Part shown: one piece after another, positions 1 to 64,000 of the stretch
Layout of the letters: every line of letters starts with the position of its first letter
How positions within the stretch are numbered: the stretch's first letter is position 1
Notes under the pieces: model-generated
The model's input: only the letters and a program-made list of their open reading frames with translations
What the model was told of the DNA's origin: nothing
Databases searched by the model: none
Origin: Moniliella sp. 'wahieum'
Taxonomy: Eukaryota
Direction: 5' to 3'
DNA length: 64,000 nucleotides
Assembly: GCA_003971905.1 (NCBI GenBank)
Contig: RSEE01000037.1
Span: 186,001 to 250,000 of the forward strand
Translations under genes and position numbers: made by a program

Positions 1-2670
1 AAATCAGCCCAGCCTTGAGACCAGGGGATAACGTATTTCATCCCTGTTTGGGGTACGCTCCCCGTCACAGCAGCGGGCGGAAGGGGTGAAGGAGCAAGGT
101 GGAAAATGGAAGTCAAATCCGTCGAAAACCGGCACTCGCTGACCAAGAGCAGGAACGCCTCCACCACAGGGTGTTCGCGATCGGCTTGGAGTTTAGGGGC
201 GAGCCACTTGGTCTGTTGGGAGGTTGTTCCAAGCGCCCCTAATACAGGCGTACCGGTGGGGTTGCCGGTCGATGTGGCCAACTGATAGGACTGGCGCAGG
301 GACTGAGCCCGCTTGTTGGTGAGAAGAAGAGCGTCAAGACAATGTCCCAATCGGACCATGTGGTGGGAGTGAGGCATTGCAATTCGGTCTGCACCCTGCA
401 CGTACCATGGGGCATTTGTTGTCCCACGTCCTCGGGTCCTGCCGCTTCGACAGGCAAGATGGAACGGTAGAACGAGATCATCTCCATATCCACCATCTCG
501 TCGCCCAATGAGGCCAACGTCTTGAGAGCAGGAGAGAGGATGTGCAAACTTAACAGGACCGGCAGTCCGCGTTGAGCAGAAGACGACCGGGACGAAGGGA
601 CTGATATGGTAGAGGTTTGCATGTGCTGATCCACGTACCGTGCCGCATGAATCATGTACCGAAGGCCGCCGACAACAAGTGAAAGCTCCAAGAGGGGCTC
701 CTCTACAGAAACAAGTGCCATACCCGCCAATCGATCCACCACCGCACGAAGAGTTAAGTTACCATAGAAGGAAGACAGCAGCTTATCTTCCATCGCATAT
801 ACCCTGGCGGACAAGGAGGAGTCATCGACTAAACCCAGCTGGTCACGCCCAAGGATGCGGGACAGACAAACGGACAGCGGCGCCAACGTCGGAGGAGGAA
901 AGATACCGAAAGAAATAACCGTCTCGAAGAGTGACAGGATAAGATGTAGCTCCCTAGGGCGTAACATAGCGAGTGGGTGCGTTGTAGGGCCTGTTGGGGG
1001 CGAGACAGCGGCAGCGTTACTCAAAGAACCTGGGGGTGATTGTGCGGAGGCCGGCGCTACAACGGGGGCGGGCTGAAAGATGTTAGAACTCCGTTTGCGA
1101 AGTGCCGCTGCGGGCGTTGCAGGGGAGCCAACAGCGGGTGCAGAGGGAGGAGGAGCCCGGGATGAGGGCTGCTCCCCCGTACCCGAGTGAGGGAGGTGCT
1201 CCATGAACTACGCTCCTTTCGGACGGTGGATTGGGACAGAGGCGACTTCACCGGGGCGGCATCCGGGGCAGAGACTGGGGAGGTCGGATCAATACCTTGC
1301 AGGGACTCACGTGGAGCAAGGGGACACCGTTGAGGATTGGAAACGGCACAAACGGCCATCAACATGTCTTGGACGGCCACCAACGGCACCTTGGCGAAAT
1401 TAAACTCAACGACAGAAAAAACAGCTCAATAAGCGAGGAAAATGTTCGCTCTTCTTGCAACATGGGGTCGTACCGCAAGTCATGGTGCAAAGGAGGTTCG
1501 GTGTCTGACAAGGTCTCCATACCATCCCTCACCCGAAATAAGTTTGTAGACGACTCAATGAAGAGGCTGTGCACCGTTTGGAGTAGCTCTGGGAATGGAA
1601 GAATGTCCCTCCCTTCTCGTGTGAGTACCAAAATGGCACGCACTTGGACCGAGCGCACCACAGGCCGGGGGATCAGTTCGTCCGTACTTGGTGGGAGTGC
1701 GTCCACTTGGGTGGAAGATGGAGAGAGGGGCGTTGATGATACAGGAATGGGCGCACGAGGATCCGAAACACGCTCCGCATCAGAAATGGATGTCTGTGCT
1801 GGCCCCTTTTGCACTGCCCTGCGTAGTGATGGGAGGGGGGAGAGGGAGTAAAGCGAGGACAAGGAGATAGAACGATCGCCTCTCGGGAGATGTGAGCGAG
1901 GGGGTGAGAGGGGGTGGTTTAGCCGAGGATAAGGGGGCGGAGGAAGGAACAGTTGGGGTGGGAAAATGGCAAGACGAGCATCGTTAAGCTTGATACTGGA
2001 CATGAGGATCTCCGTAGCAGCCAAGCGAACTGACATTGGCAAGGACGAGGTAGAACCCGCGCTCAGTGGACCTGGAGGGTCACGAGATGTCCTGCCACCC
2101 TGTAGCAAGTCCCGTGCCAATTCAAACACGTCCGACAATGCGAATGGGAGCGTGGGGGATCTGGGACTTGGGTCTCAGTAGAGGCAGGAACATTTTCGCG
2201 TGTCTCGAGGATGAGCGACTGGTTTATGCGGACCAATAGAGCGAGGAGAATGTTAGACACCGTGTTGGCCTGCGGCGAGGATATGGTTCCTCGCCTATCA
2301 GAGCAGACACTTGGGCCAAGAGGCTGTGCGCTGCCTGGTCCGACTGGGGTACGAGCTTAGCAACCTGGGCCGAGGAAGCGCCGAGCAAAGACAGGTACCA
2401 TTCGGGCAAGCCCAACAGAGCGAGGACGGGCTCAGACGCAGAGGCTGCCTCGCTGGCCATGGCCGTAGCGGACGGGGAAGACGCTGGGTCAGAAATGGGG
2501 GCGTTGCTGGAGGAGGAAGAGGCGGCGGCTGCGGATGCGGATGCAGATGCGGACGCGGTCCAGGACGGGCCACCGCGGGACCATCCAACCATCTCTCCCA
2601 CGGCTCGAACTTTTTGGAGCTGATCGCGGGGAGAGGGGGGGTTTGGAACGAGGGCGGAAGGGTCGGACAT
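1..2670 (-). CDS. TSC2: Tuberin (TSC2)-like protein, N-terminal part; continues off the left edge; frameshifted
   Basis: Joined ORFs 2224-2670, 1359-2138 and 239-1204. Motifs VLTREGRDI (cf. TSC2 ALTDNGRHI) and ELHLILSLFETVISFGIFPPPTLAPLSVCLSRIL...LLSSFYGNLTLRAV...LVVGGLRY resemble the tuberin N-terminal region from memory. ATG at 2670. Confidence 0.7.
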
Positions 2671-3268
2671 CTGCGGAGGGGACGGGGAGGTGCGTTAGGC
2701 AAGGCAGACGGGGGGCTGCGCATACACGGGAGTGGCAGGAGGCGTGCGTACTGGGGCAATGAGCACGGGAAGCGAGACGAGGCGGGGGGAGAGCGGGAGG
2801 GTTCAGAGAGCCATGAGGCGGGAGGGATGAGCGCGGGTGGAGGGGGTGGGGGTGGGGGTGGGGGAGATGGAGACGGGTGGGGATGGGGGAGGAGTGGAGA
2901 CGGGGGTGGGGATGGGATGGGGATGGGGAATGCGAGCGTGTGGCGAGCGACGGCGGAGGAGCGGACGGGGACGGCGGTGGCAGCCGTGCAGCTGGGCATG
3001 CTTGACATGTGGCATGCTGGCGCCGCCAGACAGGAGGCGATGAATATTGAATGTTCAAAAGCGCACACTTTTACAATTTCACAATTGCGCTCAGGGCCAA
3101 TTTCAAATTGCACCTTGCCTTTGGAGATTCACAAGCGAAGTCCGCCGCAGCGGGCGAATGGGGCGCTTACAAATGGGCTGCCCCGGCGTCTGGGCAGAAG
3201 AGGCTGGGTGGGCTTCGGGGTGGCCGGCTGGTGGCCTGCGCGTGTTCCCGCCCCCTACCACCCTGACC

Positions 3269-3863
3269 ATGTCTCTCACTACCTTGGCGAGTCGGAGCCC
3301 AGCGTGTTCGGCACGGTCACCAGCTTCGTCTCCTCCTTCTTCCCCACCCTCCACGCCGAGGAAGAGGAAGCGGAGGAAGAGGAGCGAGTGAGGAGGAGGA
3401 GAAGAGGAGGAGGAAGAGGAGGAGGACGACGAGCCAGTCGACCCGCGCGAGGAGATCTACGCTGCGTGCGAGGAGAAGGAATGCAGCTCGGCCAAGCACC
3501 ACTTTGACGAATGCCAAACCCGTGTCGAGGCTGGCAAGCTTCTCTTCGAGGGGAGGACTGCATTGAGGAGTTGTACGACCTTATTCCCCTTCTTTTTTCC
3601 CTTGCCCTTTCCTCCTCTCTTTTGATTTCAGCCCAGTTCCTGACGTACTAACCATTTGCTTGCTTGCGCTTCGCACCCCCCGCCCTTCCCTTTCCCCCCT
3701 TGCTCGCCATCTTGCCCATCTATCCTTATCCAGCTGTGTGTATCTCTGCCGCGTATCTCCTGCATCTCCATCCACGGACCACTGACATGTCCCTTCTGCA
3801 GTCCACTTGACTCACTGCGCAGCCGAGTGCACCGCGCCAAAGCTGTTCGCCAAGCTGGCTTAA
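3269..3863 (+). CDS. QCR6: Cytochrome bc1 complex subunit 6 (hinge protein); 3 exons: 3269-3572, 3734-3735, 3802-3863
   Basis: Acidic poly-E tract, then DEPVDPREEIYAACEEKECSSAKHHFDECQTRV...EDCIEE-FF-HLTHCAAECTAPKLFAKLA*. Introns 3573-3733 and 3736-3801. Not present as a single ORF in the track. Confidence 0.93.
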
Positions 3864-4169
3864 TACTTCACGTGCAAGGTGGACAGACCGGAACAGATAC
3901 CGACCCACGCTCAACAAAGCCTACAACCAAGCAGCCTGACGCAGCACGGCGGACTGGGCAAAGAAATGCATACTTTTTGTCCGGCGTCATGCAATGCATC
4001 CTGCACATCATGCATCATGCGCCATGCGTCATGCGCCATGCGCTTCCTCTAATTCTGTTCTTGTCCCACACGCTTTCCAGTAGACCACTGGGGTGCCCCG
4101 TCGCTGGACGCGACCGGCGAACGACGACCGGGGACCGCTTGGACCCATTGGATGCCAGTGCTAGTCCAG

Positions 4170-7100
4170 TGTAATGTCCAGTACCGGCGACTTGACCTTC
4201 CGCCGCTGACGCGGGTGGCTGCGCACGCTCACCTCTGTCGGCGGCACGGGACAAACATGATGGGCACTTCAGGCTCGGGCACTGGCAACGGGTTCTTCCG
4301 CGGCCGTCCACGTGGCCGACGAGCCGGGGGTGGGACCTCGGCCTTGACGTCTGCCTTGACGAGCTTTTTGGCCGATGGTGCAAAGGGTGAGAGAGAAGGA
4401 CGGGGAGGAGGAGGGGGACGAAGGGAGAGGGGGAAGGAATAGGTTCAGATGCAGAGGTGAGAGAGGACTGTTCGGTTGGAACGGGCGTTCGTTGGATGCA
4501 GGTGCCAGTGCAGTTGGGGTCCGGGATTTCCTCGACTTGGATTTAGTGGTGGCCTTGGATATGCGGGTGGAGTGGAATGGGCTGGTGGGCTTGGGTTTGC
4601 TTTTGGGCTTCGATGTGGGGGCGGGTGGGAAGGACTGGTAGTTTCAGACTTGCTGCTGAGCTCGGGCTTGTCAGTGGGTTCATGAGACGCAGCGGAGGTC
4701 TCGGACGGCGTGGGTGTCTGGAGCGATTTGGCGGGAATGGCCGGCTCAGTGTGCTTGGGCGTCAAGGCTTCCTAAGCGTCTTGGGCTCCTTGGGCTTTTT
4801 GGGCTCTTGGGCTTTTTGGGCTCCTTGGGCTTTTTGGGCTCCTTGGGCTCCTTGGGCTCCTTGGGCGTCTTGGGCTTCCTGGGCTCCTTGAATTCTTTGG
4901 GCTCCTGCGACTCTTGGCCTTCGTGGCTTCCTTGGCGTCCTTGGTAGATGTGCGGGACTTGGTGCTGCGAAGCGCCTAGATGGTTTGGAACGTTGGAGGG
5001 TCACCTTGGTTGTGTCGGTCTCAACGAGGCAGAGGAGTGCTCCGTCTCATTCGGTCCTTCTCACGGTGGCTGCGTCCGAGCAGACCAATCTGAGTGAAGA
5101 GGGCGCGAGTCTCCTTGGCGGCCTGAACGCCGGTTTTGAACGAAGGAAGACGTTAAAGCAGGCCGTCAGGGTCGTGCTGACGGCCGGACCGTTATGGGGA
5201 AGAAACGGTTCGTTGTCAACATCACTCCTCTCCCCCTCCGCGGACAGGAAGGGAGCACGACGAAGCGCATAGTAGCGTGCTGCATCACGAACCCATTCCA
5301 CCCCATACGGCTTGGCGTGCATATTGAAAAAGACAAGATTAGGATCGAGGACTTGACCTTTTTCCGTCTCGTAGGCTTTTGATTTGCGCAGCTGACCGAG
5401 ACTGGTGTGCAGCGTGCGCTCCCCCTCCAACGAGGTAACATAAAGTGAACGTCTCGTCCAGGCTCTGGAGCAAATCCGGGTCCAGCACCGACTCATCCCC
5501 TTGACTCGACACCAAGGGCTCCAAGTGAGAAAGCGCATTGCCGCCCCCGACGCAGGCCAAGAGCATCCGTCCATCACGCTCCCGTAGCCAGGAACTGACG
5601 AGGACCAAGAGCCGCATGCGCAGCCAGAGCTGGAACCCGCACGGTACACGGCCGCGAGCACGGCAACGGGCGTCTTGTCTTTCCCACTGCGCGCGTCAAA
5701 GGTGGGTGGGCAGCGCGAGTTGAGCCTGAGCAAACGCTGGCCATTTGATGCGATGGTCCCCCGGCGTTTGCGGGACGGGGTCAAAGAAGAGCGAGACAAG
5801 TAAGGTGGGCAGCGGAGCTGACATCTTATCGTACAGGCCCATCATGAGCAGTGGCAAATCGGTAGGGAATATCGATGCCCGTATGGACGCGATCGAGAAT
5901 CGCCTTAAGCCAAGTTCGGGAAGAGAGGAAGACCACAATGCATAGGAACAGCGAGCTGGCCTTAAGACCGAGACACGTGCCTGTTGCGCTCGGAGTGTAC
6001 GCCCCAGTTCGGAATCACATTGAGTTCTGCCACAGTGTAGGGGGGGGTGGTGGGGTGAAGCAGCCACTGGATCAAATGGGAAATGTACGCGCGCAGCCGG
6101 CCCGCACTTGCGGTGCTTGTCTTGGGCTTGTGCGCGCGAGGACGATACTCTTGTCCGCCTAGACGCGGGTCATAGAGCCGTCTTGCCTCCTCGGACTCGG
6201 AGCACATCCACACCTTCTGTTGCGCCAGAGCAAAGGCGCTCGCACCTCGGATCACAGGCCGGACGAAGATGCGCCAACGATCCACAGGCGCAGTCAGTTT
6301 CCGCGAGGTCGACCTGAGCTCCGAGCCCATTGGTCGCCCCCCGGTCTCCCATCGGACGCTGAGGCAGGGGACGGAGATGCTCTCCCCGCGAACCAACAAA
6401 GGGGTCAAATCATCCCACATGTCCGAGTCGGTGTAGCCAACGTCCACCTCATAGTCGAGCATTTGCGGGCGGGGCGAGTCAAACGTGCGCAAGTCTAGCG
6501 CAGAGATATGTGTTAGGAGGGCCCAGTGTGCAAAGAGACACAACACACGTACCGTTGGCATAGCGTTTGCTAGACACTTGTTTCAGCATCTCGCCCATTT
6601 TCCTATTGGCATACAAGGACCGAAGGAGCTGCGCCACCGTCTGCGCATCCGATTTGGCAGGTAACGCGTTAGCCGTCGCACCGTCCAATGCTGATGCAGA
6701 AGGAACGTAGCCGTGCTGCTGAAGGAAACTGATGTTCTGCTGCAGCTGAGCTGTGGGATCAGCCAACGTTCTTGGTTGGTCCAGCATTGGTTTATCCGGC
6801 GTTGGGTTGGAGGGTTCAGCTGGCTGGCGCTTCTTCCTGCGCAGCCTCCTTCTCCTTTGGGGGCAGATGCCTCAGGTACGCCGGGACCAACCAGGACTGC
6901 AGCCCAAATGCTGGATCCCCCAAGGGATCCTCAGGGAGGAAGCGCTGACCAGGCAGGAGGGGCAGGACGTCCTCTATCCTAGGCTCGGGCTTGTCCGGGA
7001 GAGGGTCCGTCCGCAGGGAAGGGCTCAGAAGTGCATGGGCAGTAGCTTGAGCGGGCGAGACGACGGCGGTGTTCGAGCCTGGTGCCAGCGCAGGTACAGA

Positions 7101-7373
7101 ATACTCGTCGTCATCGCTAATCGGGGTTAAGGAAAGGGGGTCGTCCCGGCCATCTGCATCGCTGGAGAGGCGGCGCAGCGGATACGGGGCCAGTCCCCAT
7201 GCCCTGTGCCTAGGCCACCTACTCGCAGGCCAGACCGACTCCTGTCGTGCCGCAACCCCATAGCCGAGCGCACGAGGCAATCAGCATAGGCGCGGCGGCG
7301 ACGCGGAGGTTGGGTGTTGGTTGGTGGAACCGGTGGACAGCACAGACGCTGTGGTTCAGGTTGCAATTTTCAT
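4170..7373 (-). CDS. Large hypothetical protein (frameshifted), with a C-terminal K/E/P-rich repeat
   Basis: Chain of overlapping minus-strand ORFs with protein-like composition (6816-7280, 6479-6787, 5962-6561, 5696-6067, 5047-5799, 4445-4765). No family recognised; both ends uncertain. Confidence 0.55.
4780..4906. repeat. 9-bp tandem repeat (TTGGGCTCC/TTGGGCTTT), probably encoding PKE/PKK repeats on the minus strand
   Basis: About 13 degenerate units visible directly in the sequence. Confidence 0.85.
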
Positions 7374-7992
7374 CGTTTGGAATTGGGATTGCTGCTGTAT
7401 CATTTCAGGAGACTTGTACGGCTGCTAGCTGGCTACACCATATAAACACCGGATAGTCCGGGGGGGGAGCGTGGCCGCCGCAACTAGTGTATGTGGGGGG
7501 GTGGCGTACACCTCACTGCATATGGTAGAATGGCGAGAAGGTCTGGCAGATCCAGGCCTTTCCTGCTTCCAGGAGACGCCCGTCCATCGCCGCAAGTGCC
7601 GCGGGGCATCACGATCTGCCCAGTGAGGCTCATGCTGGGTGGAATAGGGCAGGACGGGGGCACTGCATGCGGACAGAGGGGTCCTGCGGGGAAAGGAGAA
7701 GTGGAACAGCAGAGAATAAAGAAAATGGGGCAAAGTATGAATCAGACAGAGGGACAAAGGGGGTAAACATCATGATCGGCCCGGGACGCAGCCAAAGAGG
7801 TAGAGACAGGAGGACGAGTATGGGGTGTTGGTCAAAAGCCAAGCGGGATAAGGGAGGGGGGGGGGGGGGGGCGAAGAGCGAGAGAGAGAGAAGAGAGAGA
7901 GAGAGAGGGAGAGGGGAGGGAGAGAAGGGGGACAGGCGAGGATGGAGGGGGCCGAAAGGGGGCGAGAAAAGGTCCAGGAGAGACAGGTGCGG

Positions 7993-8675
7993 TTAGCAGT
8001 TGCATGCGTCCGAGTCGGTCTGGGCGCCTCCCTCAGATCCACCCCGCCCCTGGTCTGGGCAGCTTACTAGCCGATGAAGTGGGGGTACGAGGGAGCTTCT
8101 CGGCGATGAGACGGAAGAGCTCGGTGACATGCAGGCCCGATTTGGCCGAGGTCTCAATGAAGAGCAGACCTTCTTGCGCAGCATATGCCTCGGCCTCCTC
8201 GGTGGGCACTGCCTGGCGTCGGTGGCCAGATCCGCTTTGTTGCCGGCCAATGCAATGACAATGTTGGGGTCAGCCTGGCGGTGCAGCTCGGCGATCCACT
8301 CCTTGGCCTTGGCGAGGGACGACTGGGGGGAGCAAGGCAGGTGAGCAGAGGAGCAAGCGGAGAAGCAGAACAAGGGCAGGGGAGACAGCGTGCGTACCGG
8401 CTGGGTGACGTCGTACACGACGACGGCACAGTTGCGTTGCGGTAGTACATGGGGGCCAAGGACTTGTATCGTTCCTGGCCGGCCGTGTCCCAGATCTCGA
8501 ACTTGACAATGGTGGCGGGGTCGAGGCGGATGGACTGGGTGAGGAAGCAGCGCCGATGGTGGACTCGCGGTAGTCGTCGAACTGGTCCTTGACGAAGCGC
8601 ATGACGAGGGCTCTTGCCCACGGCGGACTCGCCGAGGAGGACGAGCTTGAACTGGAATGTCTGCGGGGCGGCCAT
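7993..8675 (-). CDS. Rab5-family small GTPase (Ypt5/Vps21/Ypt52-like); intron 8323-8397
   Basis: [48 protein letters not shown] and C-terminal CNC prenylation motif. Confidence 0.95.
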
Positions 8676-8813
8676 GGGGGGCGGGGGGGGGGCGGGCGCG
8701 CGGTGGGAAGGGGCGGGCGCGGCGGGTATTAGATGTCGATGGCCTCGGCGGGCGACAAGAGCCACGGCAGGAGCGAGAAGGGCGGCGCGCTCCACACGGC
8801 GCGGTGCCATGTG

Positions 8814-8825
8814 GCTGACGTCAGC
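8814..8825. promoter_or_regulatory. CRE/ATF palindrome GCTGACGTCAGC upstream of the Rab5 gene
   Basis: Perfect 12-bp palindrome about 140 bp upstream of the ATG; identical copy at 29181-29192. Confidence 0.45.
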
Positions 8826-9931
8826 AGCAGGTGGGACGTGCTCCCCTCGCCTGCTTATCGGCGGCGGGGCGGGCGCGTGGAAAGCAGCGACACAGGCGCC
8901 GTGCCACGCAGCCCTACTCTCGCCGCCGCCGCCGGGCACGACCGTCCGAGCAACAACCGCTCCCCGCTCCCACCTCCTGAATCTGAGATCTGGCCCTGTG
9001 TGCCCATCCATGCCTGGCGGTGCCCATCCTGACCTTGATCCCGCGCGGTGTGTTGCCCGTGCGGCGGGGTGGTGGATGCTGCGCTCTCTGCTGTGCTTGC
9101 TGCCAGGCGAGGCCATGGCTCGTGAGGGATGACTGACACAGTAAATGATGACGAGGAAGGGCAACACGGTAACGGATGCAGCCCAGCGCCAAGACGTCGT
9201 TTAACATGGGTTGAAACATGGGTTGATGCTGAGTATATACTGACACTGTGTGTGCGAGAGACCCGAGACGGCGCATGGAACTAATACTACTGTGTCCTGG
9301 GGTGTGCCGCATAATATACTCTGTCAGTCCACGGGGGATTCAATCTGCCTGTCTGGTTGTGCGTGCTGCTCACTTGGCGAATGTACCATCAGGTCGATTG
9401 TGGCGCTCAAGCTGTGGCCCATGCGACGATGGGCCTGGCCGTTTGCGTGTGCACACCTGCTGGTCTTGTCTGGGTGGATACACAATGCTGGTGCAATGAA
9501 TCGGCGTCCCCAAACGTAGGCCGCAGTCGGAGCGCCACTTGGGGTTGGTGGGTAGTTACCGTCGGTATCCGCGTGTCGCTGGCGAGATGCAGATGGTCGG
9601 GAGAGCGAGAGAGGAGGGAGTGTCGGAGGGGGATGAGAGATTGGACCGCGTTTGTCAGGGCCTGGTTGGAATTGAAATGCAGGGAGGCGTCGCAAGTTGC
9701 AAGCAGGGAGACGACGCAGGGGGGCAGTGCAGCTGTAGTGACCAGGTGACTGCGGGGGCTGTTCTGCGCACGGGGACGAGCCCAGTCGACCCGCTCGCTA
9801 CTCGTACTGACTGCGCACGATCCTCCCCCCCATCCGCCATCCGCAGCAGCTCCCATCCCATCGCCTCCGCCGCCTCCGCCGCCCCCCACCATCCCCACCG
9901 CCCCCCCACGGCCCACGGGCCCTCACCCCCC

Positions 9932-12900
9932 ATGGTCTTCTCCTTTCTTCCGCACCGCCGACGCCAGCCACAGCGACGCTGCCCCCGCCGCCGCCTCCCC
10001 CTCGGCCCCGCTGCGTCTCGGGCGGCAGGACGAGCCCCATCTGGCTGATGGCGGCAACCTCTACGCGTCGTCCCCCCCCCTGCCTCTGCCTCCTCTGGCC
10101 CCATCGCCGGCTTCTTCGCGACATTGGCCGCTCCGCCCAGGCTGCCTTGGCCCCCCTACGCCCCTCGGCCAGCCGCTGATCCCACCGGCCTCCGCTCCTT
10201 CCTCCGCTGCCGTCGGCGACATTCTCCATCGCGACCCCTATGCAGCCTCCAAGGAGCGCCAGCAGCAGCGCCAAAACAAGGCCGACGCTCACGCCTTGGC
10301 ACCTGCCGCTGGCACGCTCCACATGCCTGGTGGCCCCCCATTTGCAGTGGCTGAGCAAGAGGAGAAGCAGAAGGAGGAGGAGGAGGAGGAGAACTTCGCA
10401 ACTCACATACCGCCAGTGGTTTGCCTCCTCCCTCGCTCCAGGGCGAAGTAGGTTTGACCATATCCCCCCTTCTGTCGATCTGTCCTCTCCCCCGCGCGGC
10501 TGCGCGTGCGCCCTCCGCTTCTCCGCACCCCCCTTCGGTGGAAGTTCGGCGGAAACGCACCAAGCACAGAAAGCCCAAGTTGCCACCCGAACAGCTCGTG
10601 ATCGTATGTCCTCCTCTGCTCTTCGATCACGCTGTGTATTCTAACCCCCCCCCCCCCACCCGACCCCGACCTTGGGATCCCTCCAGGTCCGCCCGCCCCA
10701 GACGAAACATGTCCACCCGCTTAACTTACAGATCAGCTCGTCTCGAAGCGCAATCGAGATCGACCGGGCACAACTGCTCGCATACGTCTAGCACCAGTGC
10801 CGGCAACTCTTTCCCTCGCTCGAGCTTTGACAGCATTGCGAGTGGGATCAGTGTCTTACCGGAAGATGCTGTGTTTAGTCCCGATGCCACGACGGAAGGA
10901 GGGGACGCAACGGCCGACTACGATTTGTTCGGCGCCACGAATGCGCCAGAGTGATTCGGCGGGAAGTCACTCTCAATCGGTAGAGAATGGGGCGGACGTG
11001 CCACGACGACCTAGTACAGCGTCCAACCGCAGTGAACAATCGATCGAGACGTTGGGTTCGTTTGCCAGTGGTGCTCACAGTAGCACACTAAGCCACTCGA
11101 CCTTCCGCTCAAGAATCATTCCTCTCTACAACCTTGCCTTCCACACCCTCTTGCCCACCATCATTTCCGATGCGGGCACCGACGAGCGCGTGGCCAAAGT
11201 GACCAAGCGCGGGTTCCTTGAACTGGACAACCTTGCTGTGCTTGAACCGGCCGAGATCGTGTTTGGTGTGAACGATATCGACTCGCTCACCCAAGCATCC
11301 AGTGCGCCCTTCCCCCCCACTTCCCCTACCGGGCTCATCTCGCCTCGGCCGCTGAAAACCCCATTAGAGCCGGTTCAAAGCAGGTCGCATACCCAATCGG
11401 AAGAAGAGGAGGAGGACGGGGCACAGAGCGGCGACGCCCATCCCAATCTCTCTTTCAATGGCATCCCCCACCAATTTACCTCTACTGGCGGGCTGGCTCA
11501 ACCACCCTTCGTTAGGTCGGACAGATCGGTCGTTGCAAGTGCGCAACCACAAAAGGCTGGCGTTTTCTCTTGCTCCATCTACAAGCGTCGTTGAGCCAAG
11601 ATATCACCCCCACCTCAAGCAACAAACTTGCTGCGCCCAAGTCGATGGTGAGCGCCACCCCGTCTCCTCCACGCAGGAATGTGTTTGGTCGGCCAACCAG
11701 CACGTCTACCGAGGAAGGAAACAAACTCTTGTCGGGATTCAGGCGTCTGCTGAACAACCAGCGTACCCCGCCTGCCTCTGCCTCTGCCGTGCCTGTCATG
11801 CCTACAGGGTCCAAGGTGGGCGTCTCTCGTACCTCTACCAGTGGCTCGCGAGCATCCTTAGATCGGAGAAGGGACACAGCACGACGCTTATCGTTGATTC
11901 GCCCACGTCCGGATTCTGCCCTTGGGAGCGACGGCGGCCACGACGCGGAAACCGCTTCGGTCACCACGCGGGCCAGCTTCAACCCTCGGTGGCGGAGAAG
12001 GTGTGCCGATGGTGCCGGTGGAACGCAAGGTGAACGGTCGTCGTGCGCAGGGGTACGTTTGGATGGTGCGCAAGTGGCTTCGTACGTCTTTGCCTGATAC
12101 AGGGCCGCAAGAAGCCGAGGTCAAGCCTACGGCGCTCCGTGCATCGGCCAGCATGGGCTCGGTACGGAGCAAGGCATCAACAGCAGCAAGTGGAACGCTC
12201 AGTAGCGTTTGGTCGCACTACAACCTGGTCGAACGTGCAGGTGGGCACGAGCCACCCCCTCCCGCGCTCGATCCCCATTCGGATCGAATGGACACGGGAA
12301 ACCGAGCGCGCCCGGCGCGTAAGGGGGAAAGAGGCGTCTCGCGCGGCCGCGCTGGCGTCACTGGAACGTGCTGGGTCTAGCGCAGGGGTAGCGTTATCGT
12401 CCGTGGCGCTATCTCGCTCCTACTTCAGCCGTGTCCCCCTCGCGCGCCGTAACGGCACGCGCATTTGCCCGTCCCCTCCTCAGCCACATTTACCAATGGC
12501 GATACGCGCTCCCCCTCGACTCGCCGCTCCCATGCACGTGGCGTCTCCCTCGACCTCCCTGGCTCGGGATCAAGATCAGGATCGGGATCGGGATCGCGCG
12601 ACCCTAGTCCTACCCGCAACGTGCTTGCTGATCGACTAGGTCGTACCGCCCTCCGCTCCTCCTTGGCCGACAGCCCGTCCCAAAGTCGAACTTCGGCATC
12701 CGCTTCGCGATCCGTACGGCGCGTAGACCAGGACGCCTCCCTCACCCCGCGGGACGTAGCTGGGACAGCGCCAGCATCGGCAACGCCCACGGCGGTCCCT
12801 GGGGGAGAAGGCAGAAGCGGGTCGGAACTTGCCGAGTCCGATCCCGATTCCGACCCGGAAGATTCGGAACGACCATGGCGATGCGCTTTGGTCTTGGGTG

Positions 12901-13124
12901 CACGTACCCGCGTGCCTTTGGGGTTACTGACGCCAGCTCCGTACCACCCAAGGTAATTGGTCAACTGATCATTCCTACCCGCTGCCCAACTTGAGCGCTT
13001 CGGGCCTCGGCTCCGACGGGCTGGATTGACCCCCGAGGAACTCAAGGATATCACCATGACTACCTCGCTCCACCTTGTTATCCGCGAAGGCTTTGGCGTG
13101 CTGTCGCGCGCTAAGCGCCAGTAA
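9932..13124 (+). CDS. Conserved-looking fungal hypothetical protein, S/R-rich; probable intron 10604-10686
   Basis: Joined ORFs with blocks FRSRIIPLYNLAFH...SDAGTDERVAK and SDPEDSERPWRCAL...LTPAPYHP...LTPEELKDI...LVIREGFG. Intron GTATGT...CTAAC...CAG. Start uncertain. Confidence 0.65.
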
Positions 13125-13886
13125 CTAGTAATCGGTAATCGGTAATCGACAACCGGTTACCGATTCTCGTTTATGATTATCCATTCTCACTTATTGTTGC
13201 TCATCGTTTAGGTTTTGGTGGGCCAACCGGACTGGGTGGGACGCGAAAGCAAACGCGAACGCGACTGCAGGCGTTGGGAAACGGCCTCACTGCTTGTCAT
13301 TTATGGTCTGGCGATGCATTTTATCGAGATCTGAGATCTGATCATGCGGATTTTTTCTGGGCTGGTCGTACTGTAGTGCCACTGCGCACCGTAGGCTATG
13401 CCGCCATCGCAGGGCTGCAGACAGGCGGGGGAGGTGGCCAGGAGCAGGAGCGTCGCTGAGCAAGGACCGAGGGGGGCCCGTTGGGCGTCAAGTGTGGTGG
13501 CAGTGCCGGTGGCCTCACGCCGGAAACGCAACAGGGGCGCCAGTAGTAGCATAGTAGCAGCTAGCACACGCACAGGACAGACCGCTGCAGGCCAGCTTAT
13601 TTAGTCCTTGTGGCGCAGCGGCCAGGGGAGCTGTGGGAACTGGCGCTGTGCCTGCCCCGATCCAGCGCCCCCGTACGGGCACGGGGGCAGTCCCCAAACT
13701 CACTTGGCCCTGTGCGCAAGCTTTGGCCAAGTGTCTTCGGATCCACAAGCTCCCAAGACTACCTGTCTGTGCAGGGAAGGGGGGGTAACGTTGAACGTTT
13801 ACCCTAGCCAGGACCAGCTCTCTTCCCATCCCTATCACCTCTTCCTCTGTCTCCTCTGCACTCTTCACCACCAACGCTGTGCACAG

Positions 13887-14844
13887 ATGGCTACGTCCTT
13901 GGCCAAGGGAGAAAAGCGCAGCCGCAAGGCGCTCCTAGCGCTCGGCCTCGTGCCCATCCAAGGCGTGCGACGTATCACAATGAAGCGGGAGCGGGGAAAG
14001 ACATACATGGTGGAACATCCTGAGGTGTACAAGTCCCCCACGGCCGACTCGTACATCATCTTTGGCCAGGGCAGTATCCTGCACATCCCGCCTGCTCAGC
14101 AACAAGCGCAAGACCTCGCTACCACTTTGCCCCCCCCGTTCCCCCTGTCCCCAGCCCTGATTCAGTTTCACCACTTGCGCCTTCAACAGGAAGAAATGCG
14201 ATTGGTGCAGCAGCAACAGGAGGGAAGCAAACCAATTGGCTTTGCGTTCCGACCAGACTCCCGAACTAATGCCAACCGTCAATGTGCCCTTCCTCGACGG
14301 CAACGGTACCCACCACCAGCACATTCATCCGCCTTTGCAACTTGACCAGATCGACACCGAGGAGCCAGGCAGTCAAGCGTGGCTCTCGGAATTCACCCGC
14401 GCACCCTCCGAGGGGAGCCTACGAAGGTCCAAGAGCTCAGCCAGGACGGTGGGGACGCAGTCGACGCAGTGGACGCAATGAACCAGCAGGCGAGACGGTT
14501 GGATCAGGACGACGATGCACACTCATCCGACATGAGCGACCCCGGCCCACACCACCAAACTCGACCCCCTGGCCGGCACCACGTCTTTGCTCTCGACGGG
14601 TGCTTGTCCCCCTACCAAACAGGACCCTATCGCGGCCGAGGCAGAGACCAAGGAGGCCACCGAGGCGCCACCCAGTGCACTGCCGACGCAGAAGGACATG
14701 ACGTTCCCGGAAACGGTGATTGAACAGACGATGATCAAGGGCCAGATGGACCGGGAGACAGCGCTAGGGGCGCTATGGGCGTGCCAAGGTGATGCGGTAC
14801 GTGGCCTGGTGTGGTGCGTGGTGCCGTGGCGGGGAGGAGACTGA
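13887..14844 (+). CDS. Nascent polypeptide-associated complex alpha-like protein (NAC + UBA), divergent
   Basis: GEKRSRKALLALGLVPIQGVRRITMKR...PEVYKSPTADSYIIFGQ matches the NAC-alpha domain. C-terminal IEQTMIKGQMDRETALGALWACQGDAVRGL is UBA-like. An upstream exon is possible. Confidence 0.75.
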
Positions 14845-15048
14845 CGTGAGGCGCTTGCGTGTGAGCAGATGGGCGCCATCGTTGCGTTTGGGCCGTACTA
14901 GGCCGGGGGGGAGACCAGATATACAAGCGCTGCGGTCGGGCTGGGTCTCTGTATGGAGTGTTTTGAGATGCAATCCACCGCATCCCAATTCAACCAGGTT
15001 ATAACTGCGCAAGCGAGATGAACGGCAATCGATCAGGGGTGCTGCGGA

Positions 15049-15084
15049 GCACGTGACTAGGGGCGAGGCCGGCTAGTCACGTGC
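15049..15084. promoter_or_regulatory. Perfect 12-bp inverted repeat with two E-boxes (GTCACGTG) upstream of TOP2
   Basis: GCACGTGACTAG-N12-CTAGTCACGTGC. Confidence 0.55.
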
Positions 15085-15287
15085 ACCGGGGTCCGGGTCC
15101 GCCGGCGGAATGCACGGGGGGGGCGTGCGATCAACACACGCGAACAGTGGCGCCGTGGCGGCAGATGCGGCAGCGCGTCAAAAAAACAAAGGGGGGAAGG
15201 CGCGCAGGTCGGGGCGGGGCAGCACATCTCCCTTCCTCCATCGCCGTCGCTTCCTCTTCCTCCATCCCATCGCATCCCCCCGCCGCC

Positions 15288-18200
15288 ATGTCGGACGAGT
15301 CGGACTTTGCGCTCTCCGACGACCACTCCGACTTTGCGCCGGCCCCGCCGCCCAAGAAGAAAGCCCCCGCCCCCGCGCCCGCCCACGCAAGCAGCCCCTC
15401 GCGCCCCGCCGCGCCAACGACTCGGACTCCACCCCGCCCTCGGCCGACACCAGCCTCGACCGCCCCACGCCCTCGGCCGCACCCTCGGCCGCCCCACCGC
15501 TGCGGCTGCGGCTGCCCACCGCCGCAAAGAACAAGACGGCGACCGAGACGTACCAGAAGCTGACCCAGCTCGAGCATGTCCTCCTCCGCCCCGACACGTA
15601 CATTGGCTCCATTGAGCTCCAGACCGACGAGCTCTGGGTGTTTGACAAGACCACCCAGCAGATGGTCCTGCGCAAGACGAACTATGTCCCGGGCTTTTAC
15701 AAGATCTTTGATGAAATCCTCGTGAATGCGGCCGACAACAAGGTATGTACCCCCCCCCCGGCGCCTCCTAGCATAGCATGCAATTGACCCCCCCCCCTCT
15801 CTTGCTACTCAGGTGCGCGACCCGGACATGTCGTTTTTGAAGGTGGTCATCGACAAGGAGGCAGGCTCGATCAGCGTCGAGAACAATGGGCGTGGAATCC
15901 CGATTGAGATTCACGAGAAGGAGAACATGTGGATCCCTGAGCTGATCTTTGGCAACCTCCTCACCTCGTCCAACTACGATGACGAGGAGGACAAGGTGAC
16001 CGGTGGGCGGAACGGGTATGGTGCCAAGCTTGCCAACATTTACTCTACCGAGTTTATCGTCGAGACGGGCAACAAGGACAAGGAGAAGAAGTACCGCCAA
16101 GTCTTTTCCAACAACATGTCCAAAGCTGGCAAGCCCAGCATCACCAAGGGCAAGCAGGACTTTACCCGCATCACCTTCAAGCCTGACTTTGCTCGTTTCC
16201 GTATGGAGGGGATCGACGACGACATTGAGGCGCTGATGATGAAGCGTGTGTACGACATGGCTGGCACAGTCAAGAACGTCAATGTTTGGTTGAATGGCGA
16301 ACGGATCAAGATCTCCAACTTTAAGCAGTACACGGAAATGTACGTCAAGGCAGTCCAATCGATGAATAATACCAGCGATACTGCTGATGGCGTCGCCTCC
16401 CCAGAGGCCAAGCCCACCATCATCTATGAGTCCGTGGAGGACAAGGGGAAAATATGGGAGGTGGCATTCGCCGTGTCCGATGGTTCGTTCCGGCAAGTGT
16501 CATTTGTCAACAACATTGCCACCATCAAAGGCGGTCGCCATGTTGACTTTGTCGAGCACCAGATCGTTCAGCGTATCGTCGAGTATCTTGCCAAAAAAGG
16601 AGACGGTCAAGCCGACCCAGGTGCGCAACTACTGTTTCCTCTTTGTCAACTGCCAGATCGTCAATCCCACCTTTGACGGCCAGACCAAGGAGACGCTCAC
16701 GCTCAAATCCACCAAGTTTGGATCCAAATGGACGATGAGTGAAGCGTTTGAGAAAAAGGTGCTCAAGTCTGATGTCATCGAAGAGGTCAAGAACTTTTCC
16801 CACTTTCAGCAAAACAAGGCCTTGACCCGGACAGATGGGGCCAAGCGCCGTCGTATCACTGGTATTGCCAAACTGGAGGATGCCAACAATGCGGGTACAG
16901 GTGCCAAGAGCAAGAACTGCACCTTGATCTTAACCGAAGGTGACTCGGCCAAGGCGTTGGCTGTGTCGGGTCTGTCGGAGGTGGGGAGACAACTATGGTG
17001 TGTTCCCGCTCCGTGGTAAATTGCTCAACGTACGTGAGGCGAGCCATGATCAAGTAGTCAAGAACAAGGAGATCAACCACATCAAGGAAATTCTAGGCCT
17101 GCGCCACGGACACAACTATACCGATGTCCAATCGCTCCGGTACGGGTCGTTGATGATCATGACTGACCAGGACCACGATGGTTCCCACATCAAGGGCCTG
17201 ATCATCAACTTTTTTGATGCCTTTTACCCTTCTCTCCTTAAAATCCCGAACTTTTTGGTGGAGTTCATCACTCCCATTGTCAAGGCCACCAAGGGGACAC
17301 AGGAAGTCTCCTTCTTTACCATTCCAGAATACGAACAGTGGAAGGAAGAACATAACAATGGCGCGGGCTGGCGGATCAAGTACTACAAGGGTCTCGGTAC
17401 TTCGAATGCGGCCGATATGAAAAGTATTTCCGCAAGATGAACACCCATATGCTTCCGTTTGAACCCACCACGCCCGAAGATCGTCAGCTGATCGACTTGG
17501 CTTTCAGCAAGAAGAAGGCGGATGAGCGGAAAGAGTGGCTGCGCCAATTCAAGCCGGGCACATACTTGAACCACAACATCGATACGATCCCCGTGTCCGA
17601 CTTTATCAACAAGGAACTCATCCTTTTCTCTATGGCGGACAACATGCGCTCCATTCCTTCGGTTGTGGATGGTCTCAAGCCGGGCCAGCGGAAGATCATC
17701 TTTGGTGCGTTTAAGCGCAAGCTCAGTCCTAAGACCGAAGCCAAGGTGGCCCAGTTTGGTGCGTATGTGGCGGACCATACGGCATATCACCACGGCGAGA
17801 CGAGTCTGTACCAAACCATCGTGGGTCTGGCGCAGACGTTTGTTGGGTCCAACAACTTGAACCTGCTTTCTCCCAGTGGTCAATTTGGTACCCGTGCCAT
17901 GGGCGGTAAGGATGCCGCCGCGCCCAGGTACATCTATACTTCCATGCCTGAATCCACACGCATGATCTTCCACCCGGACGATGACATGCTCCTCACCTAC
18001 CTCAACGAAGAAGGCCAAAGCATCGAGCCGGAATGGTACATCCCCACTTTGCCGACGGTCCTGATCAATGGTTCGGATGGCATTGGGACCGGATGGAGCA
18101 CCAACATGCCCAACTTTAATCCGTTGGACATCATTGCCAACTTGCGTTCTCGTTTGTCCGGTGGGGAGTTTGTCCCGATGCACCCATGGTACCGTGGCTT

Positions 18201-20094
18201 TACCGGACCGATTGAGCAGATTGGAGCGGACAAGTATAAAGTTTCCGGGCTGGCCCACCCGGTTACCGAAGGCGATTGGTCCGCGTGGGAGATCACCGAG
18301 TTGCCCGTCCAGACCTGGACGTCGAACTACAAGGAATTCATCGAGACGCTCGTCTCGCCCGACAAGTCGTTGCCGGCGTTGGTGAAGGATTACAAAGAGT
18401 ACCACACGGACAAGACGGTGCACTTTATTGTGTACCTGACCCCGAAGGGAGAGGAGGAAATCCGTGCCAAGGGACCCGAAACGTTTTTCAAGTTGGCCTC
18501 GACCAAAAACACGTCCAACATGGTCCTCTTTGATTCCGAAGGCAAGATCAAACGGTACACCTCCACCGTCGAGATCTTAGAGGACTTTTATCTGCTCCGG
18601 CTGAGCTATTACCATAAACGCAAGGTACGTCGCCCGGTCCTTTGGTCTTGTCTTTTTTATTTTTTCGTTGTGTTTTGCTCGAGTGGAAAAAGGTGAACTG
18701 ACCTGATGATTCGATGGGGTGGTGCGCCGGTTAGGACTTTTTGGTAGAGACGCTCAAGGAGTCCTATTCACGTTTGCAGAACCAAGCGCGCTTTGTCAAG
18801 ATGATCATCGACAAGGAACTGAATGTGATGCAGCGCAAACGATCTGCCGTGGTGGCCGACTTGCGCGCCAAGGGGTTCCGTCCCTTGCCCAAAGTGGTCC
18901 GGGCCAAGACGACGGCCGAGCAGGCGGATTCGGAGGACGAAGGTGAGAGGGCGCCGACAGCGATTACGATTACTTGTTGTCCATGGCGATCTATACCTTG
19001 ACAGCGGAGAAGTGGCGCAGCTTCTAGCCCAGCGCGACGCCAAGGAAGAAGAACTGAATCGACTCCTTGGCTTTACCCCAAAAGACTTGTGGATTCAAGA
19101 TTTGGACCGCGTGCAAGCCGAGTGGGAACGCTTGTTGGACGAGGACGCCAAGGGCTTGGCACGCGACGCACACCGCATGAAAATGTCCACTAAAGCAGGT
19201 GCGGTCCAGGCTAAAGCAGGAGGCGCAGCTCGACGTCGTGCCTCGGGCGTCGTTTCTGACCTGGACAACTCGGATGACGAGTTTAAGCCCAAACCGGCTG
19301 CCAGGCGTAAAGTCGCTGCTAAGCCAGCGGCCAAGGCCAAGGCGACAGCCAAGACCGAACCCAAGCCACGCATCAAATCCGATCCGTCGGCTTCGGCATC
19401 TGCTTCGGCATCGGCATCGGCATCAGGCTCGGGGTTGGGCTTGGGGTTGGGGTTGGGCGTGCCTTCGACCTCGGCCTTGGGCGGCGGTGCTGGAGCCAGG
19501 GCCGGGAGCGGTAAGTCGGCAGCGAGTAGCAGTCGATCCACTTCGGTCAAACGAACGGCTTCGACGGCATTGGATGACGATGAGTTGGACGGGTTGGTGG
19601 CTACGAAGAGACCGGCTTTGGGCATGGGACTTGCCAAGACGGCTACGCAAACTACTTTGCCCGTGCAGGCGAAACCGGTGGTGTACCTGTCCGATTCCGA
19701 TATGGACGAAGTGGCACCAGCTAAGGCACCAGCCAAGGCACCAGCCAAGGCACCAGCTAGGGCGACTGCCAAACCCAAAGCACCAGCCAAAGCACCGTCC
19801 AAAGCATTGTCCAAAGCACCGTCCAAAGCACCCGCCAAGCCCAAGGCGCCTGCGAAGGGCAAAGGTCGCGCCAAGGCGGCCGTGCCCTCGGACTCGGAGG
19901 AAGCTGAGATGGACTCGGGAGAGGACGTGTCGATGGTGGACGCCCCCACCGCCACCACGTGCTCGGTCCACCCGCGCACCCCGTGGCGCAGCAGCTAAGG
20001 TCAAGTACGTGGAGAGCGACTTGGACCTGAGCGAGGACCAGGATGGTGTGAGCAGGAGGAGCAGGAGGATGAGGATGATGATGATGAGTTTTGA
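15288..20094 (+). CDS. TOP2: DNA topoisomerase II; introns 15743-15812 and 18625-18734
   Basis: YQKLTQLEHVLLRPDTYIGS, EILVNAADN, GGRNGYGAK, EGDSA, PLRGK, DQDHDG, YYKGLGTS, active-site AAAPRYIYT, and a low-complexity K/A/P-rich tail. Confidence 0.98.
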
Positions 20095-20243
20095 GCTTGT
20101 GCGGGCGGCCGTAACGAGTATTTCGGATCCCATGTCGCATGGTACATGTCACATCACGCGCCACAGTGGTATGGGCGGGTGATCGATGATTGATGGTCGA
20201 TGGTCGATTCGATTATGGGTGAGACTGAGGCTGGTGTTTCGCC

Positions 20244-20290
20244 TTCGTTTTCGTTTTCGGTTTCGTTTTCGGTTTCGTTTTCGTTTTCGA
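20244..20290. repeat. (TTTTCG/TTTCGG)n hexamer repeat downstream of TOP2
   Basis: About 7-8 units seen directly. Confidence 0.8.
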
Positions 20291-20751
20291 TTAGTGTTTG
20301 TTTTTCTCTTTACTTTTGGTTCTCTCGTTCACGTGTTCACCAGGGGCGAAGGGTGGCCTGGAGTGGCTGCTTGTTCTTGTGGTCGCGCGAAGCGAACGCG
20401 CGGGCGGAGGTGGGCGTGTCTTTCTTTGCCTTGGCCGACGTGGGGCTGGTTCCTGTCCGTGGCGAATTGCGATTGAGAACGCGTGTGTTTGTGTGTGCCT
20501 GGGGAGGGAGGCAGGATGTGCGAGGAGATGGCAGATGGCAGAAGATGCTGATCGATGAGGATGACAGCCCGCAGATGACAGACGTGGAACCGATGTTCCT
20601 GGGAATAACGCGTGTGAAGATGGGCGGCCAGGGAGGGGCTAAACGCTAAGTGTTAAACGTTAACCTGCGGAGGGAGGCAGGGGTGAGGCGGATGGATGAT
20701 GGATGATGTGCTCCCACGCGCTCTCACCCAGCCGCAGGGATCATCCGTCCC

Positions 20752-23700
20752 ATGGGCATGCCACATGTCACCCACCCAATCGGAGCCAACGCCGTCGGGA
20801 GCAAACGGAGCACCGCCCGCCGAGCCCAGGCACCGCGCCGCTCTCCCCTGCCCAGCCGCGGCTCAGCTCGGCTGTTCGCCTCCGGCCGCCCGCCAGCGAC
20901 CATCCGATCCCCTCCCGCTGCTCCACCCACGCCTCCCCGCATCCAGCCGTCCCCATCGTCTTCTCTCCCACCGTCTTCTCTCCACCGTCTTCTCCCCATC
21001 GTCTTTCCCATCGTCTTCTCCCCCACCGTCTTCTCCCCCACCGTCTTCTCCCCCACCGTCTTCTTCGTCTCTTCTCCCCAAGCATGCACCCCTAGCCCCC
21101 CACACCTATCTCTCTCTGCCTCTTCCCCGGTCTGTCTGCTGCCATGCTCACCGCCGCATCCGACCGCCTCCTCCCGCGCACACCGCCGCTCCCCCCCTCC
21201 TCCCCCTCCCCCTGCCCCCTCCCCCTCCCCCCCCCCCCCCACCACCCCCCTCGCACCTCCCTCTTCCCCTCCCTCCCACGCTCCCCAGTCGGCCCACGAA
21301 AGCGCCCTTCCTTTCCCTGGCGCCCCGCCCTCTGGCTTCAGCGCGTCTCCTGCGCCCCCTCCGCCTGCTCCTCCGCCTGCCCCCCCCGCATCCACACCTC
21401 CACCTTCCTCTGCCTCTGCCTCCCCCACCCCACCCCCGCCTCTCACCGAGCCCGAGCCCCCACGCGTGCGCCGCACCAAAAGCGGCCTCTTTTCCGACCT
21501 GCGCACTCGCATCGCCAAATCCTTGCCCCCCTCGCCCTCTCTTCCCTCTTCGGCCAAGTTCAAGCGCCCCGAAGCCCGTCCCCTGGCCGCCGGCATCAGC
21601 TCCCAGAACCTGGGCAAGCTCTATGGCCGCCGTGGCAAGGTCCTCGGCACCGGTGCTGGTGGCACCGTCCGTCTCGTCAAGGCCAAGGACCACACCATCT
21701 ATGCCGTCAAGCAGTTCCGTCCCCTGCGCGAGGGGGAGAACGAGCGGGAATACGTCAAGAAGATCACTGCCGAGTATTGTGTCGGCACAGCACTCACCAT
21801 CCCAACATTATTCACACTGTCGATCTCTTTGTTGATGCCGGGCTGCACTACCAGGTCCTCGAGTATGCGCCCTACGACCTCTTTGCGGTTGTCATGGTCG
21901 CCCAAATGAGCAAGGAGGAGATTTACTGTATCTTTCGCCAGATTGTGGATGGCGTGGATTACCTTCACAGCCTTGGCCTCGCTCATCGCGACCTCAAGCT
22001 GGACAATTGCGTCATGACCGCGACCAATGTGGTCAAAATCATCGATTTTGGCACCGCCACCGTCTTCCAAACCCCCGGGTGCAGCTCCAAAATCTTGGCT
22101 TCGGGCGTGGTGGGTTCAGACCCTTACTTGGCTCCCGAAGTGTTGGGAGAGGAGGAGTACGACCCGCGTTTGACCGACGTGTGGTCGTTGGCGATCATTT
22201 TCTTATGCATGTACCTGCGCCGGTTTCCCTGGAAGTTGCCCGACGCTCGCAAGGACCGTGCCTACCGCCAATTCGTCCATGAGCCCGGAACTGGTCCACG
22301 TTCCCGCCCCTGCTTCGCCCCGGCCTGTCGGACCAACAGGGCAGGATAGGGCACCTACCAAGACCCCCACTTCGCCCGCAATGGGCAGCTTGGCTTCCCC
22401 ACCCTCCTTGCCCATGTGGACCGAAACCCGCTCGACGATCCCTTCGACCGTGCCGACCACTCGCTCCCACTCCCCCACTCTCACTCCCATTCGCACTCCC
22501 ACTCCCACTCCCATTCGGGCGCCCAGCTTCCCCAGCCTGCCGCTCCCACCAGCGTCCAAACCGCTCTCCCCACCCGAAGGCGAGCCCACCATGGGGCACG
22601 CGCCTTCCCCCTTTTCCCCGCCACCTCCTCTCACCACCACACAAGCTCAAGCTCGCTCTTCTCTCTCCCTCTCCTTCTCCCCTGCCGCGGCGGCGGCACG
22701 GATCTCACGCTGGAACCTAACCCGACACCGTACATTCGTCTCCCGGGACCGTCCTCGGCCAGTCTGATGAAAGCGGCACTACGTGGTCTGCCATCGACCG
22801 TTCCCTCGGGCTGGTCCGCCACACCCTCTGGCTCCGACCCGCTGTTGGCACGCATACCTACCGTATCTGAAGCGGGGTACCAGGTGGTCCAACCCTCGGA
22901 CGCACCACTAGCGTCGGACCAAGTGCCTGTCCAGGCGGAACCGAGTCCCGTTCCCTATGCCCATGGCGATGGCGATGCGGACGCAGACAGGGAAAGGCAG
23001 AGGCAGGGCAGAGGGAGATGGATGCGGAGGCGGAGGCGGATGCGGAGGCGGATGTGGATGTGGATGGAAGAGACGACGCATCAACGTTGGCGGAACCAAG
23101 GGCTTTGTCGCGCATCCATTCGTCCGAACCTGACACTTGGTTCGGGGAAGGGTCGGTGCTATGATGACCCGTTAGGCCAGTCGGAAGAGTCGTCCGACGC
23201 CGAAGCTCAAGCCGAAGGTCAACCCAACTCCAAGCCCAAGTCCAAGCCCAAGTCCAAGCCCAAGTGGAAATGGTAGGGGAAACGGACGCTAGGTCCAATG
23301 TGCGCGCAGTCCAACCGCGCTCGGCTACGTTACCCCGCATGCGTCCCAGCGCGACGCGACCGTTTCCCGTGCCAGTCGCCAATGGGCACGCAGAGGGTCC
23401 AACGTCGGGCTCGCTCCGTCGCACACTGCGGTCCCGTACGCGCTGCCTACACTTGACCCTGATCATGACCATGAGGGTACACAACACCCCAACCAAACCG
23501 AAGACCAGCAGCACGACACCTCCCCTCTGTCCCCGACGCCTGCACGAACGGACTCAATTTTCAGCTTGTGCCCAGTGGAGACGCAGGCAGCGTTACGACG
23601 CATGCTCGCGGTCCACCCGCAGTTGCGCTGTACGCTAGGAGACTTGCTCCGCGGCCCTGGGTTGGCCGATTCCCGACCCCCTTCTCGTCCGTGCTGGGAG

Positions 23701-24055
23701 ACACCCGAGACGACCTGCACAAGCACCCGCACCCGCACCCGCAACAGGAGATGGACGACCAGGGGGAGTACACTGAGCTCCCCGGCCACCACGAGCGCCA
23801 CGAGCAACAGGCAAATGAGCGACCACAGCGGTCAGAGAGGAAGATGCACATGTGGCGCAGGACGGGCAAGCAGGGCAAGCAGCCAACCAGGCCGATTCGT
23901 GGCTCACGTCGATCCACCCGTGTTCCTCCCTGGTTCAGCACGACGGTCCTACGCCCACAGCGGCGGCTTCGTCTGCGCCTGCGCACCATACCCATCACCA
24001 CCCTTTGCCTGAACCGAGCAGGTTCCCCCGCCTGCCCCTGTTTCATCGCAAGTGA
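20752..24055 (+). CDS. HAL-family Ser/Thr kinase (HRK1/PTK/NPR1-like) with a long low-complexity insert in the C-lobe
   Basis: [51 protein letters not shown]; subdomain XI-like [15 protein letters not shown] at about 23590. Start codon uncertain. Confidence 0.9.
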
Positions 24056-24971
24056 GTAGGTGGAACGGTGCACGGGGGCTTGGTGCGTCGGGTGGTCGTT
24101 GGCCTGGCTGGGCTTCTGACCTGCTGGTCTGGTGGCCTGGTGGCCTTCCACCGGTGCAGGTCGAACCTATCGGATCTTATCAGCTGGGTGAATGGAGGTG
24201 ACCGGAAGAGACCAGTCACGATGACCCCTCCCCTGCGTCCTCCTGCTCCTCCCCCTCCTGCGTCCTCCTCCGTGTCCACCTCCTGCGTCCACCTCCTCGC
24301 CCTCCGTCGTCTGCGCTGTTCGTCCGATTCCACCCCCCCGCAACCCCACGTCTCTGTTTCTTTTTTCTTTCCTTTGTCTTTTCCTTTCTTCCGCCTCCTG
24401 CACTCGGACGGGGGGATAAGGAAGGTAAGAAGACTCGACGCTCAGGGCGACCATGCGACGGATCAGGCCATTCAGGGGGTTGGCGGTGGGGCGGGCAGGA
24501 CCCGTGACCACACTACCCTCCATGTTTCCCTTTTGACTTGGAGGGCGTAACCCTCTCTCTCGCACCATCTTGCTCCCACTCTTACCCCCATCTTGCTCTC
24601 CCATCCTAAGCGCCCACCCCAGGCCCCCTCCCAAGCTCCCTTGGATCCCTGCCCCCATTCTTCCGGGTGGCTGGTCCCCCCCCCCCTCCCTTTCGGTCCT
24701 TGCTGCCATATGACTATCTCTCCTTCGGCGTAGAAGAGTGGCACGGTGTAGACGGAATACGTAGGCTGGGTCGTTTCTCGGTTCGTGGGGTAGGTCTCTC
24801 GTTGGACTGGCAATTCGGTGGTAGCGAGGTATCAGAAACCTCACCTCGAGGATGGGCGGATGTGGGCGGATGGGCGGATGGGCGAGAGGAGTGCACCTTG
24901 CTCTTATTATAATCGTTGTCCGTAGTGTTCTCGAGTTTTGTCAATGCTACTATATAGTCAGATATGAATAC

Positions 24972-25662
24972 TGTCGCAGTCTGGTGTGCGTTGTTGAGCC
25001 CTGAGACGTGGAGCGCCTGAGCGTCAACCACAGGGAGGGTCGTGCGTTTGTGACCAAGGCGTCTTCAAGCTTCAGTGCCAGCTAGCTCGCACATCAGGCG
25101 GAACCTCAGGCCAAGGAGGTCCAGTGTACTCAACTTGAGCGCTCATGTCTTCGGTTCCTCAGCCGCAGGCCCAGAAGCGATCGGGGGCTTATGATGGGCG
25201 GCGGCTCAGCATTCTTCTCGAACTTGATCATGTCGGCGACACAAGAGCAGCAGAGTTGTTGGGATGGACTGAGTCCATAGCGCCCGTCGCGGCGCGTTCC
25301 CAGTCGTATGCAGCATTGTGACCTCTCGAGGTTCGCGAGGATCTGGTCGTTGCTTCACTTCACATGTCACACCCACTGTGAGCACGGGCAGAACCTCGGA
25401 ATGGCTGCCGTTCCGGAAATTAGCACCGCATATACGGCACCACAGGGGCCTACTAATGGTAGTGAGGGCACGGCAGCGAGGTGGTTTCCAGCGAGCCGGC
25501 CTGCCCACCTGCCCGCTGGTGCCTCTCGGAAAGAGACACTTGGACCCTTGGGCTCACGCTTAGTTATAGTCATTGTACAGCCGAGCCAGCCCGAGCTCTG
25601 GTGCTTGCCTCTAGACGATCTGAGCTGCCCTCTGGCGCTTCCCTCAGAGAGAGACCGCAACA
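24972..25662. mobile_element. Possible solo LTR (about 690 bp)
   Basis: Non-genic. Starts TGTCGCAGTCT and ends AGACCGCAACA (9/11 inverted match, TG...CA). No clear target-site duplication. Confidence 0.35.
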
Positions 25663-25693
25663 TTAGACTTTCGAACACTGCTGCAGTGCCGCG

Positions 25694-26865
25694 TGTTGCG
25701 GCCTAAGATAGATATCGCTTGCCTATGCCCCTGGCTTGGCCCAGATTTGGCTGCGCCGGACCCGTGCCTCCTTTTACTCTCCTGTTCCTCTTGGTTGCAT
25801 CCTGTCTCCTCACACCGCCCCTCTCATTGCGCCCGTAGCAACCGGTATCCCATCTCTGCAGCCAGCACATCGCACTCCTGCATTGCTTCTGTCGTATGTG
25901 TTCTCTTGCCCCCATCGCTCTGTTGCTGACCCGCCTACACAGACTCCCCCTCGCGGGCCATCTCTTGTCCTCGTTTCATCTGGTCCGCAGCGCTATCGTA
26001 CTTGCCCGATTCATCCGCATTCCCCTCGTTTCTGCTGACCCTTGTGGGTCGCATGCGTAATGTGCATGCCCGTTTCGCTCGCCATCGACCCACCCTTGTC
26101 CGTCTGCTCACTTTGGCTGTCTCGCTTACATGGTTTGCCTTGCCTGTGGTCCTCTCGCTTGGCTGGTCTGAATTGCCATCGTACGTCCCCCGTTCTTCGC
26201 GCTTGGAGTTGTCCTGTCCTGTCACTGACACTCTGTTTGTCCAGTTGCAGCATGCACGGAATCCCACGATTGGGTCGTCTCGTATTGTTCGCCTCGACTC
26301 TTCTGACCTGTTTCGCCGTCGTACGTCCCTTCTGTTATATGCCGACACTGTTCCTGACCTTGTTCGCCCTACCCAGGTACATTCCGACTTTATCCCGCTT
26401 GCCCTCGCTACTGGCTGACTTGATCGCCTGACCCGTAGTCTTCTGTGTCTCTTGCTAACCCCGTGCTGCTGCTGATTTGGTCAGCTTCTCCCTAGTAGTG
26501 CGCGCTCTCCTCACACTAACCTGTCACTGCTGTGTAGCTCACTGCTTTACTGCGTTGGTGCTTCCGTCCTACGTCGCGCCTATCCGTGGTTGTCGTGTAA
26601 TCGTTTCCCAGCGATCTTCGAATGCATTCTATACCTAAAAAATGCCTGTAAATCTAGTAGTTCTGCATCGATGCCAGCCCCATCCAGTCAGCCGGTTAGA
26701 GAACCTATCTCACTCCCAAGGGGGCGGGCAGAGGTTAGCCGTAGCCTTTGTGGTTCGCATGTGGATCCACTCAGTACTCTTCTATAGCCCCTGCCGAATC
26801 CGACCAACGTTCTTGTTCTGATACAATCTTCTCGGTGAGACGGCTAAGTAGGTAGGGGCACAACG
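25694..26865. mobile_element. Possible second LTR-like element (about 1.17 kb)
   Basis: Starts TGTTGCGGCCTA and ends TAGGGGCACAACG (imperfect inverted termini). Pyrimidine-skewed interior with no recognisable ORF. No target-site duplication. Confidence 0.25.
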
Positions 26866-26989
26866 AGTGGGCATTGAGACAAACAGGGATCGCGTTGCAT
26901 GGCACGATTTGAGCCGAGCGAGTGCCAGGAAAAAGTGCCACTCCTCTGATGCCAGCTGCCAGCTTACTTAGCTTAGCCTCAGCCTCAGC

Positions 26990-28985
26990 CTAAAGCTTGA
27001 CCTGTCCAGCGGCAATCTTCTTGTACTCAGCCAAGCCAAAGGGAAGGTAGGTGTTGGCGCCGGGCGGGAGCCAGTAGAGGGGTCCTTGACCTTGGTAGGG
27101 TCAATTCCCTCGTTACGAAGAGCGACTTTCAATTGTTTGACCGTGCCAGTCTGTTCCATCTCCTGCACCGCCCGGAGAAAGATGGGGACGGCGTACTTGG
27201 GCAGACGAGAGCGTACGTGGCGGGCCAACGCAGCCAAATCCGTCTTGGCCAACTCGTCTTGCGGAATGCCGCACACCCTGCCCGTCCATCGTGGCCGGGA
27301 ACCAGGACACCGTACACGTTAGCTTCATGCACCACTTCCCCAGCGCAGCCGCCACTTCGGCCGTCGACACATTCTCCGACCGCCACCGGAACGTATCGCC
27401 CAACCGGTCGCCAAACCAAAAGAAGCCATCAGAATCGATGCGCATCAGGTCGCCCGAGCGGAACCACGCGTCGCCACGGACAAACACGTCGCGCAAAATC
27501 TTACTCTCAGTGGCCTTTTTGTTTCCGGCGTAGCCGGCAAACTGGGCCGAGGGCGCACCCATAATCTTCGACATGTATTCCCCCTGTTCGTTCGGACCGC
27601 ACTCGACACATAGCCCCGTGGTAGGGTCACGGTACACTTCCTCCGTGATGGGGTCGACCTTGGCAATTTTAAAGTGTGGCTTGAACCGGCGCGCTAGCAC
27701 GCCCATCCGGCCCACCGAGCCAGCGCCAAATGGACCGGTATTGTACGAGATCAGAGCGCCGTTGCCCGGAGGAGGCGTAAAACTCAGAAATGACACGAAT
27801 ACCAAATCGGTCACGGAACTTGTTCCACACATCGGGCCGCATGCCATTACCATACGCCATACGAATGGTGTGTTCCTTGTCCAGCGGGGACGGCGGAACG
27901 GCCAACAGATAGCGGCAAATTTCACCAATGTACTGCATCACCGTCGCCCCGTTCGCACGCGCCTCATCAAAAGCGCGAGGCGGAAAACTTGCGACCAATA
28001 ATGACCGTCGTGCCGCTGTACCAGGAACGCCAATGCAAAGGAACGCAGCCGAGGAGTGGTAGAGGGGCATGCAGGTGTAAATCCGATCCGAGGGGGTGAA
28101 GCCATTGGTGGTAGGCCACATGACCATCGCCACGCCAATGCGGCCGTGGGAGCAAAGGGCGGCCTTGGGCAAGCCGGTGGTACCACTAGTGTAGATCAAG
28201 ACTGCCGGGGACGTCTCCTCGACGTCCTTTCGGTACTCGTCGCCGAGCGCGGTAGCCGGTTGGCATCCAGCACGCTCTGGTCCAGCTGCACCACGTTCGG
28301 CAGCGGCGACAAAGGGCCCTGGCTCCTTCCTCGGCCGCACGCAGACTCGCGTCGCGCTCGCAGGATAGTGCACCCATCGTCCACGCGGATCCCTGCTGGA
28401 TCGAAGCAGCTTGTCCTGGACAAGCTGCAGGGCAGGCTCGTACTCCTCTTCAAAGAAACACCGCCTTGGCCCGGCCACCGAGATGCAGTGGACCAGGCCT
28501 GGGCCCGTGAGGGAGTAGTTGATCATGGCGGGGACAACATTGATGCTCATGCAGGCAAGCCAGAACTCGACGTACGTGACCGAGTTGCCCATCAGCACCG
28601 CGACGCGGTCTGGCAGGGGCGGGGGTCAGGTCAGGTCGACATTGCAGGCGGGGGGGGGGGGGGGGGGGGGGGACACAGGGGACGTACCGCCAGACTTGAA
28701 GCCCTGGGCGAGGAGGAAGTGGGCGATCTTGCGGACCTGGGCCTGGGCGGCGGCCCAGGTGATGCTGCGGCCGGCATAGACGTAGGCAATGTCGTTGGGG
28801 CGGGCGTTGGCCGTGTCGTCGAAGAGGTGGAAGAGGGAGGGGCGATGGCGGAGGATGCGGAGGTAGTGCTTGAGGGTGGAGCGGGCAAAGGCGTAGCCGA
28901 TGCGGAGGTCGTTGCGGAGGCCCGACTGGGCGTCGAGGTAGGCGGCGAGCGCGAGGGCGGCGGCGGCGGTGATGAGCTGGGGCAT
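26990..28985 (-). CDS. FAT1: Very-long-chain acyl-CoA synthetase / fatty acid transport protein; intron 28610-28687
   Basis: LIYTSGTTGLPKA (AMP-binding), MPLYHSSA, QYIGEICRYL, DAWFRSGDL...DRLGDTFRWRSENVST (FATP motif); ends ...VKL*. Confidence 0.93.
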
Positions 28986-29134
28986 GGGGGCGGAGGGGGC
29001 GGTGGGGATGGCGGCGTTGTTCCTACTCCTCCTGGGCCCCAGCTGGGCTTTGGGGCGGAGGGGGGGGCTTTCACGCACGCGTGCTTGCACATTTCAACAT
29101 CCCACCGGCCGGAGCCCTGGCCCGCCCACCGGGT

Positions 29135-29192
29135 GCCTCCACGTCACGCGCCTCCACGTCACGCGCCTCCACGTCACACTGCTGACGTCAGC
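29135..29192. promoter_or_regulatory. 3x tandem CCACGTCA (UPRE-like, reverse complement TGACGTGG) plus CRE palindrome
   Basis: 15-bp unit GCCTCCACGTCACGC x3 followed by GCTGACGTCAGC, in the FAT1/TRAP-alpha divergent intergenic region. Confidence 0.6.
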
Positions 29193-29263
29193 CCCCTCGC
29201 CGCCTTTCTTCCCGCGCGACACCACCAGGGACGGCTACCACACCCGCCCCCCCCCCCCCCGCC

Positions 29264-30166
29264 ATGCGTCTCCTCGCCCCCGCGCTCGCCTGCCTCGCGC
29301 TCCTCGCCGCCGCGCTCCCCGCCCGCGCCCAGGCCGACGACACCCCCACCCTCCAGGTCGCCACCACCTTCCCCCAACAACGGCTTCCACATCGTCCACA
29401 ATGGCCAGGCCAACCGCGTCGTGTTTGCCATCAGCCACCCCCCCGGCACCGAGCGCGTCCTCAGCCTCGAAAGCGTCACCGGCGCCTTCCTCAACCCCGC
29501 CAAGCTCGATGGCCAGCGCGGCCGTGTGCTGCGCAACATGACCACCCACACCCTCAAGCGTCCCCGGCCCCTGCGTGCCGTTGGCGGCCGCCCCACCCAC
29601 CAGTCCTTTGACTTTTACTCCGAGTTCAAGCCCCAGCCGCTAGACGTCGAGTTCCGCCTGGGTGTGCGCGATGGCCAGACCTCCCGCTTCTATGTCATCC
29701 CCGTCTACCACGGCCAAGTGACCGTGGTCGAGCCTCCGACCAACTGGCTGGACCCGCAGGTGTACGTTGTCATGTCCCCTCCCCTCCCTGTCTCTGTGCC
29801 TGTGGTCGCAAGCCGAACTGGAACGGCGCGTACTGACGTGCACGTGGCGCCTGTGACAGTCTGTTTATCTATCTCCTGCTCCTGGGTTCCGTGGTGGGCG
29901 GGGCGGGGTACTACCTCCGCACCGTCAAGGCCAAGAAGGACGCCGCGGCGGCCAAGGCGGCGCGCAAGCAGCAGCAGCTCAAGGCAACGACGGCATCGGT
30001 GCAGCAGAACGGGTACGACGAGAGTTGGATTGTACGTGTGGGCTCTTGTGGGAGTGTGGGTGGCCGAGTAGCGACTGAGTACTGACGCGAGGACGGGTGT
30101 GCCTAGCCCGAGACGCACATCAAGCAACGCACGCAGCCGGCGCGCAAGGCGAAGACGGCGGCGTAA
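29264..30166 (+). CDS. IRC22: Translocon-associated protein alpha-like (IRC22 family); introns 29762-29859 and 30032-30106
   Basis: Signal peptide MRLLAPALACLALLAAAL, luminal domain (LRNMT, FYSEFKP, VTVVEPP-WLDPQ), one TM segment, and C-terminal YDESWIPETHI. Confidence 0.85.
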
Positions 30167-30577
30167 GGGCCGCGAGCGGTGGCCGGCGACGGCTGTGCTT
30201 GGGCTGGGCGTGGATGGTAGCAGCGCGCGCGTGCGCCGAATGAAGAGATTGGCGATGGCGAGCGCAGCAGCCCAGGCGGGCGGCGGCGTGGAGCGGGTGT
30301 GCGCGGCGGGCAGCGGCACGTTCCGTTAGTGTGACAAGGCAGACAGGCAGGTTAACGAGTGTCCATAGTCGGTACCGCCCCACAACGGCCAATTGTGCGG
30401 CTCACGCGTCAGTGTCAGCGGTCGCCCGCCGGGCGCCAGCCGTAGGAGAGCGGGAAGAAGGCAACCCTAGCTAGCCAGCCAGCCGATCAGCTCTGTTGGT
30501 GGTACTGCTACTGCTACTGCTACTCCTCTGCTGCTACTCCTCCTGCTGCTACTCCTCCTCCTCCCCCCCTCCTCCCC

Positions 30578-32833
30578 ATGTCCTCCTCCGCCGCCGAGCC
30601 AGGCCGGGAGGCCGGGCGGCTGACCGACGCCCAGGTGGCCCAGCTGGGCGCCGGCGCGGACCTGGCCGGGCGGATGCCCGCGGGCCCCCTCACCACCCAC
30701 GCCGTGCTCCAGATAGCGCTGGCCAAGGCGCAGTATGCCGTGGCGCGCGACAATGCGAATGAGCCCGATGCGGTGCAGGCGTATGCGGATGCCGTCTGTC
30801 TGCTCCAGGAGGTCATTGTCCGCCAGGCGCGTCGGCATGCCGCCAAGCCGCGCGACAGCCAGCAAAATACCCAGTTTGACGCCGAGGCCAGCCGATTACG
30901 CGGCATTCGCGACACGTACCAGGAACGCATCTGGCTCCTCACCTCGTGGCACGAGGTCCAAGAGGACGACGACTCGGACGAGGACGAGGAGAAACGAGGA
31001 AAGGAACGGGACGCCCATGAACACCATCACGATCCAGATCCAGATCCAGATCCAGATCCAGATCCAACATCAGGACCCCTACACACACCAGCACGCGAAT
31101 CAAGACCCGTACCAGGACACGTACCAAGACCTGCACCAACGCCCGCTGATGACCAAGTGGAAAACGCGAGCCGACAGGAGGGAGAACAGCTACAACGTCC
31201 GCACCCACTGGCAGCCACACAAGGACCAACTCCAGGCGCAGCGCACATGGTCTCAGCCACAGGCGACATCCTTTCCCCTCCCCCAGCACCGACTTCAGTA
31301 GCTGCCAGCATTACCACATCCACCACTGCGACAACGACTACAGCAACAGCAACAGCAGCAACGAAACCAGCCCCAACTCCGACCCCAACTTCAACTCCAA
31401 CTCCAAACTCAACCCCAGCCCCCGCTCTCCCGCGTCTACCCGCCCCGCTACCCCACTCTGCCCCCCACTTCCCCATCCCTCCGCCCCCGCCGCTCCCGCC
31501 CTCCCTGCTCCCCCCTTCTCACCCTTCCCACCCGAGCGGGTCGGGCGGGAACTCATTTCTGTCCCTGGCGCGGCGTCGGCGTGGCCGTTCGCCCGCGCGG
31601 ATGGACCTGAGTGCCGGTCCGCGGGATGGACCGGACAGTGGCGGGGCGATCGAGACCAATTCGACCTTAGCCCCCTTTACGCCCCATCCGACCACGCCGA
31701 CGCGCACGCTCAATCCACCCCGACGCTTCCGCCCGACGCGGAGTTACCGCCGACGCCGATGGAAGGCAAGGGTCTGCACCACTCCACCTCGGCCTCGTCC
31801 GTTGGCAAAGCCGAGGCCGGGCGTGACCGACGGCGCTTGCGCCCTGGCCCTGGCTCGCCTACTTCGTCTTCCTCGGGTCCTGAAGGGTGGAGCGGCAAGC
31901 GGGTGCCGTTCCCCAGGGCTGGGTTTGATCCGCATCGGGCGCTTCAGGCGCGCGAAGCGATTTTAGCTTCGCTGGTGCTTTTGCCCACGGCGCGCCAGGG
32001 GGCGGAGGAAGTAGGAAAAGACCTGGTGCGGGACAAGGTGGAAGCTCGTGTGGGGACGTGCTCAAGTGCCTTTTCCCTGGTTCAGAAACTGGCCCAGACG
32101 CCGACCGAAGAGAAATGGGTGCAGCTGACAACGAGTTTGGTGCTCACTACGCCCCTATGGGGGGCGGAGAACATGCGCGTCTGCCGCGGGTGGAGAACAA
32201 GGCACAGAGTTTGGGCGTGCTAGTGCGTGCCCTGAGCAGGACCGTGCAAGCGGCCGAAGACTTGTGGCCGGCCGAGGTACCAGGGGAAGAAGGTGCGGCG
32301 ATGGCCGCGCCGGGACTCGGGGGTGCCGGTCCCGAAGGCGCGCAAGAACTGTTGTACGCATTGGACCAAGTCGAATCGGCGGGCCGCGAGGCGCAAGCGC
32401 TCCTCCAAGGCCGCAAGTTATCACAATCGTCGTTACCGCTGCCCGTGGGGGACGAGCTGACTGCCTCGTCCTCAGTCAGCAGTCTGGGCCGCGTAAGTCA
32501 CCGCCTGACAGCCAAGTTGGAACGCGTTACGCACCGGGACCGCGAAGTGCGCGGGCCGTTACGGTCGCAGGCCTACGTATCGGCGGAAGCGTATGCGGCG
32601 CATGTCCGTTCGCTCGCTGCCTTTGTCCCTATCCTCGTTCGGCACATGGACGCGCTGCGAAGCAAGACGAAGAGACGCCTTATGTCGCGCTTCCGCCGCG
32701 CCTGTGCGCCAAGTTGCTCCTCCGGCTGGAACGCGCCAGCGGATGGTACACGTCCCTGGTAGCGCCGCTATTGGTGGGCGATGCGCGTTGGCTGCTGAAT
32801 GCGCGTCTGGCCGAACGGATGAGCGAGTGGTAA
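30578..32833 (+). CDS. Fungal MIT domain-containing protein
   Basis: N-terminal LQIALAKAQYAVARDNAN...AVQAYADAVCLLQEV...RLRGIRDTYQERI is a MIT-type three-helix pattern, followed by a P/T-rich linker and a helical C-terminal region. Confidence 0.75.
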
Positions 32834-33448
32834 CTGGTGATCGTGTTGATCGCGTATCCGTGTCGATCGTGCCGATCGTCTCTGTCGTGTCTGTCCCCCC
32901 GTCGTTGCAGTCGTTCTCCCCCCTCCTTCCTAGTCGGATCCAGCTTGCAGGCTGAGATTATACAAACCGCTCTTCTCGAATATATATTAGCCTTGATCGT
33001 CATCCGCTTCGGTTCTTCATCCTCGAACCCGCTGAGCACAGTCCACCCGTATACAAGACCCAAGAGCAGCGGGGTATCGGTGGGCGTCAGGTCGCAGTCC
33101 ACCTACCGTGTTGGGGTCTCCCCAGTGCCGACGACATTCACCAATCCGAATCCGAAGAGGCCGTCAACCGTGGCTGCCTGCAGCACGGCCATCTCGGCAA
33201 CTTGCCTGCCCCGATCCGAACCGGGCAGTCAAGCCCATTGCATTTCTCTACGACTACGAGACACATTATACGACTTGGGACTCTCTCTCTCGACTACGAA
33301 ACACAACGAGGTAAAACCATGCACAGATTCATAGGCATAGCAAGGACAGCCGAGCTGACCATTTTTGTGTCTGCCGCAAGGCAAGAGCGGGAAGGTGCAT
33401 GCATGGCGAGAGGCAAGAGGCAGAGCACAACCATCCGTGGACCCAAGC

Positions 33449-34380
33449 TTAGAGAACAGTGAAGATGCGAATCTCGTTGTCCGAGTAGCCGGCAAAGAGG
33501 GTCTGGCCGTCGGCCGACCAGGCAAGCGACAGCGCCTCGGGCGCCTTGCCGTTGCCCTCAATCTCAGGGACGAGGGTGTCGACAATGGACTGCGACTCGA
33601 GGTCAAAGATCTTGATGCACGACGAGGTGGCGGCGCAGAGCCAGTAGCGGTTCGGCGAAAAGACAAGCGCATTGACATTGTCGCCAGCCTCGAGCGAGTA
33701 GAGGTGCTTGTCCACCGACAGCTCCCAGAGCATCACCGTGCCCTCCTTGCCGCCCGACGCGCAGAGCGAGCCGTCAGGGGAGATGGTGACCGTGTTGACG
33801 TAGCCCGAGTGGCCAAAGTGGTTCGCCTTGAGCCGCATCTGCGACAGGTCCCACACCTTGACAGCCTTGTCCCAGCCACCCGAGACGATCAGGGGAGTTT
33901 GCGGGTTGGGCGAGAACTTGACGGTGCTCACCCACTCCGTGTGGCCGTGGTCGGTAAGGTTGAACTTGCACTCACCAAGCGTGTTCCACAGCTTGATCGT
34001 CTTGTCGCGCGAAGCCGAGACGATCTGACGGTTGTCAGCCGAGAAGGAGACGGAGAGCACATCGGCCTGGTGGCCCACAAAGCGGTGCACGTGTTGCCCG
34101 TGTTGAGGTCCCACAGACGCAGCGTCTTGTCCCACGACGACGAAAGGGCAAACTGGCCGTCAGAGGAGAGAACCACGTCGGAAACAAAGTGGTTGTGGCC
34201 GTGGAGGATCTTCTTGGGGTATCCCAGGTCGTCCTCGCCACGCTTGAGGTTCCACACAATCACATGCTTGTCCCGCGACGACGAGACGAGCAGGTCGGGG
34301 TTCTCGCTCGACGTGGCCAGCGCCGTGACCCAGCCCTGGTGCCCCGTGAGGCTGCCCTTGAATTGCAGCGACTCGCTCAT
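33449..34380 (-). CDS. ASC1: RACK1 / G-beta-like WD40 ribosomal protein (ASC1/CPC2); 5'-UTR intron 34390-34470
   Basis: [17 protein letters not shown]-type segment ([17 protein letters not shown]), [50 protein letters not shown]. Confidence 0.97.
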
Positions 34381-34666
34381 GTTTAGTTACTGCCGGCGCA
34401 GGAGGAAGAGAGAGTCAGCACCGGCGATTGCGACGGCAAACGGCCACGACGGATGCAGAGAGATACGCACAAGGTCGGTTGCGAGATGGAAGGTCGCTTG
34501 CGGTGGTACACCACGAGAAGGCCAGCAGGCAAGTCGAAGTAGCTGCGGAGCGTAGGGTTGTCCGCAGCAGAGAGAGGTGCCTAGGGTTCCGCAATAATTC
34601 GGAAAGCAGCCTCACCGGCCACACGTCACGTGAGGGCTATGCCGACTGGATGCCAAGAAACAACTA

Positions 34667-34749
34667 GGGTTCGTGGTGTAGTGGTATCATGCCTCTTTAG
34701 GGTTACTGGCTCGTAGAGGTGGTCCTCGGTTCGATCCCGGGCGGACCCC
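34667..34749 (+). tRNA. tRNA-Pro(AGG) with an 11-nt intron (34703-34713)
   Basis: Acceptor GGGTTCG/CGGACCC, anticodon stem CCTCT/AGAGG with loop TT-AGG-G, T-loop GGTTCGATCC, discriminator C, poly-T terminator at about 34767-34775. Confidence 0.92.
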
Positions 34750-37700
34750 TGCTTTCTGGTCTCGAATTTTTTTTTGGTGGGGCCACACATGCTATAGGCG
34801 AATGAAAGAACTTGTTCAAGGAGAAACTATAGTGTGTACGACCTGTATGGTGCTGCACGCATCATTGGTCAACCTGTCCACTATGCTCTATCATCTAAAT
34901 TCCGTAGTCTCATCATTGGCTACTCTAATACAACAGTAAACATACGATGAGAAGGACAGGAGCAATAACGCTTCGCCGCCTCTGCCCCGGCGCAACGCTT
35001 ATTATCCGCGACATTTGCTCCCCACAGCTCGCGGCGAGCCAATTACAGAGGCAGTTGATGAAGTCGCCAGCAGGTCAGCGTCTTCTGTCTCCCATTGTTC
35101 ACATTCAAACCCGAATGTCGTGTGCCAAAAGAGCCGCAGGAGTGAGCGCGGTGTAGATATTATCTCTATACTGCGTAGTATCATATTGAGACAGAGCTTA
35201 AGACTAGGACAAAGAAACGCTGTGCTCAAACCGACCAGCTGATCTGGCGGATGCTGCTCGTTGACGCCAAACCCGTTTCAGGAAACCATTGGAATTGTCA
35301 GCAGATCAGGACGTTCTTGTGCCCGCCATTCTTCCCATGTCCGAGAGGTAGCGCGTGTGGATACGGACGAACGTGGTATAGACATTCGAACGGTGAACCA
35401 TCTCCATTGGGACACTGTAATTAATGCCGTTGAGTTCCCAATCATCCTGCTCGCTCTCTTGGTAGTACGGTTCCTCGCGTCGTCAGAACCAAAGGAAAGA
35501 AGTAGAGTGTTCTTGGGAGCGGGATGCACGCGACTTCTCTCCGGTAAAAAGAGGTTTTAAGTCACATATAGCTGCGGGCTAAGATCCAGCAGACAAACCC
35601 AAACCAGTATTGTGTAGTACATGTTATGATGTCGATGATGGCTTTTTCTCTTCTCGTGCCATGTGACAATACAGGACATTTTCCTCCGTCCATATCGTCA
35701 TCCGAATTAAGATATTCTGTGCGCATCAAGACTCCGACCAGATGTGCAGGTGTGAAAGCGATGCTGGGACCGAGACAGCAAGGAATGAGACGGCAATGAT
35801 TGATGAATGCACAGCAAATATATATATACGTGTCTATATATGTCTTTTTCTCGCCAATACATCACTTGAGGTTTACTCTTGTTTTGCTTACTTGTCGCAT
35901 CCATGCGCTCTCGAATCCTGCCAGAGGATTTTTCATCAGCAACATACATGCACCTTTTCAGCGATCTATCTATCATTGATCTCATATTATGTGTCTGTGA
36001 TACACCTGCTGGAAAGTCTGCTTTCCGACTTCTGTTTTGGTCCGCAACAGTTCATGTGAAATAGAGACTACAGGAATAGCGTTGGACTATCTCGATCATG
36101 ACATGGCTACGCGACACGTCAATGACATCGGACTCGAAAACGTATCGTGATATTTGGATCATAACATGATGATTGGGACGGCATATACGCCTGTCTGAGA
36201 AAACCGTTATTGGAAAACCTGGAAGACCGCAGTGGAGGAACGCAACGGATTGGGTATTAGAGAATCTCAGGGGGTAATAAGTAGAACAAGATGCAGTGAC
36301 GATGAGCACCGTGGCCTGAGGGCTAAGCCTCGTGCCATTCCCGAAGGAAACAGCATATAGGGGTTCGAACATAAGCTGGTGCATATGCAACACGTCTGGA
36401 CGAGGCTTCAGAGGTCAAGAGGGAGACAAAAGGATGATAATCGATACCAGGCGCCATGACGCTTGAAGCTCAACGGCCTATGTAATACGTACCGGGGACT
36501 GCAGATCCCTTGATTTACAAATCGGGGAGCCCATTGCACTGTGTTGGTAGGCCTGGCTTGATGTTGATGTAATACACAAGTGTGGATAGGCACACTCATC
36601 CCGTTGCTTTGCCAGCTCCCCGTCTCTCTCTCTTGTCCCGCATGTGTAAGTTGTTACCCCTTGGTATTTGATACAAGAAGGCGCGCGTACTTGAAAAGAC
36701 ACAGCTCGTGTACTACTTCTTTTTCTTCTTCCCCACAGGGCTCTTGGGCCTCTCATGTACGAATCCGAGTCTGTTCTTTTGATATCCTTGATCCCAGAAG
36801 CTCTCTGTGAGCCTACGGGAGATGAGTTATTGCCCCCGCGGAGTCACAATTTCAGTGCTATACGGACCATCCCATCTCTTCTCGGAAGGGGAACGTGAGG
36901 CGGGGACGGGAGAGCTGGCGACTTTCGTCCGTATTGGAACCAGTATCCATTGCCGTGTGCGTATATACTGCGTGTTGTATTGAAAATGTCCAATGACCTA
37001 TAGTGAATATTGAATGGTCGATGACCGGTGACCGGTGACCGAGACCGATGGCCGATGGAGGATTTTAATGATCGAGTTGGATGATTGGGGCGGGCCAGGC
37101 GCGCAACCGGTTCCGTCCGTTTCGGAGCACACGGTCCCGCCGTGTCCCGCCTCGGAACCGAGGCCGGGGATGGGCACGAGGCCAGCGGTGGTGCGTTGGG
37201 CCCTGGGGTGTGGCCGGCGTGGCTCTGGGTGGGGCCGCCACCACATACCACACCAGCCACCATGTACCACCGCCACCGCCACCGCCACTGCAATCTGTGC
37301 GCAGGCACTGCCCGAGCCAAGACGGAGAAAGTTGCGATGTGACTTGTGAGATTGCGACGGTCAAGATGAAGATGAATAGGAAGCTTGCAGCTTGCAGCTT
37401 GCAGGCTCCGCGTGACCGGTGAGGTCACCGGCACTGAAGCTGCCCGAGGCCCGAACCCAGACGAAGCTACGAAGGGGGGGACCGATCGATCGATGATCGA
37501 AGCCCCCGAATCGAGAATCGAGAATCCAACTTGGCCAAAAACCCACTGGCGTTGTCTTTGTTTGGTCTTTGTTTGGCCTGCGTCTTGGGGTGAGATGTGA
37601 TCCCAACGTCCAAAACGGGCGCGCTTTAGCCTCTTCTCTCGTCTCCCTGGGCGGCAGAGCAGAGCGGCGGTCTCGGAGGTGACGGACGCAGTGACGCAGG

Positions 37701-38432
37701 TAACATGGAAGATCTATGAGGGAACCGGTAACTGGTAACTGGTAACCGGTAACCGGTAAACACCAGCCACAGGATGGCAAGGTACAGATGACCAATGACC
37801 GATGATCGATGGCCGATGACTTTATGACTCTTTTCTTTTGGCACAAACCCCATCAGTGTCACTGTAAACAAACCTGCTCTTCGATCTTCGCTCTCGGTAT
37901 TTAGTCACCCTCTGCCGCCCCTGTCGTCTGCTGGGCAGCCCACCTGGTTTTGCTCTGCGGTCGCGCCTTCGTTCCGACCCCAGTCGTGGCGGGTTTCTCT
38001 GGGCCCCAATCCAAACAACCACCTGTTCTCAGTTCTCAGATCGGCTTGGGCTTTGGTGGTGGAAAAAACCCTGCGTGCCAACACCTCCCACCTCCCACCT
38101 CACCGCAGTGGCCCAGTCTTGTTTGCACCGGCCGCATCACATTCACACACGCCTCGCTTCCAAACGGCTCTCCGCGCCCTGCCTGCCCCCCCCGGCCGCT
38201 GACGCGATTCGAACACTGCCGCATCGATAAGCACTACTGAGTACTGCGCTCAGGCCACGCACCAAGCGTAGTAGGCAAGCACAAAGCACAGCCGCCCTCC
38301 TAAAAGCAACGGGGATTAGCTGCGGCTAGGATGCCTCTCCTTCCGCCCCTTCACCTTCGCACCCCTTGCCGCCCGCACCACCTCCTATCTTCGCACCACC
38401 CCCCCACCCTCCGCTTCCACTCCACTTGCTCC

Positions 38433-39166
38433 ATGTCCTGCGCCGACGCCATCCACGCTTTCAACATCGCCTATGCCGACAGCCACGACGGCCACCAGCT
38501 GCCTGTCCGGCCGTCGCACAAGCTGGCCATCGTCACTTGCATGGTACGCCCTCCGCCCCCCCTTTTTCCTTCCTCCTTCCCCTTCCTTCGTGTCCGATGA
38601 AAGCGGGTGACTGACGTGGCGGGTGTGGCAGGACTCGCGTATCCTGCCCAGTGTGCAATTTGGTGTGCAGCTAGGCGAGACGCACATTATTCGCAATGCG
38701 GGTGGTCGGACACCGGATGCGTTACGGTCGTGGTGATTAGCCAACAAATGTTGGGCACGGAAGAAATCGTTGTGGTGCAGCACACGGATTGTGGCATGCT
38801 GACATTTACCAATGAGCAAGCGCGAGCGCGCATCCAAACTCAGTTGGGCTTGGCTGACGACAGCCAAGGCGTACAGGACTTGGAACAACTGGATTTCCTC
38901 CCCTTTGACAAGCTCGAACAAAACGTTCGTGACGACGTTCAGTTCCTCAAAGATTCCCAGCTGGTTCGGTCGGATAAAGTGTCGGGCTTTGTGGTGCGTA
39001 CCCCCCTTCCCCGCCAGCCTCCCGCCGGCGCACGCGCGGTGGCTTGCTTGCTTGCTCGCTTGTTTGGGGCGCGGCTGCTGACCTGGTTGCCCTGCTCTTG
39101 TCTTTTCTCTTATTGCTTGATTCGCAGTTCGATGTGCGTGCGCAGCGGTTGAAGCGGATTGTCTGA
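38433..39166 (+). CDS. Beta-class carbonic anhydrase (clade D / cab-type); introns 38544-38631 and 38994-39127
   Basis: Zn-ligand motifs TCM|DSR and HTDCG, plus IIRNAGGR and C-terminal VSGFV|FDV. Confidence 0.92.
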
Positions 39167-39827
39167 ATCCCCCCCCCCGCTTTCTCCCCTTCAGCGCGGG
39201 AGGGGGGGCAAGATGGATTGCAGTGCGCGTGCGCTCCAACACGCGGTCGGGTCGCGGTTGCCTGTGCGCAGAGCAGAGCAGTGGTAGTAGCAGTAGCATG
39301 TTCCACGACATGACTGAATAACCCATGACAAATGAGCTTTTGACATGTGACAAGCGACAAGCTCAAGGCGGTGGCCTGCCATGGGGGGTGGGGCATCATG
39401 CTCATCAGGGGTACATAAGCTTCAGCACGGTTCAGCGTTCAGCCGGGCCCATCCAGCCATGACTGGACGGTTCGAACACCAACCACTGCCTGCGATCCAT
39501 ATCCAACCCTCAATCTCAATCCTCGATCCCCATGCTCAATCCTCAACCCTCTGGCGTGGCGACGTGCTCACCTTCTGCGTTGGCGGTGCATGCAACTGCT
39601 TCGACGACACAGCCACAGCCGTTCCGCGTGTCCCATAGACCCACTGTCCCGGCAGGCTACGGTCCGTATAACCTAGCCCCTGGACGTTTCTCGCGACTAT
39701 ACTACGCATTAATGGTGGAACGGGATGGCCAACGCGGGCCACGGGAGAAATTCAAATCAATCATGGTGTGCAAGAGAAATACAACAGGAGGTGCAAAGCA
39801 AAAAAAACGGGCCCAAGCGGGCTAGGC

Positions 39828-39874
39828 TACGCACGAATGCACGCACGCACGCACGCACGCACGCACGTACGCAC
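39828..39874. repeat. (GCAC)n tetranucleotide microsatellite
   Basis: Seen directly. Confidence 0.85.
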
Positions 39875-40023
39875 GCTATCGTACCAGCGAGGTCCGCATG
39901 AGGGAAATGAGTGACTAGGGACCGGAGTGAATGGTGGGGGCAAAGGAGTGACCGGGGTGACCGGTGCGGGCAGCTGCGTTAGCGTTAGCTTTAGCTTTAG
40001 CATTAGACCTTGGGGGTTAAGAT

Positions 40024-41998
40024 CTAAGAGGGCGGGGACGATCCGCGTACGGCGGGATCCGATCGATCCCGCTCGTCTGGGTTCAAAGGAGCGTGGGACG
40101 GGTGGACCCACGTAGCCGATAGCGGCGGAGCGGAGGGGGGCAAAAGGTTGAGATCAGGTGGTGGGGCCGGTGGGGCTGAGGGAGCCAAAGGTGCGGAGGG
40201 AACGGAGGGAGCAGAGGAGCAGAGGGAGCAGAGGGAGCAGAGGGAGCAGAGGGAGCAGAAGGAGCAGAGGGAGCAGAGGGAGCAGAGGAGCAGGGGAGCA
40301 GAGGGGAGAGGGGAGCAGAGGGAGCAGAGGGAGCAGAGGGAGCAGAGGGAGCAGAGGGAGCCGAGGGAGCAGAGGGGGAGGAAAGATCCAGAGCCCAAGG
40401 AGGCTCGGGCGGTCCAGGAGGCCCTGGGCGCAAGGAGCCGAAGGCACCCAATCCAGCGCCTCGGACGGCAAGTGGGGCGGGGCACTGGGCGCAGACCAAA
40501 GACAAGCCAACCGAGTCTTCTCATCCTCTTCCCTCCTGGGGGCCGGGAAAGCCATGAGGCGCGACGCACCTGGAACCGAAACCGAAACCGAAACCGCTTT
40601 GCCCATGGCATTCATCGAGGAACACGCCCCCCAGTATCCCTCCCAGTATCCCCCGAGCATCCCCCGAGCATACATCCGCACGCGACACAGCCAGTTCGAA
40701 CCCATCTGCATCGGGCAGCGCGGGCGCACTGGCAGCCACCAGTGCTTCCTCCCCATCCGCCTCGCCCTCGCCCAAACCCAAGCCCTCAGCCCCGGTCCCA
40801 GCCGCGAGGGGGGGATGGGGACGCCAAGGTGCGCAGCTGGGCCAAGCGGGTTTTCTCATCGGTTGCCTCGTGGGCTGTGTGGGGCGAGGGCGGGGAAAGA
40901 GGAGGTGGGATGGAACAAGGCTGTGGTAGCGTACCCGTTCGCATCCGCCATTTCTCCAGCCCCATTCCCGCTTCCATCCCCATTCCGCTCTCATTCCCGC
41001 TGCCGCGACTGCTGCCGCTGCCGCTGCCGCTGCCGCTGCCGAACCCGGCTCTGGATGCGGCAGTACTATCCCCCTGACCGGCGCCTACGCTGGTGGACAA
41101 CGCGGGGGGAGGCGGTATGTAGGCTGGCGGGGAGAGGTCGGGTGCATCCTCGGGATAGGGTTCGCCTGTCGGCAGGACCGGCTGGTGAGCATACGCACGT
41201 ACCCGCTCCCATTCTTGTAGCTGGGCTTTCAGTAGGCGGATTTGGCGGGCAATGTAGCGCTGGGCCAAGGCTCGGTCGTGCGGCGTGAGCGCGCGGTCGT
41301 CGGAGAGGGACTGGGGTTGGGGTTGGGGTTGGGATGGGGGTGGGGAGGGAGGAGAGTGCGGGTGGGGGTGGGAGTGGGAGTGGGCGATGGGGGGAGGGAA
41401 GCAGAGGGCGGAGCGAGGGGCGGGGAGGAGACGAAGGAGTTTGTGGCCGAGGAGGAGACGGAGGAAGAGGAGGAGCAGGTGGAGCAGAAGGAAGCAGTGC
41501 GGGAGCTGGAGCTGGCGCGTGGTTTTCGCTGGCGCAGGTGCGTGTCGTTGGAGGGGGAGGCGGTAGGGCGGAGCCAGCGCCGGAGGGTGGTCCAGGCAGA
41601 CGAGGCAGGCTGGTTGTGGAGCTGCTGCTGGCCTGGGCGCGCTGGAGGCGGGTGCGGAGGATACGTTCGACGGCTTCCTCCTCGGTCTCGCCGGCGTTGA
41701 GGTCCCAGCGGCGGTCGTGCATGGTGACGAAGCCGCCGATGAAGAGGACGATGAAGAGGGCGAGGAAGATGGAGACGATGAGGATGGCTTTGCGCTCGAA
41801 CCACACGCTGCGGCCGGGCGGGTCCCAGTCGGAGGGGACGGCGGTGTAGGGGTAGATGCGTGTGGCGGTGGCGGTGGCGGTGGCGGACACGAGGAGGGTG
41901 CGGGTGGGAGAGACGGGTGCGGGGTGCGGGTGGGGTGCGGGGAGGGCGCGGACGGTGGCGATGGGCGCCAGCAGCGCGCCGAGGGCGGCGGCGAGCAT
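40024..41998 (-). CDS. Type I single-pass membrane protein with a cytoplasmic PPxY motif and tandem PSAP repeats (frameshifted; 3' end uncertain)
   Basis: Signal peptide MLAAALGALLAPIATVRA, TM segment AILIVSIFLALFIVLFIGGFV, DLSPPAY, HEATDEK..LAQL, and a (PSA)n tract. Confidence 0.7.
40190..40377 (-). repeat. 9-bp coding tandem repeat (GAGGGAGCA)n, encoding (Pro-Ser-Ala)n
   Basis: About 18-20 units; a few are 8 bp, consistent with homopolymer deletions. Confidence 0.9.
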
Positions 41999-42284
41999 GG
42001 GCGGGGGCGGCGTGGGTCGGGGCGTGGGTATGGCCAGGACAGACAGACAGGCAGACAGACTGGTGGTGTGGGGGGCGAGGCGGCGAGCGCATCGCCCAGC
42101 GCCGAGCGGCGGATGGCTTACGTACGGATGCCACCTGGCGTGGCGCAGCAGCGCCAACCCTAGGCCAACCCTAGGCGCACCAGCCCTGCGATCGGCAGGG
42201 CGCACTGGTTGAACGTTCAACTTGGCCCCTGGCAGGCGCGGGGAGCCCGAGGGAACGCTGCTCTGCCTCAGACCCACCACCGCC

Positions 42285-44672
42285 ATGTCTGCTGCTGCTG
42301 CTGCGCCCCCGGGCCTCCCCGCCGACCCGCCGCCATCCAGCCGCCGTCGCCCCCGCCCCCCGCCCCGCCACCACCACCACCAGCACCACCGCCACCACCA
42401 CCACCATCTCCGCTCCGGCACCGGCCCTGCTTGCCCCGCCCGCCCCGCCCGCCCCCGCTGCTCCCGACCCCGCTCCCCCCCCTCCCACGAGCCGGCCCCC
42501 ACCCCCCCCGCCCCCGCCCCCGCCCCGTCCCCCCGCGCCCCCCGCCGGCCCTGTGGCTGCGCTCGCTGCTCCCCTCCCCGACCCTGCCCCTGCCCCGATC
42601 CCCACCCCCACCCCGATCCCGCCCCCGCCGCTGGCCCAGCCCCGATCCCCCCCCCGATCCAGCCGCAGCCGCTCCCCTTGCCTCGTCCGGCGGCACCGAG
42701 GGTCTGGTCTACCCCGCCCTGCACCTCTACCCTGTCAACGATACCTTTGCCCCAAGCAGATCTACCTCGGTGGCGGTGTGCGCGTGCGCATTGGCCGCCA
42801 GACCAATGCCAAGACGGTGCCGCTGCCGCAGAATGGGTTTTTCGACTCAAAGGTGCTGTCGCGCATGCATGCCGAGGTATGGTACGACGAGGGCGTGTGG
42901 ATCAAAGATGTCAAGTCCTCCAACGGCACCTTTATCAATGGCGAGCGTCTGTCGGGCGAGGCGGTGGAATCTGACCCCTGGCCCCTGCGCACCGACGACC
43001 TCGTCGAATTCGGCATTGACATTGCCGGCGAAGACGGCAAGACGATCTTGCACCACAAGGTCGCCACACGAGTGTACGTGGTGCGCACGCTCGAGGAAGC
43101 ACGGCACTGGCGTACCGACTTTGCCCGGCTCTACCATGGCGGTACACCAGGTACCTTGGGCCAGTCGGGCGCACGTGGTCTCGGTCCCACCGCCGAGGCC
43201 GCCGGCTTGATCCGTCGCCGCGGGTACGAGCGTGGCTACCTTTCGCTAGACCAGCTGCTGACGCGTCTGCAAGAGGAACTCGTTACCTCGCGTCAGACGG
43301 GGGCTGAGCTGCGCCAAACCGCAGGCGACGTCGCTGCGCTACACCGGTCCCTTGGGCCCGACGCACATGCACACGCACACGACCACGACCACGACCACGA
43401 CTCTCCGCCGCCCGAGGCACGCGCGTACCAGCACCTGGTCCCGTCCGACTCGGCTGGTTCTGCCTCCTGGTCCGCGCCCTCGGAACCACAAAAGGACGAA
43501 CCGACTCTGGCAGATGCGTTGGCGCGCATCCGCGCGTTGGAGACCCAGAATGCGCAGCTGCAAAGAGAGATGGACAAGTGGCGTGGAGGTGCGCCGCTTG
43601 TCGCTGGATCGCTCGATGCACACACCGCGTACCCGACCGCAGCACAAGCACAAGCACAAGCACAAGCGCACGCGCACGCGGCCAGCCAACCCACCGAGGA
43701 AGAACAAGACGATGACGATGCCCGCTCTGTGGCTGGCACGATCGTTCCGGACGACGAGGTGGGTGCTCCTGGTCCGACTTCATCCGGGCCGGAACCTGAT
43801 GGCGTACCGGAACCAGACGCGTACGTGCCTTGCCTTCCGACCTGCACGCATTGACCCTCGACACGCACGAGGGCCCCCTAGCCCCTCCGGATGAGCCACG
43901 GGGCAGGCCATGGACGTGGCGGCTGAACTGGCCGCGATACGGGACACGTTGTTGCTCCTCCCGCAGCTGCGGGGGGAAGTGGAATCGTTGCGGAGCGAAG
44001 TGGCGCGTCTGAACAGCTTGTTGCCCCCGTCCACCGTGACTGGGACTGGGACCGCAACACTGCAACTGCAACCGGGACCGAGTCGACTTATTCCCCCGCG
44101 CCTCTCACCACGCTCAACGGTAGTTATACTTCCAACCCACGCGACGCACGCGAGCCACACACTTCGCGCGACGCGCACGACACGCACGGGGCCCAAGGGA
44201 CGTTGTCGTTGTCCTCGGCAGGGAACGAACGGGTAGGTCCCCCCCCCTGCCTGAGCTCCCCTCAGGCTCTGGGCCGGGGGGGGCTATCTCGCCTTCGTCT
44301 CTCACCATGTCTGTCCTAGTCTCCGCGCACCGCCGACGCCCACGTCGGAACGTCGACGACGCAAACGCACCTCGCTCTCGGAGCGCACTTTGCTTGACCG
44401 ATCCGACCGTTCCGACCGTGCCGTGGACGAGGGGACCGTACAGGAGACCGAGGAGACCGAGGAGACCGTACAGGGGATCGTGTAGGGGACCGAGGGGAGC
44501 GGGGGAACGGACGGACGCGGACGCTTGGCCGCGCTTGGCGCCACTGAGTTTATGGGACACCCTTGCGCTGCCGCCTGGCGAACGGGTGGCCGGCGTGCTG
44601 CTGCTGACGCTGGGCGTGGCGGTGGCCGCGTGGCTGCTCACGCGAAAAGAGGTCCGCGAGTGGATCCGCTAG
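42285..44672 (+). CDS. FHA-domain, coiled-coil, tail-anchored protein (Far9/Vps64/SLMAP, STRIPAK-associated)
   Basis: RIGRQTNAKTVP..NGFFDSKVLSRMHAEVW...IKDVKSSNGTFING (FHA domain), coiled coil, and C-terminal TM VAGVLLLTLGVAVAAWLL. Confidence 0.88.
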
Positions 44673-45900
44673 GCTCAGGGTCGAGAGGTGCAGGCTCAAG
44701 GTGCAGGTGCTGATGCGGGCGCGGGCCGTGCGAATCCCCCTTTCCCTTTTCCATGGCATGGTCGGTAGACGACACAATCAATGATCCAGGATCCAACGAA
44801 CTGCCCCGACCGGCGTACCGACCGGCGCACCGACGGACCAGATGCGTGGAAGAACGTAGCTTTCAGAGCGAGACAGTATGGTGGTGGTGGTACATGTTAC
44901 ATGTTATGTGGGCCGGGGGGGATACTGCGATGGGTTGGAGCTAGGGATGTTTATGCTTATGCCTAGTAGCGTAACTCTTAAAGCGTTACCTGAGGCCTAC
45001 GGCTTAAGCTGACGCGCTAGGCGTCGTGTGTGGGCCCTCTGTGCTGGCTGGCGCTTGACCCCGGTCCCAACAAGCCTCCTACGGCGATCTACATGACCCA
45101 ACGGAGACCATCCAGATACGACAGATCAAGATCAAATTGATCGTCTTGATCGTCTGTGGCTTCCCCCTGGTTGGATCATGTATCGATCTTGGATTGGGCC
45201 CCACTGGCCGTCCTCTCCTCCTCCCCTCGACCACTACACGGACCCGGATCGCCACAGACAACTACTACCGATCCAAACCGAAGGCAGCTCATCATGCATC
45301 AACTTCACTTCGTCGTTCCCCCTGCCAGTTGTAGCCGTGAGACGTTAGAGGCCTAAGGAGGCCGAGGCACAGGAGACAGGATTGAAGCGTTGCGCGGTGC
45401 CAGTCAACACGTGTGATCACACCTGCTCTGCGCTGTGTGGACGGTGGGGTGCAAAAGCTGGAAGAAGATCCCGAGCTGTCCCACCTGGTCCTTGTTCCAG
45501 CCCCGGGGCCAGGGAGAATGGAAAGGGGGCCGAATGAGTACTGAGTGTCCTTCGCCTGAGCCTCAGGACCTCATTCCCTCAGTGTTCTCGGCAGGATTGT
45601 CAGAGTCCCAAGCACTTGTTCCCAGCCATTCTTCGCACCGCAACGTGGCGCGGGGCTGACGTGGACGGGATCACGTGATGCATGGTGCCCACAGCCTCCC
45701 CCGACTGCCCCCCAGCACAACGTCACGTGCCATCGATCAGACAGACACTCTCATCGATGGTCTCATCGGTTGCATCCCATCCCACGGGAGTGTCCGCTTG
45801 CAGCTTGCAGCTTGACGCTTCTGTCTGAAGTTCAGTCGACAGTTGGCCGTCAACGTTGACCTTGACCTTGACCTCTGACCGGTGTGTGTTTGACTGCACC

Positions 45901-47065
45901 ATGCCCGCCTCGGTCCTGGTGCGCAGCTCGCTCAACATTGATGAGATTGTGCGTGTCCCGCACATTGTCCGCCCGGGCGAGACGTTGGCCTCGACCACGT
46001 CCCAGCGGCTCATTGGTGGCAAGGGCGCCAACATTGCCGTTGCCGCCGCGCGGGGGTTGGGACTCGACGCATCCACCACGACCACCACGGGCAATACGAG
46101 TCCACGGGCAACGAACGTGGGGATGCAGTGTACCTAGCTGGGTGCATTGGACCTGATGGGGCATGGATTTGCCCGAGCTGAGCCAGCGCGGGGTGACGAC
46201 CGACCTGGTTCGTACCACCCGGATACGTTTACCGGCACGGCGTTTATCCAGGTGACGCCCGAGGGGGAGAACTCGATTGTGTTACGGCAAGGAGCCAATT
46301 TTGCCGTGGACGATACGCTGGATACGCCCTCTAAACTGTACGAGCAAGTGCGCCAGAGCTCCGGTGCCCTCCTACCGTCTTGCTCCTCCACAACGAAATT
46401 CCCCTGCCCGTCACGCAGGGGTACCTTTCCCACGGAGAAAGGGACGGCAAGGGTCAAGCCGATAGGGATGGAACCAAGATCGAGCACGACCGGTGGTGCT
46501 GTGGAACCCTTCGCCCATGCCGGGGGCAGGGGTACGTGAGACCAACTGGGCCGGAGTGGACGTACTGGTGATCAACGAGGGCGAGGCAGGGGACCTACTA
46601 CAAGCGCTTGGGAAACTGTGCCTGCAGCCGGGGCGGAAGGAGAGGCGTTGGCCACGCTACGTGCTACGCGGCAGTTCGGTCAAGTGCCATGGATCGTATT
46701 GACGCGCGGCAGTCGGGGGTGGTAGCGAGTCTTCTTGTACCGTCCGCCCCGACCGCCACGACCGCCACGACCGCCGCGACCGAAGCGAGTGCCACCCGAC
46801 CGAAATCGATCTTACTTTCAGTCGAGGCGGCGCGCGTGCAGCGTGTTCTCGACACCACCGGAGCAGGGGACACGTTTACGGGTTACTTGGCTGCGGCTAT
46901 TGCTCGTGCGGGCGGGCTGGAGGGGTTGACAACGCGACCAAGCTAAGGCCACACACGCGTTGGCGTTTGCTTCGCTGGCTGCGGCCATGGCTGTGGAACA
47001 GCCCGGGGCGATGGCTAGCATCCCTTCTACGCCGACGTGCTCGCGCGCTGGGACCAGCGGCTTAA
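45901..47065 (+). CDS. RBK1: Ribokinase (PfkB family), frameshifted
   Basis: SLNIDEI..VPHIVRPGET, GGKGANIAVAAAR, TGTAFIQV..EGENSIV, NPSP, NEGEA, DTTGAGDTF, GAMASIP. Confidence 0.85.
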
Positions 47066-48175
47066 GGCCTAAGGCCCAAGGCCTAATGCTTAGCCCCCTA
47101 CGACCTGCGATCCTCAACGGCGTACTGCCCCCGCGCGCGTTTTGGGTCTCTGAGGTGATGCATGATCATGGTAGCCAATGCATTGATTGAATTGCGTGAC
47201 TGCAACCGACGCCTTGGCTCTTCCATCTCTGAATCTGACTCCTGAGGCTCAGACGAGCCTCCACACTGGGACTGCGATCTGAGATTGTCGATTGGAGAGC
47301 CGGCGGTGCCGACAGAGTAAGGCATCGCAGATCTCCGGGCCTCGGAAGAATTTTGTTGCCAGGCGCGAGTTGACATGGAACACCGTGCTCAGCTACCGCT
47401 GCGCTCGCTACCCAACGTCCAGGGGCCGTCGCTTACCGGTTACCTCGGCCCCACAATAGATTGACCATGTGACCACGTGAACACTTGACCTGAAGGTTGA
47501 CGACGTTGACGTTGACGGGTGACGGGTGACGGGTGACGTAAGGTGTGCCGCTCTAACCCGGTACCCCGGTCGTAGCCGCGGGTTGCCTTGGCGCGATGGA
47601 CGTTGGGTGCCCAGTACGTCCAGTACGCCGCACACCGCACGCCGCACGCGCCATGCCCCCGTGTAGGTTGCTGCGGTTGAAAACAGGTGACATGGCGACA
47701 AGATCACTTGGTAACTAGTGAGTAGTACTACTCGAGTCATGCGCTGATGGCTCGGCGACGCCCGGACGGAAAACCCCCTCCAAGACCAACGCGAAATGCA
47801 GCGCCTTTTGCCAGTTGTGGCCTAGTGGGAACCATGTCCATGGGACGTTGGACTTGGGGCATTGGGCATTGGGCACTGGGAGGCGGGCATGGGCACTTGG
47901 ATGCTTGGCGGGAATGTCAAATTTCAAAGTGTAAGGTAGCTCCTCCCAATCCCAACCCTAACCCCCAAATGAAACCCAGAAACCAATCAATTCTTCCCCC
48001 TGGCTGGCTGGGTGGCATGGCACATGGCATCGCCCCCAGGAGGTGGCTCGCTTCGCTGGTGCGGCCGGGGGGTACATCTGCCTTCCCACCTCCTACCGGT
48101 ACTGGTACCTCATTCGGTCCCATGTGCCTTCTCCCCCTCCGTTGCCCGTTGTTCTCTCCTGCTCTGCCGCGTACC

Positions 48176-49536
48176 ATGACCAAGTACCCTGCGAAGGAGC
48201 ACGCGCGTCGTGCCGCTGCGACCTACGCCGAGAGACCGGGGCCCAGCCGACGTTTGCCTTCTACGTGGCGGCGGAGCGTATGCGCCTCCACCCGCACAGC
48301 GACCAGGCCCAGGCCTTCCGCCAACGCCGCTACTTTCTCTGGCTGACCGGCCGACGACTTGGCGGATGCACATGCGGTGTACGACCACGCTCCGATCACT
48401 GGTCCTCTACCTGCCCCCCATCGACGCGGACGATGTCATGTGGAGCGGCATGCCCTCTTGCCGCCCAGGCGCTGGACCAGTACGACGTGGACGAAGTCAA
48501 GTATGCGACGCAGCCAAGGCGGACCTAGCTGCGCTGGGTGCTGTGCATGGGATTGAGCCGGCATCCGACACGTTTGTGGAAGCCGGTACGATCACGGTCG
48601 ACCCTAAGCTGCAGGCGGCGCTGGACGAGGCGCGTGTGATCAAAGATGCGTTCGAATTGGGTCTGCTGAAAGAGGCGGCACGGCGGACGGATACGTGCCA
48701 TTTGGCCGTCATGTCCTCGGTGCCGATCCAGTCGAACGAGCGACACATTCACGCCGAGTTTGTGTACCATGCGATCCGGCAAGGGTCCAAGCAGATGGCC
48801 TACGACCCGATTTGTTGTGCCGGCCCGCACGCCAGCACGCTGCACTGGGTGCGCAACGACGGCGAGATGAAGGGCGAGTTGATCGTGTTGATTGATGCTG
48901 GGTAGAGGTGCGCGGGTACGCAGCGGACGTGACGCGCTGCTACCCCATCTCGGGGGTGTGGTCCAAAGAGGCGCGGGAAGTGTACGATCTAGTGCTCAAG
49001 ATGCAGGAGGAGACCATGCGGCGCGTCAAGCCCGGTGTGGCATGGGAGGACCTGCACCTGCTCGCACACAGGATCTTGATTGACGCACTACTTGCCTGGG
49101 GCGTGTTCAAAAAGAGTTTAGTGCCGACGAGTTATTTGACGCAGGCGCCTCAGCTGCGTTTTACCCGCACGGATTGGGCCACATGCTCGGCCTCGACACC
49201 CACGACGCCGGCCACGCCAACTACGACGACACGGACGTCAAACTGCGCTACCTGCGCATCCGCCGGCGCCTGCAGCAGGGCATGGTCGTCACGGTCGAAC
49301 CAGGATGCTACTTTAGCGACACGCTCATCGACTCGCTCGGCGCACGCAAGTACGTTGACCCGAACGTGCTGGCGCGGTACCTGCCCGTGGGCGGGGTGCG
49401 GATCGAGGACGACGTGCTGGTGACGGCAGACGGGTACGAGTGCTACTCGCACATCACCAAGGACCCCGACGAGATCTCGCGCATCGTCCAGGCGGGGCTG
49501 GCCAAGGGGCGCTCGCACTTCCATGCGCTGGTGTAG
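48176..49536 (+). CDS. Xaa-Pro aminopeptidase / prolidase (M24B, pepP-like)
   Basis: KYPAKEHA, FRQRRYFLWLTG, LIDAG, YAADVTR, PHGLGHMLGLDTHD, TVEPGCYF, GGVRIEDD. Confidence 0.93.
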
Positions 49537-50033
49537 GTGCGTGAGGGGGGGGGGGGGATAGGATGGCCGGCTGGCGGGCTGGCTGGAATGCGATTGTGTT
49601 GCTCGATGGACAGCGATGAGACTCATCCTTGAGAATGAATATTGAGAGCAGAGACCAAGATGTATTTGATGTCACGTGGGGTGGTTGGAGAGGACTGGGA
49701 AGGGGTTACGGCTACGCACAGCGCCAGTGGGATGCACGTGCTCCACCAGGAACACGCCCGCGGCAGGCACAGGGCACGGGGACGGTGCGCAGGGCGGGGG
49801 TGGCACGTGAGAGTGACGTCATGCGGCGGTGTGCACGCAGGCCCGCCGAGGCGATGCCGGCTGGCCGTTTGCAATCACAGCGAAGGTTCCCCCACCCAGG
49901 CACAGCGGCAGCGGACCCACTGGGGATGAATCAGCCATGGCAGCCACCAGCGCAGCGCCTGCAGATGGGATGGGATGGCCACCACAACCACGCGACTCGG
50001 CGCTTCCCACGGCCACCTGTGCTGTGCTCTGCC

Positions 50034-51291
50034 ATGCCGCCGTCCCCGCCGTCCGCCCAAGTCCCAGCCTCGGTCCCCACCGCGCCCGCCGCCCCGCCCG
50101 CCCCGCCGCCGCTGCCGCCGCTTGCCCCGCTCCCGCCCCTCCCCTCCGCCCCCGCCCCACCGTCCCCAGCACCCCTGCCCCCTCCGCCTCCACACCGACT
50201 GCGACTGCGGCTGCCACCCACTGCCCCTGCCCCTGCCCCTGCCCCTGCCCCTACCACTACCACTACCGCCCCCACCACCCACCGCCGCTCCGCGCCCCGT
50301 CCACCCGCAGCCCGTGCGCAAGCTCAGTGGCCGCTACACCCTCTCGGACTTTACCATCCAAAAGACGCTGGGTACCGGCTCGTTTGGGCGCGTGCACCTC
50401 GTGCGTTCGCGGCACAATGGGGCCGTACGCGATCAAGGTGCTGCGCAAGGAAAAGTAGTGCGGATGAAGCAAGTGGAGCATACCAATTCGGAGCGTGCTG
50501 TGCTGGCTGCGGTACGCCATCCCTTCCTCGTCAACTTGTGGGGCACAATGCAAGACCCCACCTTTCTCTACATGGTCATGGACTTTGTCCCTGGTGGCGA
50601 GCTGTTTTCGGCTGCTGCGCAAGAGCCAGCGTTTCCCGCACCCAGTCGCCAAGTTCTATGCTGCCGAGGTGGCTCTGGCGCTGGACTACCTCATTCCAAT
50701 GGGTTTATCTACCGCGACCTCAAGCCGGAGAATATCCTGATTGCCGCCGATGGCCATCTCAAGTTGACCGACTTTGGGTTTGCCAAGTACGTGCCGGACG
50801 TGACGTGGACGCTGTGTGGCACGCCAGACTACCTCGCGCCAGAGGTGGTGTCGTCCAAGCCGTACAACAAGGCAGTGGACTGGTGGGCACTGGGTGTGCT
50901 GCTGTACGAAATGTTAGCGGGTCATCCACCGTTTTTCACCGACGACGGCAACCCAATCAAGTTGTACGAGAAGATCGTCGCGTGCAAAGTACGCTACCCG
51001 CCGTTTTTCGAGACGGGGGTAAAAGATTTACTCAAGAACCTGTTGACGCCCGATCGGACCAAACGCTACGGCACCCTAGCCCGCGGCGCGGGCGACATTT
51101 TCGGCCACCTCTGGTTCGCCGAGGTCGACTGGCAAAAGCTCGCCCGGAGAGAAATTCACGCTCCTTACATCCCGGCCATTGGATTGGACGGCGATGGAAG
51201 CCAGTACGAACGTTACGACGAAGTGGACGTTGGCGAATACAACCGCCCCGACCGACCCGACCCGTATGGGTACCTCTTCCCCGACTTTTAA
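50034..51291 (+). CDS. cAMP-dependent protein kinase catalytic subunit (Adr1/TPK-type)
   Basis: [47 protein letters not shown]-terminal FPDF*. Start uncertain (49926 is an alternative). Confidence 0.96.
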
Positions 51292-51586
51292 CTTTCCTTT
51301 TCCTTTCCTCCTCCTGCCTGCCTGCCTGTGCATGCACGACCTACCCCCCCCCCCCACCACCACTCCTTGCCGCCGCGCCCCTGTCGATCTATTTGCTTTC
51401 CTTTCCTTGACCCTCTTTGCTCACCTCGCGCGTTGGAGCGTCTCCTCTCCCATCCCGTCCCTTTCCTTTCTTTTCCCTTTCCCTTTCCCTTTCCCTTGTC
51501 CCCTTGCCCTTTCCTCTGTTAGCTTCGGGGATGCTACTTGCTCCTGGTATCGATCCCGATCCTGATCCTGATCCTTCCCTGTTGCA

Positions 51587-52719
51587 TTACAGGAGCCAAG
51601 GCACAATGGCTCTGCGGTGGGGCGGATAGAGCGGGCCAAAAGTAGAGCGGTACCACTGGTGGCCTCGGACAGCGCGGGGCAGCATGACAGCCACCTCGAC
51701 GAGGGGAAACAGTGTGGCGGAGCTAGTAGCCAGGCGTATCGATTGGGCAAGGGCAGCGTTACAGGCGTGTCGCACAGCACGGTTGCTGTGCCCACCGCCC
51801 ACTCGACCCATTCCGACAAGTAATGCGGGTGGTCCACTAGGCCAAACAGGCCGCCGTAAGGAATGGCATACGTTTGCGCACCACGCTGCACCGTAGGACC
51901 CACAGGACCCACGGTGCGCGTGCTCCCATCCCCACTACGCCCGGTAGCGCCCCCACGCCGCAGCGCCAACAAGATCTCGTGTGGTAGATGTTGGTAGCGA
52001 GGGCGAGCGCGGCGAGGAGGAGTGCGCACCAGAATGCCCTCGCGGGCGCAAGTGCAGACGTGGACGGGAGCCATGGGGTATGGGAAGCGGTGCCGGCCCA
52101 GGAAAAGGCGGTAAGAACGGATGTGGGCAGGTGCGGGAGCCAGGTGGGCGGGAGGTGAGACGGGGCGCGTCCGGCAAGCCAGGTGCAAGCAGAAATCCAT
52201 TGGTCAATTGGAACGTTGTGGCGGACAGGGCGACCTCGAGAGCCATGGGGGTGCGTGGGGGTGCGCGCACCAGCGGTTGGAGCAGCGCGCGGTGGAGGTA
52301 GTGGGAGGTAGAAGAGGGCGGCGGCCTGGCGGTGGGGCGGGTGGCGCGCAAGTGGGCTACCCAGCGTGGGAGAAGCGGCTGCGCGCCGTCCAGCAGGCCA
52401 GGAAGAGGTGGTGGAAGAACTCCGTGGGCGAGACGGAGCGGTCGAGCAGCTGGGGCTCCAGGCGAGCGGGGCGGCGGATGGGTCGCTGCACATGGCCATG
52501 GCGAGCAGCAGCGGGCCCGGCGTCTCCATCACGGCCCAGGCCAGGTTGGCGTTGAGGGCGGGCGGAAGCGGGTGCGGGTGCGCGGACCCCACTTGCCCAT
52601 GGGCGCAGGCAGGAGGAAGGTGGCGGGCGCGGCGAGGAGGAGGGCGAGCATGCCGGCGAGCAGCGCCACGTACACGCCGGCGGGCGTGAGGAGCATGGGG
52701 GGAGCATGGGGGGGAGCAT
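51587..52719 (-). CDS. 3-oxo-5-alpha-steroid 4-dehydrogenase (steroid 5-alpha-reductase family)
   Basis: LAWAVMETP, HYLHRALLQP, NIYH..ILLALR, YAIPYGGLF..VDHPHYLSEWVEW, MLPRAVRGHQWY..F...YP..RRAIVP. Confidence 0.88.
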
Positions 52720-52887
52720 TGGGAAGGTGGTGGAGGTGGAGGGGTCATGTGACCGGGGGCACGTGATGGGGCGGCGGAAGGGCGGAGTGGTGGGCACTGG
52801 GACTTCGTACTCGAGTGTTCGTACTCAGCTGAGGCGGCTGCCTCCTCCATCGACTGCGACGTCGGCGACACGCTGCTGGTGGCCAGG

Positions 52888-55800
52888 ATGGACGTGTACT
52901 CGCTCGCCTTTACCTTCCCGCGCCGCCCGCCGGCTGCCAACCCGCCCGCCGAGGCCGCCGCTGCGTCTGCCGCGGCCGCGCCCACGCGCCCCGCCGCCGC
53001 GATGCTCCCGCACCCGTTCCCCCCCCGCCTCGGGCGCTGCTGCCGCCCTCCGCGCCCACCCCACCCCCAGCCCGGTCGCCACCCCCACCCCGACCCCCCC
53101 CCCACCCCTCCCACCACCACCTCCGCCGCCGCTGCCGCCGCCGCCTCCGTCGAGCAGTCCCGCAGCGCGCTCGCCGTGCTCGGCCTCGGTCCGCGCCCCC
53201 CTGCCTCAGCTCTCGGCTCAGCTGCGGCTGCGGCTGCGGCGGGCGGCGGCGGGCTCGAACGCTGCTGCTCCCGCCGGCACCGCGGCCGGCGACGACGACA
53301 GTGCGCCGCGCGAGCAGCGCAGCAGCCTCTCTTCCTTGCCCACCCGCGTCAACTCAGGCTTCAGCAGCATGCGTTCCCGTCTCTCTGCGCGCACGTTTAT
53401 GCCCGCTGCGTTTGGTGCGCTGAAGCGCTCCCAGGACAACATTCCCGAAGCCGTCTCGCCCTCCCATGACGAGCAAGATGACGAGCCGCCTTCCCACCCG
53501 CCGCTCGCCGCTGCCGTCGAGCACCTGATCCACCCCAGTCCTACCGCCGCCTGCCCGACTTGGCGGCGAACCGGTGGATCGGACGCGTGCGTCTCGCACC
53601 CGCTCGCTGCGGACCGTGCGCCGGGCGGAGCATCGGCCCGCCGCCGCGCTCCCAACAGCACCTCCCTCAAGCCGGGCACAAGCTCTTCCTCTTCCACCTC
53701 CTCCTCCTCCTTCCAGCAACCCCTTGTTGTGCCTCAGGCGCACAAGCCTACCTTTGCCGCCGCCGCCGCTGCCGCGGCTGCTAATGCTTCTGCTTCTGCT
53801 TCTGCTTCTGCTTCTGCTTCTGCTTCTACTGCTGCTTCTGGCACTGCTAACTACGCCTGTGTCGCCACCCCAGCTGGGTCGGGTACGAATGACACGGTCT
53901 CCGACCGCTCCGCGCCGGCGTCTACGCCGGCTGCCGCACCGCTGGACCTGGGTGCGTCGACGCGTCCGGCCGAGCTGCCGACAAGCCAGGACAGTCCCGA
54001 CAGTCATCTTACCGAGTCCTCGGCCGACTTGCTTCGGTGCGGGACTTTTCCCCCGCGCTCAGCCGAGCGGTAGCACAAGACGAGGCTTGGTCCCTGGTGA
54101 CTCGGGTTCGGGTTCGCTTCGTGGCGCAGCAGAGTCGATGACGGCGGCTCCGGCTGCGACTACGACCACGGCCACGACGACCAGCGCGACTAGCTCGGCT
54201 AGTGCCAATGTCGCGCTCCGTCCCCCGTTCAGCATGGGGCGTAGGACACCGAGCGCCATCTACTTCGGCCCCATCTGGCCCGATGAGTTCCCTCGTCGCT
54301 GCTCCCGACTCGCCTGCCAGACCGAGCCCTCGGCATCGCCCTCAGCCGCAACAGCAACAGCAACAGCAGCAACACAGCAGCAGCACATGAAGAACCACGA
54401 TTCTGCTGTCGTACTGGGCAAAGCTGTGGACAAGCTCACCTCGGCCGTCGGCACGGCGTACCAGTGCGTGGTGTCTGCGATGGAAGTGCAACGTCTTTCC
54501 CATCCCGACCTTCTTTCCTCGAGGCAGGGGCCAAGCTTCTGGCCATTGTCGTCCCACGGGCGGGATTGGCGGCGCAACAGCAACTGAGCCCGTTGTGTCG
54601 AATGGTCCTGCAGCCGGCAGGGTACGGTATGAGTGCGGCAAGTCAGAGTGGGACGAGTATTCCTTCGTTGCTCACGTTTCCTTCTGCGCTCAACTCGAGC
54701 CAAACTTCCCTCCCCGTTAGCATCAAGAGCCTGCACTCTCTCCACCCAGTCAGTTCGGCGACCCGGACCGGAATGGCGTTGCTCGAACCAGATTTGGGAC
54801 TTACCTCGACCGCGTTGGGATCTGTCTCCTTCCCTCCTCCTAGTGACGAAGGCGATGCGGCCAAGTACTGTTTTCTTCTCTCGGGCTCGTTTCAACAAGT
54901 GTTTGGTGCCAAGGGTGCCGTGTTGCGCCAACACCCGTTCCCCCTCGTTGCGCACATCAAGTGCCCGCTCTCAGACTTGGTCTGCCCCCGCCCGGGGGGA
55001 AGGGTGGGACCGTTGGTCTCCGCCGGAGTAGGCCCGGATGGCCAACCGATCTTTCTCCGCCCCGATATCCGAACGGCTCGAGACGATCGCCACGTCGTGC
55101 CATGCCTTGGTGGCCATCGCGCACGACGCGCGCCAAGAAATCGCTACGGGCTTGTGGACCGAGCAGAGCGCCACGCTGGTCGTGGCAGGACAACACGATG
55201 CGGTCGATATGGCCAAATTGCAGGTCCTCGTCCTACTCGATGAATTGGTACGTTGTGTTACCCCTTCCCCCTCCCTCACCCCTGCGCGCGCTTCCACTTC
55301 CCGTCCCCCAGTGGAATGGACAGAAACTCACCTTGCCCAATCGATCCGACCAGACTGGGCTCCAATCCGAGCCGTACAAGCTGGAGTTTAAACTGCACAA
55401 CATTGTTGGCGGTCGCAAGCGGTGCGTGATTCAACAGATTCAAGAAGAAACCGCGACCAACATTTACTTCCCTTCGTCGTTTGCTGGTGTGTTTGGTCAT
55501 GCGGAGCAGTTGGACGTGGCGGCGCACCAGAACACGGTGTACATCACTGGAGACAGCGTGAATGTGCAGCGTGCCAAAGATATGCTACACCAACTGTCGG
55601 TATTGAAACACAAGGCGTTGCTCTCGCGCGAGATGGCCATCCTGCCACGCAAATTGGACTGGATGCTGACCGAGCGCCTGGACACGGTCCATGCCATTGC
55701 GCATGACAATGGTACCACCGTCGTCTTCCCGTCGTAGGATCGCAGGCTTCAGCTCTCGTCGTCCTGGGCGACAACCGCGTCGCGGTGGAGCGCACCACCA

Positions 55801-58403
55801 GAGCGCTTATGGCCCTCGCTGCCCAATTCTACTCGGCTTCGATCTGGCTCTTGCCCATGGGGTACGATGTGTTTGCTGTGCAACAAGCCTTGACCCTCTC
55901 CCGTGTCGCGCCGTCGCTACGGATGGTGAGTATCAAGTCGGGTGCCGAAGTGCTGTTTAAGAGCAACTGCTTTGAAGTGCATGGTCTCGAGTCGGAGGTG
56001 CGTGCGGCTGTGGCTCTTTTGCTCGATCTCGACCTCGTTCGCCCATTCAATTACGAGGTCCGGTTCCAGATCGAGTTGGCCAACGAACATCGTGACTTTA
56101 TTTCGGGCAAAAAGAACGGCAAGATGAACAAGATCATGAAGGCGGCCAATGTACGCATCAAATTCGAGACCTTTAACGAGTACAATTTCCGTATCGATGT
56201 GTCTAGCACCGACAAGAGCTCGGTGCTGCATGGCTGGCGCTGCAGGAGGAGCTACCGGCCGAGACGTCGTTCCACGTGCCCGAGGTGTACCACAAGCGCA
56301 TCATTGGCGTGGGAGGAAAGAACATCCAACGCATCATGAAAAAGTTTGGTGTGTACGTCAAGTTCTCCAATGCCGATGAGTTTGCCTCGTTGGGAGGCTA
56401 CCACGAAAATGCCGACAACGTCGTCGCTCGTACCCCGGCCAAGAACAAGACCGCTCTCTCCCACCTCAAGACCGCCGTCATGGAGCTCGTTCCGCCACAA
56501 GAGCGCGACTGGGCTTCCTCCCCGCTCCCCGTACCGAGAAGGTACCACCGCACCCTCTTGGGCGACAAGAGTATCTTTGTCCATGACATTGAGTCGCGCA
56601 CCGGCACGTCCTCTGCGCCCCTCGGGAAGATGCGTCCGACTCGATCTTCCTCGTGGGCCCAGCGGCCCAACGACCCATTGCGGCGCGCATGCTTCTTGCC
56701 CATGTGCCCACCTCAGCTCTCTTTGCCGTGCCGGCAACGACGGCGCTGGTGACTGCCATGGCGTCTTCTTCGGAAGGAAACGAAGATGAAGCAGGGGACT
56801 CGGACTCAGTCCGTACCACCACATTTGCCTCGCTCCTCGACACGGTTCGGACGCAATTGTCCGTCAACGTTGCCCCGCCCAATGTTGGACGCTGGTCTTC
56901 TCACTCTGCCCGCCGCAGTGTTCCGTCTGTTTACCGCCGCAGCCAATGCCGACCGTCTTCCCGCGGCCCAAGAGATGATCCTTGCCTTTCTCACCGCGCG
57001 CGAGGTCCCCGTATACGTGCCCTCTATCGATCCTCCCGATGTGGCTAGGGCCGGGTCGGAGCAGGAGCCGAGGAAGAAAGTAGCGAGTCGCCCCCGCTCC
57101 ATACTCGCACCGACTCTATCCTCCTCTGCCATCCGGAATCCTTTGCCTCGGCCCACGACCTCGCCTCGCCCCGGGCCGCGACTCGTTCTCCCCGCCTTGG
57201 GGCAGGAGCGCGACCGCGTGCCGCGCTTATCGGAAGATAGTAGCCGGGGCCAAGCTCCCCCCCGAGCTGGCCAACACGCGCAACACGCCCACGCGACCCC
57301 GGGCAGCTCCGACGCGGTACTGGCACCACTGGCACTGCTGAACCCTAGTCCGGTCCATGCGTCGACGCGGCTACCGACGTACCCTACTGGGTTTGCGCCA
57401 AGTTCGCGTGCCGAGCCCGGGTCCGGGTCGGTGCGACCGAACCGAGTAGGTCGCCGTACCCGTACACTACGTGGGGCAGTACGTCGGATGTGTGGGCGCC
57501 GCCTAGTGGTGCCTCGTCGCATGCTCGACCTTCGACCGAAGTCTGGTCCACGCCGCTACAGGCTCCGTGGGGCACGGGCGAATGGACCGGTTCGTCATCC
57601 AATTTGCTCCGACGCGGCTCGCACTTGTCCTTCTACCCTGCTGGAGCCGGGGCGGGCGACTCGCCTGTGCTCCCCTCGGCGTCGGTGCAGGACTTGGGAC
57701 TGGGTTCGGACCAGTGGGCGTCCGGATCGACGTACGACCTGGACATGGACATGGACCGTGAGCGTGACGTGCTGCACGCGGCACCATAGCGCCTCGCGCA
57801 TTGGGCGTCCGTGCCCAATCGCTCGACTTTGGCTCTGTCTTCCTCCCACCGCACCTGTCTGCCGGTCCTCCGCCTACACCGCTCTCGGCCGGACGGAGGA
57901 ACGTACTGCGCGGACCTGCCCACAACCCCAACCCGACCCTCAACCCAGCCCTCAACACACACACCCACACTCTCAATAACCACGAGCTCTACGCTCGGAG
58001 CAACTTGTCCACTGCGTCGGTACACTCGCTCGCCTCGCTACCTTCGCTCGCGTCGGGCGCCCCCTCGCTCTCGGGCCACTCGGAATGGGGCCTGCCCCAA
58101 CCGGCCGGCACAGGCACATCCACGAATATCGCTCTGCCCCCTGGCTCGGGGCCAGGATCAGGGGCGTCGGGACTGTACTCGTATGGCCGGGCGAGTTTGG
58201 CCGCGGCCGCTTCAGCGTCCGCCTTGTCCCCCCCCCGCTGTCCTCCACCGTCTTCCGCCCCAACAGCCGACAACAGTGGGACCCGCTCACTGGGCGCGTC
58301 AACCCCCCGCTCGGCCAACCCGGCCTCGCCGTTTGGCGCGGCAGGCTCGGGCTCAGGCTCGGGCTCGGGTTCGGGCGCGTGGCCCAACTTGCACATGTCC
58401 TAA
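52888..58403 (+). CDS. Multi-KH-domain RNA-binding protein (Mug60/YLL032C-like; possibly Khd4-related); intron 55248-55353
   Basis: KH GxxG loops HRDFISGKKNGKMNKI and YHKRIIGVGGKNIQRIMKK, plus IQEETATNIYFP and NVVARTPAKN. Long low-complexity termini; ends approximate. Confidence 0.85.
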
Positions 58404-60076
58404 TCCCTGCCTCGTGTAGCCCCTCCCTCCCTTACCTCCTTACCTCCTTACCCCCTGCACCCTTTCCCCCCTTATCCTGGTTGTCCGTAGCCTCTTAGCC
58501 CCCCCCCCCCCGCCCCCGCTTCTTGGGTTGTGGATGGGCGCTGTGGGTGCCTCGGCTCCGCTCAGCGCACGCGTCAAGGTTCCAGCGTCCCGCTTCTGCC
58601 GATTTCTTCGACTATACACTGCAAAAGGCAAGACATTTCAAGGCCAGGCAACGCATTTTAAGGCAAGGTGTGGTATTGCATGGCTTCCTACGTTCAAGGG
58701 CGTCAAGGCGCACCAACGGTCATCCTCATCTTGGCCCGTATCTGGCTTATACGCTTCTCCCTTTCCCACTGTGGACGGTTGCTTATGTGCTTCCACCATT
58801 GAGTTTTCGGACACTCTTCTTTCTCCCCCCCGCCGCCCCCCCCCTCGCTCCCCTGCATCGAACATCGATCATCGATCATCGTTGGCCCCCAAGCTGCCAT
58901 CCTTCCCTTTCCTTGCTCTCTTCATCTCGATCGTCTCGGCATCCATTCCTTGTGCACACCTTGTTTTTTCCGGATTTGATGAACGCTGGATTTGCTAGTG
59001 CGTGTGGGCGATGGTACGGCAAGGCGGAGCAAGAGGTCAGTGCTAGTGGCAGGCAACAGGCTGGCACACTAAGAGATAGTATATTAAGTGTGCAACGGAC
59101 CGTACACGCGATCGAAGATGCGAGGGTTTAGTAGGCTATACTCAGATTGCTCTATCGACCATTTATACTGGGAGTGTTGTGCCAAAATGCCAGTCAACAG
59201 AAGATATTGGCCATCTGGCTCCACCATCGGTGTGTAGTGTGGCAGAGATGAAAAGAGAATACATTTTGAAGAGGTTGCTGAGTCAACTCGTGAAAGGCGC
59301 GGGGAGCCCTGACCCAGTGTCCGTCCAAAGTCCAGTTTCCGTTTCGACAGCCAGAGTGCCTTCCCATTATTCTGTCTTGCCTCCCGTTTCTCTCTCCGAG
59401 TCGGGATCTTATTATACACTTCACTTTGACTCGAGCCGAAAATTCTACGCACAGTCTTGCCCCACTGCAAAATATAGCAAGTAGTACTAGAGTGCGACCA
59501 GAGGTGTGCTTATAGTCTTTTGTGCCTCGTCCCACTCGGATTCATCCCCACAGACTTATGCACGACAGCTTTGCATTTCCATAGCTACCATTATTGGAAT
59601 GGAAGGGTCTTGGATGTGTCAAAGCGGGGTGGCCTCCCTCGCTGGGATTCGCCCGTGACAATTATAATAGTAGCGGGGGTCAGATGGTGTGTTTGTGCTA
59701 AGCAGCAGCACCCCGCTAGTGCGGTTGCATCACCCTAACAAGTATCATCCGGATACTCTCAATCGCATAATGGCAAGCTCTATGACGGGAGGACACAGAC
59801 CTGGAATCTATAAGTAGCTATGGGAGGGAACTATGATAGATCGTGATGGCCGGGTCAAATGGATGACTTGAAAACCCAGAAGGACTGCGAGAGCGAAAGC
59901 TGATATCGGGGAGGCGAGCAGACGGGGAGAGGCCGCTGAGGGATGCAGGCCGCTGGAGAGACGCATGGGGGAATCAGGCCGGGTACCGTACGGAAGAGCA
60001 ATACAGGGTACAACAAGAAGATAACAGAGGAATATATATGAGGAGAAGGTCACTGTTGGTGACATAAACAAGATGT

Positions 60077-62000
60077 TTACTGAGGCAAGGGGATGGTGCG
60101 TGGGTAATCTTTCTCTGGTTGGATCGCAAAGAAGCGATGCTCCAGGGCTTTCTCGGCCGTGATGCGCTTAGTAGGGTCGAGTTCAAGAAGTTGACGGGCA
60201 AGGTCCTTGAACCAATAGTCGTATGGACCGGTACTGTGCTTTTTCGTCCTTGTTGGTGTTTCAGCAGTGGGGTATGGGGCACGGCCTTGGTGGTGCGCAC
60301 AGTACGTTGGGTAAAAGAGTGCCTCGCGCTGCTCAGGCGGCATCGTTCCAAAATGCACTCGGCATCACACCCAGCGCGCTCTGAAGTTCAGACAAGAGGG
60401 GCGTGTCGCTCTGGTCAAGTTCCGGCTTCGTGGCTTGGTGCTGGGCATACGCCTCCTTGCGCTTCCTTCCGGTCCAAAGGGCGCCTGACCCATCGCCAGC
60501 TGCAGCATCAAGCACCCAGCCGCCCACACGTCCAGCGGAGCCGACCAGGGATGAGTGCGAAGCAGCGCCTCGGGCGGGCGGCAAGCCTTGGGAAGCGCAC
60601 TCGGGCTCATGCTGGGCCGCGCACGAACGTGGCTCGCATCGGCCACGTGGACGCTGGAAGAGGAGAGGAAGGGAATCGTTTGGCCAGGCTTGGACGGATC
60701 GGGATGCGCACAGCAGCTTCAGTGCTGTCCAGCAGGACGTTGTCTGCGGTGAGGTTACCATGGACCAAGCCCTGGTCATGGATCGCGGCAAGAAAGAGGA
60801 GGATTTGCTTCATGATGGACTGAATGTGTTCCGGGGGCATGCGACGGCCTTGGAGCTGGCGCTTCAAAAAGTAGTCCACCGAGCTGGCCTGGCGGTCAAA
60901 CACAATGCACAGTCGGGTGCGGTTGTAGAGAAACATCGCGCATGCGCGTCCACCCAATCACGTTGGCATTCATCGCACCGACTGCATGCAGGTTCCGGGC
61001 GTGACGAAACGTCTCGATGCGCCTGGCCTTGTCAGAGCCGCTGACACTGATAACCACTTGTTGGTTGGTGACCATGTCAAGCGCGGAGACGGCCTCGCCG
61101 TACTTCGTCTTGCCCCGGCTCTTGGTAACCATGTAGCGATACGCCAGAATGCTGTCGCCCATCGCCATATTGGCTGGGCCACAAACTTGCGTCCCACCAA
61201 TGCTGGCGAGAACGTCCAACTCCGCTGCATCATCGTCCTGTTCTTTGTTCACCGGGCGAAGATGCTGCACATGCACATGGTCAAGAGGTTAGGCGTTACA
61301 GTGGTTCACTGGCACGAATGGGGATGGATCCGTACCTTTGCAGTTTGAACGGGAGGAGTTGCAGTGTGCGCGGGAGGAGGTTGCGGTTGCGCAGGAGGTG
61401 GGGTGGCAATTTGCACGCGAGGAAGGGTTGCACGTTGAACGCGAGGAGGGGTTGCACGTTGAACGCGAGGACGGGCCGGGGCCGCCTCAGGCTTCCGAGC
61501 GACCATCGCGGGCGCGGGGGTGGTGGCGCCAGGGAACCGAGCATGGTCCAACCTGGCCTTTTGACTGAGGGTCCGCCCGTAGCATTCGTATCCGCGTCCG
61601 CGTCCGCGTCCTCATCCTCATCCTCATCCTGATGCGTGCGCTTGCGCTGTCCACCAGATGCGGTGGCGATTTCTTTCGGATACAGTGGCGGAGGGAGCGG
61701 GCCCAGCTCAGGAGAAGGACGACGAAGAGCCGGTGCTGCTGGAAGACGACGAACGATGCGACGAGTGCCGACGACGCCGTCGCCGTCGATGCCGAGGTGG
61801 CGGCCTGTGCGGCGCAGGACGGGGGAGATGCGTTGGCCAGCTGCTGGGCGAGGCTGGGACGGGGGAAGACGGTGCGGTAGGGCATAGCGCGCTGGGACGA
61901 GACGGACAGCTGCACACCATTTTGCAATAGAAGCGGGTAGTCGTGGTCGTCGCAGAGAGGAGGCAGAGGTGGTGGTAGGTGGGAGAAAGACGGCGGGCAT
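60077..62000 (-). CDS. LAMMER/CLK-derived protein kinase-fold protein, predicted pseudokinase
   Basis: Joined ORFs 61296-62000, 60896-61276, 60607-60957, 60365-60646 and 60077-60358. CIVFD...SVDYFLK...HIQSIMKQ...IHDQGLVHGNLTADNVLL; RPPE..W..PLDVWAAGC; DLARQLLELDPTKRITAEKALEHRFF. Confidence 0.75.
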
Positions 62001-62800
62001 GCACGCAGGTTAAAAGCAAGGCCGTGGTAAAAAATGGGCCGGATGCGAGTGCAATCTGAAACACGAGGCGGCCATCGCCTAAAAGGAAAGCTCAGGTCCC
62101 AAAAGAGTACGACCGGTGATATGGGGGGAGGTGCGCATCGCACTCGGGCACGGCGTCTGTGGCTCATCCTGTTGGGCGGGGGACGGGTGATGGATGACGC
62201 TGCATGGGTGACCATCGATGATGATGCTTGCGGTGATAATAGCCCAATAGCACAGGGGCAGTGTGTGCTGGACAGCAGCGCGCCAGCTGCATGTCTCATA
62301 GCTAGGCCCGCCCAGCGCTGCGCCAGTCGCTGCGAGGACTTGGACCTAGACCTGAGGCCTGACCCGGCCCCTCTGGTTTTGGGTCTGCGTGCCCTATTCC
62401 CGCTTGTCACCCTAACCCCATAGCGCAAGCGGTGGTATGCACTTGCCTAGTGTCCTGGCCAAAGCCAAGCTATCATATATCACCTGCTATCACCCTCCAT
62501 CGCCCCCCCGCCCTAACCCTGCCAGTGCGTCTTCAGGCTCACCACCAAACGACTGTTGGGGGATTTGGTAGGTGTGGTAGCAACGCGGGCACAGCAACCT
62601 CGCCCATAGTAGGCAGCGCGAGGAGCTCGCTAATAAAGGGAGGCAGGCTGGAGCATCGGTGTGGTTGTGAATGAGCTGGGCGGAGTTTGTGCTTTTGCTT
62701 CATGTAAGGGGGGATTGGTTTGGATGCCGATGGTATTCATTCAGGTTGCATATTATGGAACGGTGCTGTTAGACTGTGATCCTGCAGCTGCTCTTATCCC

Positions 62801-62871
62801 GGCTCGATAGCGTAGTGGTAACGCATCCCTGGCCCATAGGCGATGACATGGGTTCGAATCCATTCGAGTCT
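62801..62871 (+). tRNA. tRNA-like gene or pseudo-tRNA (isotype unresolved)
   Basis: Acceptor GGCTCGA/TCGAGTC, D-stem GCGT/ACGC with AGTGGTA loop, GGTTCGAATCC T-loop, downstream TTTT. The anticodon arm is irregular. Confidence 0.6.
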
Positions 62872-64000
62872 CTTCTTTTCCTCACTATTTCCCCGGGCTG
62901 TGCCTTCTCACAGGTGCCAGTTATATATAACACGGAGGAAAGGAGAAACAATCTGTCGGTATACTACCAACGCGTGATGAGAAGCACACACCCTCCAAAA
63001 GAAGTCCAGGATGACGCAGAATAGTGTCATTATAGGCACCGGTCGGTGGGTATGTAGTGCATGTGATTCGTCATTAATCCTTCGCGTCATGGCGCTGAGG
63101 GTATGTCCGCAGTGGGTGGAAGATGAGGGCATAGCCCTGTGCCCCCTGTGATTACGAGAGAAGGCCAACTGCAATTGCTCCAAATAAGTGTTTAGTATGA
63201 AGCAGGAGCACCCGTATACCGAGTACGGATCCCGTTTTACAATCCTAAGAAATCGAGTTGCTTCACAGCGAAATTTTGCGACAGGCCCTGTTCGTCCATA
63301 TTGCCACCGTTGTCTTCGCCTCCCGGAGGACCCTGTAGGACCACGTGCGCTCCAATCGGCTCGCCCAACACAGCGCACACGCTCACCATTGCCCCGCGAA
63401 CTGATACCCCGATAAAGTAGACCACGCCCAGACCTCCTCTAGCTCCGTTCGGATCCGCCACATCAGACGGTGTCGAGGCGTGACGCGTGAGGCTTGATAA
63501 CCGCGAGTGCTGAGAGTCCGGGATGATCTCCCCGGCTCCTCTTTAGGGAAAATACACACCCTAATTAATGAACGTGTTGGGTCTCACGGGTCCCAGGAGT
63601 CCCAGCCCGGGGTCCACCCAAGATAAAAGAGACACAGCCATCAATGAACCCACACTGTTCACGTTAAATATAGAGAAAATCAGTTTTGCCTAAGCTAGGT
63701 ACTATAGATAAAGACCCTTTGCAAGCAACACTATAGATGTAAGCCACACACTATTACCTTTTTGTTATCACATGTCATTAAGATAACTCTTCATTTTGCG
63801 CCTGCGCCTTACTCTGTGCTTCTTCGGCGTTCGCTTTTTCCTTTCTCCATCTTGTTTTCATGACCGATACCGCTTTGATTCGCTTCTCGATATACTAATT
63901 TCACGTTCCTGCTCGTGAACACCCGCTCTCTTCCCGTAGTTCTTCGCTCAGTCGAAGAAAGGCCATACATTTTTGCTGCACCGTGGAAACGGAGTACTCC

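What the first reader, a model, noticed from the sequence alone, without database searches (positions are those of the whole stretch)
3573..3801. 2-nucleotide microexon (CT, 3734-3735) needed to complete QCR6
Seen: splicing 3573-3801 as one intron leaves QCR6 out of frame (GAG GAG TT|T CCA...). The region has two complete sets of intron signals. The first is donor GTACGA (3573), a perfect branch point TACTAAC (3646-3652) and an AG-free pyrimidine tract to the first CAG (3731-3733). Then come 2 nt CT, a second donor GTGTGT (3736), branch ACTGAC (3781) and CAG (3799-3801). Keeping CT gives GAG GAG TTC TTC CAC = E-E-F-F-H. Known: this matches the hinge-protein consensus DC(V/I)EEFFHL. Inference: an extremely small internal exon that gene predictors would miss, possibly conserved in related fungi and requiring ordered splicing.
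Basis: partly seen in the sequence, partly recalled or inferred. Interest (0 to 1): 0.78.

Follow-up and report, generated by a model that had tools for sequence, protein, structure and literature searches.

The report
Conserved two-base exon in fungal QCR6
A fungal gene for a small respiratory-chain protein (QCR6) stays in frame only if a two-base exon between two introns is kept; all five copies in this genome share the layout and many public gene models break at this spot, but exons this small are already known in fungi and plants.

Summary
The 2-nt exon CT (3734-3735) is the only way to rebuild the conserved DCIEEFFHL motif: none of 96 single-intron excisions does, and no nested one. All five QCR6 copies of this assembly keep GT..AG|YT|GT..AG although some of their introns have diverged to near background; one copy has the synonymous TT. 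So the window's long-read indels do not explain it. No RNA reads were found, so splicing is inferred. Intron 1 has a distant branch point (65-84 nt from the AG in all copies, 16-18 nt in intron 2), which probably lets the two introns be removed one after the other. Public protein models break at this spot in 45 of 89 NCBI-named homologs, and peptide footprints suggest the same exon in relatives. The class is known: 57 two-base exons in Coprinopsis, one-base exons in Arabidopsis and Fusarium. This scan noted other 1-2-nt fungal exons on other DNA, none in QCR6. New member of a known kind.

The parts
3269..3572 (+). QCR6 exon 1 (ATG, acidic GAG repeat, hinge domain up to GAG GAG TT); frameshifted as assembled by probable long-read indels
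   Evidence: Pfam UCR_hinge PF02320 E 1.1e-8 for 3425-3556
3573..3733 (+). Intron 1, 161 nt, after the second base of the first Phe codon (position +2 after EE)
   Evidence: 145-163 nt in the five copies
3646..3652 (+). Predicted branch site TACTAAC of intron 1 (A 3651), 78 nt from the donor and 82 nt from the 3' splice site; a second CTGAC candidate lies 8 nt upstream (3640-3644)
   Evidence: donor-to-branch 78-80 nt and branch-to-AG 65-84 nt in 5 of 5 copies; not mapped experimentally
3653..3730 (+). AG-free, 79% pyrimidine spacer between branch site and acceptor; predicted unpaired
   Evidence: 75-83% pyrimidine, no AG in all copies; z +1.43, centroid unpaired here
3734..3735 (+). 2-nt microexon CT: last base of the first Phe codon and first base of the second
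   Evidence: CT in four copies, TT in L003 (synonymous)
3736..3801 (+). Intron 2, 66 nt, ordinary anatomy (position +4 after EE)
   Evidence: the same position is used alone by 9 of 80 metagenome loci
3781..3786 (+). Predicted branch site ACTGAC of intron 2 (A 3785), 16 nt from the 3' splice site
3802..3863 (+). QCR6 last exon (TC CAC ... HLTHCAAECTAPKLFAKLA, stop TAA 3861-3863)
   Evidence: 86-92% identical in L006-L008

Best explanation
The gene is QCR6 (cytochrome bc1 hinge protein) of a basidiomycete, probably an Exobasidiomycete. It has three exons, the middle one two bases long and constitutive. Shown from sequence: two complete, separate GT-AG introns flank CT, and only their separate removal gives the conserved protein. 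Inferred: each intron is recognised on its own (intron definition) and they are cut one after the other, so the spliceosome never has to define a 2-nt exon. Intron 2 is short and ordinary and probably goes first, fusing CT to the last exon. Intron 1 branches about 78 nt after its donor, which ties donor 1 to its own branch point and not to that of intron 2 (this prevents skipping), and then takes the first AG downstream across an AG-free pyrimidine spacer that also keeps the U2 site away from donor 2. Skipping gives a frameshifted protein without the C-terminal helix, so it would be an error, not an isoform.
For: Frame test. Exhaustive excision: 0 of 96, 93, 97, 123 and 130 single excisions give native spacing; of 2605-4996 double excisions per copy only the microexon (in either order) does, plus one poor-donor variant in L003. 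Five copies keep the layout; intron similarity between L001 and L003/L004 is near background (z 0.1-2.4), L003-L004 still detectable (z 2.6-5.0). The exon varies only at the wobble base. EDCIEEFFHL is the sequence of solved fungal hinge proteins 8q1b_F and 7rja_H. Branch-to-AG distance 65-84 nt against 16-18 nt in intron 2, a median of 14 (max 37) in 52 metagenome QCR6 introns (3 of them were mis-cut by the pattern), and an excess at 10-19 nt in 185 kb of this genome (59 against 39+-5.7 in shuffles). Skip products share no tail between copies. Precedents: consecutive removal, upstream intron more often delayed, in plants (PMC8831610 passages); first-AG scanning from distant branch points (PMC1431707 Background); longer unpaired branch-to-AG regions before vertebrate microexons (10.64898/2026.01.16.699960 abstract and passages).
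Against: No RNA read or contig from this organism or a close relative covers the junction. Branch points are predicted only. The five copies are one assembly and three lineages, not five independent species. The distant branch point is not generally needed: peptide footprints of two Malassezia-like ORFs (P0013, P0061) fit the same CT exon with a branch site only about 6-9 nt upstream (back-translation only). A strict genome-wide pattern for distant-branch 2-nt exons gave 2 hits, one of them a QCR6 copy, against 7 for the reversed control. The order of removal is untested; in plants both orders occur.
Confidence: 0.9

Rival explanations
1. Assembly artefact: one ordinary intron, with two exonic bases lost to long-read errors.
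For: The assembly is indel-rich: exon 1 is frameshifted in 4 of 5 copies, neighbouring genes are broken too, and the window lacks two bases just inside intron 1.
Against: All five copies, including the intact L004, lack the same two bases at the outer boundaries and carry exactly one AG-NN-GT with a second branch site. Independent public genomes give the same EEFPP frameshift in their models.
Confidence: 0.02
2. Nested twin intron (stwintron) or recursive splicing: the inner signals serve stepwise removal of one large intron, and CT is not exonic.
For: Stwintrons are established in fungi (PMC5587772, abstract), and the region holds two full sets of signals.
Against: Enumeration of all consecutive GT/GC-AG excisions, nested ones included, finds no nested solution with native spacing in any copy. 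Without CT the frame is lost.
Confidence: 0.02
3. Regulated switch: skipping of the exon or retention of a flanking intron is used to turn QCR6 down under some conditions.
For: The exon is frame-breaking; intron 1 has a distant branch point, which goes with alternative splicing in human exons; three copies use the less common AAG acceptor; a regulated microexon is reported in Trichoderma xlr2 (search listing only).
Against: No conserved element in intron 1 beyond splice signals, no Rfam match in the introns, no stable structure, skip products not conserved. Related loci do without intron 1 altogether.
Confidence: 0.08
4. The microexon is real, but the distant branch point is incidental (intron growth behind the branch site) and plays no part in its inclusion.
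For: Malassezia-like footprints with a near branch site; the spacer length varies from 65 to 84 nt.
Against: Donor-to-branch distance is fixed at 78-80 nt and the spacer stays AG-free and pyrimidine-rich in three diverged lineages; footprints of the two closest outside relatives (P0003, P0005) also fit a branch site 40-75 nt upstream (my reading). This rival concerns the mechanism only and is compatible with the exon being real.
Confidence: 0.4

Closest known systems
Exons of 3 nt or less in the long-read annotation of Coprinopsis cinerea (PMC12230235; passages and supplement searches read)
   Same: Basidiomycete internal exons of 2 nt (57 exons in 50 genes; 13 of 1 nt) whose omission often breaks the frame.
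   Different: QCR6 or hinge is not named in the main text or in the 5 readable supplements (one PDF was too large and the supplement store gave no answer). Those exons rest on long reads; this one does not.
One-nucleotide exon of Fusarium CYP621A (Nelson and Syed 2026, PMC12940212; passages read)
   Same: Tiny constitutive exon inside a conserved protein motif, inferred from orthologs and missed by gene models.
   Different: 1 nt, ascomycete P450, confirmed by SRA reads.
Arabidopsis APC11 single-nucleotide exon (Guo and Liu 2015, PMC4674806; parts 1-2 of 3 read)
   Same: Constitutive and frame-essential; putative branch point 44 nt upstream; the authors favour intron definition with consecutive removal.
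   Different: Plant, 1 nt, tested by mutation.
Distant-branch-point introns with AG exclusion zones (Gooding 2006, PMC1431707, Background read) and extended branch-to-3' splice-site regions before neural microexons (Randazza 2026 preprint; abstract and passages read)
   Same: Branch site far from the AG, AG-free unpaired pyrimidine spacer, proposed relief of steric clash.
   Different: Vertebrate, mostly alternative exons of 3-27 nt under SRRM4 control; medians 45-47 nt there, 65-84 nt here.
Stwintrons (Fekete 2017, PMC5587772; abstract read)
   Same: Two introns removed consecutively at one site in fungi.
   Different: Here the introns are side by side, not nested, and two bases stay in the mRNA.

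Membership tests
QCR6 / UCR_hinge (PF02320) | Hinge domain above the Pfam cut-off | tested here: met
   35.5 bits against cut-off 27.2 for window 3425-3556; 38.5 for L004 exon 1; 5 genomic matches over cut-off
QCR6 / UCR_hinge (PF02320) | Acidic N-terminal stretch and C-terminal DC-x-EE-[FL]-F-H ... C ... P-K-L-F helix | tested here: met
   Spliced translation against solved structures
Constitutive ultra-short internal exon (1-3 nt) | Flanked by two complete spliceosomal introns (donor, branch site, AG) | tested here: met
Constitutive ultra-short internal exon (1-3 nt) | Needed for the frame, with no other splice route | tested here: met
Constitutive ultra-short internal exon (1-3 nt) | Conserved in homologous genes | tested here: met
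   DNA: 5 of 5 copies in G000; 0 of 80 metagenome loci, which use other intron positions. Other species: protein footprints only
Constitutive ultra-short internal exon (1-3 nt) | Bases present in the mature mRNA | tested here: inconclusive
   No run holds the stretch above a 0.04 word share; 4 of 24 runs laid, none covers the junction
Constitutive ultra-short internal exon (1-3 nt) | Near-complete inclusion across conditions | not testable with these tools
   needs RNA-seq of the organism
Distant-branch-point intron (AG exclusion zone) | AG-free zone over 40 nt that starts at a branch consensus with an adjacent pyrimidine tract | tested here: met
   65-84 nt, 75-83% pyrimidine in 5 of 5 copies
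Distant-branch-point intron (AG exclusion zone) | Branch point mapped by lariat sequencing | not testable with these tools
   no lariat data
Stwintron | Inner intron interrupts the donor, branch site or acceptor of an outer intron | tested here: not met
   no nested solution

The most novel reading that the evidence does not exclude
The 2-nt exon is old and widespread in Basidiomycota (Exobasidiomycetes, Malassezia and several mushroom-forming orders), lost by single-intron deletion in other lineages, and part of an intron hot spot: four positions (+1, +2, +4 and probably +8 after EE) within three codons of a core respiratory gene. Lineages would then have solved the same splicing problem in different ways, with a distant branch point here and very short introns with a near branch point in Malassezia. 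That would be a natural experiment on how the spliceosome handles exons of a few bases, and would explain why about half of the public QCR6 models sampled are broken.
Probability: 0.4. Interest if true: 0.5.

Novelty: new member of a known kind. Interest (0 to 1): 0.3.

Why it matters
It corrects a systematic annotation error in a core mitochondrial gene: 45 of 89 NCBI-named homologs sampled do not read the native motif, and 0 of 10 members of one Tilletia cluster do. A short housekeeping gene with one 2-nt exon, five diverged copies in one genome and relatives lacking either intron is a convenient model for testing intron order and the role of a distant branch point in fungal microexon splicing. 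[quoted passage not shown]

Tried and rejected
RNA evidence: 24 runs listed, all at word share 0.04; 4 laid at 80% likeness gave one 42-base intronic chance match and no joints; no evidence either way. DNA of relatives with both introns: none among 80 metagenome loci kept of 116 confirmed (the seed pattern lay in exon 1 and most hits look ascomycete-like; the script flagged L009/L010 as +2, but they are in frame only as +4); GTDB gave nothing; the single viral hit L094 is not QCR6. Other 2-nt exons in this genome by pattern: 2 distant-branch hits and 27 near-branch hits against 105 for the control; none of the 27 could be shown to be an exon. Calling introns from homeologous contigs failed because synteny with the window is limited to QCR6 and one neighbour. 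Intronic RNA or structure: no Rfam match in the introns, 11 sub-threshold miRNA hits in the exon-1 repeat; folding no better than shuffles. A first alignment (A1) held one off-frame row and was not used. Literature: no paper on this exon in searches for QCR6+intron+exon (12 papers, listing only), two-nucleotide exon phrases (4 papers), microexon+fungi+basidiomycete or branch-site terms; subscription journals are mostly not covered. The potato invertase mini-exon papers (Simpson 2000, 2002) were seen as references only; that they show a needed distant branch point is recalled, not checked.

Full report
Observation. Removing 3573-3801 as one intron gives EDCIEEFPLDSLRSRV..., out of frame; keeping CT (3734-3735) gives EDCIEEFFHLTHCAAECTAPKLFAKLA and a stop at 3861-3863. 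The exon-1 peptide is a UCR_hinge domain above the Pfam cut-off, and EDCIEEFFHL is the sequence of two solved fungal hinge proteins. A donor-quality HAG-NN-GTRHG arises in 12 of 5000 shuffles of the intervening sequence.

Is it an assembly error? The assembly is noisy. The window's exon 1 is frameshifted as assembled, as are 3 of the 4 other copies, and the odd donor GTACGA reads GTACGT in the closest copy, which has two more bases just inside the intron. But the genome (69.5 Mb, 223 contigs) holds five QCR6 copies at 76-100% identity, and all five read GAG GAG TT|GT ... AG|YT|GT ... AG|TC CAC, each with exactly one AG-NN-GT and one branch consensus for intron 2. One copy, L004, is intact from ATG to the junction. 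The exon is CT in four copies and TT in L003: the base that changes is the wobble base of a Phe codon, the base that stays is the first base of the next. Intron similarity between the window and L003 or L004 is near background (z 0.1-2.4), so the signals were kept while the rest drifted; L003 and L004 are still detectably alike (z 2.6-5.0). The five copies amount to three lineages in one assembly.

Is there another splice route? I enumerated all GT/GC-AG excisions of 30 nt or more. None of 96, 93, 97, 123 and 130 single excisions restores native spacing. Of 2605-4996 double excisions per copy, nested ones included, only the microexon route (either order) does, plus one variant with a poor GC donor giving L-I in L003. 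A stwintron (PMC5587772, abstract) is therefore not supported.

RNA. No public run holds this stretch above a word share of 0.04; 4 of the 24 runs were laid and none covers the junction. Splicing is inferred, not shown.

Relatives. A tree of 42 QCR6 proteins (73 columns, weak) places this genome with three unnamed Logan proteins next to Tilletiaria anomala (96/87), apart from Tilletia and the Ustilaginales: probably an Exobasidiomycete. Among 80 metagenome loci (kept of 116), 64 have one intron one base after the EE codons (+1), 9 have one intron at +4, the position of intron 2, and 7 have none there; none has the double layout (L009/L010 re-read by eye). The +1 group looks ascomycete and the +4 group basidiomycete by their C-terminal peptides (my reading; the contigs are unnamed). 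For other species I have protein evidence only. Of the 120 best hits listed of 579, 89 carry an NCBI name; 44 read the native EE-[FLM][FY]H-x-x-HC and 45 do not (a few of the 45 may be true variants or broken slightly downstream). Sympodiomycopsis kandeliae, Exobasidium rhododendri and Tilletia controversa models read EEFPP..., the very frameshift of the one-intron model; in the Tilletia cluster 5 of 10 read EEFPP, 4 EEFKIF, 1 lacks the region. Unspliced ORF calls ending EEL-stop or reading EELYV are what TT|GT read-through gives, while close uninterrupted homologs read EEFFH. Four such read-throughs long enough to test (P0003, P0005, P0013, P0061) all carry a peptide footprint of AG-CT-GT (shuffle fractions 0.31, 0.14, 0.18, 0.017); a fifth (P0019) stops after 7 residues; of ten read-throughs of the +4 type one has a footprint. 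Ustilaginaceae-like ORFs read EEFC, that is +4 only. Mushroom models such as LYIVH and LYAVH (Suillus), PDH (Trametes) and IMMHC (Mycena, Lentinula) fit a +2 donor, a +4 acceptor and in some a further boundary at +8. This is back-translation from faulty models and needs DNA.

How it works. Intron 2 is ordinary: 58-67 nt, branch site 16-18 nt from the AG. Intron 1 is not: in all copies the branch consensus lies 78-80 nt after the donor and 65-84 nt before the AG, with an AG-free spacer of 75-83% pyrimidines that is predicted unpaired. Typical distances are shorter: median 14, maximum 37 in 52 metagenome QCR6 introns, and a crude pattern scan of 185 kb of this genome shows an excess only at 10-19 nt (59 against 39+-5.7). 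The likely sequence, all inferred: intron definition, consecutive removal, intron 2 probably first; donor 1 pairs with its own branch site about 78 nt away and not with that of intron 2 about 212 nt away; the 3' site is then found as the first AG downstream. Each step has a precedent: consecutive removal with the upstream intron more often delayed in plants (PMC8831610, passages; PMC4674806, parts 1-2), first-AG scanning from distant branch points (PMC1431707, Background), and long unpaired branch-to-AG regions before vertebrate microexons (10.64898/2026.01.16.699960, abstract and passages). Against a general rule: one preprint found only a weak link between AG-exclusion length and microexon inclusion (10.1101/2024.09.17.613571, passages); the Malassezia-like footprints fit a branch site 6-9 nt from the AG (Malassezia introns are described as very short, PMC7426719, passage); and a genome-wide pattern found no further such case beyond chance. 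Skipping yields unrelated tails in the copies, so a functional skip isoform is unlikely.

Comparison with what is known. Coprinopsis cinerea has 57 two-base exons in 50 genes and 13 one-base exons (PMC12230235, passages); one-base exons are shown in Arabidopsis APC11 and Fusarium CYP621A. QCR6 is not named in the Coprinopsis text or its 5 readable supplements (one file too large, the supplement store silent, so a list naming it may exist), nor did searches list a paper on this exon. Earlier notes of this scan hold 13 findings with the words microexon, fungal, nucleotide, exon on other genomes and no look-alike of this sequence.

Verdict. A real, conserved, frame-essential 2-nt exon (confidence 0.9), a new member of a known kind. 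Its value lies in the annotation fix, the conserved distant branch point and the likely cluster of intron positions at this motif. Interest 0.3.

Noticed in passing
G000: C37:189260, C92:129196, C33:541787, C77:298605, C8:304431: Five copies of a normally single-copy gene in three sequence lineages (pairs at about 93% and near-identical, plus one single), with a shared neighbouring gene, in a 69.5 Mb assembly: suggests a polyploid hybrid, a mixed culture or unmerged haplotypes.
   Followed up: partly
window 3269-3572; 7993-8700; L105:354-1483: Frameshifting indels in homopolymers and GAG repeats in QCR6 exon 1 and in neighbouring genes (a Rab-type GTPase; a PRPP-synthetase-like gene on C77; names are my reading of the translations): the assembly looks like unpolished long reads, so single-copy frameshift claims in this genome need care.
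   Followed up: partly
L009-L088 (metagenome QCR6 loci): The intron sits after the first base of the first Phe codon in 64 loci and after the first base of the second Phe codon in 9: one codon apart, a possible intron slide or a trace of an ancestral 3-nt exon.
   Followed up: partly
proteins P0091, P0099, P0101-P0103, P0110, P0114, P0116, P0128, P0130, P0134, P0139, P0145: Many mushroom QCR6 models lack two residues (EE-I/L/F-MMHC), which fits a further intron at +8 and a missed 6-nt exon, or a 2-nt plus a 4-nt exon.
   Followed up: partly
window 3640-3652; L002, L004, L005: Two branch-site candidates 8 nt apart in intron 1 in four of five copies (CTGAC/CTGAT, then CTAAC/CTGAC).
   Followed up: no
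window 3269-3360: N-terminal leader ending in ...FFPTLHAEEE, shared with other fungal QCR6 proteins (P0002, P0006, P0010); may be a processed targeting sequence (inference).
   Followed up: no
window 4780-4944: 9-bp tandem array (CTTGGGCTC, 14-19 copies); on the minus strand it would encode a three-residue repeat, probably in a mobile-element ORF lying in the roughly 4 kb that separates QCR6 from its neighbour only in this copy.
   Followed up: no
L009:1642-1650: TTG T|GTGAGT puts a second GT two bases upstream of the +4 donor, exactly at the +2 position; a hint at how a +2 donor could arise, untested.
   Followed up: no
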